DNA of 62,806 bases, counting the filler, from Basidiobolus ranarum (taxonomy: Eukaryota), in NCBI GenBank assembly GCA_040143965.1. It is 42 parts of 42 records of this genome, joined end to end, with 100 filler letters (N's around TTAATTAATTAA, not from the genome) between each part and the next. Parts side by side here need not be neighbours in the genome. Positions count along the whole stretch, not along the records: positions 53,964 to 55,355 come from JASJQH010012198.1; 41 more parts are not named here. The stretch is one strand, 5' to 3'. The notes under the pieces are model-generated. The model searched no databases, was not told the DNA's origin, and saw only the letters and a list, made by a program, of their open reading frames with translations. Positions 1 to 62,806 of the stretch are shown here, in pieces. Position 1 is the first letter of the stretch; every line of letters begins with the position of its first letter. The position numbers and the translations under genes are program-made.

Positions 1-1404
1 TACCATCACCAAAATGTTGAACGGTTCCAACAATTGACTCTGATGCACTTTCTACGACGATCGACATCATCATTTGAATTTCGTTGATGTTCCATGTTGA
101 TACTCTGTACTCTTATCTAACACGTAAATAGCGCAGAAAGAAGTGTATAGCCCAGAAAGTGTGTATACTAGCCCTTTACAAGCCCCTATGGATCGGCGAA
201 TGCATACTAGCCCTTATAGACCACAATAAACCTTAATCATCGGCAATTCTTTTTACTCCTGGTCATATTTCTTCTGCTATTAGTTGTCTCCTGCGGTAAA
301 TATATATCATTAATGTGCTCCCTTGTCCTAATAATTTGTTATCAACAATGCAGCTAACTCTACAGATCCACATATATTTATACAGCTCAGTTTTATAGAG
401 GTGGTATGCTTTCCATATGCCAGAGGTAAATGAGAGACTCTAATACTCTCGCAGATGGGAAATGGAATACATAGCTCGTGCATTGGTAAGCAAGCAAGGC
501 TCCTTCTAATGACCTAAATGGATTGATGGCCAAGATTTTGGTTAGTGTGCCATTGGGCTCTACGTAAGTTATTTCTGGTGCTTCCCAAGATTTATTGAAT
601 TCGAAGAACCGGTCTAAAGCACCAAAAAATAGCATACAATTGAAGGTATACACTGGAGATGGCCAGTCTTTTAAAGCCCTAGGAGAAGGAGGAGTTGAAG
701 TGAATCAAGGGGATCACTGTAAGAGCATGTATCTGACACTGCAAAATGCGTCACATGTGCCTGGAAATAATGGGTGGTAATGCAACCTCTGGCTTAAATT
801 TACTGAGTTAATGTCGAGACATGTTTATATGAGAAGTTTGAATTATGCAAGAGTTAAGAGAGACTCATGCGTTTACTTAGTTAATGGACATCCAAAGCAC
901 ATTCATACGAACACCTTTTGTTTCAAGAGGAAAGGGTAATTGCTTTTTGATGAAGCTAAAATGAAGGGAAAGTCGGTGAAATCAGCATATCCAGTAACAA
1001 TTAAACAAAGTTCACGGATGTGTCAGGGCCTATATAATCAACAGATGGAATTTCTCTCTTGGACCATTCGAGATCGCGATCCTTGAGCTCTCTCCAAAAA
1101 ACTGACTCTTCGAGAATTTCACACAAGACTGGTGATTCCGTATAAAGTGAGGGAATTTCTTTTTTTGAAATTCACAATTCTCTTGTTGGTATATCTCTCT
1201 TCATAATGCCAGCCACTTCAGTACCTTTAGAGAGAAGCATCCAAAAGCTCCGTTCATATGATCAGGTTCAGGATGGACAAAATGAGAAGTCTTGCATGCA
1301 ACTTAATATCATGCGATTAACACCTACCGGGACCTACACGCTCTATTCTGGAAGTCAATTTAGAGGTGAGCAGAAGAGCGGCAAACATAGCCACCAAGTT
1401 AGCG

Positions 1405-1504
1405 NNNNNNNNNNNNNNNNNNNNNNNNNNNNNNNNNNNNNNNNNNNNTTAATTAATTAANNNNNNNNNNNNNNNNNNNNNNNNNNNNNNNNNNNNNNNN
1501 NNNN
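1405..1504. other. Artificial contig linker (44 N + TTAATTAATTAA + 44 N); first of 41 identical linkers
   Basis: Same 100-nt linker about every 1.5 kb; the core puts stops in all six frames; intervening contig lengths fall steadily from 1404 to 1389 bp. Confidence 0.99.
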
Positions 1505-1628
1505 TTGATATTTCTATCAATTAGAGCAATAAACACACGTTTTTGAATAACAGAATTGAGTGCTAAATAATCAGAATATGAATAAACTAACTACTAAATA
1601 ATGAGTTGCTATTTAGCTAATTTCAACA
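1505..1628 (-). mobile_element. Copia LTR family D, partial
   Basis: Reverse complement starts TGTTGAAATTAG; matches copies at 2513-2864, 25159-25437, 36962-37312, 52033-52371. Confidence 0.85.
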
Positions 1629-2512
1629 GAAGCCCTATAAAGATCTAAACCAAATGTGAATCATGTCAGGACTTTTGGTTGCACAGCCTATTGCATAAGT
1701 CCAGCTCAAAAATGCTCAAAATTGGAACCCAAAAAAAGAAAATGCATAATGCTTGTTTACTGTGCTGGATCTAAGGCCTACATGTTGTTTGATACCAAAA
1801 ACCAGAAGTTAATTAAGTGCAGAGATGTGATTTTGGATGAAAAAGCAAATTTTTCACCTCATATCATATTTGTAAATCCAGAAAACACAATCAGTACCAT
1901 TGAGCAATTGTCTGACAAAATTCCAGCTGTATCTGAGCCCTAGTCAACCAAAATTCCCGTCCCAATTACATTAGAGGATTATTCATGACACACAAGATTA
2001 GCCAGAAGGAGAAAAAGCCAGGAAACTGGTGGAACATTTCTAATGATAATGTAGATGCTTTTGAGTTGTTCTATGACAAGCCACAGACTCTCAACCATGC
2101 TCTGGAGTGTCCAGAATCAGGAATAAGGGTTATAACAATGTCTGGTTAGTTTTCTTCACTTCAGGACAATGAAACATGGGCTCTGGGTCCTCTACCATCG
2201 GGGAGAAAGCCAATAGGTAGCATATGAACCTACACAGTTGAAAACCAAGCTGATGGAACCATGGAAAGATACAAACAAACTTAATTGCATCAGGCTATTC
2301 TCAGGCTCAAGGAGTGGATTTTGATGAAACTTTTGCTACAGTAGCTGCACTTAGCTCCATTAGAGCAATCCAGGTACCTTCAGCCATCCATAACCTTGAT
2401 TTACATCAAATAGTTGCAAAAACAGCCTCTCTGAGTGGAAATCTAGAAGAAGAGATCCATATGGAGTAACCGGATGGATTTGTTGACCCAAAATATCCTG
2501 ATATGGTCTGTA
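1629..2512 (+). mobile_element. Decayed Ty1/copia integrase C-terminus and RT start
   Basis: HVRTFGCTAYC and LIKCRDVILDE motifs, then YSQAQGVDFDETFA and LHQ-type RT motifs, with stops and frameshifts. Confidence 0.9.
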
Positions 2513-2864
2513 TGATAGAAGTGTTTGGGGGATTTGGAAGTGTTTTGGACAAGATTTGGATATGTGAATTAGACGCTTAAGTTTTATTGAATTGAATATG
2601 TCCTATTTATAGCTTACTATGAAATAGGACTATTGTATGTGCTTAGATCATAACAAACATGCTTGTTAAGCATGGGTGAAAATTGGAGGTGCTTTGGAGA
2701 AGTTTTGAGAAAACAGTGAAAATTGGTAAAAGTGATCTAATTGATATTTCTAGCAATTAGAGCAATAAACACACATTTTTGAATGACAGAATTGAGTACT
2801 AAATAATCAGAATATGAATAAACTAACTACTAAATAATGAGTTGCTATTTACCTAATTTCCACA
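2513..2864 (-). mobile_element. Copia family D 3' LTR with adjacent polypurine tract
   Basis: About 352 bp TG...CA; preceded on the minus strand by TTGAGCGGGAA; interrupts the copia RT to its left. Confidence 0.88.
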
Positions 2865-3008
2865 TTCCCGCTCAACTGATTATTTTGTATTTCTCTAAAA
2901 CCTAACTTNNNNNNNNNNNNNNNNNNNNNNNNNNNNNNNNNNNNNNNNNNNNTTAATTAATTAANNNNNNNNNNNNNNNNNNNNNNNNNNNNNNNNNNNN
3001 NNNNNNNN

Positions 3009-3665
3009 ATATTGAGGAAGAAGTGTCCAATATTAGCAAGAAACTTGAACGTCTCACTGTGAAGATTGAAGGAAAGTCCTACCAAGGAGGAACCTATCAA
3101 TCTTCCAACCCATCTAATTGTGTATGGTGTGACTCAACCAAGCACTCCAAGAAGGACTGTCCTGAATTGAATGAACTACTTGACAAAGGAGAGCTCCAAT
3201 TGTACTCAAGAGGGTTTATACTTGATCATAATAGCAGAAATTTCAGGCCAAACTTTGGAAGAGGAGGTATGAAAGCAACATACCACCCACCAGTTAACAA
3301 CACCAGAAGGATAACTGTTGAAGATCCTGACCAGAATATCCATCACTTTGCTGTTGACCAATACCAAAACCAAACATTGGAATCTGATAATGAAGATGAT
3401 TTTTCTTGCTTAGCTGAAGCTTATGCAACCAAGAGAGCTTCTCCACCTGAGGAACTAAGACCTTCTGGTACACAGAAGGCAAGATCTTCTGAGCCAGAGG
3501 TTGTTATTGAGAACATTCCAAAACTGACACCAAGAACTACTGAAGAAGGACCTTGACAGCCAAACTATCAGATGCAATCTAAGTTTAGCAAGAAGGCAGA
3601 TCCTGCAACACTGACTGAGAGGATCTTTGACTCTTGCCACTCTATCACAATTGGGGAACTTGTGA
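3009..3665 (+). mobile_element. Ty3/gypsy-like gag C-terminus with CCHC zinc knuckle
   Basis: CVWCDSTKHSKKDC in ORF 3023-3556; CpG-depleted; cut off by a CMC terminus at 3666. Confidence 0.65.
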
Positions 3666-4412
3666 CCCTAACAGAAATTTGAGGATTGTTATTGTAGGAA
3701 AACTGTCACAATTTTAATCCATTTAGGATTGACTGCTTACTTACTGTCATAAAACTGTCAAGTTGGATTTGATTTTAATCAATTTTTTCAGTTTAAGGAG
3801 TGAAATTTCAAGATCTTGCAAAATAGTTGTGCATGATTGGCTAAAATCTCAGAGAACTATGGATCAACAAACATGCACAAAATGTAACTCAAATTATACA
3901 CAATTACCACCTAATGCTAATTGGTCACCTTCAAAATCCCTAGTCTCTTTGATATATTCTCCTGATTTTTTTTATAGAGTTCTTCATACCCAACATGAGT
4001 TTGTGTCAATATCTCCATCAAAGCCCACCAATGTATTAATGTTGCTGAATCAACATTCTTCCAGCTATCTGGCAGATACCCTGCAATATTGTGCCACTCT
4101 GTATTAACTTCTTCCCAGATATCTGCATGGTCAATACCAAACTGAATGTCAAGTTGAATGTGCTTCTTCTGAAGCCACTTTCTGCATACTTGCACTGCGG
4201 TTTTCCCTTCATACTTTTGAAAATACTCCTCAAGCACTTTGACTATTTTTGTACGTTGTAGTAGTGTGACACTACTGAGGGTGCTTTGCTGTGTTTGTGT
4301 GGCTTTTTTGCTTGCCTTTACTTTTGGGACTAATTTTAACACTTTGAAAAGTACCAGTTGAGGTTTGAGAGCTGTGAGTTTTATTTGCTGGTGTTTTGGC
4401 TTGCTGAGAGAT
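3666..4412 (-). mobile_element. CMC/EnSpm-like transposon end (CCCTAACAGAAATTT) with 3' part of an accessory ORF
   Basis: Same terminus at 22645, 29808, 36596, 46233 and 61528 in different flanks; minus-strand ORF 3917-4342 recurs at about 45610-45870 and 37320-37423. Confidence 0.75.
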
Positions 4413-4599
4413 NNNNNNNNNNNNNNNNNNNNNNNNNNNNNNNNNNNNNNNNNNNNTTAATTAATTAANNNNNNNNNNNNNNNNNNNNNNNNNNNNNNNN
4501 NNNNNNNNNNNNTAATTCCTCATTCAAAAGCCTAGCACCAATATATTCCATTGTTAATGGCTCTGATCTTGATTCTAGGGCAATTATGAGGTTCCCAAA

Positions 4600-5916
4600 C
4601 TTGTCATTCTGGCCTAAAATAGCACCTGCTCCAATAGGACTTGAGCCAACTATGAGTATTAGTGGTCTTGTGGCATCTGCATAGTCAAGTGGCTTTTGTG
4701 TGGGATGTGATGTTAGTGCTTGCTTCAACTTCTCCATAGCAGCATCTTGATCAAGTTGCCATTCAAACTTCATATTCTTTCTCTGTAGTTGGTATATGGG
4801 CTCTGCAACTTCAGAGATATTGGAATTCCATATTCTGAAAGATCCACATGCAGCCACAAATACTCTTACTTGGGTTTAGTTGCTTGGTGTTGGCCATGTG
4901 AGAAGTTTCTCAATCTTAGATGGTTGTGGTGTACATCCACGGATGTTACATTTCTGTCCAACTATGGATATTTCTGGCATTCCAAAGTCACTTTTCTCAC
5001 CACTTATAGTAATTCTGGCCTTCTCAATTTTGGTCAAAATCTGGTCATTGTCTTGTATACAGTCATATACAAATCTTCTTACTCCAGGGAGTACTTCAGT
5101 TGTGTCATTGATAGGTGATCCTTTTATACCAATGTCATCTTCAAATACAGCTAATTGTCTGGGATGAACTTGTAGAGGCCATTGATTATCACATGTTGAA
5201 ACTGTGCAACAGAGTTAGTTCCACCTTGGCTGAGTCTTGTTATTCTGAGTAGCCCAAATGGAGTCTGAAGTCCACACATGTCTCTTGAGATTTCATCAAT
5301 GGGTATTTGGTTGAATTCTGAGTATAGATCATAGGTTGAATATATGGAAGCTCCTGAAAGCACTCTGCAAATTTATCAATTGATAGGGGTACTGCAGCAT
5401 CCCTGATTGTTACTACATTAGCTGGCTGCATGTCTTGTATCATTCTCAGTTTGCTATTCTTCTTCTTTGCAACAAACCAGTGGTTGGCATAAGGTCCATG
5501 GCATGGTTGTAGGATTCCAGCTTTAATCTTACTCTTAAGAATTGCATGCACATCTGGTTGCAGGTCTCTTTGTAGTGGGTAAGGTATATAGGACCATAGT
5601 GTGTGTTCCATGGTGTGAATTTTTATTGGTTTCTTAATTGAGGGCAGTAGTAGTCCCATTTCCTGGTAGTTGTATGCAAAGACTCTGCCATGTCTGAAAA
5701 TCATGGCTCTAAATGGTTTACCTTCCTGAGGGCTGAGGTTGCCATTGCCAATCTTGACAGTAGCTAGTCTCTATGGAGTTAGTCTAATGCTAGCAGTATT
5801 GTCTAGTGTCTCCCTCTCTAGATTGGCTGGTCTGGTTCCATCAGTCAGTGGTTTGAGGAAAGATTTTACTTTAGTAGCAACTGTCTTGTTCTTGGTCCTA
5901 ACAATGGCTTCTTGTA
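4600..5916 (-). mobile_element. Decayed Ty3/gypsy pol (RT and RNase H start)
   Basis: WFVAKKKNSKLRMIQD, TPFGLLRITRLSQGGTNS, FEDDIGIKG and RNase H LIVGSSPIGAGAILGQ motifs across frameshifts. Confidence 0.92.
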
Positions 5917-6016
5917 NNNNNNNNNNNNNNNNNNNNNNNNNNNNNNNNNNNNNNNNNNNNTTAATTAATTAANNNNNNNNNNNNNNNNNNNNNNNNNNNN
6001 NNNNNNNNNNNNNNNN

Positions 6017-6388
6017 GTGTTGAGTAGCAGTAGAAAAGAAGGTGGCGGCAAACTTATTACGAAGAGCTCCTTGAGCCCAAAGTGCACCAGTGGCATCCCA
6101 GAACTGTTGGAATTGAGCAGGCATTGCACCATATCTAGTAGGAATACCGAAGAAGAACCCATCAGCTTCTGTCAGCATATCTGGTGTGATGACTGGGATA
6201 TCTGGCTTGGGTGGAGCGTGAAGCTTAGCAAGGATTTCATTTGATAGGGTCTCAGGAACCTGGTAGATAGTGACCTCAATATTGCCACTCTTCTCGATTC
6301 CCTTCTTGACTGACTTGGCCAACTCGTAGATATGACCATAGACAGTATAGAGGATGATAAAGATCTTAGTCTTGGATTGAGTGGTCAT
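6017..6388 (-). CDS. Flavodoxin-like NAD(P)H:quinone oxidoreductase (WrbA/Pst2/Ycp4 family), 5' part
   Basis: MTTQSKTKIFIILYTVYGHI, YQVPETL, ADGFFFGIPTRYGAMPAQ, FWDATGALW, FFSTATQH; uninterrupted frame, normal CpG; runs off the contig. Confidence 0.95.
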
Positions 6389-7225
6389 TTTGTATACTTG
6401 TGATAGTTGATCTGGAAATAGAAGTGGAGGTGACAATCAAAATGGCTTTTGAATGTAGGATGGTTGATAAGAAAGTTTGACTAACCAACTGTATTTATTT
6501 CAAAATGGCGATCAACAATCCACTGATTAGGATTTCTAATGGGTTCAAAAAGCACGTTTTGTAATACGGAGCTGATGGATAAACTATTTCAGATATGTAG
6601 CGATTTTCCGAAGGCTATCATTCAAGAATTTTCTTGATATGTTGCACATAATGACGCTTTTGCTTTAGATTAAAAATCCTCAAATCCTCAATATTTCTCC
6701 TTTCAAATGGTAAACTGCAATCCATCAATGATTAACATGCTTTTTGTATCCAACCCATCATATCAATTTATCCGAGTGTTTTATTGTACTAGTTTGTTCG
6801 ATCCGAAGTGACTGAATCGTCAAAATGAGTAGTTACTTCATGTTACTTTCATAGGTCAAGCCAGCTTAAGCCATTTATACTTTAGGTATTTTCCAAAATA
6901 TTGAGCCCAAAGTATCATAAGTTGTTACAAAATACTGATTATGTACTAATCTGGTAGATGGGTACATCAAATGCTCAAGTCAGCAATAGCGTACCCAAAA
7001 TATACCTTCAGCTTGAGTGGAATTAAGATTATTATGGTGCAAAGTTTTTAAACTCGTTATGTATTATGCGTATTTTTTTGTTTATTGACATATTACAAAA
7101 CAAATACATCATTTTTCAGTTATGGCTATTAAGATCTTGAACTAAGTGTGTTCTCCGCTTAAGTGAAGATAATATTATTATGGTACATAGACTTTGGTTC
7201 TTTACAAGTATAGCTTGAATGCCAT

Positions 7226-7419
7226 TCAAGCAAATAACTTCTTAAGGAATGATTTCTTCTCGGCAAGTTCAGCCTTAGCTGGAACCTCTTTGACCACGAT
7301 CTTCTCAACAATCTTCTCCACTACTTGAGGCTGAGTGTGACGCAACACAATCTCACCATAGTTTTGTCCTTGCAACTCGGCTACTTCATGCTCCTTCTGG
7401 GATGGCATACGAGATCCAT
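7226..7419 (-). CDS. Second flavodoxin-like quinone oxidoreductase, 3' end (upstream tandem copy)
   Basis: GSRMPSQKEHEVAELQGQNY fits the WrbA-family C-terminal GSRxPSxxExxIAxxQG motif, then a V/E/K-rich tail ending KKSFLKKLFA-stop. Confidence 0.85.
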
Positions 7420-7519
7420 NNNNNNNNNNNNNNNNNNNNNNNNNNNNNNNNNNNNNNNNNNNNTTAATTAATTAANNNNNNNNNNNNNNNNNNNNNNNNN
7501 NNNNNNNNNNNNNNNNNNN

Positions 7520-7668
7520 ACCTTCCTTAAAATATTCTACACATTAGTTTGCTTACATCTTGACAAAGCTATAAATGTCAACTTTCTACTCAATAAATCA
7601 ATAGGTGAAAATCACCAATTCCTCTTATTCTCCAAACCACTTCCAACAGGCTCCCAAATACTTTAACA
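7520..7668 (+). mobile_element. Copia LTR family B, 3' part
   Basis: Ends CTCCCAAATACTTTAACA like the other B copies (42726-43073, 54117-54462, 58720-59066). Confidence 0.85.
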
Positions 7669-8922
7669 GTTACCTCAATTATATGACCAGAATTATGTAT
7701 GTAGAAAAGCAAATTTATTTCTGCTCATACACCCAGAAAAATTGAGAACCTGTTATTAAATGTTGACCTCAGCTATCTCAATGCTGATGGCAGTGTATCA
7801 AAGAAGAAGATGATAGTTTTGTCAATAGCCTCTTTGTTATTAGTAGGCATCAGTCCACTTGTAACCATTACGGCAAAGGAAGAATCTTTGATCATTGAGG
7901 AGTGGAGGATGTAATTTAGTCCCAGCTACAAGGGGTTTTCTGGGCTTCTAACACTTTTACCTTAGTAGATTGGTAACTGTTGTATGCACAGACCTGGTAT
8001 AGGTGAAAGACACCGGTAAAGTGTATTACTTGTAATATTTTAGTAAGTCACTACCTTCATATCCAAAAAGTTGTCTGACTTTCATTGAAGATCTGAAAGG
8101 CCTGAAGTCAAGTACTCTTTGCACAAAATTGTTAATCACTAAATCTGGTAAACATAGCTCATAATTGACATATATACTGTGGATACCTCATCTTTGAGTA
8201 TTGATGAAATGACTCAAATATTAATTATTGACGCAGTCAGATTAGTCATTGTAAAGATGACATATTACCAATATGCTTGATGGATTTCACCATGAGAATC
8301 TGAAAAATCAAGCTTCCTATGTGAACCATATGCTCATGTGTTTGCATTGACTCTGAATGGTTTTCTCACCAAATAGTCATATCATGGGAAAGGCTTGCTG
8401 GCCAATTTTTTAAGTAGCCTAAGTCTTCCTACTTTACAACCATATAAGAATTATAATACTTTGCTACTATCTATCAAATCTTGATGCAAATCCTTAGAGC
8501 TTATAGCATCAGACTTAGCAATGGCCATAAGCTTAAGATTATATTTTTAAAGGGGAGTATTTGGGGCCAGAGCTTCCCTTTAGCCACTATCTACTTACTA
8601 TTCTGCAACATTACGTTACTACTTGTGCTTCTATATATTTTAAAACTCAATCTTAAGGAGCCAAACCAGATAGGATCAAAGCTTGAATTAATTGGAAAAA
8701 TGCTTCAAAATGTCAAGGTACCCTAATATTCTATCAAGACTCCCATCTAAATTCAATTATTTAGGTGCTTTTTTAAATTCAAAAACTGGAAGCATTGGAT
8801 TTATATATGTTCAAGTGAAAGCTTGAGAAGCTTTCTGCCTGCCAAGTACTGGCAAGATTGAGAGCTCTTTGTGGATTTTGATAATATATTCTTACAACAT
8901 CAACTCATAATGGCAGGTCTTG
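7669..8922 (+). mobile_element. Heavily decayed CMC/EnSpm transposase fragment (divergent copy)
   Basis: Nucleotide similarity to 39021-40416 (e.g. AAAGGCTTGCTGGCCAA, AGCTTCCC.TTAG, TTTCTGCCTG); many stops and deletions. Confidence 0.7.
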
Positions 8923-10525
8923 NNNNNNNNNNNNNNNNNNNNNNNNNNNNNNNNNNNNNNNNNNNNTTAATTAATTAANNNNNNNNNNNNNNNNNNNNNN
9001 NNNNNNNNNNNNNNNNNNNNNNGTCCTCAAAGATAAGCATGGCTCGCTCTGATCAATTTGTAGTATATCAATTTAGAGAATTTGTGGTGAGGAGTGACCG
9101 ACATGTACTCATTGTTGCTTATATCTTTCGATCCTACTCCTTTCAGTATACTAAATCCCAGTATACTGTTGAATGAATTCTGGAATATCACACTCAATGT
9201 GCTCTTCCCTCCCCCCTTGCACTTTTTTTTCCTTCTCGCGGAGATACTCCACTCCAAGTAAAGGTAAACTCATACCTTCGGCCATAGAAATCAGCTCAAA
9301 AATGAGATCATCACGTCATTCCTTATCATTTAAGGGTATATGGATTCCCTCGACTTGAGGGAGCATCAAAGCCCTTACACCTTCCTTTTGATCCAAGGGT
9401 AACAGAATCCCTCTTATCGTTCCAGGAGCCTTTTGAGAGAAGCTAACTCAAAAAACTTGTAAGTGTAATCTCCACTTGAGAATTATTATATGCCCAATTG
9501 AGTGGGCTTCGATTTTCTCAGTAGAATTCAAGATGGAAACGGACAAGTTAATGGTCTAATCATGTTTTTCAGTAACCGTATTCTACACTGCAACGATAAC
9601 AGGATCAGTAGTGATATGGCATTGAAAATTGGAAAACTTGAATCTCTCGGAATTGTCACTGCCATTTGTAACTATCGATCCAGCAACGGTGGATAGGCTG
9701 GTGGCAGTGGGAAGTAGAACCTATTCACATTTTACACTGCTAAATGGCAACATGCTGATTTTATTCCAAGCATGATGGGGTTCTTGGTTTGACCGGTATT
9801 TAGTGATATTACAGTGGACCAGTTGAGGTGGTAACCTAATGTTAGCAACTGCCTAACAGCCAAATCAAAGCGGAAATTTGGAATAATCACTGGTTGGTAG
9901 GCCTCAATATGGGAATATTACCAGCGCCAATGTGTGATTGATGTTATGCATAATTGTAATCCTCTAAATGGGAATTCTAAGGAACAGTAAGTAAGGAACA
10001 GTAAATACACAACCAATTCATTTGGGAAACAAAATGGAGCTCCTCGAATGGATGGCTATTCATAAACCCTCAAGATGCTAAAAGTACGCCCATCTATAAA
10101 AATACATCATCCATCAATATAGCAGTACTTGGTATAGTATTTTTACTAAAGGCAAAGATAGATGATGGTGTCCGTAATTCAAGCCCAATTATTCTGATGC
10201 AGTACTATGGTCAAGTATTCAAGTATTTAAATGAGCAATATTCTCAATAACTTTCATAACTGTCTGGTTATTATCCTAATTAATTAAGCATAGTATTATC
10301 AAAGTAATGCCTGTATAAATGTATATGTTGAAATGTCTTAAGAGTGTGTCGGAAGTGGTTTGGAGAACTAGAAGAATTGGTGGCTTTTACTTATTAGTTT
10401 AGAGAAGAGAGTTGACATTTATAGTNNNNNNNNNNNNNNNNNNNNNNNNNNNNNNNNNNNNNNNNNNNNTTAATTAATTAANNNNNNNNNNNNNNNNNNN
10501 NNNNNNNNNNNNNNNNNNNNNNNNN

Positions 10526-10997
10526 TTTTCTCCATCAAGCTTTTCAACACTTGAGTTAATAAATGTGGTAGTAGTGGTTTCTGTCATGCTGTAAAGGTTA
10601 GAACACGGGGCTCATAACCTATTGGGAAAATATGGGTTGTTTGGAGGAACTTTAGAAAAGTGGAGTTGTGAATAGCTTTGTGAGATAATTATTTATTGTC
10701 CAGAAACAAAGCATTTATGTGCTTTAGTGGAAATATAGAAAACTAACACTGGGGTTATGTTCAGAACCTCTGTGGGAGTAGGATGAGCTACTTTTGGGCC
10801 AATTTGGATGAGTTTGAAATTTGCATTATGGATTTGCTAATTCTCACATTATTCACATATATGTATAATATGTGCTCCAAATTGCAGTCAAGTGATATTT
10901 GACTAAGAAATCTTAACTAAATCATATGTGCTATATGAAATAGTTAGGTGTATAAAGATAGAGATAACAAATATGATAAAAACCATAAACTTCAACA
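10526..10997 (-). mobile_element. Copia family A 5' end: LTR (10620-10997), PBS (10608-10619), gag start
   Basis: LTR TGTTGAAGTTT...TTTTCCCAATA, then GGTTATGAGCCC, then MTETTTTTFINSSVEKLDGE. Confidence 0.92.
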
Positions 10998-11356
10998 GTT
11001 TTGGATTCAAATGAAAGCCAAATTTCCTCATCAATATATGGTTGATAGTTTGATGTATATCATTGTTGGAACATGGCCAGATTTTGCATATTTGGTGGGA
11101 GTTAATGCCAATATGTTCAAAATTATGGATCTGAACAAATTATAGCAGTTAAGCAGATTTTCCAATATTCAAAAGGTACTGTGGATCTGTGCTTAAAATC
11201 CACATATTCTGGATCAAACTTTGATCTCATGGGTTATTCAGATGCAAATTTGGGAGGAGATATTGAAGACAGCAGAACTACAACAGGATACTTATTTCTT
11301 TGCTGTAATAGAGATATTTCTTGGAATCCAGAGAAACAACCCACTATAGCACTTTG
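10998..11356 (+). mobile_element. Decayed copia RT / RNase H fragment
   Basis: YQYMVDSLMY-like, GYSDANLGGDIEDSRTTTGYLF and ISWNPEKQPTIAL motifs. Confidence 0.88.
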
Positions 11357-11421
11357 TGTTGAAACTAGCATTGCCTAAACACCTATATAGCCGTATATAG
11401 CTTGGTACTTAGTTATCTTAT
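11357..11421 (+). mobile_element. Copia LTR family B, first 65 bp (interrupted by a family C element)
   Basis: TGTTGAAACTAGCATTGCCTAAACACC matches the B LTR start at 13296. Confidence 0.8.
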
Positions 11422-11927
11422 TGTTGGATAATTAATCTTTATTCAACATCATAGTTAACTTTAGTTGTGATATATATATCAGAAACAGAAAGCAACATAT
11501 CTATAGCCCCTATATTCTAAATAGGAACATGTCTATATCTATATAACAAGTATGTCTTATTGCCCCCACTTATCTATTATATCTCATTACACAAACTCCT
11601 GAATATCTCAAACATTTGATTTACTTTTCTACTATATAAGTCACCATATACTCTTGAGAATAAACTAACTAAAGCACACTATCATAAGTTGCTTCTATTA
11701 CTCAAAATCTACCCCCATTATGTCAAGATCCTCCAACATGGTATCAACAAGTGAATTAGAGTCTTCTTCCCAAAAGGAGATTACTAATATTCCAACATTC
11801 AATGGGGAAGATTTCAATGAATGGAAATTCAAGATGCAACTTGTGGTTGATGGGAAACATGTCTGGGAAGTAGTTCAACCAGATGAAGAAGAAGAAACTT
11901 CTGAAGAAGAAAGTACAGATTCTGACA
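11422..11927 (+). mobile_element. Copia family C 5' end: LTR (11422-11738), PBS TGGTATCA, gag start
   Basis: LTR bounded by TGTTGGA...TCCAACA; TGGTATCA directly after; gag IPTFNGEDFNEWKFKMQL; other LTR pieces at about 31857-32050 and 58438-58552. Confidence 0.88.
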
Positions 11928-12027
11928 NNNNNNNNNNNNNNNNNNNNNNNNNNNNNNNNNNNNNNNNNNNNTTAATTAATTAANNNNNNNNNNNNNNNNN
12001 NNNNNNNNNNNNNNNNNNNNNNNNNNN

Positions 12028-13295
12028 GATGGTAAAAGAGGCTCTGAATAGCCTCATATTTAATTTTAGAGATCTGCAATAGCTGATAAGTACCAGGCTT
12101 TGATTATTAATAAAGTAGTAGTTTGACCAACTTATTTGATGATGGTACATTAATTGGCTGCCAATGGGTGTTTAGAGTTAAATACAACTTTGATGGTAAT
12201 ATAGAAAAGTACAAGGCTGGACTACTACACAAAGGCTGTTCCCAAACACCAGGAATAGCTATATGGACCAGCCAGATAGATTTGGCAATCCAGAATATCT
12301 CACAAAGGCTGGCAGACTTTGGAAAACACTCTATGGCTTAAAATAATTGCCAAGAGCTTAGAATAGCAACATGGATGCTTTTTTAGAAACACCCATTTTC
12401 CAAATAAGTAATGCTGACTATAGTTTCTACTTCAAGCCAAATAAGACAAGCCCAGTTTTATTAGCCCTATTTGTAGATAATCTTATTATAACAGCCAATC
12501 ACTTGAAGACTTTGGAGAAACCAAATCTAGTAAATCTGCCAAATTCAAAATGACCAATCTTGGTGAACTGACTTACTATCTTAGAATTGGAATAGAAATA
12601 GATAGAACTATCAAAACAATAACTTTAAACCAGTCTAAATATATCCTGGATGTACTTAAAATGGAAGCATATACTCCAGTATCTATCCCAACAGAGACAA
12701 CTCTTAACTTGACCAAAAATGACTCAGATCAGACATTCCTCAATTCAAATTAAAGCCTGAAGTTTCCATATACATCTATGGTTAGTAATTTGATATATAT
12801 TATGGTTATAACATGGCCAGATATTGTATATTCTGTGGAAGTTATGTGTCAATATCTTCAAAATTATGGATCTGACTGAATCATAGCAGTTGAGCATATT
12901 TTCTGATATTTGAAAGGTACTATGGATCTGTTTATAAAATACACTTATTTTAGATCAAACTTTGATCAGATGGGATATTTAGATGCAAATTGGGGAAGAA
13001 ATTTAGAGATAGAAGATCTACAACAGGATACTTATTTCTTTGCTGTAATGGAGCTATTTCTTGGAATTCAAAGGAACAAACCCAGCATAGCACTTTCTGC
13101 AATAGAAGCAGAATACATGGCTGCTTGTGAAGCAACAAAAGAAGCTATATACTTAAAAAAACCCTTAACAGATTTGGGCTATTCTCAAAATTTATCATCT
13201 ACAATATTTCAAAATAATGAAGGTTTTATCAAATTAGCTTGAAATCCCACATTTCTTACTAGAAGCAAACATATAGATAATAGACATCATTTTAT
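12028..13295 (+). mobile_element. Decayed copia RT / RNase H, followed by a family B LTR start (13296-13429)
   Basis: IGCQWVFRVKYNFDGNIEKYKA, LALFVDNLII, IALSAIEAEYMAACEATKEAIYL, KHIDNRHHF. Confidence 0.92.
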
Positions 13296-13529
13296 TGTTG
13301 AAATTAGCATTGCCTAAACACCTATATAGTCATATATAGCTTAGTACTTAGTTATCTTATAATTCACTAAGATATTATCAATTATCCTCAATTGGAATTT
13401 ACTTAGAATATTTTTACCAACTTAGAAGTNNNNNNNNNNNNNNNNNNNNNNNNNNNNNNNNNNNNNNNNNNNNTTAATTAATTAANNNNNNNNNNNNNNN
13501 NNNNNNNNNNNNNNNNNNNNNNNNNNNNN

Positions 13530-14931
13530 GTTTTGTGGATCATGAGCACCCTGAGGATGTGTGTAAGCTAAAGAAATCACTTAGTGGACTGAAAAAATCA
13601 TCCATGGCCTGGTATACTAAAATAGACATATACTTGGAATTAATTGATTTCCAAAAGAGTATGGCGGATTTTGGGATCTACTTTAAGACAGATAAGAACA
13701 GTTAGGTGATACTTGCCTTATATGTGGATGATCTGATTATAGCTACCAATATTGATGAAGCTCTCAGGAATACCAAAAGAGATCTATCAGTCCAATTCAA
13801 GATGACAATTTAGGTGAACTTATGTATTCTTTAGGCCTGCATATCTATACAGATATATTGAGCTAATTGATAACTCTGAATCAATCCAAACACATTTCAG
13901 ACATTCTTAGACATTACAGCATGGAGAATTATAAGTCAGTAGAAACTCCTATGGATCCAGGTGTTAAACTAGTCAAAAATCCCATCAAAAATGATGAAAG
14001 TTGGGCAAATATGGCTCAAAATACATCATTTGAAAGCCTTGAACTCCCTTATCAATCCATGGTAGGTAGTTTGACCTATTCTATGGCTGGATCTTGGCCA
14101 GATATCTCTTTTGCAGTGGGAGTAGTCAGCCAACATGGGCAAAACCCAGGATCTGATCATTCTGCAGCAGTTAAGCGGATTTTCAGATATTTGAAGAGGA
14201 TAATTGATCTGTGATTAATCTACACATATTGTTATGAGAATAAGGATCTAATTGGGTTTAGTGATGCAGATTCAGGATGTGATATTGAGGGCAGAAGATC
14301 TATCACTGAATATATCTTTCTCTATAGTGAAGCAGCCATATCTTGGAATAGCAAGACACAATCCACTATGGCACTTTCAACCACTGACACAGAGTCATGA
14401 GAGCATCACATACAACAAAGGAGGCTTTGTGATTAAGGAAACTGCTCAAAGACTTGGGCATATTTCAAAGTTCACCCATCATCATTTTTAAGGATGATAA
14501 AAGTTGTATTTCTTTAGCTAAAAATCCCAAATTTCATGCTCGAAGTAAGCTCATTTATATTCAACATCACTTTGTTAGGGAAGCTATTGAGAATAAGCAT
14601 GTCCAGCAGGAGCACTGTCTGACTGAGGACAAGATTACGCACATCTTTACCAAACCATTACCGAAGCCAAAATTCAAAAAATTAAGATATAAGTTAGGAT
14701 TAAGATATATGGATATTTAGTTGAGTGGGGATATTGAAGTTTATTATCTTTATGATATTTGTTATCTCTATCTTTATACACCTAACTATTCCATATATCA
14801 CATATAAGTTAGTTAGCATTATTTAGTCAAATAGCACTTAGCTGAAATTGAAATGTATATTATATATATATGTCAACAACATGAGAATTAACAATTCCAT
14901 ATTGGAAATTTCAAACCCATCCAAATTGCCC
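13530..14931 (+). mobile_element. Copia family A RT-RNase H, PPT and partial 3' LTR (from 14732)
   Basis: YVDDLII, YQSMVGSL, KNPKFHARSK; PPT TTGAGTGGGGA; homologous to 33032-34429. Confidence 0.93.
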
Positions 14932-15031
14932 NNNNNNNNNNNNNNNNNNNNNNNNNNNNNNNNNNNNNNNNNNNNTTAATTAATTAANNNNNNNNNNNNN
15001 NNNNNNNNNNNNNNNNNNNNNNNNNNNNNNN

Positions 15032-16433
15032 GGTGAAAAATTTGATTTTCTGATGGGGTTTATCTCCTTTGATTTAGATTCCAAGAGTATAACTTAATTC
15101 ACCCATATCAGTCATCTGAAATTGGTTTGATAATCTGCCTTTTGTCTGATTAAGTGCTTCTAGATCAAATGTGGCTATAATCAAGTCATCCACATATGAG
15201 TCCAAGATAAAAAATCTATATTGTGTTGGTGTGTTGTAATTATTAGGATCTGCTGGGAATATTTTGAATTCCAGTGAGGACATATATGTATCTATCTTTT
15301 TGTCACAAGCCCTGGATGCTTACTTGAGTACATATAGCTATTGTGGAGCTTACAGACTATATCAGGGTGTTCTTGGTTAACAAATCCATCTGGATGCTCC
15401 ATATAGATCTCTCCTTCTAGATTTCCATTCAGAAACTCCTTTTACACCTATATGATGTAAATCAAGGTTGTGGATGGCTGAGAGTGCCAGGATTGATCAA
15501 ATGGAGCTAAACTTGGCTATTGGAGCAAATGCTTTATCAAAATGAACTCTTGGAGTCTGGCAATAACTTTTTGAAAGTAATCATGCTTAGTACCTTTCTA
15601 TAGTTCCATCAGCTTGGTTTTTGATTTTTTAGATCAATTTATAACCTGTGGGTTAAGTTCCTGATGGTAGAGGACTTAAAACCAATGTTTCATTGTCCTG
15701 AAGTGAAGAAAACTCAACAGACATTGCTTTTTCTGATACATTTGCTACTGGACACTTTAGACCTTGATCTAGAGTTTGTTGCTTCTCACAGAATGCTGCA
15801 TAAGAGTAAACATCATCATTTGAAGTGCTCCAACAGTTTCCTAGCTTATTCATCCTTGTGGAGAAACTTGTAGAACCTGAATTATCCTCTGATGTGAATA
15901 GGACAGAAAATATGGTTGAATTGGGCTAAGGTCCTGCTGTCAACTTGTCAGACACTTCCAGAATAGAGCTGAATGTGTTTTCTTGGCATAGAGTTGTGAC
16001 TTGAAATGGAAGTTGCTTTTTCTTCAGAAATTGCATATGTGCACTTGATTAACTTCTGATTTTAGGAATCAAACAGTCTAAAGGCCTTAGATCAATAGCA
16101 GTACCCAAGAGGCACACATTTACTGTTTTTGGGTTCCAACTCCAAGCACTCCTGAGCTGGAATGCAGCAATACACTGTACAACTATAGATCCATAGATGA
16201 CCCACACTTGAATTGATCCATATTGGGCTTCAAATGGTATAGAATTTTGTAATAATCTTGTTGGGCATCTTTTTTTGGTATATACTGCAGTGGAGACAGA
16301 TTAAGCCCAAAATTGGTAGTCTAACTTTTGATTATGCAACATTGATCTTGCCATCTCCACTACATTCCTATTAGCACATTCTGCAACTCCATTGTGCTGT
16401 GGAGTATAAAGTAGAGTAGTTTGTTAATAAAAA
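15032..16433 (-). mobile_element. Decayed copia integrase-RT
   Basis: TPQHNGVAE integrase motif and SYVDDLIIAT RT motif; same family as 1629-2512, 50980-51953, 59928-61317. Confidence 0.9.
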
Positions 16434-16533
16434 NNNNNNNNNNNNNNNNNNNNNNNNNNNNNNNNNNNNNNNNNNNNTTAATTAATTAANNNNNNNNNNN
16501 NNNNNNNNNNNNNNNNNNNNNNNNNNNNNNNNN

Positions 16534-17427
16534 CCATATACATAATTTAAGGTCTAATTCTCAGTTCTTGATTCTAGATCCATTATTAGGCTCTGAAACC
16601 TGTGTGGCAGGCTATTCAGGACTACAACTATGATATCTTGAACATTAGTAGGTACTCCAATGCATTCCATTTCATCCCCTAAAATAGTGACCCTGTTAAT
16701 TAGTGATTTAATGTCTTCTCCTGGCTTCATCTTTGAGTTAAAGAATTGTCTTCTTAGAAACCTGTTGTTGGCAGCAAAACTTGTTTGGTAGGTGTCTTCC
16801 AAGGCTTTTGATACCTTCTTTGAAATTTTAGCTCTTGAACATTGAATTAGCAATTTGTCTTTAACATTAAGACAAATTGTTTTAACGGTACTTTGTTCTT
16901 TTTTACCTGGAGTCAAACTTTGGTTTCAGATGGCTTTGCATTATTTTCTTCTCCTACAACAATGTCCCAAAGTCCTTGTTCTTGTAGCAGCATTTTTATT
17001 TTAGTTTTCCAAACTTCATAATTGGTTCCATCCAATTTTTCAGAAGAGGGAAAAGTTCCATAAACTTGAAAAGTAGACATTACAGAGAGTGCAAGGTTGG
17101 GGCTCATAGCTGGTTAAAGTATTTGGGAGCCTGTCGGAAGGAGTTTGGAGAATTAGAGGAATTGGTGGTTTTTACTTATTGATTTATTGAGTTGAAAGTT
17201 GACACTTATAGTTTTTGTCAAGATGTAAACAAACTAACATGTGTGCAAATTTGGGGCTTCTAGCACAAATTTGAAAAATCTATATATCTGAGAACTGCAG
17301 AGTTGGTAAAAATATTCTAAGTAAATTCCAATTGAGATTAATTGATAATATCTTAGTTACTTATAAGATAACTAAGTACTAACATATATAGGACTATATA
17401 GGTGCTTAGGCAATGCTAATTTCAGCA
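16534..17427 (-). mobile_element. Copia family B 5' end: LTR (17112-17427), PBS and gag
   Basis: EKLDGTNYEVWKTKIKMLLQEQGLWDIV and LRRQFFNSKMKPGEDI...LNSLP gag motifs; PBS-like AGCTATGAGCCC next to the LTR. Confidence 0.9.
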
Positions 17428-17934
17428 AGAACAACCCACTGTAGCACTTCCAACAATTTCATTACCTAAAAATCCAAAATTTCATGCATCACTTGGTTAG
17501 GGAAGCTGTTGAGAATAGGCATGTCCAACCGGAGTACTGTTCAACTGAAGACAAGATTGATGATATCCTTGCCAAACCATTATCCAAGCCAAAATTTGAA
17601 GAATTAAGATTTAAGTTAGGATTAAGATATATGAATATTTAGTTGAGTTGTAGTGTTGAAGTCTATTGTCTTTATCATACTTGTTATCTCTATCTTTATA
17701 CACCTAACTACTTCATGTATCACATATAAGTTAGTTAACACTACTTAGTCAAATATCACTTAGCTAAAAATCAGAACATATATTATATATATGTGAATAA
17801 TGTGACAATTAGCAATTCCATATTGGAAATTTCAAACTTGTCCAAATTGCCCCAAAGATAGCTCATTTTACTCCCACAGATGTTCTGAACACAACCCCAG
17901 TGTTAGTTTGCTGTATTTCCACCAAAATGTATAA
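17428..17934 (+). mobile_element. Copia family A RNase H end, PPT and partial 3' LTR (from 17654)
   Basis: Homologous to about 14500-14931 with internal deletions. Confidence 0.85.
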
Positions 17935-19535
17935 NNNNNNNNNNNNNNNNNNNNNNNNNNNNNNNNNNNNNNNNNNNNTTAATTAATTAANNNNNNNNNN
18001 NNNNNNNNNNNNNNNNNNNNNNNNNNNNNNNNNNGCTCAGAGAGTTAGGATCCAAGGTGTCAAGCTAAATATTGGCACGCAATCAACCATGTTTAATCCG
18101 CTTTGTTGATCGCATAGATCCGCATATCTTCCCCACTACTATTGAGCTGAGCTAAAGTGTAGCTGTCATGATGCTTCAACAGTAAAAGATTCATTTATAG
18201 TTATACGGGAGAATTACACCAATTAAGGTAAAATCCGGATCAAACTTACTATATATGGCTTTCATGTTGCCGACGCACAAATTTCAGAAAATAAATATTA
18301 ATTCACAAATCTGTCGATCCAAACTACTGAAACTAAACACTTGGTAGAATCATTATAATTCTTATAATGATACCCGGAAGCTTGAAACATCTCCATGTGA
18401 AAATATTCTCTCCACCGATTATTGCAAGAGAAACTATGGAGCCTTCCTTTTCAGCATACCTTGAAAATCATCACCCCTTTCCATCTTTTCAATGGCAAGG
18501 GCTGTACAGAAGGTATCCAAATATGCAACCTGTATTTAATAACTCGAACTACTATGTGTACCCCTCTAGCTGAAACAGCTTATTGGTTATCCATTTATAT
18601 TGGCATTTGTCTCCTTTAGCTCTGTTCCCAGTAAAATGGGGTTAGAGTAAAGGAACTAAGTAGGGTTGGATATAGTAATAAGCAAAGATCTTCAACATAC
18701 GTAATAGGTGGTAAGCATGGGAAATATAAAGAATATACAGTAGTCGATGGTATGAAGTCTCGAGGAATAGCTTACCTGGATGCATATAGCGGTATGATGA
18801 ACGTAAGGATTAGGTGACGGTTTGAACTGATACGCCTCAGAGTCGAGATGCAGTAAGGGAACCTGTTCGGGTAATACGGAATATAGAACATTTATAAGAG
18901 TGAAATTAAGCGAGTTACTACAGGAGATGAGGAGAATACCTATCGCGTTGAATGCTATGTGTTATGATACGTATTTCAAGAGTACGGTAAGGTACTTCAT
19001 GACGTCATGAGATTATCATTGAAGTGGAAGGGTTTGTTGTACAGCAAATATATTCCTGGATGATTACTCTCACTGTACCTCAAGGCCACTGATCATTAAC
19101 ATATAGTGATAATTTTCTCTATTCCCAAGTCCCTAAATCAAGAATACCAAGCTCTCTACTGTCATGTGGTGCCATCAAGCTTGATAAAGCTGTTTAGATC
19201 TACTAAGCTATTCTGACACAATTGCTGTATTGTTATTATTCTCTTGAAAGATTTGAGAGGCATTTTCTAATCTTTCTATGCTAAATAACTAAAAGTGCAG
19301 GATTCTGCTTAACTCTCGAGTAAGAACAACCTGCTCCCTATATATCTTGGTTAAAGAGTGCTGCTCTGTTGAAATTTGAAGAGGTGTAGTGAATTTTGTG
19401 ACAAATGGAATAGAATTGGAGCCATGATTTGGTACNNNNNNNNNNNNNNNNNNNNNNNNNNNNNNNNNNNNNNNNNNNNTTAATTAATTAANNNNNNNNN
19501 NNNNNNNNNNNNNNNNNNNNNNNNNNNNNNNNNNN

Positions 19536-20936
19536 TCCCATACTCGACATTTGTTATCACCATACCCTTCGTCATTTGTCGATAGTATTTAGTGCTTTGT
19601 AGACTTTTCTTAAAGTGTTGCTTATACCAGTCGTTTGTTATCACCATACCCGTTGTCATTTATAAGCTGTCCTTAAGACTCGTAAACTCTTTTACAAGTG
19701 TTTCCCATACCGCTTGTTTGTTATCACCATACCCTTCGTTTGTTTCAGTAGGCTCTAGCATTTTGTAAACTCTGCATTAAGTGTTTCTTATACCCATCAT
19801 CATTTGTCAGTAGTCTTTACCACTGCGTGCATTCTCTTTTTAGTGTATCCCATACCGCTCGTTTATTGGCAGAGTAACAATTTTGCGGTACTATTGTTTC
19901 CTCTACCCGTTGTTTCTTGACACCATACCCTTCGACATTAATCAGTTTTCTTACGCACTTTGTAGACTCTGCTTGGAATATTTCCCATACCCGTTGTTTC
20001 TTGGCATCATACCCTTCGATATTTGCCAATAATCTCTCGCACTGCATAGGCTCTCCTTCGGGTGTTTCCTATATCTATCATTTTTTGACACAGTACCGCG
20101 TGTCATTTTACTCAACTTTAAGCGTTTCCCATACCAGTTGTTTCTAGACTCTGTTTGAAGTGTTTCCCATACCCGTTGTTCTTGGCACTCAGCAGTCGTT
20201 AGCACTTTATAAACTCTTCTTTAAGCTTTTCCCATACCGCTGGCTTTTGGCACCATACTTTTCTCTTTTATCAATAGGTTTTGCACTTTGTAGCATCTGT
20301 TTTTAATGTTTCCCAGCGCTTTGTGAACTCTACTTTAAGTGCTTTCCATACCCATCGCTTCTTGCACCATACTCTTTGCCACTTATTGGTGGTTTTTAGC
20401 AGTACATAAACTCTTTTTTAAGTGTTCTTCACACTCACTGTTTATTACACCCGTTATTCCTGGCACCATGCTCATTATCATCTGTCGGTAGTCTTACCAC
20501 TTTATTGGCTTTCATTTAAGTGTTTCCCATACCCATGATTTATGACACCATACTCTTCATCGTTTGTCATTGATCTTTAGCTCCCCGTATACTCTCCATT
20601 AAGTGTTTCCCATACCCTTCGTTCTTGGCACCATACTCTTCATTATTTTTTTAGTGGTTTTTAGCTCTCCGTATACTCTTCATTAAGTGTTTCCTATACC
20701 CGTCGTTTGTGGTACCATACTCTTCATCATTTGTTCGTAATCTTTAACTCTTCACAGCCTCTCCTTTTAGTGCTTCCCATACCCGTCGTTCTTGGCACCA
20801 TACTCTTCATCTTTTGTTAATGGTCTTTAGCTCTCCGTATACTCTCCTTTAAGTATTTCCCATACCGCTCATTCCCTAGCACCATACCCTCACCATAACT
20901 TTCATACCTGCCGTTGATAATCACCGTACCCTTTGT
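19536..20936. repeat. Diverged tandem array, unit about 83-85 bp with some truncated units
   Basis: TTAAGTGTTTCCCATACCCGTCGTTCTTGGCACCATACTCTTCA-like core recurs at about 84-bp spacing (e.g. near 20522, 20605, 20690, 20773, 20856); fills the whole contig. Confidence 0.93.
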
Positions 20937-21036
20937 NNNNNNNNNNNNNNNNNNNNNNNNNNNNNNNNNNNNNNNNNNNNTTAATTAATTAANNNNNNNN
21001 NNNNNNNNNNNNNNNNNNNNNNNNNNNNNNNNNNNN

Positions 21037-22159
21037 AATCTTTTATCTGGTGTCCTGGTTTGTTACAACCATAGCATAAACCTGGCTTCATTCTGTTGTG
21101 ACCTTTGTAGTTGCCATAGGGATATTTTCCAGCTCTATAAAGAGCCACTTGCTGAGATTCTTTGTCCAAATTCTGACTTCTGAGATGTTGATCCATTAGT
21201 CTTGCTACCACAAACTCCAAAGACAACCTGTCAGATCTTGCTTCCAAAGCTGTGACCAAGTTTGAATACTGTTCTAGTAGACTACTTACCAGATTCATAA
21301 TGACATCTTCTTCCTGTAAAGTTGCACCAAAAGTTTCCAGTTGTTTTGCCAAAGATCTCACATTTGCAATATGAGTAACCATGCTTACAGACTTTTCCAT
21401 TTTTAAATTGAAGAATTTTTGTCTGAGAAAGAGTCTATTAGTCAGTCTTTTGCTTCATAACACTCTTCCAATATAGTCCAAGCTGGATAGGAAGTCTTTG
21501 TATATTGAATACGCACAAGTTGTGAAATCTTCAAACTTTAACAAATGACATTGAAGGCCTTCTTGTCTCTTTTCTTGTAAGCTTCCAATAAAGAAGGGTC
21601 AGAGGGTTCCTTTTCATCTCTGGAGACTAAATCCCAAAGCTCCCTGTCTTCCAGCATGATGTGCATCTTGAACTTCCAGAAACTGTATTTTTCTCCATCA
21701 AGCTTTTCAACACTTGAGTTAATAAAAGTGGGAGTAGTGGTTTCTGTAATGCTATAAAGGTTAGAACAGGGGTCTCTTAACCAATTGGGAAAATAAGCGC
21801 TGTTTGGAGGAATTTTAGAAAAGTGGAGTTGTGTGTAGCTTTGTGAGATAATTGTTTATGGACCAGAAATAATGCATTTTTACATTTTGATGGAAATACA
21901 GAAATCTAATGCTGGGGTTGTGTTTAGAACATCTGTGGAGGTAAAATGAGCTATCTTTTGGGCAATTTGGATGAGTTTGAAACTTCCAATATCAAATTGC
22001 TAATTCTCACATTTTTACATATATACAAAACATATGTTCCGATTTTCAGCTAAGTGATATTTGACTAAGTTTTGTTAACTAACTTTTATGTGATATATGA
22101 AATAGTTAGGTGTATAAAGATAGAGATAACAAACATGACAAAGACAATAAACTTCAACA
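21037..22159 (-). mobile_element. Copia family A 5' end: LTR (21783-22159), degenerate PBS, gag with CCHC knuckle
   Basis: Gag THIANVRSLAKQL...LVSSLLEQYSNLVTALE and CYGCNKPGHQIKD. Confidence 0.92.
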
Positions 22160-22249
22160 GTAAATCCCCTGATGACTCATCTGTGACACCAACCCAGAAT
22201 CAGCTGATGATATTAATGGGATATGCCTAAAATAGCACCCTTAGACAGG

Positions 22250-22437
22250 CCCTAACAAAAATAAAATCAATTTGATCTGTATTGGATCCACCCTCCAAAA
22301 TAGCAACACCATCAGAGAACCATCACGATATTAGTGGCTTGCAATCTGCCAGGGATTTTGATGGTATGACAATGGTTTTTTGATGGTATTTTGATGGTAT
22401 TCATACATGTTGAAATATTGATCCTCAAATTTGGCAT
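22250..22437 (+). mobile_element. CMC/EnSpm-like transposon second end (CCCTAACAAAAATAA)
   Basis: Same terminus at 23559, 56107 and, reversed, 45191; here it sits in a transposase 5' fragment of the same family (22160-22249). Confidence 0.75.
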
Positions 22438-22645
22438 NNNNNNNNNNNNNNNNNNNNNNNNNNNNNNNNNNNNNNNNNNNNTTAATTAATTAANNNNNNN
22501 NNNNNNNNNNNNNNNNNNNNNNNNNNNNNNNNNNNNNATCAAATCTAACTTGACAATTTTATGATGGTAAGTAAACGGTCAATCCCAAATGGATTAAAAT
22601 TGTGACGGTTTTCCTACAATAACAATCCTCAAATTTCTGTTAGGG

Positions 22646-23558
22646 TATTGCTATAAGAGTTGTATTTAAGTATAAACGTGCAGTTGCAGCTAAATGATTT
22701 TTTATTGTCAGGTAAGTTGGTCAAAATTGTAGGTTGATGATCAATCAAAGCCAGGTACTCATCAGCCATTACAGTTCTCCAAAATTTTTTGTGGGGGCTA
22801 TTAATGTCTGTTTGACAGTCCAGAGGTCATGTATTTGAGCTATGTAGGCATACGCCTAATCTTGGAACTAATTGGTATAGCAACCAGGGCTATTTCTGAT
22901 CCCTTTTAATCTCCTGGCTTGGGATAAAGGTGCAACACCTTCCAGCATTGTATTGGATACTTCTATAGGCAGAATTTTGGTTCAAGGGTCCACCGGAAAG
23001 CTATTTTCTTCATTGCTTTAGTTTGAATCAACATGAGTGATTGAATCAGGAGTAAATTGAATTTATCATCAGTTGAGATCATTTCAGGTGAACATCTTTC
23101 AATTTCATCAAGCAAAGCATCCCCAGACTTGTTTAACATTAATATCTTGGTATCATAGAATCTGTAAGCCTTTTTGAGTACTAAAACCCAAAAATATGTA
23201 TTTCTTACTTTTGGATCAAATTTAGACCAATTTTTTGTCATAATTTGGACATATGTAAAGCATCCAAAAATCTTCAAATATATTACATCAGGTTTAACTC
23301 CAAATCAAGCTTGATATGGTGTAGAGTTGGACAGACTTCTAGTACAAATGCTATTCTTCAAATATACAGCTGTAGCAACATATTCTGCCAAAATATTATG
23401 AGACAAACTTTGTGCCTTCATCATAGATGTTGCCATTTTCAGTATGATCCTGTTAGCTCTTTTGGCAACTCCATTTTGTTGAGGTGAATAGGAAGCAGTA
23501 GTCTCTTGCTCAATTGAAGAAACTGTGCAAAGTGATTTAATAGTGCTGAAATATATTG
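22646..23558 (-). mobile_element. Decayed copia integrase-RT between two CMC ends
   Basis: LKIFGCFTYVQI...KFDPK and KAYRFYD motifs; CMC termini at 22645 and 23559 both face away from it. Confidence 0.85.
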
Positions 23559-24037
23559 CCCAACAAAAATAAAATTGATTTTATCGGGATTGGATCCACC
23601 CTCCAAAATAGCAAAACCATCAGAGAACCATCACAATATTGGTGGCTTGCTTTTGTCCAGGGATTTTAATACTGTGATGGTGGTTTCTTGATGGTTTTTA
23701 TACATGTTAAAACTTTGATCCTCAAATTTGCATGCATTATTCAATATCTGGCAATTTTTCCAAAAATATTGTGGGGCTGGTGTAGACATAATACTTACTG
23801 TGTTGGGAGGGGGAAGTTTTAAAACCACAAGTTTCTCTAGGAATGATAATCACAATGCAATGTCCAACTTTCTGTTGAAGAAATGATTGGTGCCTTGACA
23901 AAAGAATATGCTGGTATCAATGTCCTTTGATCTTGATNNNNNNNNNNNNNNNNNNNNNNNNNNNNNNNNNNNNNNNNNNNNTTAATTAATTAANNNNNNN
24001 NNNNNNNNNNNNNNNNNNNNNNNNNNNNNNNNNNNNN

Positions 24038-25158
24038 GGCTACTTTGCTGTTCCCTTGGGTTTATTAACTTCCTGCTCCTTGAGTACTTCTTTAACTGCT
24101 TTTCTTTCTTTTCCAAGTTGATAATTTGATACACTTTTGAGATGTTTCATTAATAGGCTTATACTAGCCCAATTGCCAATTACTTGCAAAGACCCAGGAT
24201 AGGCCACATGAAATAAGTTAAGAACCTTTGGAGTAGTTCCTAGTTTTTGGTTTTACTACAGTTGGCTCAAATCCAGGTGATTTTGGGCAAGATTCAACAC
24301 AGTTTCCAAAATGCTAAACCACTCATCATCAGAGCAAGTGATGGCAGCTCTGACATTCAGAGTCTTTAGGTTTGCCAGTTTTCCTATGAGATTTCTACTT
24401 TCATGTGCCCAATCATTTTTGGGTTGTTGTGGAGGCTTAATGGTCCAACACATATTCTGCTATGCTAGATTGTCACAGTAAAGTTCATATTTATGGTGTG
24501 GGATTGATTGAAATCCCACATGAGTATGGACAGAGGGAGCAGCATGTTGCTATAGCTCAAGTACAGCATTCTGAAGGTCTTGTATCATGGTTGAGTGAGT
24601 CTCTAACTGTTGACTAGTTGCTTCCAAATGCTGCACTAAATGCAATATTGCGGAGTTTGTGCTTGTCATGGCCCATATAACAGCTTCACTGTTTTTACTT
24701 ATGCTTGCTTACAAATCATTATGGTGTTCTGCCTGCAATTGCATTTTTATAATGCTATCCAAATTTTCCACAGAGGGTTGTTTAATAGTGGGCAAGGTAG
24801 CCATTTTGGAAGTTGCTGGTCTTGATGGTGTTTTGGCTGAACTTTGCTCAACTATTGATTTACTATGTAATTAGGGGATTACAATCTCTTCACTTGCACC
24901 ATTGCTGGAAAGGAACACACCTAGTAAATTGATAATTGCTTCATCTTTGAGTTAGTTTCTGGCATGTTAATGCCTTACAAAGTGGATAGTAGATTGCTAG
25001 ACTACTCATCAATCAATTTGTCTGTTCTTGCTGGTTTTTTTCCTTTTGTGCCAGCAGTCTTTGGCTTGAAAGCCAATTTTGACTCAAATTTTGAACACTT
25101 TTTGAATGTCATTGAAATTTTCAGATGGAAAACTTGGTGTAATGAAATTGGTTAGAAA
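24038..25158 (-). mobile_element. CMC-element accessory ORF (ORF2), 5' part, decayed
   Basis: Right end is the reverse complement of sequence next to the transposase 5' end at 28345-28435 and 53720-53863; ATG at 25112; further copies at 31534-31840 and 61869-62630. Confidence 0.7.
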
Positions 25159-25537
25159 TGTTGAAATTAGGTAAATAGCAACTCATTATTTAGTAGTTAG
25201 TTTATTCATATTCTGATTATTTAGCACTTAATTCTGTTATTCAAAAACGTGTGTTTATTGCTCTAATCGATAGAAATATCAATTAGATCACTTTTACCAA
25301 TTTTCACTATTTTCTCAAAACTTCTTCAAATCACCTCAAATTTTCACCCATGCTTAACAGGCATGTTTGTTATGATCTAAGCACGTCCAATAGTCCTATT
25401 TCATAGTAAACTATAAATAGGACATATTCAATTCAATNNNNNNNNNNNNNNNNNNNNNNNNNNNNNNNNNNNNNNNNNNNNTTAATTAATTAANNNNNNN
25501 NNNNNNNNNNNNNNNNNNNNNNNNNNNNNNNNNNNNN

Positions 25538-26936
25538 GCATATACTCGACGAATGTTTGCCATGAAAATGCTTCGAGGCTTACGCGAGAAGCGGGCTGCC
25601 ATCATAATTCAACAGTATTGGCGTATGCACTTTCACCGTAAACGCTTTACTAATCTCATCAAATCGACAATTCAGATACAGAGCTTGGCCAGAAGAAAGT
25701 TGGCCATGATGGAAGCCCGCTCTTTGCGTGAAGTTAAAGCCGCTATTGTAATCCAAACACATTATCGTAAATGGTTAGCCCGACGTGAATATCTAAGAGC
25801 TGTTCACTCAATCATTTACCTTCAAGCCTGCGTACGTCGTTCCCAAGCTAAGGCAGAATTGAGGCAACTTCAAATTGAGGCCCGCTCCGTTACTCACTTC
25901 AAAGAACAATCATTTAAATTGGAAAACACAGTGATCTCTATGACCCAACAACTATCTCTTAAAACTGATCAGATTAAGGCTATGAATGAAGAGATTTCGA
26001 AGAGTCGAGATCAAATTGAGTTCTGGAAAGAAAAGTATCAAATTTCCGAGCAAAAGAACTCCGAGCTTGCACAACAAGTCTTAACACTTACCGAAGATCT
26101 TCAGAAGGAAAACTCGGTTTTGAAAGGAGAGAATGATTTGCTCACCTCGAAATACAGCTTATTAAGCGATGACCTTGCGATCAAAGAGAATGAACTGTAC
26201 GCAATCAGAGCTGACTATGCCAGTGCTAAAAAAGAACTGCTCAAATTTAAGAGAATTTCCAGAACTACCGGAGACTCTAGCTATGAAAGTTTGAATGGTA
26301 GCGCTAGTTATGATGATCAAACAAGCGGAGAACAGGAGAGGAGCACCCACACGTCTTGGGATAGTTTATCTCCTAAATCCTCACGTTCATATAGCAATGG
26401 AATAGATCATTCGGAGCCTGAAAATCATCGAGCTAGTCTCACGTCGAACCCTGATGATTACTTGAATATGCGTAATAACCGTAAACGTATCCAATCTCAT
26501 GTCCCCAATCCAGTCCTTTCTGGACTACTCGACGAAGAATCCGATGCATTCCGTAGACAAACGTTTGGACCCACGAGGTATTCACGGTCACAAGCTCGCT
26601 CTTCACTCTCATGGAGATCTTCGAACATGGATGGTCAGGATACCCGTACCATTCTGGAAAGCGAAGGATTGGTCCATGAGATCGAAACATTACTACGTGA
26701 TTCAGAAGTAGCTATTCAAAATGGACCTCGACCTGCGTTAACACGCGGAGAGATCCTGTTCCCTGGGCATTTGATTAGCCTATGTGTCGACCAGTTCTGG
26801 AGGTACGATCTCGGCTTGGAAATGCGCAGAATGATGACTAAAGTAACCCAGGTTATCGAAGCCTTAGTTGTCAAAGCAGATCCCTCCAAATTGGAATATA
26901 TCTTGCATTACTGGTTGTCAAATACCATCTACCTAC
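25538..26936 (+). CDS. Class V myosin (Myo2-like), internal fragment: IQ motifs, coiled coil, start of globular tail
   Basis: Four IQ motifs; LRQLQIEARSVTHFKEQSFKLENTVISMTQQL resembles the fungal myosin V neck/coil junction; tail motifs EILFPGHLI and YWLSN; open across the whole contig. Confidence 0.93.
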
Positions 26937-27036
26937 NNNNNNNNNNNNNNNNNNNNNNNNNNNNNNNNNNNNNNNNNNNNTTAATTAATTAANNNNNNNN
27001 NNNNNNNNNNNNNNNNNNNNNNNNNNNNNNNNNNNN

Positions 27037-28435
27037 TAGATAACCGTTCAAATTCCGCAATCAAAGGCTCTAAGAAGCTATCTATAAGCACTGGTGATTT
27101 AGGTCCAGATATGATGGATAGTATCAAAATATTATGACTCTTATACCGTTCAGAACAAGGAAGATTAAAGGCAATTAAAATTATTGGCCAGCAAGCCTTT
27201 CCAATGGTATATTTGTTTAGTGAGAAACCATCCAGAGCCAATGCAAATGCATGATAATACATGTCCTCAAAGAAACCATGAATTTTCAGATTCCAGAAGT
27301 GATATCCATCAAGTATATTGGTAATATCATCAGCTTTATGGTGAGTACTTTGGTATTGGATGAATGATCTATATTTGGGTGATTTCATCAAAACTTTAAG
27401 ACAGGGAATCAACACTATGTAAGCCAAATATGAACAATATTAAAACTGATTCAGTGATTGCCAATTGTTTGCAAACAGTACATGACTTCAGGTTTTTCAG
27501 ATCACCAGTGAAAGCCAAACAACAATTTGAATATGAAGGCTGTTTAATTACTGAAGGATTATAAGTCATACAATTGAACAGTGTTTTCCACTGGTAACAG
27601 GTCTGTGGCAAGCCACAGTTGCAAATCAACTGTGGTAGAAGTGTAAAAAAACCAATAAACACCTGGTTGCTAAGATTGGATGGAACTCTGCACTCCTCAA
27701 TAATTAAAGCTGCTTCCTTTACAGTAAGTGTTATGAGTGGACTAATGTTCACTGATAACAAAGAGTCCATAACAAAACCATTATCTTCTTCTTCAACTAC
27801 TGATATACCAGCATTGGTACTGGAATAACCAAGGTCAACATCTAGTAGCAAGTCCTGAAAGTTGTCTGGACTTGCTGGTTTGACCAAAGTTGCATATTGA
27901 CCTACATCATTCTGGTTATACAACTGTGGTAACGCCACAGTATCTTGACTTTTGGCAGTGTTACCTAAACTTTGAGGCAAACTACAGTCAGTGGACTCAA
28001 TGGGCAAAACTAAACTTGATTTGGTGTACTTATTACTGTTGTTATACACCAGGCTTTGTGCAGCTGGTGGCTTTGTACAGTGACCATGCTTGTGATTATT
28101 TTTCTATGAAGCCTCCAGCTTTCATAGCACAAGAATTTGTGACAATAATAGCAAGGCTTCTTTAAACATTTGTGTTGCAGCATGAGAAGGATATAGCGAA
28201 AAAAAGAACACCTCCCATGTAAGGGTGGTATTTTAGGTATAGCCCATCAATATCATCAGCTGATTCTGAGACAGTGTCACAGATGAGTCATCAGGGGATT
28301 TACAAGATATTTCCGGTAATGGACGGCAATTTTGGTTTATTATAAGCTGTTTCTAAGCAATTTTATTACACCAAGTTTACCATCTGAAAATTTCAATGCC
28401 ATTCAAAAAGCGTTCAAAATCTAAGTCAAAATCGG
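27037..28435 (-). mobile_element. CACTA/EnSpm (CMC) transposase 5' half plus divergent ORF2 start (ATG 28396, plus strand)
   Basis: ALALDGFSL...CWPIILIAFNLPCSERYKSHNILILSIISGPKSP...DSFLEPLIAEF is typical of Transposase_21 (tnp2); upstream Cys motifs; frameshifted. Confidence 0.88.
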
Positions 28436-28535
28436 NNNNNNNNNNNNNNNNNNNNNNNNNNNNNNNNNNNNNNNNNNNNTTAATTAATTAANNNNNNNNN
28501 NNNNNNNNNNNNNNNNNNNNNNNNNNNNNNNNNNN

Positions 28536-29414
28536 AAGATAGCTAAGATTATCATAAGGATTATTTTCAAAACACTCTTTTCCCATCCATCCATCCATCT
28601 CTTTAGTCTAAAGGCACACTTTAAAGTTGTCTTTAACAGTTTCTTTCAGTGAAGGGTATATCTTCTATCGATATCTTTAAGCTTCCAGTAAATATAAATT
28701 CAGCTTAGCTGAAGATTTGTAGTGGAATATTAGTCTTTTCATTTTAAAGATTGATAACACACCCCTATTCCACACTACAGCGTTACCTTGGAATATCAAG
28801 AGACAATCCACTATTGCCCTTTCAACAACTGAAGCAGAGAACATGGCTGAATTATTTATGGAAATATGCCAAATTAGATGAGCTTATTCTCATTGTCAAT
28901 AGCAATAAGAGTCAGCTACTTGCCAATTGTGAGTGCTACTCTAAATTTCTGATGATTAGCAACTTTTCCACTATTTTTCCGCCATTAGTTTACTGGTAAA
29001 ACACATGATATAGCTGAGTTATGTCTGATCAGTCAAGTATGTGCATATACAGAGACTAAACACAATGAGAATCTTGTATTTAATGATTCTCATTATGGCT
29101 GGAATATGAAGCCTTAAATATCTAAGTCAAGGTATGCATACTTATTCAAGTTCCTACAACAATAAGCACAGGAATTTGCCTTTTGAAATTGGGTTTTTTC
29201 CAATAATTGTTAGATATTATATAATAGATGCAAGATCAGAGGTTCAGTTTTTCACCAAGAATAATTATCATTACTGTATTGTTAAGAAGCCACCATTTCA
29301 CCATCAAAATTTCTGGCTAGATGCAAGCTATCAATATTGTGATGGACCTCTGATGGATTTGTGCTCCAGAAGGGCAGATTCAATATAGATCAAATCAATA
29401 TTAATTTTATTAGG
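28536..29414 (+). mobile_element. Decayed CMC transposase C-terminus and element end
   Basis: WLNYLWKYAKLDELILIVNSNKSQLLANCECYSKF shared with 30035-30808 and 56107-56846. Confidence 0.7.
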
Positions 29415-30034
29415 GATTGTTTAGAGTCAGATAAACTCCTAGCATAACTTCTGTTCTGCAGATATCCAGCTATAGCAATACCCATGGTCTAAATATTTTA
29501 AGGTATGTTTTGAGCATTTATCATGAGACTTGTTCCTTTGGGCCAGGATTTATTAGATCTTGGATCAATATATTAGAGCAAATGTTATTGAAATTGATCA
29601 CGCCAGAGGGTCAAGGATAGTGCCAAATTGTGCCACATAAATTTCAGATTACATTATCCTATATGATATACACTGCACAATCTGGCACTATCACCAAGAA
29701 TAGGTCCATGGATCTCTTTATTTTGGTTACAGTCCAGTTAGCTCTTTCATCAACTGCATTTTGTTGAGGTGAATAGGGGGCCTTTGTGTCTTGCTCAATT
29801 CCATAAACCCTAACAGAAATTTAGGGAGTGTTATCATGGGAAAACCATCACAAATTTAATTCATTTTGGATTGACCATTTACTTACCATCATAAAATCAT
29901 TAGTTAGATATGATTTTATTAATTTTAGCAGTTTNNNNNNNNNNNNNNNNNNNNNNNNNNNNNNNNNNNNNNNNNNNNTTAATTAATTAANNNNNNNNNN
30001 NNNNNNNNNNNNNNNNNNNNNNNNNNNNNNNNNN

Positions 30035-30808
30035 TAACAGCAACAAAACCCAATCCATGTACACAGAGCAAGTACCTCTATATTGTGGACTAATTTGTTG
30101 GTGTGATAATCTGATGATACTTTTGGGAAAGCTGCAAGACAGACTTCTTGGTGAGATATATTGAGATACATAGTATTATTGTTTTAGCCATGAGGTAATC
30201 TATGCAAGCAATGACACATCTACTTGTGGCAGGACATTTGTTGACTGCAAGTTGGGGCTATTTTGGCTGAATTCTTTATGGAAATCTGCCAAAATCCAAG
30301 AGCTTATTCTTATTGTGAATGGTAACAAGAGTCAGCTATTTGCCAAGTGTCAGTGCTATTAAAAATTTCAGATGTTTAGCAATATTTCCACCATATGTTT
30401 GCTGGTAAGGCATATTGATGTTGTTTAGTTATGTCTGATCTGTCAAATATGTATGTATGTAGAGACTAAACCCAACAAGATTCTTGTATTTTTTGATTCT
30501 CATTATGGCTGGAATACAAAGCCAAAAATATCCAATTACAGGCATGCATATTAATTTGAATTCTTACCATGGTAAACCATTAATTTGCCATTCAAAAATC
30601 AGATTTTTGCAAGCATTGCCGGAAATTAAATAACACATGCCAAATATAAGGATCAATATTTTAACATGTATGAATACTATTAAAATACAGTCAAGAAGCC
30701 ACCATCTCACCATCAAAATCCCTGGCAGAATGCAAGCCACCAATATTTTGACAGTTCTCTGATGGTTTTGCAATCAAGAAGGGTAGATCCAATCCAGATC
30801 AAATCAAT
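30035..30808 (+). mobile_element. CMC transposase C-terminus running into the subterminal region
   Basis: Start overlaps the transposase copy at about 59633-59660; end matches the sequence inside the CCCTAACAAAAAT terminus. Confidence 0.75.
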
Positions 30809-30809
30809 A

Positions 30810-31433
30810 GGTTAGGTTATATCAATGAGTCCTAAAATTGGGCCTATGCCTGCAGAGCTCAAGTACTTTTACCCCAGCCTGTTAAAGAGGGTCTGAATGA
30901 CCCCCACATGAAATTTTAGAGATCTTCAATGGCTGATGAGTACCAGGCTTTGATTGATTGTCAAACTTGGATTTTAACTTACTTATTTGATGATAGAAAA
31001 TCAATTGGCTGTCAATGGGTGTTTAAAGTTAAATACAACTCTGTTGGCAATATTGAAAGGTACAAGGCTAAAATAGTAGTCACAGGCTGTTCCTAAATAC
31101 CAGTAATAGATCATATGGAATCTTTGGCTCCTGTAACAGAATCTAATTCAAGTAGATTGATTTTAGCAATTTCAGCTAAAAGTCAGTTTAATATACATCT
31201 AATGAATGTTGAAACTGCTTTTTTGAATGGTGAGCTTGCAGGGGTGATCTGTATAGACCAGCCAGATGGATTTGAGGACTCAGAAAACCCTAAAAAAGCT
31301 TGGAAACTCTGGAAAACACTCTATGGCTTAAAACAATCTTGATGAGCATGGAATATCAAGATAAATACTTTTTGGAAAACAGTGAAATTCTTAAATAGTA
31401 ATGCTGACTATGGTATCTACTTCAGGCCAGATA
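30810..31433 (+). mobile_element. Decayed copia RT
   Basis: IGCQWVFKVKYN, IHLMNVETAFLNGEL, KTLYGLKQS. Confidence 0.9.
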
Positions 31434-32724
31434 NNNNNNNNNNNNNNNNNNNNNNNNNNNNNNNNNNNNNNNNNNNNTTAATTAATTAANNNNNNNNNNN
31501 NNNNNNNNNNNNNNNNNNNNNNNNNNNNNNNNNAGCAATAATGCCACAATATTGCAATTAATGCAGCATTTGGAAGCAACTAGTCAACAGTTAGAGAGTC
31601 ACTCAACAATGATACAAGACCTTCAGAATGCTGTACTTGAGCTATAGCAACATGCTGCTCCCTCCATCCATCCTCATATGGGATTTCAATCAATCCCACA
31701 TCTTACATATGAATGTCACCATGACAATCTAGCAGAGCAGAATATGTGTTGGACCATTAAGCCTACATAATGACCCAAAATTGCTTGGGCATATGAAAGT
31801 AGAAATTGCATAGGAAAACTGGCAAACCAAAAGACTCTGAAAGCTAATTTCAACAGAAATATTCAGGAGTTTGTGTAATGAGATATAATAGAAAAGTGGG
31901 GGTGATATGACAAGCTTGGTATATAAATATAGAGATATTCCTATTTAGAATATAGGGGCTATAGACATGTTGCTTTCTGTTTCTGGTATATGCATCATTA
32001 CTAAAGTTAACTAAGATGTTGGCTAAAGATTAAATCTCTGATATCCAAAACAATTGCATCTCTTTAAACTCCTTTTACAGACTTCAATTTATTATCATAA
32101 CAAATAGCCCCTAATTGTTCTTAAGTTTTTCCTGTATTGTGATTTGATATATATATCTATATTATTGGTGCTTTCATTGGCAAGATTTATTTAAATATAA
32201 CTTCAAATTCCAAAAGATGGCAATTTCAAACCAAATATCTCACTTAGTTCATTCACTCCTATCACATAATTTTAAATATTAGTACCATAAATTACTGATG
32301 TAAATACTTTCATCTTAAGCACTGTAAACAATTGTGTGCATAAAAACATATGTCTACAGATATATCTTGAGCCAGGATCAGTTACAATATCTTACTGATT
32401 CTGATCACTGGAAATGCTTAAAATTCTTAATGCCTCAAAACGAATGTACTGTATCATTAGAGACAACGCATTGGTATATAACTATACACCATGGAAAAGA
32501 TTTACTGAATACTGCATACAATATTTACTAGCAAGACGGCAGATTTTAGTAGTAGCTAGTAATGAAATAGAGTAAGAAGATGATATGAGAAGAACAATAA
32601 AAGAGCCATGCATGTACGATACTAGGCTTGCTCTATATAAAGTTGGTAACAACAACAAATGGAACATTAAGGAAGTACGGAGACAGACATGTTTATTGGT
32701 TCATTTGCACTAATCTGAAGGGAG

Positions 32725-32931
32725 TTACTCGTCCGCCACATAAGTATATGGATCATTGTCAGGGTCACTATTCCAGATATACTCAGCATCATTAAGTTTT
32801 TTTTGAAGTTGGTCTTCACTAAAGTATTTTTTGACAAAATACGCGGCCATATCAGTTCCGGCACTGACACCAGAAGATGAGATATACTTACCATCCTGAA
32901 TCCATCGTGCATGTCGAACCCACTTAACATT
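32725..32931 (-). CDS. DJ-1/PfpI (ThiJ) family protein, 3' end
   Basis: Frame absent from the ORF track: NVKWVRHARWIQDGKYISSSGVSAGTDMAAYFVKKYF...AEYIWNSDPDNDPY-stop; RWxxDG...SSGVSAGxD and EY...DPxxDP are typical of this family; normal CpG. Confidence 0.85.
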   Translation of the reverse strand, partial: NVKWVRHARWIQDGKYISSSGVSAGTDMAAYFVKKYFSEDQLQKKLNDAEYIWNSDPDNDPYTYVADE

Positions 32932-33031
32932 NNNNNNNNNNNNNNNNNNNNNNNNNNNNNNNNNNNNNNNNNNNNTTAATTAATTAANNNNNNNNNNNNN
33001 NNNNNNNNNNNNNNNNNNNNNNNNNNNNNNN

Positions 33032-34429
33032 TAAATAATGTTGACTAACTAATATGTGATATATGAAATAGTTAGGTGTATAAAGATAGGGATAACATAT
33101 ATGATAAAGACAATAAACTTCAACACTCCCACTCAACTAAATATTCATATATCTTAATCCTAACTTAAATCTTAATTATTGAAATTTTGCCTTGGGTAAT
33201 GGTTTGGTAAGGATGTCAGCAAGCATGTCCTCAGTTGGACAGTACTGTAGTTGTATTTGCTTATTCTCAATAGCTTCCCTAACAAAGTGATGTTGAATGT
33301 CAATGTGCTTACTCCTAGCATGAAATTTCGGATTTTTAGCTAATGAAATACAACTTTGATTATCTTTAAAAATTATGGTGGGTGAACTTTGAGAAATGCC
33401 CAAGTCTTTAAAGAGTTTCCTTAGCCACATAGCCTCCTTTGTTGTGTGTGAAGCTGCCATGTACTCTGCTTCAGTTGTTGAAAGTGCTACGGTTGGTTGT
33501 TTCTTGCTATTCCAAGATATTGCTGCTTCACTATAGAGAAAGGTATATCCAGTTATTGATCTTCTGTCCTCAATATCACGTCCCCAATCTGCATCACTAA
33601 ACCCAATTAGATCCTTATTAGCATAAGAATATGTGTATCTTAATCCCAGATCAATTGTCCCCTTCAAGTATCTGAAAATCCGCTTAACTGCTGCATAATG
33701 TTCAGATCCTGGATTTTGCACATGTTGGCTGACTACTCCCACTGCAAAAGAGATATCTGGCCGGGTTCCAGTCATAGCATAGATCAAACTACCTACCATA
33801 GATTGATAAGGGAACTCAGGGCTTTCAAATGACATATTTTGAGCCATATTTGGCCGATTTTCATCATTTTTGATGGGATTTTTGACTAATTTCACACCTG
33901 GATCCATGGGAGTTGCTACTGGCTTGCAATTCTCCATCCTGTAACGTCTGAGAATGTCTGAGATGTATTTAGATTGATTCAGAGTGATAGATTTGCTCAA
34001 TATATCTGTATGGATCTGCAGACCTAAAAAATACGTAAGTTCGCCTAAATCGGTCATCTTGAATTGGACTGATAGATCTCTTTTGGTGTTCCTGAGAGCT
34101 TCATCATTATTGGTAGCTATAATCAGATCATCTACATATAAGGCAAGTATCACCTTACTGTCCTTATCTGTCTTAAAGTAGATCCCAAAATCTGCCATAC
34201 TCTTTTGGAAATCAACTGATTCCAAGTATGTGTCTATTTCAGTGTACCAGGCCCTGGGTAATTGTTTAAATCCTTAAAGTAATTTTTGAAGCTTTCACAC
34301 ATCCTCAGGGTGCTCAGGATCCACAAAACCATCTGGTTGATCCATGAATATATCCTCTTCCAAGTTCCCATTCAAAAAAGCAGTTTTAACATCCATTTGA
34401 TAGATTTTTAAGCTATGTTTTGCTGCTAC
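33032..34429 (-). mobile_element. Copia family A RT-RNase H (nearly intact), PPT and 3' LTR start (33032-33125)
   Basis: 349-aa ORF with LYVDDLII, FSDADW, STTEAEYMA, KHIDIQHHFVRE, MLADILTKPL; PPT TTGAGTGGGAG; premature stops at 33176 and near 34275. Confidence 0.96.
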
Positions 34430-34647
34430 NNNNNNNNNNNNNNNNNNNNNNNNNNNNNNNNNNNNNNNNNNNNTTAATTAATTAANNNNNNNNNNNNNNN
34501 NNNNNNNNNNNNNNNNNNNNNNNNNNNNNTAAGATGTAGCAAAACTTGTACGGGCTTATGTGACATCTAAGATGAATTTTTGAGGGCTTCCAACGATACT
34601 CTACATCTTTCTTTGACTTCCTCATGGTTCAAAGGGTCCTCTTGTCC

Positions 34648-35800
34648 AAAGTTCCTTCAAACAGCCCATATTTTCCCAATAGGTTATGAGCCCTGTGTAC
34701 TAAGCTTTAAAGCATGACAGAAACCACTACTTCCACTTTTATTAACTCAAGTGTTGAAAAGCTTGATGGGGAAAATTACAATTACTGGAAGTTCAAGATG
34801 CAAATCATGCTAGCAGACAGGCAGGTTTGGGATGTAGTCTCTGGAGATGAAAAGGAACCTTCTGACTCTTCTTTATTGGAAGCTTACAAGAAAAGAGACA
34901 AGAAGGCCTTCAATGTCATTTGTCAAAGTTTGAAGGATTTACAACTTGTGTATATTCAATATGCAAAGACTTCCCATCAAGCTTGGACTATATTGGAAGA
35001 ATGTTATGAAGCAAAGGGTCTTGCTAATAGACTCTTTCTCAAAAAAAATTCATCAATATAGAGATGGAAAAGTCCGAAAGCATGGTTACTCATATTGCAA
35101 ATGTGAGATCTTTGGCAAAACAATTGGAAAATATTGGTGCAACTTTACAGGAAGAAGATGTCATTATGACTCTTCTAAGCAGTCTACCAGAGCAGAATTC
35201 AAGCTTGGTCACATCTTTAGAAGAATGCTCAGACAAGTTATATTTGGAGTTTGTGGTGGCAAGACTAATGGATCAACACCTTATAAGTAAGAATTTGGAA
35301 AAAGAGTCTTAGGAAGTGGCTCTTTCTGGAACTGGAAAATGTAGCTTTGGCAGGTACAAAGGTTATAGAAGAAGGAAACCAGGTTTATGCTATGGGTGTG
35401 ACCAACCAGGACACCAGTTAAAAGATTGAAAATCAAGAAACTACAACAAAAATGAGAAGTCAGAACAAGCAAATCAGGCTTACAACCAAAGAGGAAGTTT
35501 TCTTCATTTTTGCCCTATCAGTGACCTCTGAACAAGACTGTAGGTCAAGGTATATTGCTTCTGGGGCCTCTCAACATTTCTCTAATCAAAAAAACTGGTC
35601 TAAGACACTTAAAACTGACATAAACAAGAAGGTTTTTATGGGAGATGACAGGCCACAGGAAGCACTGGGAGCGGGAGAAATCAAAGTGGATCTTTGGGGC
35701 ATCTCTGCAAACATGTACTTGAAACTGAAAAATGTGCTACATGTGCCTGAGATAGCAAAAAATTTGTTATTGAGAGTAAAACTACATCTGAGGAATATAG
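34648..35800 (+). mobile_element. Copia family A LTR end, PBS (34682-34693), gag and protease (decayed)
   Basis: ...TTTTCCCAATA GGTTATGAGCCC; gag ATG 34714; CCHC knuckle; protease YIASGASQHF and LKNVLHVPEIAKNLL. Confidence 0.93.
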
Positions 35801-35926
35801 TAGACTTGTTCCATCGGACCAGGTCAGATTGTGCTGCTTGATCCAGCCTGCTAGTACACCATCTGGCGCGATCTGTCAATTACCATGGCTGGGTCCTATA
35901 ACACTCAATCGGACACTATAAGGAAC
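35801..35926 (+). mobile_element. Unclassified repeat, TAGACTTGTTCCA terminus
   Basis: Same end at 40938 and, reversed, 44311, each in a different flank. Confidence 0.75.
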
Positions 35927-36026
35927 NNNNNNNNNNNNNNNNNNNNNNNNNNNNNNNNNNNNNNNNNNNNTTAATTAATTAANNNNNNNNNNNNNNNNNN
36001 NNNNNNNNNNNNNNNNNNNNNNNNNN

Positions 36027-36595
36027 ATTCTTTATTGGAAACTTACAAGAACAGAGACAAGAAGGCCTTTAATGTCATTTGTCAAAGTTTGAAGGCTTGA
36101 CAGCTTGTGATATTCAGTATGCAAAGACTTCCCATCAAGCTTGGACTATATTGGAAGAGTGCTATGAAGCAAAGAGTCTTGCTAATAGACTCTTTCTGAG
36201 ACAAGAATTCTTCAACATAAAGATTGAAAAGTCTGAACCCATGATTATTCATATTGCAAATGTGAGATCTTTGGCTGAAGAGCTGGGAAATATTGGTGCA
36301 ACTTTACAGGAAGAAGATGTAATTATGACTCTTCTAAGTAGTCTACCAGAACAGTACTCAAACTTGGTCACAGCTTTGGAAGCAAGATCTGACAAGTTGT
36401 CTTTGGAGTTTGTGGTAGAAAGGCTAATGGTTCAACATCTCAGAAGTATAAATTTGGAAAAAGTATCTGAGGAAGTGGCTCTTTTTGGAGCTGGCAAACA
36501 TAGCTTTGGCAAGTACAAAGGTTACAAAAGAAGGAAACCAGGCTTATGCTTTGGTTGTCACAAACCAGGACACCAGATAAAAGACTGAAATTGAA
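36027..36595 (+). mobile_element. Copia family A gag fragment, cut by a CMC end at 36596
   Basis: ORF 36079-36588 with gag motifs and CFGCHKPGHQIKD. Confidence 0.9.
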
Positions 36596-36961
36596 CCCTA
36601 ACAGAAATTTGAGGGTTGTTATTGTAGGAAAACCGTCACAATTTTAATCCATTTGGAATTGATAGTTCACTTACTGTCATAAAATTGTCAAGTTAGATTT
36701 GATGTTAACCAATTTTTTTCAGTTTCAGGAGTAAAAACTTCTAGATCTTGCAAAATTGTTGCACATGATAAGCTAAAATCTCAGAGAACTATGGATCAAC
36801 ACATGTGCAAAAAACATAACTCAAATTTTACACAATTACTTCTTGAATGCTAATTTGTCACCTTTGAAATCCTTAGTCTCTTTGATATATTCTCCTGAAT
36901 ATTTTTATAGAGTTCTTCATACTCAAGGTTTAGCTTATACCCAACACAAGTTTGCGTCAAT

Positions 36962-37312
36962 TGTTGAAATTAGGTAAATGGCAACTCATTATTTAGTAGT
37001 TAGTTTATTCATATTCTGATTATTTAGTACTCAATTCTGTCATTCCAAAACGTGTGTTATTGCTCTAATTGATAGAAATATCAATTAGCTCACTTTTACC
37101 AATTTTCACTATAATCTCAAAACTTCTCCAAATCACCTCAAATTTTCAGCCATGCTTAACAGGCATGTTTGTTATGATCTAAGCACTTCCAATAGTCCTA
37201 TTTCATAGTGAACTATGAATAGGACATATTCAATTCAATAAAACTTAAGTGTCTTATTCACAAATCCAAATCTTGTCCAAAACACTTGCAAATCCCCTAA
37301 ACACTTTTATCA
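36962..37312 (+). mobile_element. Solo LTR, family D, with 5-bp target-site duplication TCAAT
   Basis: TGTTG...TATCA flanked by TCAAT on both sides; empty site (GTGTCAATATCTCC) seen near 4003-4016. Confidence 0.93.
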
Positions 37313-37523
37313 TCAATATCTCCATCAAAGCCCACCATTGTATTAATGTTGCTGAATCAAGATTCTTCCAGCTATCTGGTGGATATCCTGGAATATTGTG
37401 CCACTCTGTATTAAGTTCTTCCCNNNNNNNNNNNNNNNNNNNNNNNNNNNNNNNNNNNNNNNNNNNNTTAATTAATTAANNNNNNNNNNNNNNNNNNNNN
37501 NNNNNNNNNNNNNNNNNNNNNNN

Positions 37524-37865
37524 TAAGAACCGGCAATACCGTTAACAGCAGAGAGTTCACCAACACCGAAAGTAGTGATGATACACTGTTCATTAAAGAA
37601 ACATTATTAGTTATCCGCAAACAAACCCTAAAAATGTTTTAATACTTACACCGACACCCTTGACTCTAGCATAGCCATCGGCAGCATAAGAGGCATTCAA
37701 TTCGTTACAGTCACCAATGAGGTTAATGAGACCGGAATCTTGGACACGATCCAAGAAGACCAAGTTGAAATCACCAGGAACAGAGAACATGTCATCAATA
37801 CCGATTTCCTTCAAACGAAGGATCAAGTATTGACTAACGGTCATAGTTTGAGTATTGGAGGACAT
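37524..37865 (-). CDS. PDC: Pyruvate decarboxylase, 5' part (exon 1 37650-37865, intron 37586-37649, exon 2 runs off contig)
   Basis: TVSQYLILRLKEIG...FSVPGDFNLVFLD...CNELNASYAADGYARVKG; removing a 64-nt GTAAGT...CTAAT...CAG intron gives CIITTFGVGELSAVNGIAGS, the PDC signature. Confidence 0.96.
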
Positions 37866-38545
37866 GTTAGTTTTGAATATTTGATTGTAACTATTGAATA
37901 GAAATAGTATTTAGAAGACCTTTATATACAAACATCAGGTCTATAAATTGGAAATAGTTACCATATGCATAAAATGTAATCAATATTTGACTTAATAAAA
38001 TTATTGATACCATCTCCGAATTTCCCCGTAGTCAATGAAAGTTCGAACAACAGATCTAGAATCATTAAGCCATCATAATTTAGCAATTCTGGAAAGAAAA
38101 TGACCCTATTTAGCTTCAAATTTCATGTGTACAAGGTGTGTCTATATCCAGATATGCTTGATTAATAAAACTCAGGTATATTGGGAACTATAACATAGGA
38201 TAAAATGGCCTTAGATTTTCGGGAACCAAGTACATAATAGTTACTTGACCTTGAACCATCATTCATACGTTCAACATGTAAATTGCATCCTGTATTTGAT
38301 CCTATTACGGCAACCACAAACCTCGAGCATAGATTTGCTTTTTACAGGATAGTAAGCTTTGCCAATTTTGTCATATAGATTGAAACCTAGCCTGGTGTAG
38401 ATTCGAATTCGGTTGGGGTTTTTCCTCAATAGTCGCGAAGAAAGGCAGAAGATTTATACGCCAGTTCCTGTAGTAAAGCGCAGCACAAGCAGCTATATAA
38501 AGGGACTGGAGAGCCTGAACTAAAGTTATCAAAAAGTTTGCAAAT
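37866..38545. promoter_or_regulatory. Probable bidirectional promoter region (680 bp) between PDC and ADH
   Basis: Divergent ATGs; TATATAAAGG on minus at 37919-37928 and on plus at 38494-38503. Confidence 0.7.
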
Positions 38546-38920
38546 ATGTGCCAGATTCCTAAGACCCAGAAAGCTGCTGTAATCGAATCCCACGAGAAAC
38601 CAGTTGAAATTAAGACTATCTCCGTCCCTACTCCTGGGCCTGATGATGTGCTTGTAAAAATTGAATACACTGGTGTTTGTCACACTGATCTTCACGCCGC
38701 TGAAGGTGATTGGCCTATTCCTACCAAACTTCCTTTAGTTGGTGGTCACGAAGGTGCTGGTCGAGTTGTTGCCCTCGGTAGCAACGTCAAGGATCTTAAG
38801 ATTGGTGATGCTGTTGGTGTTGTCTGGCTTCACTCTGCCTGCATGACCTGTGAATACTGCATCCAAGGTCGTGAAACTGTCTGCCCTAACCAACATATGT
38901 CTGGTTACAGTGTTGATGGT
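38546..38920 (+). CDS. ADH: Zn-dependent alcohol dehydrogenase (ADH1-like), 5' part
   Basis: IPKTQKA, GVCHTDLHA, GDWP, KLPLVGGHEGAG and structural-Zn ACMTCEYC...C motifs; open to the contig end. Confidence 0.96.
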
Positions 38921-39020
38921 NNNNNNNNNNNNNNNNNNNNNNNNNNNNNNNNNNNNNNNNNNNNTTAATTAATTAANNNNNNNNNNNNNNNNNNNNNNNN
39001 NNNNNNNNNNNNNNNNNNNN

Positions 39021-40416
39021 ATCCAATCTTAGCAACCAGCTGTTTATTGGTTTTCTTACACTTTTACCACAGTTGATTGGCAACTGTTGCTTTCCACAGA
39101 CCTGATACAAGTGGAAAACACTTGTCAGTCATATGACTTATAATCCTTCAGTAATTATACTGCCTTCATGTCCAAATGGTGTTTGGCTTTCCCCAGTGAT
39201 CTGAAAAACCTGAAGTCATGTACTGTTTGCACACAGTTGGCAATCACTGAATCAGTTAAATACTGCTTATATTTGGCTTGCATACTGTTGATTCCTGGTC
39301 TTAAAGCTTTGATGAAATCACCCAAATATTGATCATTGAACCAATAAAAAAGTACTCATCATAAAGCTGATGGTATTACCAATAAACTTGATGGATATCA
39401 TTACCAGAATCTGAAAAGTCAAGGTTTCTTTAAGAGCACATATGAACATGCATTTGCATTGGCTCTGGATGATTTCTCACTAAACAAATATACCATTGGA
39501 AAGGCTTGCTGGCCAAAAATTATAATCAAGTTAAATCTTCCTCCTTCTGAATGGTATAAGAGGCATAATATTTTGATACTATACATCATATCTGGACCTA
39601 AATCACCAATGCTTATAGATAGCTTCTTGGAACATCTGATTGCAGAATTTGAACGGTTATCTAATGGGGTTGAGATGGGTGAATACTTTATTAAAGCTAA
39701 TATCATTGTATACATTGGTGACACTCCTGCCATCATTAAACTTGGAGGTTTTTCTGGGCACAACACATTATCTTGCTGTAGGTTTTGTCAAATCAACGGA
39801 GTTTACTCTAAAAGGCATATGCATTACTACTATCCAAATACAACTCTAAACTCCATGATTTTACCATCAAGAGCCCAGTCAGATTTCAACATGATCACTG
39901 ATATCAATTCACTAAATAGTCAGTCTAACATCAAACTTAGTATTAGCCATAAGCCTAAGATTATATTGCCAAAGGGGATCAGCTGGAGCCACAGCTTCCC
40001 ATTAGGCACCATGCACTTACTATTTAACAACATTCCAATACTACTTACTCAGCTATATAGTGGGAAATTCAATATTAAAAGGCATTTGCGATAGGATCAA
40101 AGTTTGATTTGATTGTGAAAATGCTTGGAAACATCAAGATACCATCATATCTTACCAGGACTCCCATCAATATCCACTCATATAGGCGTTTATTCAAATG
40201 CAAAGACTGGAAGTATTGTATTTGTATATATTCCAGTGGAATTTTGAAAAGATTTCTGCCTGATAAGTATTGGCACCATTGGGAGTTGTTTATGGATATT
40301 GTTAATTTATTCTTATGGCATCAACTCACATTGGCAGATCTCAGGCAGATACAGCAACTGTGTGAAGATTTTGTAATTGGATATGAAAAACTTTATTACA
40401 GGTTTAAAAAAGATAG
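39021..40416 (+). mobile_element. CACTA/EnSpm (CMC) transposase core, decayed
   Basis: NLPPSEWYKRHNILILYIISGPKSP, GDTPAIIKLGGFSGHN..CCRFC, MHLLFNNI, FKCKDWK...LPDKYWHHW. Confidence 0.9.
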
Positions 40417-40516
40417 NNNNNNNNNNNNNNNNNNNNNNNNNNNNNNNNNNNNNNNNNNNNTTAATTAATTAANNNNNNNNNNNNNNNNNNNNNNNNNNNN
40501 NNNNNNNNNNNNNNNN

Positions 40517-41749
40517 TTAGGCCAATCACTTGTCCCTCACCAATGCAGGATCCTGATTCTCAATTGGGCCCAATGGCTCCTGCATTACAAAACACCAGTA
40601 GTTTTTGCACACCAGTGACAAATCACAGCACTTGATGATGGTATTACCTGCAGTGTGAGAGTAGTGATCAGGATTGCTTGATTCACCATTTTTAGATCAG
40701 CAAATTATTCATTCAATCATGTAAGGTTCTAAGTGGGTGAGAATGTGAACAGATTGAGCCATATCAAGTCAATAAGGCTGCGCAGGCTTTTTATTGACAG
40801 ACATTTTTTATTTAATTGTAGTGAAATTGATTGTATTAATAGGCTATCATTGATTTGTTTGATATATGACAATTTCACACTATCAGTATTTCATAAAGAC
40901 ATAAACAATCATGATCCAACTGAAGTGATTTATGCTATAGACTTGTTCCATTGTACCAGGTCAGATTGTGCCACTCAATCCAGCCTCCTAGTACACCATC
41001 TGGCACAATCTGTTAATTACAATGGCCGGGTCCTATAACACTCAATTGGATACTATAAGGAATAATATGGCACTATCCCACCACAATCAGGCATGATGAT
41101 TTTATTTGAGATATTTTGCCAGCTGGTACCAAGTTACCTGATTTAGTATTGCCAAATTATGATTTTGGGTAACTGACAAAGTAAGTTCATCCCCTAGTTT
41201 GTAACTTACAAATTACTGAATATGTAACAATAAACAATTTATACTGTAACTTATGCAATCAAATGTATATCTGAGACATTTGCATGTTTTCAGGCCAATG
41301 ATTTGCCCCTCACTAACAGAGTATCCTGATTTTCAATTGGGCACAACAGCTCCTGCATTATGAAACACCAGTAGCTTTGGCACACCAATGACAAATCACA
41401 GCACTCAATCATGGATCAATCCGCAGTATGATAGTAGTGATCAGGATTACTTAATTCATCATTTTTAGATCAGCAAATTATTCATTCAATCATGTAATAT
41501 TCTAATTGGGTGAAGTGTAAACAGATTAAGCCATATCAAGCCAATACAGCTGTGCAAGCTTTTTATTGACCGACATATTTTTAATTTGATTGTAGTGAAA
41601 TTGCTTCTATTAATAGGCTATCCTTGATTTCATTGATATATGACTATTTCACACTATCAGTGTTTCATAAATACATAAGTGATCATGATCTAACTAAAGC
41701 AATTTATGCTATATTTAACTGCAATCCATATCAATTTTGCATGATGCAC
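40517..41749 (+). mobile_element. Unclassified TAGACTTG-terminated repeat, partial direct duplication
   Basis: 40517-40937 is repeated at about 41290-41711; terminus at 40938; reverse copy at 43509-44311. Right boundary approximate. Confidence 0.75.
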
Positions 41750-42725
41750 TAAACAGTAAAGATATGAGAATGTAAGTATTAAGAAGAGTATTCAGCAGTT
41801 GCATAGGTTTGAATCAGTACATGCTAATTTGCTTCTGTTACTTTGGTTGTCTCCTTGATATTTCCATGGAAGGAACTTTGCTTGAACCTCTGTGCTGAGT
41901 TGGTTGGTTTGANNNNNNNNNNNNNNNNNNNNNNNNNNNNNNNNNNNNNNNNNNNNTTAATTAATTAANNNNNNNNNNNNNNNNNNNNNNNNNNNNNNNN
42001 NNNNNNNNNNNNTTCTAATATACATCCCTACTTCCATCTGATGCCAGTTGTTGCAGTTGTATTTCTTGTTTGTGACCCTTACCTGTAATATAATAAGTAT
42101 ATGTATTTCTATTTTTGGATATGGCTAGGTTTGGGACAACAGGCAGTCTCATATTAAACTTTATTGCTAATACTTGCCTATTAGTATATCACTCAAATCT
42201 TCCTTTGATTAAATGGTAACTTAATGAAGCATTATTTAAAGGCATGGTTCCAAATTTTTAAGAGTTCCTAGAGACATATGTGCAAGGTTTGGAGCTTCTA
42301 GCACAGGTTTGAAAAATCTATATATCTGAGAACTTCTCAGTAAATTCCAATTGAGAATAATGGGTGATATCTTATTGAAATATAGGGCAACTAAATGCTA
42401 AGCTATATATGACATTTAGGTGCTTAAACAATGCTAATTTCAGCTATAAGTACCTTCTTATAGTGTAGGACATTCTTGAAGCATTATATCAAAAGCCTAA
42501 CACTTTTTGAAATTATAACTTGTAATAGTATATTATATTTTTGTATAATCCTGAATAATGTAGTAATAAGATATGCTGATCCTTACAGTATATATGAAGC
42601 CATATGTTCCAGTCAAGTGTTATTTATAATTATGTTCTTTGATCAAACTCAGTTAATGAAGCTCTACTACCCTGTTCTTGTAAGGCCAAAGATCATGATA
42701 TTAGATATATTTTTAGCATATTTAT

Positions 42726-43073
42726 TACTAAAATTAGCATAGCCCAAGCACCTATATAGTCATATATAGCTTAGTATTTAGTTATTGTATATTCCATTAT
42801 GATATTACCCATCATTCTCTATTGGAATTTACTTAGAACATTTCTACCAACTTAGAAGTTCTAGATATGTAGATTTTTTGAACTTGTGCTAGAAGCCCCA
42901 AACTTGGCACATATGTTCCTGGGACCTTTCTTAACACATTGAACATGCTAGTTTGATTAAATCTTGACAAAATATAAATGCCAACTTTCAACTCAATAAA
43001 TCAGTAAGTGAAAAAAAACCAATTTCTCTAATTCTTGAAACCACCTCCAACAGGCTCCCAAAATCCTTTAACA
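42726..43073 (+). mobile_element. Solo LTR, family B, with 5-bp target-site duplication TTTAT
   Basis: Degenerate start TACTAAAATTAGCAT, end CTTTAACA, TTTAT on both flanks; an inverted partial B copy lies at about 42235-42445. Confidence 0.85.
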
Positions 43074-43508
43074 TTTATGTGTATGATGTAGGTATTGTAT
43101 TAATAGAATCTTAGTATATGATTACTAAAATTTTATATGATACAAGTATTTTATTAATAGATTTTAAGCAGAAACTATAGATTGTATATTATGCAATTTA
43201 AAAACCATATTTACAAATTCTACAACTTAACCAATCAGGGTCAACTCTCTAACTATAGTAATAATTTTGAAATCACATTGGTAAAAAAGGTGCTATCAAT
43301 ATACCCATATCATCCATATAAAAAATCATAATCTCAGCATTGGCATAGTGTTCATTGTTATTGATTATTGGTAGTTTCAGTTATGACTCATCTAGATGTG
43401 ATGACTAANNNNNNNNNNNNNNNNNNNNNNNNNNNNNNNNNNNNNNNNNNNNTTAATTAATTAANNNNNNNNNNNNNNNNNNNNNNNNNNNNNNNNNNNN
43501 NNNNNNNN

Positions 43509-44311
43509 CATGCAAAATCAATATGGGTCACAGTTAAATATAGCATAAATTGCTTTAGTTAGATCACAATCACCTATGTGTTTATGAAACACTGATAGCA
43601 TGAAATCATCTTATATCAAAAAAATCAATGACAGCCTATTAATACAAGCAATTTCACTGCAATCAAATGAAAAATGTCTGTCAATAAAAAGCTTGCACAG
43701 CCGTATGGGCTTGATGTGGCTCAATCTGTTCACATTTTCACCCAATTAGTAGCTTACATGATTGAATGAAGAATATGCTGATCTAAAAATGATGAATCAT
43801 GCAATCCTGATCACTACTATCATACTGCAGATTGATCCATCATGGAGTGCAGTGATTTGTCACCGGTGTGCCAAAACTACTAGTGTTTTGTAATGCAGGA
43901 GCTGTTGTGCCCAATTGAAAAACAGGATACTGTGTTAGTGAGAGACAATTGATTGGCCTAAAAACATGTGAATGTCTTGGTTAACATTTGATTGGGTAAG
44001 TTACAGTATAAATTGTTCATTGTTACACATTCAGTAATTTGTAAGATACAAACCAGGGGATGAACTTACTTTGTCAGTTACCTAAAATTGTAATTTGGCC
44101 ATACTAAATCAGGTAACTTGGTATGGGCTGGCACAATATTTCTAATAAAATCATTTTGTTCAATTGTGTGGGATAGTGCCATATTGTTCCTTATAGTGTC
44201 TGATCAAGTGTTATAGGACCCAGCCATGGTAATTGACATATCATGCCAGATGGTGTACTAGCAGGCTGGATCAAGCAGCACAATCTGACCTGGTCCAATG
44301 GAACAAGTCTA
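43509..44311 (-). mobile_element. Unclassified TAGACTTG-terminated repeat inserted in a family A LTR
   Basis: Reverse complement of about 40938-41742; a family A LTR remnant follows at 44312-44350. Confidence 0.78.
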
Positions 44312-44350
44312 TAGAGATAACAAATATGAGAAAGATAATAAACTTCAACA

Positions 44351-44903
44351 TTTTGGCCCAAAGAATAGGAGCCACCAACTGTGTTAATATTCAATATGGA
44401 AAATCTCAAATTTCACACCACATGGAAGTCATGAATATCCCTGATGGACCATTAGCTGTTATTGGTCTTGATATATTCACTCAACTTGGATTCAGTATAG
44501 GAGGACTACCAGTCTGTTATCCTGGATTCAGCAAATCTTTACCACCTGCTTCTGATCACAAACCCAAAGTAATCTCAGAAATTCCTGAACAAGTAGTATT
44601 ATCACCTGTATTCCCTGAATATGCCAACTCTATCAAAGTAGCCATTCAACCTGCTATTGAGAGAAACCAGAAAATCCCAAAAAACAGTTTCTGTACTGTA
44701 CTAGAGTCATTTGTAACCTTGGAATCACCACTGGGAGAGACAAAGTGCAGAAGACAATATGCAATTGCACATATGCTACAACCATTGCGTGATGAAGGTG
44801 TACTGAAATGTCTGATTATAGCATAATCACTCAAGCAGCTGTCAACACTATCTTCAACCCTTTGACTTTAGCACCACAGAAGGATTCACAAGGAAATCTT
44901 ATC
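44351..44903 (+). mobile_element. Ty3/gypsy protease end and RT start
   Basis: AVIGLDIFTQLGFSIGGLP...SFCTVLESFVTL...RRQYAIAH; CpG-depleted. Confidence 0.7.
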
Positions 44904-45003
44904 NNNNNNNNNNNNNNNNNNNNNNNNNNNNNNNNNNNNNNNNNNNNTTAATTAATTAANNNNNNNNNNNNNNNNNNNNNNNNNNNNNNNNNNNNNNNNN
45001 NNN

Positions 45004-45070
45004 TCACCATACTCCATATTTTCCTCTTTGGGAATTACTGCTGGTACCACTAGTCACCAGACTCTCAACA
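45004..45070 (+). mobile_element. End of the tRNA-cassette LTR-like family (third copy)
   Basis: TCACCATACTCCATATTTTCCTCTTTGGGAATT...TCAACA matches 54986-55052. Confidence 0.85.
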
Positions 45071-45604
45071 TGTCTTATCCTCAAAATACCTGGCAGAATG
45101 CAAGCCACCAATATTGGGACAGTTCTCTGACAGTTTTACAATCCAGAAGGGTGGATCCAATGCAGATCAAATTAATTTATTTTTGTTAGGGGGGAAGGTT
45201 TTACTTTGGTAGCAACTGTTTTGTACTTGGTCCTAACAATGGCTTCTTGTATGTTAAGTTCTAAAGCAGCTTACCAAGCCAAGTTTGAGTTGGCTGTATT
45301 ATGTATTTGCAGTGAGTTTCTTCTTTGATGGTGATTCTGCAATCAGTTTGAATTCTATGGTCAGTAGCAGGTGCTCCACAAAAGTTGGCAAGTAATCCAG
45401 GTTGCTTCCATAAGTGGTGAAACAAACAGATCCATTGGAGTAATTCATAATCAATGTTCTCACTTTCATCTCCCAAGGCCTTGCAAGTAGTAGGTTAACT
45501 TTTACCTTCCAACAGATGGAATCAGGAATGATGTGCTCTGCTCCTTGTATCTTGATGGGTAACACATGTATGTTGGTATACATTGGGAGCAAGTATTTCA
45601 ATGG

Positions 45605-46233
45605 TATTCAGTGTCACATTACAAGGATGTATAAAAATATTAAAAGTGCTTGAGGAGTATTTTCAAAAGTATGGAGGGAAAGAGCAATGCAAGTATGCAG
45701 AAAGTAGCTTCCAAAGAAAAACATTCTACTTGATATTCAGTCTGGTGTTGACCATGCAGATATCTGAGAAGAACTTAACACAGAGTGGCATAATATCACA
45801 GGGTATCCACAAGATAGCCAGAAGAATGTTGATTCAGCAATGCTAATACAATGGTGGGCTTTGATGGATATAGTTATTTGAGCTTTTACTAGTTATGAGC
45901 AAAACCCTTAGTATCAAGAACTCTATGAAGGTATTCAGGAGAATACATCATTGACATTTGGGATTTCAAAGGTGACAAATTAGTGTTCAAGTGGTAGATG
46001 TGTAAAATTTGAGTTATGTTTTTTGCACTTGTGTTGATCCATAGTTTTCTGATATTGTAGCCAATCATATGCACCCATTTTGCAAGATCATGAAATTTCA
46101 CTCCTGAAACTGAAAAGATTTATTAAAGTCAAATCTAACTTGACAATTTACAATGGTAAGTAGACAGCCAATCCAAAATAAATCAAAATTGTGATGGTTT
46201 TTTTATGGTTACACTCCTCAAATTTCTGTTAGG
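45605..46233 (+). mobile_element. CMC accessory ORF 3' part and element end; gypsy pol fragment (minus) to the left at 45192-45604
   Basis: KVLEEYFQKY shared with 3917-4342; ends AAATTTCTGTTAGG. Confidence 0.75.
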
Positions 46234-46498
46234 ATCCATATGATCTTGCTGCTTTCCTTAATTGCTTCTCTGTCAGATCAATGCCAGCAATCAATAAAGA
46301 TTCATGCCAAAGTATCTTTCCTGTCCAGTCTTGTCATGTCTAGCCTTGTAATCTCCACCCAAGAACCCTCCTTCTTTCTAGCCTCTTATCTCTGCTTCNN
46401 NNNNNNNNNNNNNNNNNNNNNNNNNNNNNNNNNNNNNNNNNNTTAATTAATTAANNNNNNNNNNNNNNNNNNNNNNNNNNNNNNNNNNNNNNNNNNNN

Positions 46499-47892
46499 TG
46501 TGCATTGTTCCGGAAGATTGTAGTATTTTCCAGAAAATAATAAGGCTATTGTGGGTTAATACTGATAAATCTGAAATAATAGGGGATAATACTGATGGTG
46601 TGATATGATTAGCTAGAAAATATGGCTAGGTCAAATATGGATAATAAAATAGAAATTGTCCAATAGTAATGATATGAGCTTGGAGTGGATATAAGTCAAC
46701 CTGCCAGTGGGTAGCAATGCTGCCCACTATATCCACCCCCCTCTGAATTTTGAACTCAAGTGAAAAACCAAACTCAGCAGGTTGAGTTGTTTCCTCTAGT
46801 CTTGAATAACTATAGTTTGATCCCTACAACTGGTAGTCTGAGTTTGGTTCCATCTAGTTCTGCAATGTAATAGCTTCCATTACCTACAACTTTAACAATT
46901 TTGCATGGGCCTCTCCATTGTTTGTCAAGAGTGGAATTATATTCAAGGACAAGGTCATCAACTTTTAGTGGCTTATGTTGGAGGGGATGGGTTTTGTCAA
47001 AGTAGACCTTGTTGGCATTTCTGGCTTTCTTCAGTTCTTCAGCAGCTTTCTCTATATCAACATGATGTTTGTCAATTTGGGCTATCCTGTCAATGGGAAG
47101 CTCTTTGGTTTCAATTGGAAGGATGCATTCTTGTCCGTAAATCAGTCTGTAGGGTGACATTCCAGTTGTTCTCTTTGTGGTGATCCTGTCAGCTCATAGT
47201 GCTAAATGTAGATTTTGTGGCCAATGTTGTGATTTGCTATGGCAGGACTTGACCATTGAGTAGACTAAAGGTCCATGCCCTCTCTCTATCATCCCATTTG
47301 CCTGTGGATGATGAGCTGTGGTGTGTGCAATATGTATGCTATACTTCAAGCAGAGGTCCTGGATCAGCTCTGACATCATCTCTCCTCAATCAGCAGTGAA
47401 TTGTCCTATAGTTCCATATTGGCAAATAATGTCTTCAAAGATGAACTTTCAAATTGTTTCTGCTTTGTTGTTATGTAGAGCTCTGGCTTCCACTCAACTA
47501 CTAAGGTCATCTCTGGCAACAACAAGATATTTTTTGTTGCCAGCTGTAGGCATATGTACAAGATCAATTCTCACCTTCTGCCATAGTGTTGGACATAGGT
47601 GGGATAGAGTGGTTCCTCATATCTGTTGGTTGATCTCCTTAGGCATGCATCACATGTCTCCACATATGCTTTGATATCCTGATGTTGATTGGTCCAATAG
47701 TATCTTAGTGTTGAGTTCTTGAAAGTAGCCTCTCTGCCATGGTGTCCTCCTGGCTCTCCTTCATGGATCTCTTTAATGATCCTCTGCTTTTCTTTAGAAT
47801 CAAAGATGACTCTTCTTGGTACTTGTCCTGCCTTAACCCACTTGAAAAGTAGTCCATCCCTTACAAGAAAGTGATGGGCTTTCCTCCTGAGA
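46499..47892 (-). mobile_element. Ty3/gypsy integrase, PPT and 3' LTR start
   Basis: GGHHGREAT, HTTAHHPQANGMIERGH, SPYRLIYGQ, WRGPCKIVKV...SYYIAELDG; PPT AGAGGGGGGTGGA near 46731-46744. Confidence 0.92.
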
Positions 47893-48133
47893 NNNNNNNN
47901 NNNNNNNNNNNNNNNNNNNNNNNNNNNNNNNNNNNNTTAATTAATTAANNNNNNNNNNNNNNNNNNNNNNNNNNNNNNNNNNNNNNNNNNNNATATATAT
48001 ATAATATATGTTCCGATTTTCAGCTAAGTGATATTTGACTAAGTAATGTTAACTAACTTATATGTGATATATGAAATAGTTAGATGTATAAAGATAGAGA
48101 TAATAAATATGATAAAGACAATAAATTACAACA

Positions 48134-49025
48134 GGGAAGAGTTCACTTCTACTTGCATATTGTTGATCTTAAATCCAGGATTCTTTCTTGGACAGGTTCT
48201 TGCTGCATGTCCAAGAGCTCCACAATAGAGGCATAGATTCTCTTGTTGGCATCAATATTTCTCCTCAGGGCTAAGCTTTCTGAAGCAGGTTCCATCAATT
48301 TGCATTGGGTCATCAGCTTGAGCAGTATTTTGTGTTTGAAGGAAGGGAGGTCTGAAAGTAGATGATGAAGGAGAGAAGAAAGGTGCCATATTTCTTTGTT
48401 GTTGTCTTTCAAACAACCAGTTGTTGCATTTAACTGCCTGATGGATAGCATCAGTCAAGGTCACTGTGTCAGCCATTGTGAGCAAAAGATCTTTAATATT
48501 TTCTTGGAGTCCATATTGGCATTGGTTGGTTAGGGCATATTTTCCCCAATTGAGATCACAAGCAAGAAGGCAGAATTCTGCAGCATAAGTTGATGCAGGG
48601 TTTGACCCTTGTATAAGTGCATGAAGCTTGGTGGCTGCAGTTTTTTCCTTGTCTGCATTTCCAAAGGTAGCTTCAAGCTCAGCAAGAAAGGCAAGGAAGT
48701 TTGAAAGAAGTGGAGATTGACTTTTGATCAAAGGAGCAACCCAAGATAGAGCTGTTCCTGATAATAGTGTTCCCACTAGGCCTACTTTTGTTTAGTCAGA
48801 GGGGTAGCAATGGGGATGTAATTGGATGATGAGTTTTACTTTGTTGATAAAACCATGATAGTTTTGGCAAGTGCCATCTAACTTATTTGGTAAGGGGATG
48901 TTGGGTTCAGGAGTTGGATTTGCAGGATAATTGGGTGGAGCTGGATTCTGGACTTGGGCAAGAGAAGCATGAAGTTCTTGATTTTGTTGCTGAAGCTGAG
49001 TAAGATCTCACAAAAGATCTTCCAT
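48134..49025 (-). mobile_element. Ty3/gypsy gag (retrotransposon gag domain plus CCHC)
   Basis: LSGTALSWVAP...TYAAEF...DPMQIDG and LCLYCGALGHAARTC; second copy with protease LLDSGA at 55456-56106. Confidence 0.9.
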
Positions 49026-49386
49026 TGTGGGGGCTGGTGTAGACATAATTCTTACTATAATGGAAGGGGGAAGTTTCAAAAACCGCAGGTTTCTCTAGGA
49101 ATGATAATCACAATGCAATGTCCAACTTTCTGTTGAAGAAATGATTGGTGCCTTGACCAAATAAAATGTTGGTAGCAATGTCCTTTGATCCTGATCAAGT
49201 ACTAAAGCTTCTTTGATCAAAAACAACTGTAAACTCAACCAGTAGTGTCTTGACAAGCATGCACTTAGAGCAATTATCCAAAGGTGGAAAGTAGCTTTGC
49301 CTTAGCAGGGAAGCTTGGGAAAGATGGGAAAGAAGAGGGAAGCCAACTTTGGGGGTTTCAAGGTTGGAGAACAGCAAAAGAGAGAA
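49026..49386. mobile_element. LTR-like repeat beginning TGTGGGG(G)CTGGTGTAGAC
   Basis: Same start at 23770-23937 in an unrelated flank. Confidence 0.7.
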
Positions 49387-49492
49387 NNNNNNNNNNNNNN
49401 NNNNNNNNNNNNNNNNNNNNNNNNNNNNNNTTAATTAATTAANNNNNNNNNNNNNNNNNNNNNNNNNNNNNNNNNNNNNNNNNNNNATACAA

Positions 49493-49565
49493 GGACTGGT
49501 AGGTCAGTGGTTAGAGCACCGTGCTAGAGTGAGGGTGGTCCCACGTTCAAATCCTGGCCAGACCA
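49493..49565 (+). pseudogene. tRNA-like sequence (73 nt) inside an LTR-like end (49487-49591)
   Basis: GGACTGG TA GGTC AGTGGTTA GAGC A CCGTG CTAGAGT GAGGG TGGTC CCACG TTCAAAT CCTGG CCAGACC A; cloverleaf spacing, A/B-box-like motifs, mismatched anticodon stem; repeat ends TTTCAACA at 49591. Confidence 0.75.
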
Positions 49566-50150
49566 AGATTGCGCCGTAAATAATTTCAACAGGGGCTAGG
49601 GTTGCATAGTACTGCCCTCAAAATTGTTACTTTGAGTTTGGTGTAAAAAGCATATTGCACTCTAAACTGATTCACTCACTGCAATGAATATAAGTGTCTA
49701 ATATTGCCAAGATTGGTGAAGTCACTTTCATAACATGAAGAACTGTCATTTAGGCTCTGCTTAAGCAGTGTGACAAAAATCAAGTTAATAAACTGAGTAA
49801 AGAAGAGATATTGTCAACCAAAAAAATGCATGCAAAAAAGTGAATCAGTTATAAGCGCCAGTGTATAAAAAATGAAATGGAAGCAGAGGTTCTGACACTA
49901 ATCCCCAGGTTTATTCTATCAGGCAGTGCTTTACGTCTTCGAAGTAGATACACTCCAAGGCTGACACCAATTGGGTACATAAGGCGATGTACTGTATTTG
50001 AGGTGAATCAAAAAGCCAATCAATAGGTATCGATAGAAAATATGACTTTTGTGTGCTTACGCTATGGTTCATATGTACATACACACTAAAGATTCCTTGA
50101 AATAGAGATTTATTTGTAAAATATACAAAGAGGTAATAATAAAAGTGATG

Positions 50151-50879
50151 TCAGAGATTATTTTGAGACATATAATTATCTAAGTATCCATAAAAGTCAC
50201 TGGTATGGGATTCACGAAGATTAGATTGTTGGTTAGCAATACGTTCCCATTCGAGCCATCGGTTCATAGGCACAGAATTATTATCGAATTCACCATCTTT
50301 ACCTCCATGGTCTTGGCCGCCCTCAGAATCCCCTTCAACCTGTCTAGTTTGCCCCCAAGTGAAATCGTCGAAATGCCAATACGCATAAGAAGGGAGTACC
50401 AGGTTCCAGATGGGTAGTGTCAGTAGATAAACTATCATATACCACAAATAAATAAACCTTCGTGTTGTGGAAAGAATCAACAATGCTGGTAGGCCTAGCA
50501 CCAAACTGAGCAATATTAAGGGAATAACAGGAGGGGATTTGACCACAAAGGAGAGTACAAGTAAATAGATAGTAAAGATAATGGCGGCTGGTAAAACCAC
50601 GGTTCCTATCAGCTCCATGAATACGAAGAACTGCATGGAGAAACAAAATATCCCACACAAATCCCTGACTAGCACCAGTTCTAACATATTATGAACTGTG
50701 GAGTTGATCCAACGTCTTCGTTGGGAGAGAAGGATTGCGAATGTATCGGGTACCACTGTTTTACATATTGCTTGAGGTACAAAAAGCATTTTTCTCTTGG
50801 GGAAAGTTTTCAGCATTAATGTAGTGAGGTATCGATCCTCTCCTAGTAATAAGAGATTCTTTTTGTGAAGCGTATCGAC
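50151..50879 (-). CDS. Chitin synthase, class IV (Chs3-like), 3' part
   Basis: [56 protein letters not shown]; transmembrane helices; normal CpG. Confidence 0.96.
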
Positions 50880-50979
50880 NNNNNNNNNNNNNNNNNNNNN
50901 NNNNNNNNNNNNNNNNNNNNNNNTTAATTAATTAANNNNNNNNNNNNNNNNNNNNNNNNNNNNNNNNNNNNNNNNNNNN

Positions 50980-51953
50980 GAAAAAGAAGCCCAAGAAGAA
51001 TGGCCTATAATGCTATTACATTTGAAGCCCTATATAAATCAAAACCAAGTGTGGATCATCTCAGGATCCTTGGTTGTGAAGCATGTTGCCTTGTCCCTGT
51101 TCAAAGCACTCTAAATTGGAACCCAATAGCAATAAATACCTATTTCTTGGTTACTTTGATGGATCAAAGGCCTACATATTGGTTGATACCAAAAAATCAG
51201 AAGTTGATTAGATGCAGAGATGAGTTTTTTGATGAAAAAGCATTCTGTTCACCTGAAATCACAGTTCTTGGTCCTGAAAGCACAAGCAGCCCTTGTCAGG
51301 AAGTGTCTAACAAGATTCCAGCTGTATATGCACCCAATTTGACCTAAATTCCAGCCCCAATTGCATCAGAGGATGACTCATGACCCAGAAGATAATCCAG
51401 AAGGACAAACAGTCCACAGAACTAGTGGAACACTTCCAGTGTTGATGTATATACTTTTGCAGAATTCTGGACAAGCCACAGACTCTAGATCAAGCTCTGG
51501 AATGTCCAGAATCAAAGTTGCGGGAAGACACATTGTCTGATTAGTTTTTTTCACTGATGGATAAAAGAACATGGGTTCTAGGTCCTCCAAAATCTGGCAG
51601 AAAGCCATTTTGTTGTGAATTAATATACAAAATCAAAAACTAAGCTGAAGGAACCATTGAATGGTTCAAAGCAAGAATACATGCAAAAGGTTTTTCCCAG
51701 ACTCTAGCAGTTGATTTTAATGAAAATTTTGCCCCAGTAGCTAAGTGTAGCTTCAGTTGATCAATACTGTCACTCTCAGCTGTCCATGACCTTGATTTAG
51801 ATCAGATGGATGTAAAAACAGCCTTTGTGAATGGAAATCTAGAAGAAGAGATCTGAATAGAGCTACCAGATGGCTTTGTTGACTGAAAGCACCCTGATTT
51901 GATCTGTAAACTGCTAAATTTGCTATATGAACTCAAGCAAGCACCCAGGGCAT
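50980..51953 (+). mobile_element. Decayed copia integrase-RT, followed by nested LTRs (51954-52032; family D 52033-52371)
   Basis: [36 protein letters not shown]. Confidence 0.9.
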
Positions 51954-52766
51954 TGTCACAATAAGGAACTGGACAAGGTCTGAGAACAGCAACAAGAGGC
52001 TAGAAAGTAGGAGGGTACTTGGGTGTAGATTATGTTGAAATTAGGTAAATAGCAACTCATTATTTAGTAGTTAGTTTATCCATATTCTGATTATTTAGCA
52101 CTCAATTCTGTTATTCAAAAACGTGTGTTAATTGCTCTAATTGATAGAAATATCAATTAGATCACTTTTACCAATTTTCACTATTTTCTCAAAACTTCTC
52201 CAAATCACCTCAAATTTTCACCCATGCTTAACAGGCATGTTTGTTATGATCTAAGCACGTCCAATAGTCCTATTTCATAGTAAACTATAAATAGGACATA
52301 TTCAATTCAATAAAACTTAAGTGTCTAATTCACAAATCCAAATCTTGTCCAAAACACTTCCAAATCCCCTANNNNNNNNNNNNNNNNNNNNNNNNNNNNN
52401 NNNNNNNNNNNNNNNTTAATTAATTAANNNNNNNNNNNNNNNNNNNNNNNNNNNNNNNNNNNNNNNNNNNNATCATCCCTCTTTGTATTGGTCCTTGAAG
52501 CCCCCAACATCCTAACTCTTGAACTTGCCACAGTATAATCCATATTAAGTATATTATGTTTCACCTTGCAATATCTATATAAGCCCCATATATTCCTTGA
52601 TCAGACTGAGGTCTGATCAATGCCAGTTATCAATAAAGATTCTTGCCAAAGTATCTTCCTTGTCCAGTCTTGTCTTGTCTTGTCTTGTGGTGTACACCCT
52701 AGTACTCTCCTGCATTCTGACCACCTGTTGTTGTTCCCAGTCCTTGTCCAGTTCCTTATTGTGACA

Positions 52767-53863
52767 TTAGTATTGTATTTGGATAATAGGTATGTATATG
52801 CCTGATAGAGTAAATGCTATTGATTTGACCAAATATACAGCATGATGGAGCATTGTGCCCACAAAAACCTCCAAGTTTACTGATGGCAGGAGTGTTACTA
52901 ATACATACAATGATATTGGCTTTAAAAAAGTATTCACCTATCCAAACCACATTAGATAACCATTCTTCTTTTGCAATCAAAGGCTCTAAGAAGCTATCCA
53001 TAAGCACAGGTGATTTAGGTCCAGATATTATGGATAGTATCAACATATAATGACTCTTATACCATTCTGAAGGAGGAAGATTTAACTTAATCAAAATTAT
53101 TGCCAGCAAGCCTTTCCAGCAGTATAGTTGTTTAGTGAGAAACCATCCAGAGCCAATGCAAAAGCATGATTGTATGTTTCTCAAATAAACCTTGATTTTC
53201 AGATACTGATAGTGATAGCCATCAAGTATATTGGTAATACCATCAACTTTATGGTGAGTACTTTGGTTTTTCTGCCTTCATCATTCTGGTCATGTAACAG
53301 TGGTTGCTACACAGTATCATGACTTTTGGCAGTGTTGCCAAAACTTTGAGGCAAAGCATGGCCAGTGGACTCAGTGGGCCAAACTAAAGTCAATTTTGAG
53401 CACTTATTACTGTTAATATTCACCAGTCTTTGTGCTGCTGGTGGCATTGTACAATGACCATGCTTGGGATTATTTCTTGTATGAAGCTCTTGGCTTTGAA
53501 TGCACAAGAATATGTAATTATAATAGCCTGGCTTCTTTATAAATTTATGTTGTGGAATGAAATAAACATTGTAGAAAACGAGCACCTCTAGCTTACTGAT
53601 GGTAATTGAGGTATATCCCATCAATATCATTAGCTGATTCTGAGACAGTGTCACGGATTAGTCAGCAGGGGATTTACAAGATATTTCTGGTAATGGATGG
53701 CAGTTTGGGTTTAATATAAGCTGTTTCTAAGCAATTTCATTACACCAATTCTAATAACAGAAAATTTTAATACAGTTTAAAAAGCATTCTAGATATGAAT
53801 CAAAACTGGCTTTCAAGCAAAAGCCTGCTAGTACAAATGGAAAAAACCAGCAAGAACAGAGGA
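52767..53863 (-). mobile_element. CMC transposase 5' region with internal deletion and divergent ORF2 start; an LTR-like repeat ending TTGTGACA lies to the left
   Basis: NLPPSEWYKSHYMLILSIISGPKSP; collinear with 27037-28435. Confidence 0.82.
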
Positions 53864-54116
53864 NNNNNNNNNNNNNNNNNNNNNNNNNNNNNNNNNNNNN
53901 NNNNNNNTTAATTAATTAANNNNNNNNNNNNNNNNNNNNNNNNNNNNNNNNNNNNNNNNNNNNATTGTAGGAAAAGAACAATGCAAAACTAACTCAAACC
54001 AAAGTTTTACTCCAGGTTAAAAAAGAACCAAGAGCCTTTAACACAATTTGTCTTAATGATAAAGACAAATTGCCAATTCAATCCTCAACAGCCAAAGCTG
54101 CAAAGAAGCTTCGGAA

Positions 54117-54650
54117 TGTTAAAGTATTTTGGAGGCTGTTGCAAGTGGTTTGAAGAATTAGAGAAATCAGTGGTGTTTGCTTATTGATTTATTGATTAGA
54201 TAGTTGACACTTATACTCTTGTCAAGTTGTAAACAAACTAACATGTTGAATGTGTTAAAGAAGGTCCCAGGAACATGTGTGCAAAGTTTGGGGCTTCTAG
54301 CACAAGTTTGAACAGCTATATATCCAAGAACTTCTGAGTTGGTAAAAATAATCCAAGTAAGTTCTGATTGAGAATAATGGGTAATATCTAGTGAAATATA
54401 AGATAGCTAAGTACTAAGCTATATATGACCATATAGGTGTTTAGGTAATGCTAATTTCAACACTCTCCCTCAACCAAATAGTCATATAAACTAATCCAAA
54501 GGAAGGTCTAAGCTTCTCAAACTTCTGTCAAGCTAATGGTTTGGTCAACATACCAGCAATGATCTCTTCTGTAGAATAGTAAGTCAAATCAATAAACTTA
54601 TTCTCTATAGTATCTTAAGTGAAGACATGCCTAATATATATGTTTGGCAC
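54117..54650 (-). mobile_element. Copia family B RNase H end, PPT and 3' LTR (54117-54462)
   Basis: EEIIAGMLTKPL-like RNase H end, PPT TTGAGGGAGAG, LTR TGTTGAAATTAGC...TTTAACA. Confidence 0.88.
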
Positions 54651-54770
54651 TATTTTTATTATTACAGCAGGGTATTGAAGCTTTCCAAAGGTTAGGGAGA
54701 GTTCTATTTTACTTACAAATTGTTGATCTTTAATCCGGGGTTACTTTTTGGACTATTTCTGGCTACATGT

Positions 54771-55052
54771 TGCTGAAATCATTGAGGGAGAAATATTGGT
54801 CAGGCCAGGATTTGAACCTGAGACCTCCTTCACTCTAGCAAGATGCTTTAACCATTGAGCTACCAGTCCTTGTATGCTATGCCTATATTGCTAGGGAACC
54901 TTAACCTAGTCTGTCAATGTATGGTACTTTGGCATCTCAGCTATACAAGGAACTGATTGGCCTTAGACTTTGTGTTCAGATGCAGTCACCATACTCCATA
55001 TTTTCCTCTTTGGGAATTATCACTTGTACCACAAGTCACCAGACTTTCAACA
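54771..55052. mobile_element. 282-bp LTR-like element containing a tRNA-like cassette
   Basis: Termini TGCTGAAAT...TTTCAACA; each terminus is confirmed by a separate copy (49591, 45070); no target-site duplication visible. Confidence 0.78.
54797..54869 (-). pseudogene. tRNA-like sequence (73 nt), second copy
   Basis: GGACTGG TA GCTC AATGGTTA AAGC A TCTTG CTAGAGT GAAGG AGGTC TCAGG TTCAAAT CCTGG CCTGACC A; A box TAGCTCAATGG, B box GGTTCAAATCC. Confidence 0.78.
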
Positions 55053-55455
55053 GTTTCACCCTACTATATCTATATAAGCTCCCTATTTTCCTTGATCAGA
55101 CCTTATTGGGAAAATATGGGCTATTTGGAGGAACTTAAGAAAAGTAGAGTTGTGAATAGCTTTGTGAGATAATTATATATTTTCCGGAAATAAAGCATTT
55201 ATACATTTTGGTGGAAATACAGAAAACTAACACTGGGGTTTTGTTCAGAACATCTGTGGGAGTAAAATGAGCTATCTTTGGGGCAATTTGGACTAGTTTG
55301 AAATTTCCAATATGGAATTGCTAATTCTCACATTATTCACATATATATATATAATNNNNNNNNNNNNNNNNNNNNNNNNNNNNNNNNNNNNNNNNNNNNT
55401 TAATTAATTAANNNNNNNNNNNNNNNNNNNNNNNNNNNNNNNNNNNNNNNNNNNN

Positions 55456-56106
55456 CTACAAGGACTGGACTAGATTTCTTGATTGTTGTGATAGAGAGGG
55501 ATTTGACATAGGCAGAGTGAATAAAACAGGAGAAAGCACCTGAATCAAGAAGTGCTGTTGTTTTTATTGACTTGGAATTTGGTAGCAGGAGTGTAATGTG
55601 CAGCTTTGATGATTTGTATGACTGCAGAGATTGCAATGTATGGTGAAGATACATTTTTGAAGATGGTTGGTCCTACTGCATGCCCATTATTGCAGCTGGG
55701 CATTGAAGTTTTCCAATGGTTAGGAGGAGCTCTCTTCTACTTCTATATTGTTGATCTCCAATCTATGATTCTTTTTCAGACAGGTTCTTGCTACATATCC
55801 AGGAGCTCCACAATAGAGGCATAGATTCTCTTGTTGGTGTCAATATTTCTCCTCAGAGCTAAGCTTTCTGAATCAAGTTCCATAAATTTGCATTGGGTCA
55901 TCTGCTTGAGCTGTATTTTGGGCTTGATTGAAGAGAGGTCAGAAAGTAGAAGAGGAAGGAGAGAAGAAACAAGCCATATTTCTTTGTTGTTGTCTTTCAA
56001 ACAATCAGTTATCACATTTAACTGCCTGATGGATAGCATCAGTCAAGGTCACTGAGTCAGCCATAGTGAGTAAAAGATCCTTAATATATTCTTGGAGTAT
56101 ATATTA
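55456..56106 (-). mobile_element. Ty3/gypsy gag end and protease start
   Basis: CCHC knuckle and ALLDSGAFSCFI; interrupted by a CMC end (56107-56846). Confidence 0.88.
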
Positions 56107-57068
56107 CCCTAACAAAAATAAAATGGATTTGATCCGGATTGGATCCACCCTCCAAAATAGCAAACCATCAGAGAACCATCACAATTTCATTGGCTTGCAT
56201 TCTGCCAGGGTTTTGATATTATGATGGTGATGTCTTGATGGCATCTTAATGGTATTCATACATGTTATAATATTGATCCTCAAATTTGGCATGTGTCATT
56301 CAATATCCAGCAATTTTTGCAAAAATATATTCTTGAATGGCAAATTACTGGGTTTACTGCTGTAAGAATTTGAATTAATATGCATGCCGTTATTTAGATA
56401 TTTTAGGCTTTGTATTCCAGCCATAATGAGAATCAAAAAATTCAAGAATCTTATTGTGTTTAGTCTCTACATATGCACATATTTGACTGATTAGACATAA
56501 CTCAACAACATCAATATGCCTTACCAGCTAACAAACATTGGAAAAATTGCTAAACATCTAAAATTTTGAATAGCACTGACACTTGGCTAATAGCTGACTC
56601 TTGTTACCATTCACAATGAGAATAAGCTCTTGTATTTTGGCAAATTTCCGTAAAGAATTCAGCCAATATATCTCCAACTTGCAGTCAACAAATGTCCTGC
56701 CTTTAGTAGATGTGTCATTGCTTGAATAGATTACTCCATGGCTAAAATGATAATACTGCATATCTCCATCTATCTCACCAAGAAGTCTGTCTTGCAGCTT
56801 TCCTAAAAATACCATCAGATTATCACACAAGCAAATTAGTCCAATTNNNNNNNNNNNNNNNNNNNNNNNNNNNNNNNNNNNNNNNNNNNNTTAATTAATT
56901 AANNNNNNNNNNNNNNNNNNNNNNNNNNNNNNNNNNNNNNNNNNNNCAAATACCAACTTTATGTGGGGGGTGTTCTTTTTTGTATAATGTCCTTCTCATG
57001 CCAAAACACAAAAGTTTAAAGAAGCCCTGCTATTATTGTCACAGATTCTTGAGCTATGAAAGCCAGAG

Positions 57069-57337
57069 TGTTGTATCCAAGAGAAAAGGGGATAAAAAGT
57101 CTGGAACTTTACTGAACCAAAGAAACAGTTAAGTGTAGAATCTTAGAACTATTTAAGCAGGATATATCAGCAGAGCAGATCTAACTAATATATGTCCTGG
57201 GAATAGCAGTGGGTTGCTATGTTACAATAGAGAGTAGGTTTGCTAGGCAGCTAGGCCAGGGGATCCATAGATGCTAGTGGATACTGGGGTTGGATAGAAA
57301 TGAGAGGGTATGTCTCAACAAATATAGGATCTCAACA
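57069..57337. mobile_element. LTR-like segment TGTTG...TCAACA
   Basis: Inverted termini; lies between a CMC transposase fragment and gypsy pol; one copy only in this window. Confidence 0.55.
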
Positions 57338-58337
57338 CTTCTCAGTGTTTCTCAACAAATTCAATATTCCCCTCTCATGTTGCTGAATTACAAGCCACAT
57401 TTGTATATGTAGCTAAGGAAAGAACTTCAGTCACTAAGCTCCATACTCTTAAACATTGGTCAAAGTGTGTGATCATAAGAATCTTCAGTAATTAAGTACA
57501 ACCTAAGTTCTCAACTGCCATCAAGCAAGATGTCATTATTTCTTGCTAGTTTTGATTTTATGATTACATATTGACCAGGTAGCTAGCAAGGGAAACCTGA
57601 TGCCTCATCATGTAGAGCTGAATATCAGCATAAAGAAGGGGATGAGGCCTTTGGCCAACAAAATACTTCGTTATTGAAGCCCCATTAACTTCAAATTAAT
57701 GCAACTGCCCTTTCTCTTCCTAGTTCAAGCACATTCCATGAAGACATCTGCAAACTTCAATCTGAAGACTCATTCGGAATATCAATCAAGAAAGCCCAGG
57801 ATTCACCCAAAGGCCTCTCAGGCTTGAACTTTTACCACCATTTCTCTATCATCAATGATCTCTTGTTTTATAAGAAGCACCTTTACATTCCCAACCACAC
57901 TTCTAAACTTGAAATCATGCAGGAAAGACACAACTCACCACTTGCACCTCACTTTGGTAGTGCCAAATCATATATGTTGGCATCCAGCAGTTATTGGTGG
58001 CTCAAAATGTTTGCCTTTGTCAAGACTAATGTTTCCACCTGTGATATTTGTGCCTGAGTGAAGACTCCAAGACATCAGCCCTATGGCCTTCTACAGCAAC
58101 TTCCAATTTCTGATTAGCAGTGGAAATCCATATCCCTGGATTTCATAACTGATCTACCCATGTCTGCCAAATATGATTCAAATCTAGTAGTTGTTGACCA
58201 TCCAGCAAAAATTGCCCACTTTGTGTCCTGCAACAAGTCAATTGATGCAAAACAAACAGCAGAATTTGTAACTAAAAACATCTTCTGCCTACATGGACTC
58301 CCTGAAACTATCATCTCTGACCAAGGACCTCAGTTTG
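57338..58337 (+). mobile_element. Decayed Ty3/gypsy RNase H end and integrase
   Basis: HNSPLAPHFG...YWW...CDIC (HHCC), WKSISLDFITDLP, HGLPETIISDQGPQF. Confidence 0.92.
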
Positions 58338-58552
58338 NNNNNNNNNNNNNNNNNNNNNNNNNNNNNNNNNNNNNNNNNNNNTTAATTAATTAANNNNNNN
58401 NNNNNNNNNNNNNNNNNNNNNNNNNNNNNNNNNNNNNTTTTCTACTAAATAAGTCACCATATACTCTTAAGAATAAACTAACTAAAAACACACTATCATA
58501 AGTTGCTTCTAATACTCAAAGTCTACCCCCATTATGTCAAGATCCTCCAACA

Positions 58553-59066
58553 TTTTCTTCTCCTGCAACAGTATCCCAAAGTCCTTTTTCTTGCAGCAGC
58601 ATTTTCATTTTAATTTTACAAACTTGATAATTGGTTCCATCCATTTTTCAGAAGAGGGAAATGTTCCATAGATTTGAGAAGTATACATTACAGAGAGTCC
58701 AAGCTTGGGGCTCATAGCCTGTTAAAGTGCTTGGGAGCCTGTTGGAAGTGGTTTGGAGAATTAGAGAAATTGGTAGTTTCACTTACTGATTTATTGAGTA
58801 GAAAGTTGACATATATAGTTTTGTCAAGATGTAAGCAAAGCAATGTGTAGAATATGTTAAGGAAGGTCACAGGAATATGTATGCAAAGTTTGGGGCTTCT
58901 AGCACAAGTTTGAAAAATCTATATATCTGAGAACTTCTAAGTTGGTAAAAATATTCCAAGCAAATTTCAATTAAGAATAATGGATAATATCTTAGTGAAC
59001 TATAAGATAACTAAGTATTAAGCTATATATGACTATATAGGTGTTTAGGCAAAGCTAATTTCAACA
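58553..59066 (-). mobile_element. Copia family B 5' end: LTR (58720-59066), PBS (58708-58719), gag start
   Basis: ...CTTTAACA GGCTATGAGCCC; gag homologous to 16913-17107; a family C LTR end lies at 58438-58552. Confidence 0.9.
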
Positions 59067-59659
59067 GATACCATCATATCATACCAGGATTATCATCTAT
59101 ATCCACCTATCCAGACATTTATTTGGATGCAATGACTGGAAGTATTATATTTGTATATATTCAAGTGGAATCTTGAAAAGATTTCTGCCTGATAATTTCT
59201 GGTATATCAGGAGTTGTGTGACAATATTGTTAATATATTCTTATAGCATCAACTCAAATTGGCAGATCTTAGGCAGATACAGCAACTGTGCAAAGATTTT
59301 GAAATTGAATATGAAAACTTTATTACAGGTTTAAAGAAGATGGCCTGAGTCTATGCCAGTATTCAATAAATTCCCTGCTGCATCTTTCACAATGCTTAGA
59401 GATCATAGCCCTGTGCTATACATTCTGGGAGTTCCTGATGGTGCATACCTGCAGTGAAATGATGCTTTGTATGAAATCATCATTATTGCTATATGTCAAT
59501 CTGGTTAACAATGTAATAGCAAAATCAGTGATGGTGTAATGCAATGGGTTAAGGAGACTCTGGGCTACATTAACCTTCCAACACAGGGCTCTTTTCAATG
59601 TGCTCATGGGTTTTTGCATTATTTGAGCATAATAACAGCAACAAAGCCCAATTCATTCA
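59067..59659 (+). mobile_element. Decayed CMC transposase segment
   Basis: Overlaps 40138-40416 at one end and the start of 30035-30808 at the other. Confidence 0.8.
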
Positions 59660-59827
59660 TAAAGGCTAAATATAGAGGATGGCAAGGATGGAGAATTCGA
59701 GCTTATATTTTCTTAAACCAAAAATATCACTTCGATAATATCTATAATAATATAATTGTTTCATTCTTCTTAAACTTTGCTTTTGTTACTCACAAAATCT
59801 TAGATAGAGGAGCTATTGAATTTATTG
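59660..59827 (+). pseudogene. nad5: Probable NUMT: mitochondrial nad5 C-terminal fragment
   Basis: YIFLNQKYHFDNIYNNIIVSFFLNFAFVTHKILDRGAIEFI resembles the fungal Nad5 FLN..YxFDxxYN...LDRGxIExxG region; abrupt join to transposase DNA; left boundary approximate. Confidence 0.75.
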
Positions 59828-59927
59828 NNNNNNNNNNNNNNNNNNNNNNNNNNNNNNNNNNNNNNNNNNNNTTAATTAATTAANNNNNNNNNNNNNNNNN
59901 NNNNNNNNNNNNNNNNNNNNNNNNNNN

Positions 59928-61317
59928 AGCAGAAACAGCATACTTCTTGGTTACTGTGCTGGATCTGAGGCCTACAGACTATTTGATACAAACAATCAAA
60001 AATTGATTGAGAGCAGCGATGTCATTTTTGTTTGAAAGCAACTTTTTCACCCCCAAATCAAACTTCTTGATCCAAAAATACAATCAGCACTATTCAGGAA
60101 GTGTCACACAAAATTCCTGCTATATCTGAGCCCTATTTAACTGGAATTCCAGTCCTAATTATCTCACAGGATGATTCAGGACTCAAAAGATGATCCAGAA
60201 GGAGAAATTAGCCAGGAAACTGGTAGAACACTTCCAATGATGATGTAGATGCTTCTACAGTATTCTGTGATGGGCCACAGACTCTAGATCAAGCTCTGGA
60301 GTGTTCAGAAGCAAATATATGGGAAAAACAATGTCAGATGAGTTGTCTGCACTTCAGGCCAATCAAACATGGGTTTTAAGTCCCATTACATCAGGGAGAA
60401 AGCCAATTGGTTGAAAATGGGTCTACAAAGTCAAAAATTGAGCTGATAGAGCTATAGAAAGGTACAAAGCAAGATTAGATGCAAAAGGCTATTCCCAGAC
60501 TTCAGGAGTTGATTTTAATGAAACTTTTGCTCCAGCAGCAAATTTAGCTCCCTTAGATCAGTCCTGGCTCTCTTAGCCATCCATAGCCTTGAGCTACATT
60601 AAATGGATGTAAAAACAGCCTTTCTAAATGGAAATCTACAAGAAGAGATCTACATGGAGCAACCAGATGGATTTGTTGACCCAAAACATCCTGATGTGGT
60701 CTGTAAACTGCAAAATTGCTATATAGACTCAACTAAGCACCCAGGGCATGGTACAAGTAGACAGATACCTATTTGGAATCACTAGAACTCCAAAATGCAC
60801 AGCAGATCACAGTATTTACATCAAAACAACCGGAAATAGGATCCTTATCTTGACAGTACATGTGAGTTACTTAATCATAGCTACAAATTCTCTAGAAGCA
60901 CTCAATCAGACAAAAAGCAGCTTATCAAACCAATTTCAGATGACTGATATGGTTGAATGAAGTTATTTACTTGGAATTCAAATCAAGAGAGACAAACCCA
61001 ATCAGAAAGTGATGCTGAATCCGTCTAGATACATCCTAGACATTGTAAAGTGCATCCACATGGAGCATAGCAAGCCTGTATCAATACTGAAGGATCCTAA
61101 TGTGAAATCAATCAATACAATGCACAAAACGTTGAAGACTACAGTGATGCAGATTGGGGAGGAAACCCTGATGATTGAAGATCAAACATTGGGTACACTG
61201 TTCTCTATGATAATGGAGCCATAACTTGGAATAGTAAGAAGGAACCAACCATAGCACTTTCCACTACAGAAGCAGAGTATATGGCTGCCTCTGCTGCTAC
61301 ACAAGAGGCTATATGGT
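59928..61317 (+). mobile_element. Decayed copia integrase-RT-RNase H
   Basis: [45 protein letters not shown]. Confidence 0.92.
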
Positions 61318-61417
61318 NNNNNNNNNNNNNNNNNNNNNNNNNNNNNNNNNNNNNNNNNNNNTTAATTAATTAANNNNNNNNNNNNNNNNNNNNNNNNNNN
61401 NNNNNNNNNNNNNNNNN

Positions 61418-62630
61418 AAAATCAAATCTAACTTGACGATTTTATGACGGTAAGTAAACGGTCAATCCCAAATGGATTAAAATTGTGACGGTTTTCCTAC
61501 GATAACAATCCTCAAATTTCTGTTAGGGTATTTGGGAGCCTGTTGGAAGTAATTTGGAGAATTAGAGGAATTGGTGGTTTCCACTTATTGATTTATTGAT
61601 TAGAAAGTTGACATTTGTAGTTTTGTCAAGATGTAAACAAACTAACATGTAGAATATGTTAAGGCAGGTCCCAGGAACATGTGTGCAATGTTTGGGGCTT
61701 CTAGCACTAGTTTGAAAGATCTATGTGTCTGAGAACTTCTAAGTTGGTAAAAAGATTTCAAGTAAATTCCAATTGAGAGCAATTGATAATATCTTAGTGA
61801 ATTATAAGATAACTAAGTACTAAGCTATATATGAATATATAGGTGTTTAGGCAATGCTAATTTCAACATTTACATGCCAGAAACTGACTCAAGTAATGAT
61901 GATGTTTTGATCAATTTACCAGATGTGTTCCTTTCCAGCAATAGTTCAAGTGTAGAGATTGTATTCTTCCAATTACATAGTAAATCAATAGTGGGGCAAA
62001 GTTGAGCAGAAACACTGTCAAGACCATCAACTTCACACAGGGCTACTTTGCCAACTAGTGAACAACCCTTGTTAGGAAATTGGTATAGGATTATTACAAC
62101 AAGGGAATTGCAGGCAGAACACTGTAATGGTCTGTATGTGATCATATGAAAAAACTACAAAATTGCTATACAGGCCATGACAAGCAATAATGCCGCATTA
62201 TGGCAATTAATGCACCATTCTGAAGCAACTAGTCAATAGTTAGAGAGTCACTCAACAATGATACAGACCATGAGAATGCCACACTTGAGCTACAGCAACA
62301 TGCTGCTCCCTGCATCCATTCTCATATGGGATTTCAATCACTCCCACACCATATATATGAATGTCACCATGACAATCTAGCAGAGCAGAATATTTGTTGG
62401 ACCATTAAGCCTACAGAATGACCCAAAATTGCTTGGGCACATGAAAGTAGAAATCTCATAGGAAAGCTGGTAAACCAAAAGACTCTGAATGTCAGAGCTG
62501 CCATCACTTGCTCTGATGATGAGTGGTTTAACATTTTGGAAACTGTGCAGAATCATGCCCAAAATCACCTGGATTTAAGCCAATCATGGAAAAACCCAAA
62601 ACCAGGCATTACTCTGAAGGTTCTTGACTT
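61418..62630. mobile_element. Nested set: CMC end (61418-61528) in a family B LTR (61529-61868) in CMC ORF2 (61869-62630)
   Basis: ...TTCTGTTAGGG abuts a B LTR missing its outer 8 bp; ORF2 sequence matches the reverse complement of about 24230-24970. Confidence 0.8.
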
Positions 62631-62806
62631 AGTGAGCAAGCCCTTTTTGCTCATGATGTTCCACTAGGATTTCCCATGCATTCTTGGCAGAGTCGGCATC
62701 TCTGACTAGCATAAGTTGTTGTGATCCCAGTCTTAGACATATTTCCCTAAATGCCAATCTGTCTTTTTCTTTGAAGGCTGCCCTGGCCTCTTTACGTGTT
62801 GGCTTC

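Follow-up and report, generated by a model that had tools for sequence, protein, structure and literature searches.

The DNA analysed here, 62,806 nucleotides referred to throughout as the window, comes from Basidiobolus ranarum (assembly GCA_040143965.1); Basidiobolus is an early-diverging fungus outside Dikarya. The window holds 42 contigs, ordered by length from 1404 down to 1389 bp and unrelated to their neighbours, with 41 identical 100-nt linkers between them (TTAATTAATTAA with an N-run on either side), and GC content is approximately 30–38% across the contigs. Most contigs are repeat mosaics, that of copy 1 (see below) consisting of nested repeat fragments, and CACTA-like Transposase_21 ORFs are also present. 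Host gene fragments occur on a few contigs: a chitin synthase, whose best match (87%) is in B. meristosporus; a flavodoxin-like FMN reductase, which shares 96% identity with two proteins of Basidiobolus ranarum encoded on contigs of 1.3–1.6 kb and 69% with B. meristosporus; and the tail of an IQ-motif myosin, the first match of which is a protein cluster labelled ‘commonest Basidiomycota (phylum known for 6)’, and for which a near-length search gave no match. As indicators of the host, the named matches of high identity carry more weight than this cluster label. The subject of this analysis is a 282-bp LTR-like element that carries a tRNA-derived module, found as three copies on different contigs (positions count along the window; ‘sense’ is the direction of the tRNA-like module):

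54771..55052, minus strand: copy 1, the sole full-length copy of the 282-bp LTR-like element (ends from BLASTN and alignment)
54870..55052, minus strand: U3-like upstream region of copy 1 (183 nt, sense positions 1–183)
54797..54869, minus strand: tRNA-derived module of copy 1 (73 nt; Rfam RF00005 and ARAGORN)
54771..54796, minus strand: tail of copy 1 (26 nt, from the module to the 3' end of the LTR)
49487..49591, plus strand: copy 2, the 3' 105 nt of the element (88/105 identical to copy 1), made up of 6 nt upstream, the module (49493–49565, plus strand) and then the 26-nt tail
45004..45070, minus strand: copy 3, the 5' 67 nt in sense (61/67 identical to copy 1)

BLASTN of 54771–55052 against the whole window recovered copy 2 in inverted orientation (83.8% over 105 nt) and copy 3 (91.0% over 67 nt); no further fragment of the element was found in the window, either by this search or by a 20-mer scan allowing 3 substitutions, and metagenome contigs yielded 0 loci with exact patterns taken from the tRNA junction or from the conserved 5' block. 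When 30-nt flanks were given on each side, the local alignments stopped exactly at the element ends listed above. In the tRNA sense the element begins with TGTTGAAAG in copy 1 and TGTTGAGAG in copy 3, and it ends with ...TTTCAGCA in copy 1 and ...TTTCAACA in copy 2, the TG...CA termini forming an inverted repeat that is complementary at 8/9 positions. We confirm that the 282-bp unit, with its tRNA-like segment 26 nt from one end, is real; the preliminary description, which had proposed copia-style inverted ends, a 73-nt tRNA-shaped segment about 26 bp from one of them, a second copy with the same cassette at the same distance and a third copy marking the other end, holds in each of these particulars.

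In sense coordinates copy 3 covers positions 1–67 and copy 2 positions 178–282, so that the halves of the element are joined by copy 1 alone; the first 67 nt of the upstream region are backed by copy 3, and positions 68–177 occur only in copy 1. Copies 2 and 3 both start at the first base after a linker and are cut by the contig start, not by biology. That a contig end interrupts two of the three is consistent with a multi-copy repeat and is not a count of it. Copy 1 could be a composite of two unrelated repeats, in which the truncated 5' part of an LTR (position 1 to at least 67) had come to lie beside a separate tRNA-derived SINE or tRNA pseudogene (from position 178 at the latest, to 282), a reading that the single coverage of positions 68–177 and the mosaic of nested repeats on this contig would both allow. 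We consider it quite improbable, given that the outer ends pair as an 8/9 inverted repeat like the LTRs of this genome, that the 3' end, just 26 nt past the module, has no A-rich or simple-repeat tail, that homology between copies 1 and 2 reaches 6 nt upstream of the module, and that layout and length are those of the published LTRs of Helenus, the miniature terminal-repeat retrotransposons with a tRNA-derived sequence in each LTR (Kojima, 2024; Biology 13:119; PMC10886601).

The module was recognized by two programs. ARAGORN, run on the whole window, called two ‘tRNA-Ser (aga)’, at 54797–54869 (minus strand) and 49493–49565 (plus strand), and RF00005 matched the same segments with 44.0 bits (E 4e-6; copy 1) and 30.2 bits (copy 2) at a gathering score of 29, these two being the only Rfam matches in the window at the gathering threshold. 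Among the 11 Rfam matches in the window at E<=10 there was no other tRNA and no 5S rRNA, and no weaker tRNA-like module in the other LTRs of the window. In copies 1 and 2 alike the module ends 26 nt from the element end, and upstream of it 6/6 nt are common to both copies; since homology extends beyond the module start, the module lies within the element instead of forming its 5' head. Copy 1 keeps all of the cores conserved in Helenus (box A TRGCY plus YGG, box B GGTTC; PMC10886601), as TAGCT, TGG and GGTTC. In copy 2 two of the three are mutated (TAGGT for TRGCY and CGTTC for GGTTC, with TGG retained).

Laid on the Rfam cloverleaf, the two copies have standard pairs in 33/42 stem cells (78.6%), compared with 17–50% in a control in which the 3' partner was slid by 1–3 columns. 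Pairing amounts to 90% in the T stem and 70% in the anticodon stem; the D stem has one mismatch per copy, at a different pair in each (11–24 in one, 13–22 in the other), as the two-copy consensus of the preliminary description implies. No compensatory changes (0) were found between the two copies, broken pairs being broken in one copy or in both, and this stem pattern looks like decay from a better-paired ancestor rather than maintenance. The minimum-energy fold is a cloverleaf in neither copy, and neither exceeds its shuffles in stability (z-scores of +0.84 and -1.06). The 297 nt that follow the module in copy 1 and the 335 nt that follow it in copy 2 contain no run of at least four T; just past the module the present copies show only TTTC or no T-run, and the 26-nt tail of copy 1 is T-rich without a run of at least four T.

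The calls by both Rfam and ARAGORN might suggest a true tRNA gene beside which a solo LTR had been targeted, in the manner of Ty1/Ty3 in yeast. We give this hardly any credence: the two modules differ at 10/73 positions and carry a Ser(AGA) anticodon together with a short variable arm, and the flank that they share on both sides stops at a matched inverted repeat. The 33/42 pairing, the non-cloverleaf folds, the mutated cores and the lack of a T-run terminator downstream together mean that the modules are not tRNA genes. The copies in the window are probably not active promoters either. Furthermore, the extra conservation of the module that the preliminary description had sought did not appear as a significant excess: copies 1 and 2 agree at 63/73 positions of the module (10 differences) and 19/26 positions of the tail (7 differences), with a Fisher p of 0.14 from these two copies, counted from the alignment. 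To judge by their sequences, the three copies are old, dead relics, 84–91% identical, with stems broken by one-sided changes and no terminator.

The surroundings of the copies include several other elements, Copia among them:

54117..54462, minus strand: LTR B, of Copia type, sharing its contig with copy 1, with ends that resemble the element termini
58720–59066: sister copy of LTR B, then a PBS, GGCTATGAGCCC, at 58708–58719
10608..10998, minus strand: Copia 5' LTR R (TGTTGAAGTTTAT...CCCAATA), then a PBS, GGTTATGAGCCC, and the gag start
55053–55101: stretch Z (49 bp), between copy 1 and Copia LTR R, with one paralog at 52558–52606
33179–34273: RVT_2 match
34711–35061 and 36073–36588: copia-type gag matches
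48255–48791: Retrotrans_gag element
50154–50879, minus strand: Chitin_synth_2 match, on the contig of copy 2

Copy 3 sits within another repeat (W), which has five other matches in the window by BLASTN, and three aligned W paralogs all run on across the insertion point of the element. The left flank of copy 1 is a repeat (Y) of which two paralogs continue past the junction, and the flank of copy 2, approximately 560 bp downstream of the stop of the chitin synthase fragment, is unique sequence. Sharp boundaries inside other repeats point to a mobile insertion with LTR-type ends. At copy 1 the flanks in sense are GAAAC upstream and ACATG downstream, with no duplication of any length. Since repeat Y ends at copy 1 and is not picked up again beyond it, these flanks do not derive from a single target site but are chimeric, and the missing target-site duplication (TSD) of copy 1 is therefore uninformative and not negative; the chimerism may reflect ectopic recombination between copies, nested insertion and deletion, or misassembly.

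The ends of the element match those of Copia LTRs in the window. LTR B (approximately 347 bp) starts with TGTTGAAATTAGC in three of the four copies compared and with TGCTGAAATTAGC in the fourth, and its end, ...TTTAACA, directly precedes the PBS GGCTATGAGCCC; on the 34682 contig the PBS GGTTATGAGCCC is followed by a copia-type gag. Copia families with similar TGTTGAA(A/G)... 5' termini and with a PBS for the initiator-tRNA anticodon loop are present in the window, and at its 5' termini the element agrees in type with LTRs B and R. A likeness between the 5' end of the element and a copia gag start, hinted at by a MAFFT alignment, falls within sequence that codes for gag (VEKLDG) and probably arose by chance. 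These termini also bear on a reading of the element as the relic of a DNA transposon (MITE) with short inverted repeats and a captured tRNA fragment, with which its small size, its terminal inverted repeats and the CACTA-like Transposase_21 ORFs of the window would agree. Such an origin appears very improbable to us: the inverted repeat extends to just 8/9 nt and is of the TGTTG...CAACA type common to the Copia LTRs here, copy 1 has no TSD of any length, and the element has no hairpin-like overall symmetry.

A class with this design has been described. According to Kojima (2024; PMC10886601), Helenus forms, together with the 5S-bearing Cassandra and Ajax, the group TRIMp3, and its hosts are Pucciniales (113 families), together with Agaricomycetes, six animal phyla and Selaginella, each with few. 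A Helenus element has two LTRs around a short internal portion with PBS and PPT, under 1000 bp in all. Those of fungi have LTRs of 106–284 bp, internal portions of 51–354 bp and 5-bp TSDs, and their PBS is mostly complementary to the initiator-tRNA anticodon loop; their mobilization by Copia was inferred, Copia-9_PGr having its PBS and the start or end of its internal region in common with LTR-1_PTrit, and the module was proposed, from the conservation of the boxes, to be a Pol III promoter. Some families are known solely as solo LTRs. In rusts most of the ‘tRNA-Ser-AGA’ calls proved to be Helenus (28/44, 90/95 and 154/160), ‘Thr-AGT’ and similar calls being likewise mostly Helenus copies, so that rust tRNA counts are inflated by hundreds (PMC10886601, Table 2).

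The Basidiobolus element resembles this class closely. It has the layout of the Helenus consensuses, from TGTTG... through an upstream region, a module in sense orientation and a T-rich tail of 14–40 nt to ...ACA; its 282 bp fall inside the fungal range of LTR lengths given above; copy 1 keeps the box A and B cores; and it attracts a spurious Ser-AGA call, as several Helenus families do. Moreover, Copia elements whose PBS matches the initiator-tRNA anticodon loop reside in the same genome, as they do for Helenus; the PBS GGTTATGAGCCC of LTR R is of the type of most fungal Helenus families, which is context and not part of the element. The host, in contrast, is Basidiobolus, whereas the published fungal hosts are Pucciniales and Agaricomycetes, and the tail lacks the TTTT run that most Helenus consensuses have. 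The internal portion, PBS, PPT and 5-bp TSD of Helenus were not seen at the three copies on their approximately 1.4-kb contigs: no PBS after and no G-rich PPT before any of them (the fungal Helenus PBS types were checked; two copies are cut by contig starts), and no paired LTRs among the three in the window. Stretch Z, considered as an internal portion with PBS and PPT, matches no PBS type given by Kojima (PMC10886601), and the neighbours of its paralog differ on both sides.

We propose that the element is probably the LTR of a non-autonomous retrotransposon of the Helenus type (TRIMp3), present here only as solo or truncated copies; since TRIM architecture lies beyond the reach of 1.4-kb contigs, the assignment is kept at ‘probable’. 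The LTR could also belong to an autonomous, coding LTR retrotransposon that carries a tRNA stretch by chance and is not a miniature element. No internal region of the element is found in the window, 282 bp would be a normal length for a Copia LTR (as LTR B illustrates), and ‘not a few’ Repbase LTRs hold tRNA-like stretches, only some of them being TRIMs (PMC10886601). We nevertheless regard an autonomous origin as unlikely: no Copia or Gypsy internal fragment in the window adjoins the element, the position of the module and the tail are as in the TRIM consensuses, and modules of the Pol III type are considered a poor match for the production of long transcripts (PMC10886601, Discussion).

Returning to the Helenus-type reading, we can outline, by analogy with the Helenus class and Cassandra, how an active copy might have worked. 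In the 5' LTR, the module would recruit TFIIIC, TFIIIB and Pol III by its A and B boxes, and the transcript would start approximately where the module begins and run through a short internal region (PBS...PPT) into the 3' LTR. Proteins of an autonomous Copia element would package, reverse transcribe and integrate this RNA, the Copia integrase presumably recognizing TGTTGAA... 5' termini like those on the Copia LTRs here; we infer that the LTR B family is a candidate for the type of autonomous partner. The TTTT run that follows the module in most Helenus consensuses may act as a leaky Pol III terminator that sets the end of R, a suggestion that is ours and not Kojima's, and the missing T-run in the present copies is in keeping with their decay. 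The further idea in the preliminary description, that the captured tRNA sequence might be a source of primers, finds no favour in the published work, where this role was rejected for Helenus because the tRNA-like part has no complementarity with the PBS (PMC10886601).

The kinship of the element with individual Helenus families was examined in the published consensus file. By eye, the closest are Helenus-1_AmAr (Amylostereum) and Helenus-4 and Helenus-16_CroRib (Cronartium), with the ‘Ser-AGA’-called Helenus-9_PSt and Helenus-6_CroRib also near. In this by-eye comparison approximately 58/74 columns match between the module of Helenus-1_AmAr and that of copy 2, and the LTR of Helenus-1_AmAr likewise reads tgttgaaat...ttttcaaca. 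The 16-mer caggttcaaatcctgg of the module occurs in two consensus LTRs of that file, Helenus-4 and Helenus-16 of Cronartium, and the module words tagctcaatggtta and ggttagagcacc occur 12 and 6 times. Of 11 element words compared with the file, 7 have no exact match and 1 more is a generic LTR-end word; outside the tRNA-conserved parts, the element words do not recur in these consensuses. Similarity of the module to Helenus is expected for the same kind of tRNA and is not proof of common descent, and, judged by these words, the element is not a member of any Helenus family in the published file.

What is new is the host and not the kind of element, which is already in print, also for fungi: the preliminary description had been uncertain whether anything similar was known there, and the Pucciniales and Agaricomycetes families answer that doubt. 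What the window preserves of it is a relic in decay, and no new kind of system is involved. Basidiobolus is outside the host range of Helenus as given in the main text of PMC10886601, in which Basidiobolus, Zoopagomycota, Mucoromycota and Ascomycota have 0 occurrences; Kojima's screen took its seeds from Repbase and was extended to relatives of the seed genomes only. A literature search, with Repbase outside its scope, gave no report of Helenus beyond Kojima's hosts and none on LTR elements of Basidiobolus. We judge the chances to be evenly balanced that Basidiobolus carries its own family of Helenus-type miniature LTR retrotransposons with a putative Pol III promoter.

If it does, the class reaches beyond Basidiomycota among fungi, and this could mean that fungal Helenus is far older than its proposed age of approximately 130 million years in the rust lineage, that TRIMs dependent on Copia have more than once, and independently of each other, acquired a tRNA module of this kind at the same LTR position, or that there has been horizontal movement between fungal phyla. 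Should paired LTRs be confirmed genome-wide, the TRIMp3 design would be present in a second, very distant fungal lineage, which would bear on the frequency with which a Pol II promoter is exchanged for a Pol III promoter in LTR elements. For annotation, relics of this kind pass ARAGORN and Rfam as tRNA genes, and Basidiobolus tRNA sets need screening for them. More speculatively, TFIIIC might bind to A/B-box modules that are dispersed in this way.

Finally, the element may be set beside other known systems. The preliminary description had suggested a tRNA analogue of the plant element Cassandra, and this is supported, the class being in print as Helenus (PMC10886601) and agreeing with the element in four respects. 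Cassandra has the same design, a miniature element whose LTRs each contain an internal promoter module of the Pol III type, and it alone has been shown experimentally to be transcribed by Pol III (PMC10886601); its module, however, is 5S rRNA, whereas that of the present element is tRNA-derived (with no 5S match in the window at E<=10), and its host is a plant and not a fungus. Ajax, a nemertean TRIM, also follows the TRIMp3 design, but with a partial 5S promoter module and in an animal host. With tRNA-derived SINEs (SINE2) the element shares an A/B-box tRNA module that is dispersed, multi-copy and miscalled as tRNA genes. The module of the element is, in contrast, internal, beginning at sense position 184 of 282, that is, 183 nt from the 5' end, and it is followed by 26 nt and a ...CA end without an A-rich or LINE-type tail; the variable ends with tails by which the preliminary description would have recognized an ordinary SINE are replaced here by sharp ones, which form an LTR-type inverted repeat, and the expected mobilizer is Copia and not a LINE. 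In yeast, Ty1/Ty3 targeting leaves solo LTRs beside tRNA genes. Both cases combine an LTR with a tRNA, but in the Basidiobolus element the tRNA-like part lies inside the repeat, is copied together with it and is degenerate.

The window comprises 42 unplaced contigs, set from position 1 to 62806 in order of decreasing length (1404 down to 1389 bp) and joined by 41 identical linkers of 100 nt, each consisting of an N-run, TTAATTAATTAA and a second N-run. Where features lie on different pieces, any spacing or adjacency they seem to show is artificial.

1405-1504, 2909-3008 and so on to 61318-61417, linkers between contigs

Two Copia LTR families, R and B, are present in the window; R has the ends TGTTGAAGTTTAT...CCCAATA, and B, of about 347 bp, has the ends TGTTGAAATTAGC...TTTAACA. 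A motif noted with these families occurs three times at no more than one mismatch, against a chance expectation of 0.10.

10608-10998 (-), Copia LTR R locus
34640-35061 (+), Copia locus
58708-59066 (-), Copia LTR B locus
54117-54462 (-), Copia LTR B locus

In one contig a 49-bp stretch, Z, separates the end of a Copia LTR from the tRNA-bearing LTR. Z, which contains a TATA-like CTATATAAGC, is found on two contigs in copies that are 88% alike, with different neighbours on either side.

55053-55101, Z, first contig
52558-52606, Z, second contig

A repeated ORF family matches Transposase_21 of Pfam (tnp2, CACTA-like), with an E-value of 1.7e-13 at 39348-40094. Its members appear to be remnants of DNA transposons that share a genome with the tRNA-bearing LTR.

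26981-27439 (-), Transposase_21 ORF
39348-40094 (+), Transposase_21 ORF
52756-53277 (-), Transposase_21 ORF

Separately, one contig carries two arrays of tandem repeats, 83-84 bp in period (19895-20073, 2.1 copies; 20511-20873, 4.2 copies; matches 74-78%).

Finally, one fragment encodes a flavodoxin-like protein.

6017-6388 (-), flavodoxin-like FMN reductase fragment

Two distinct proteins of Basidiobolus ranarum in the database, both encoded on contigs of about 1.3-1.6 kb, are 96% and not 100% identical to this fragment, which points to paralogs or haplotypes that have diverged, or to another strain or species.
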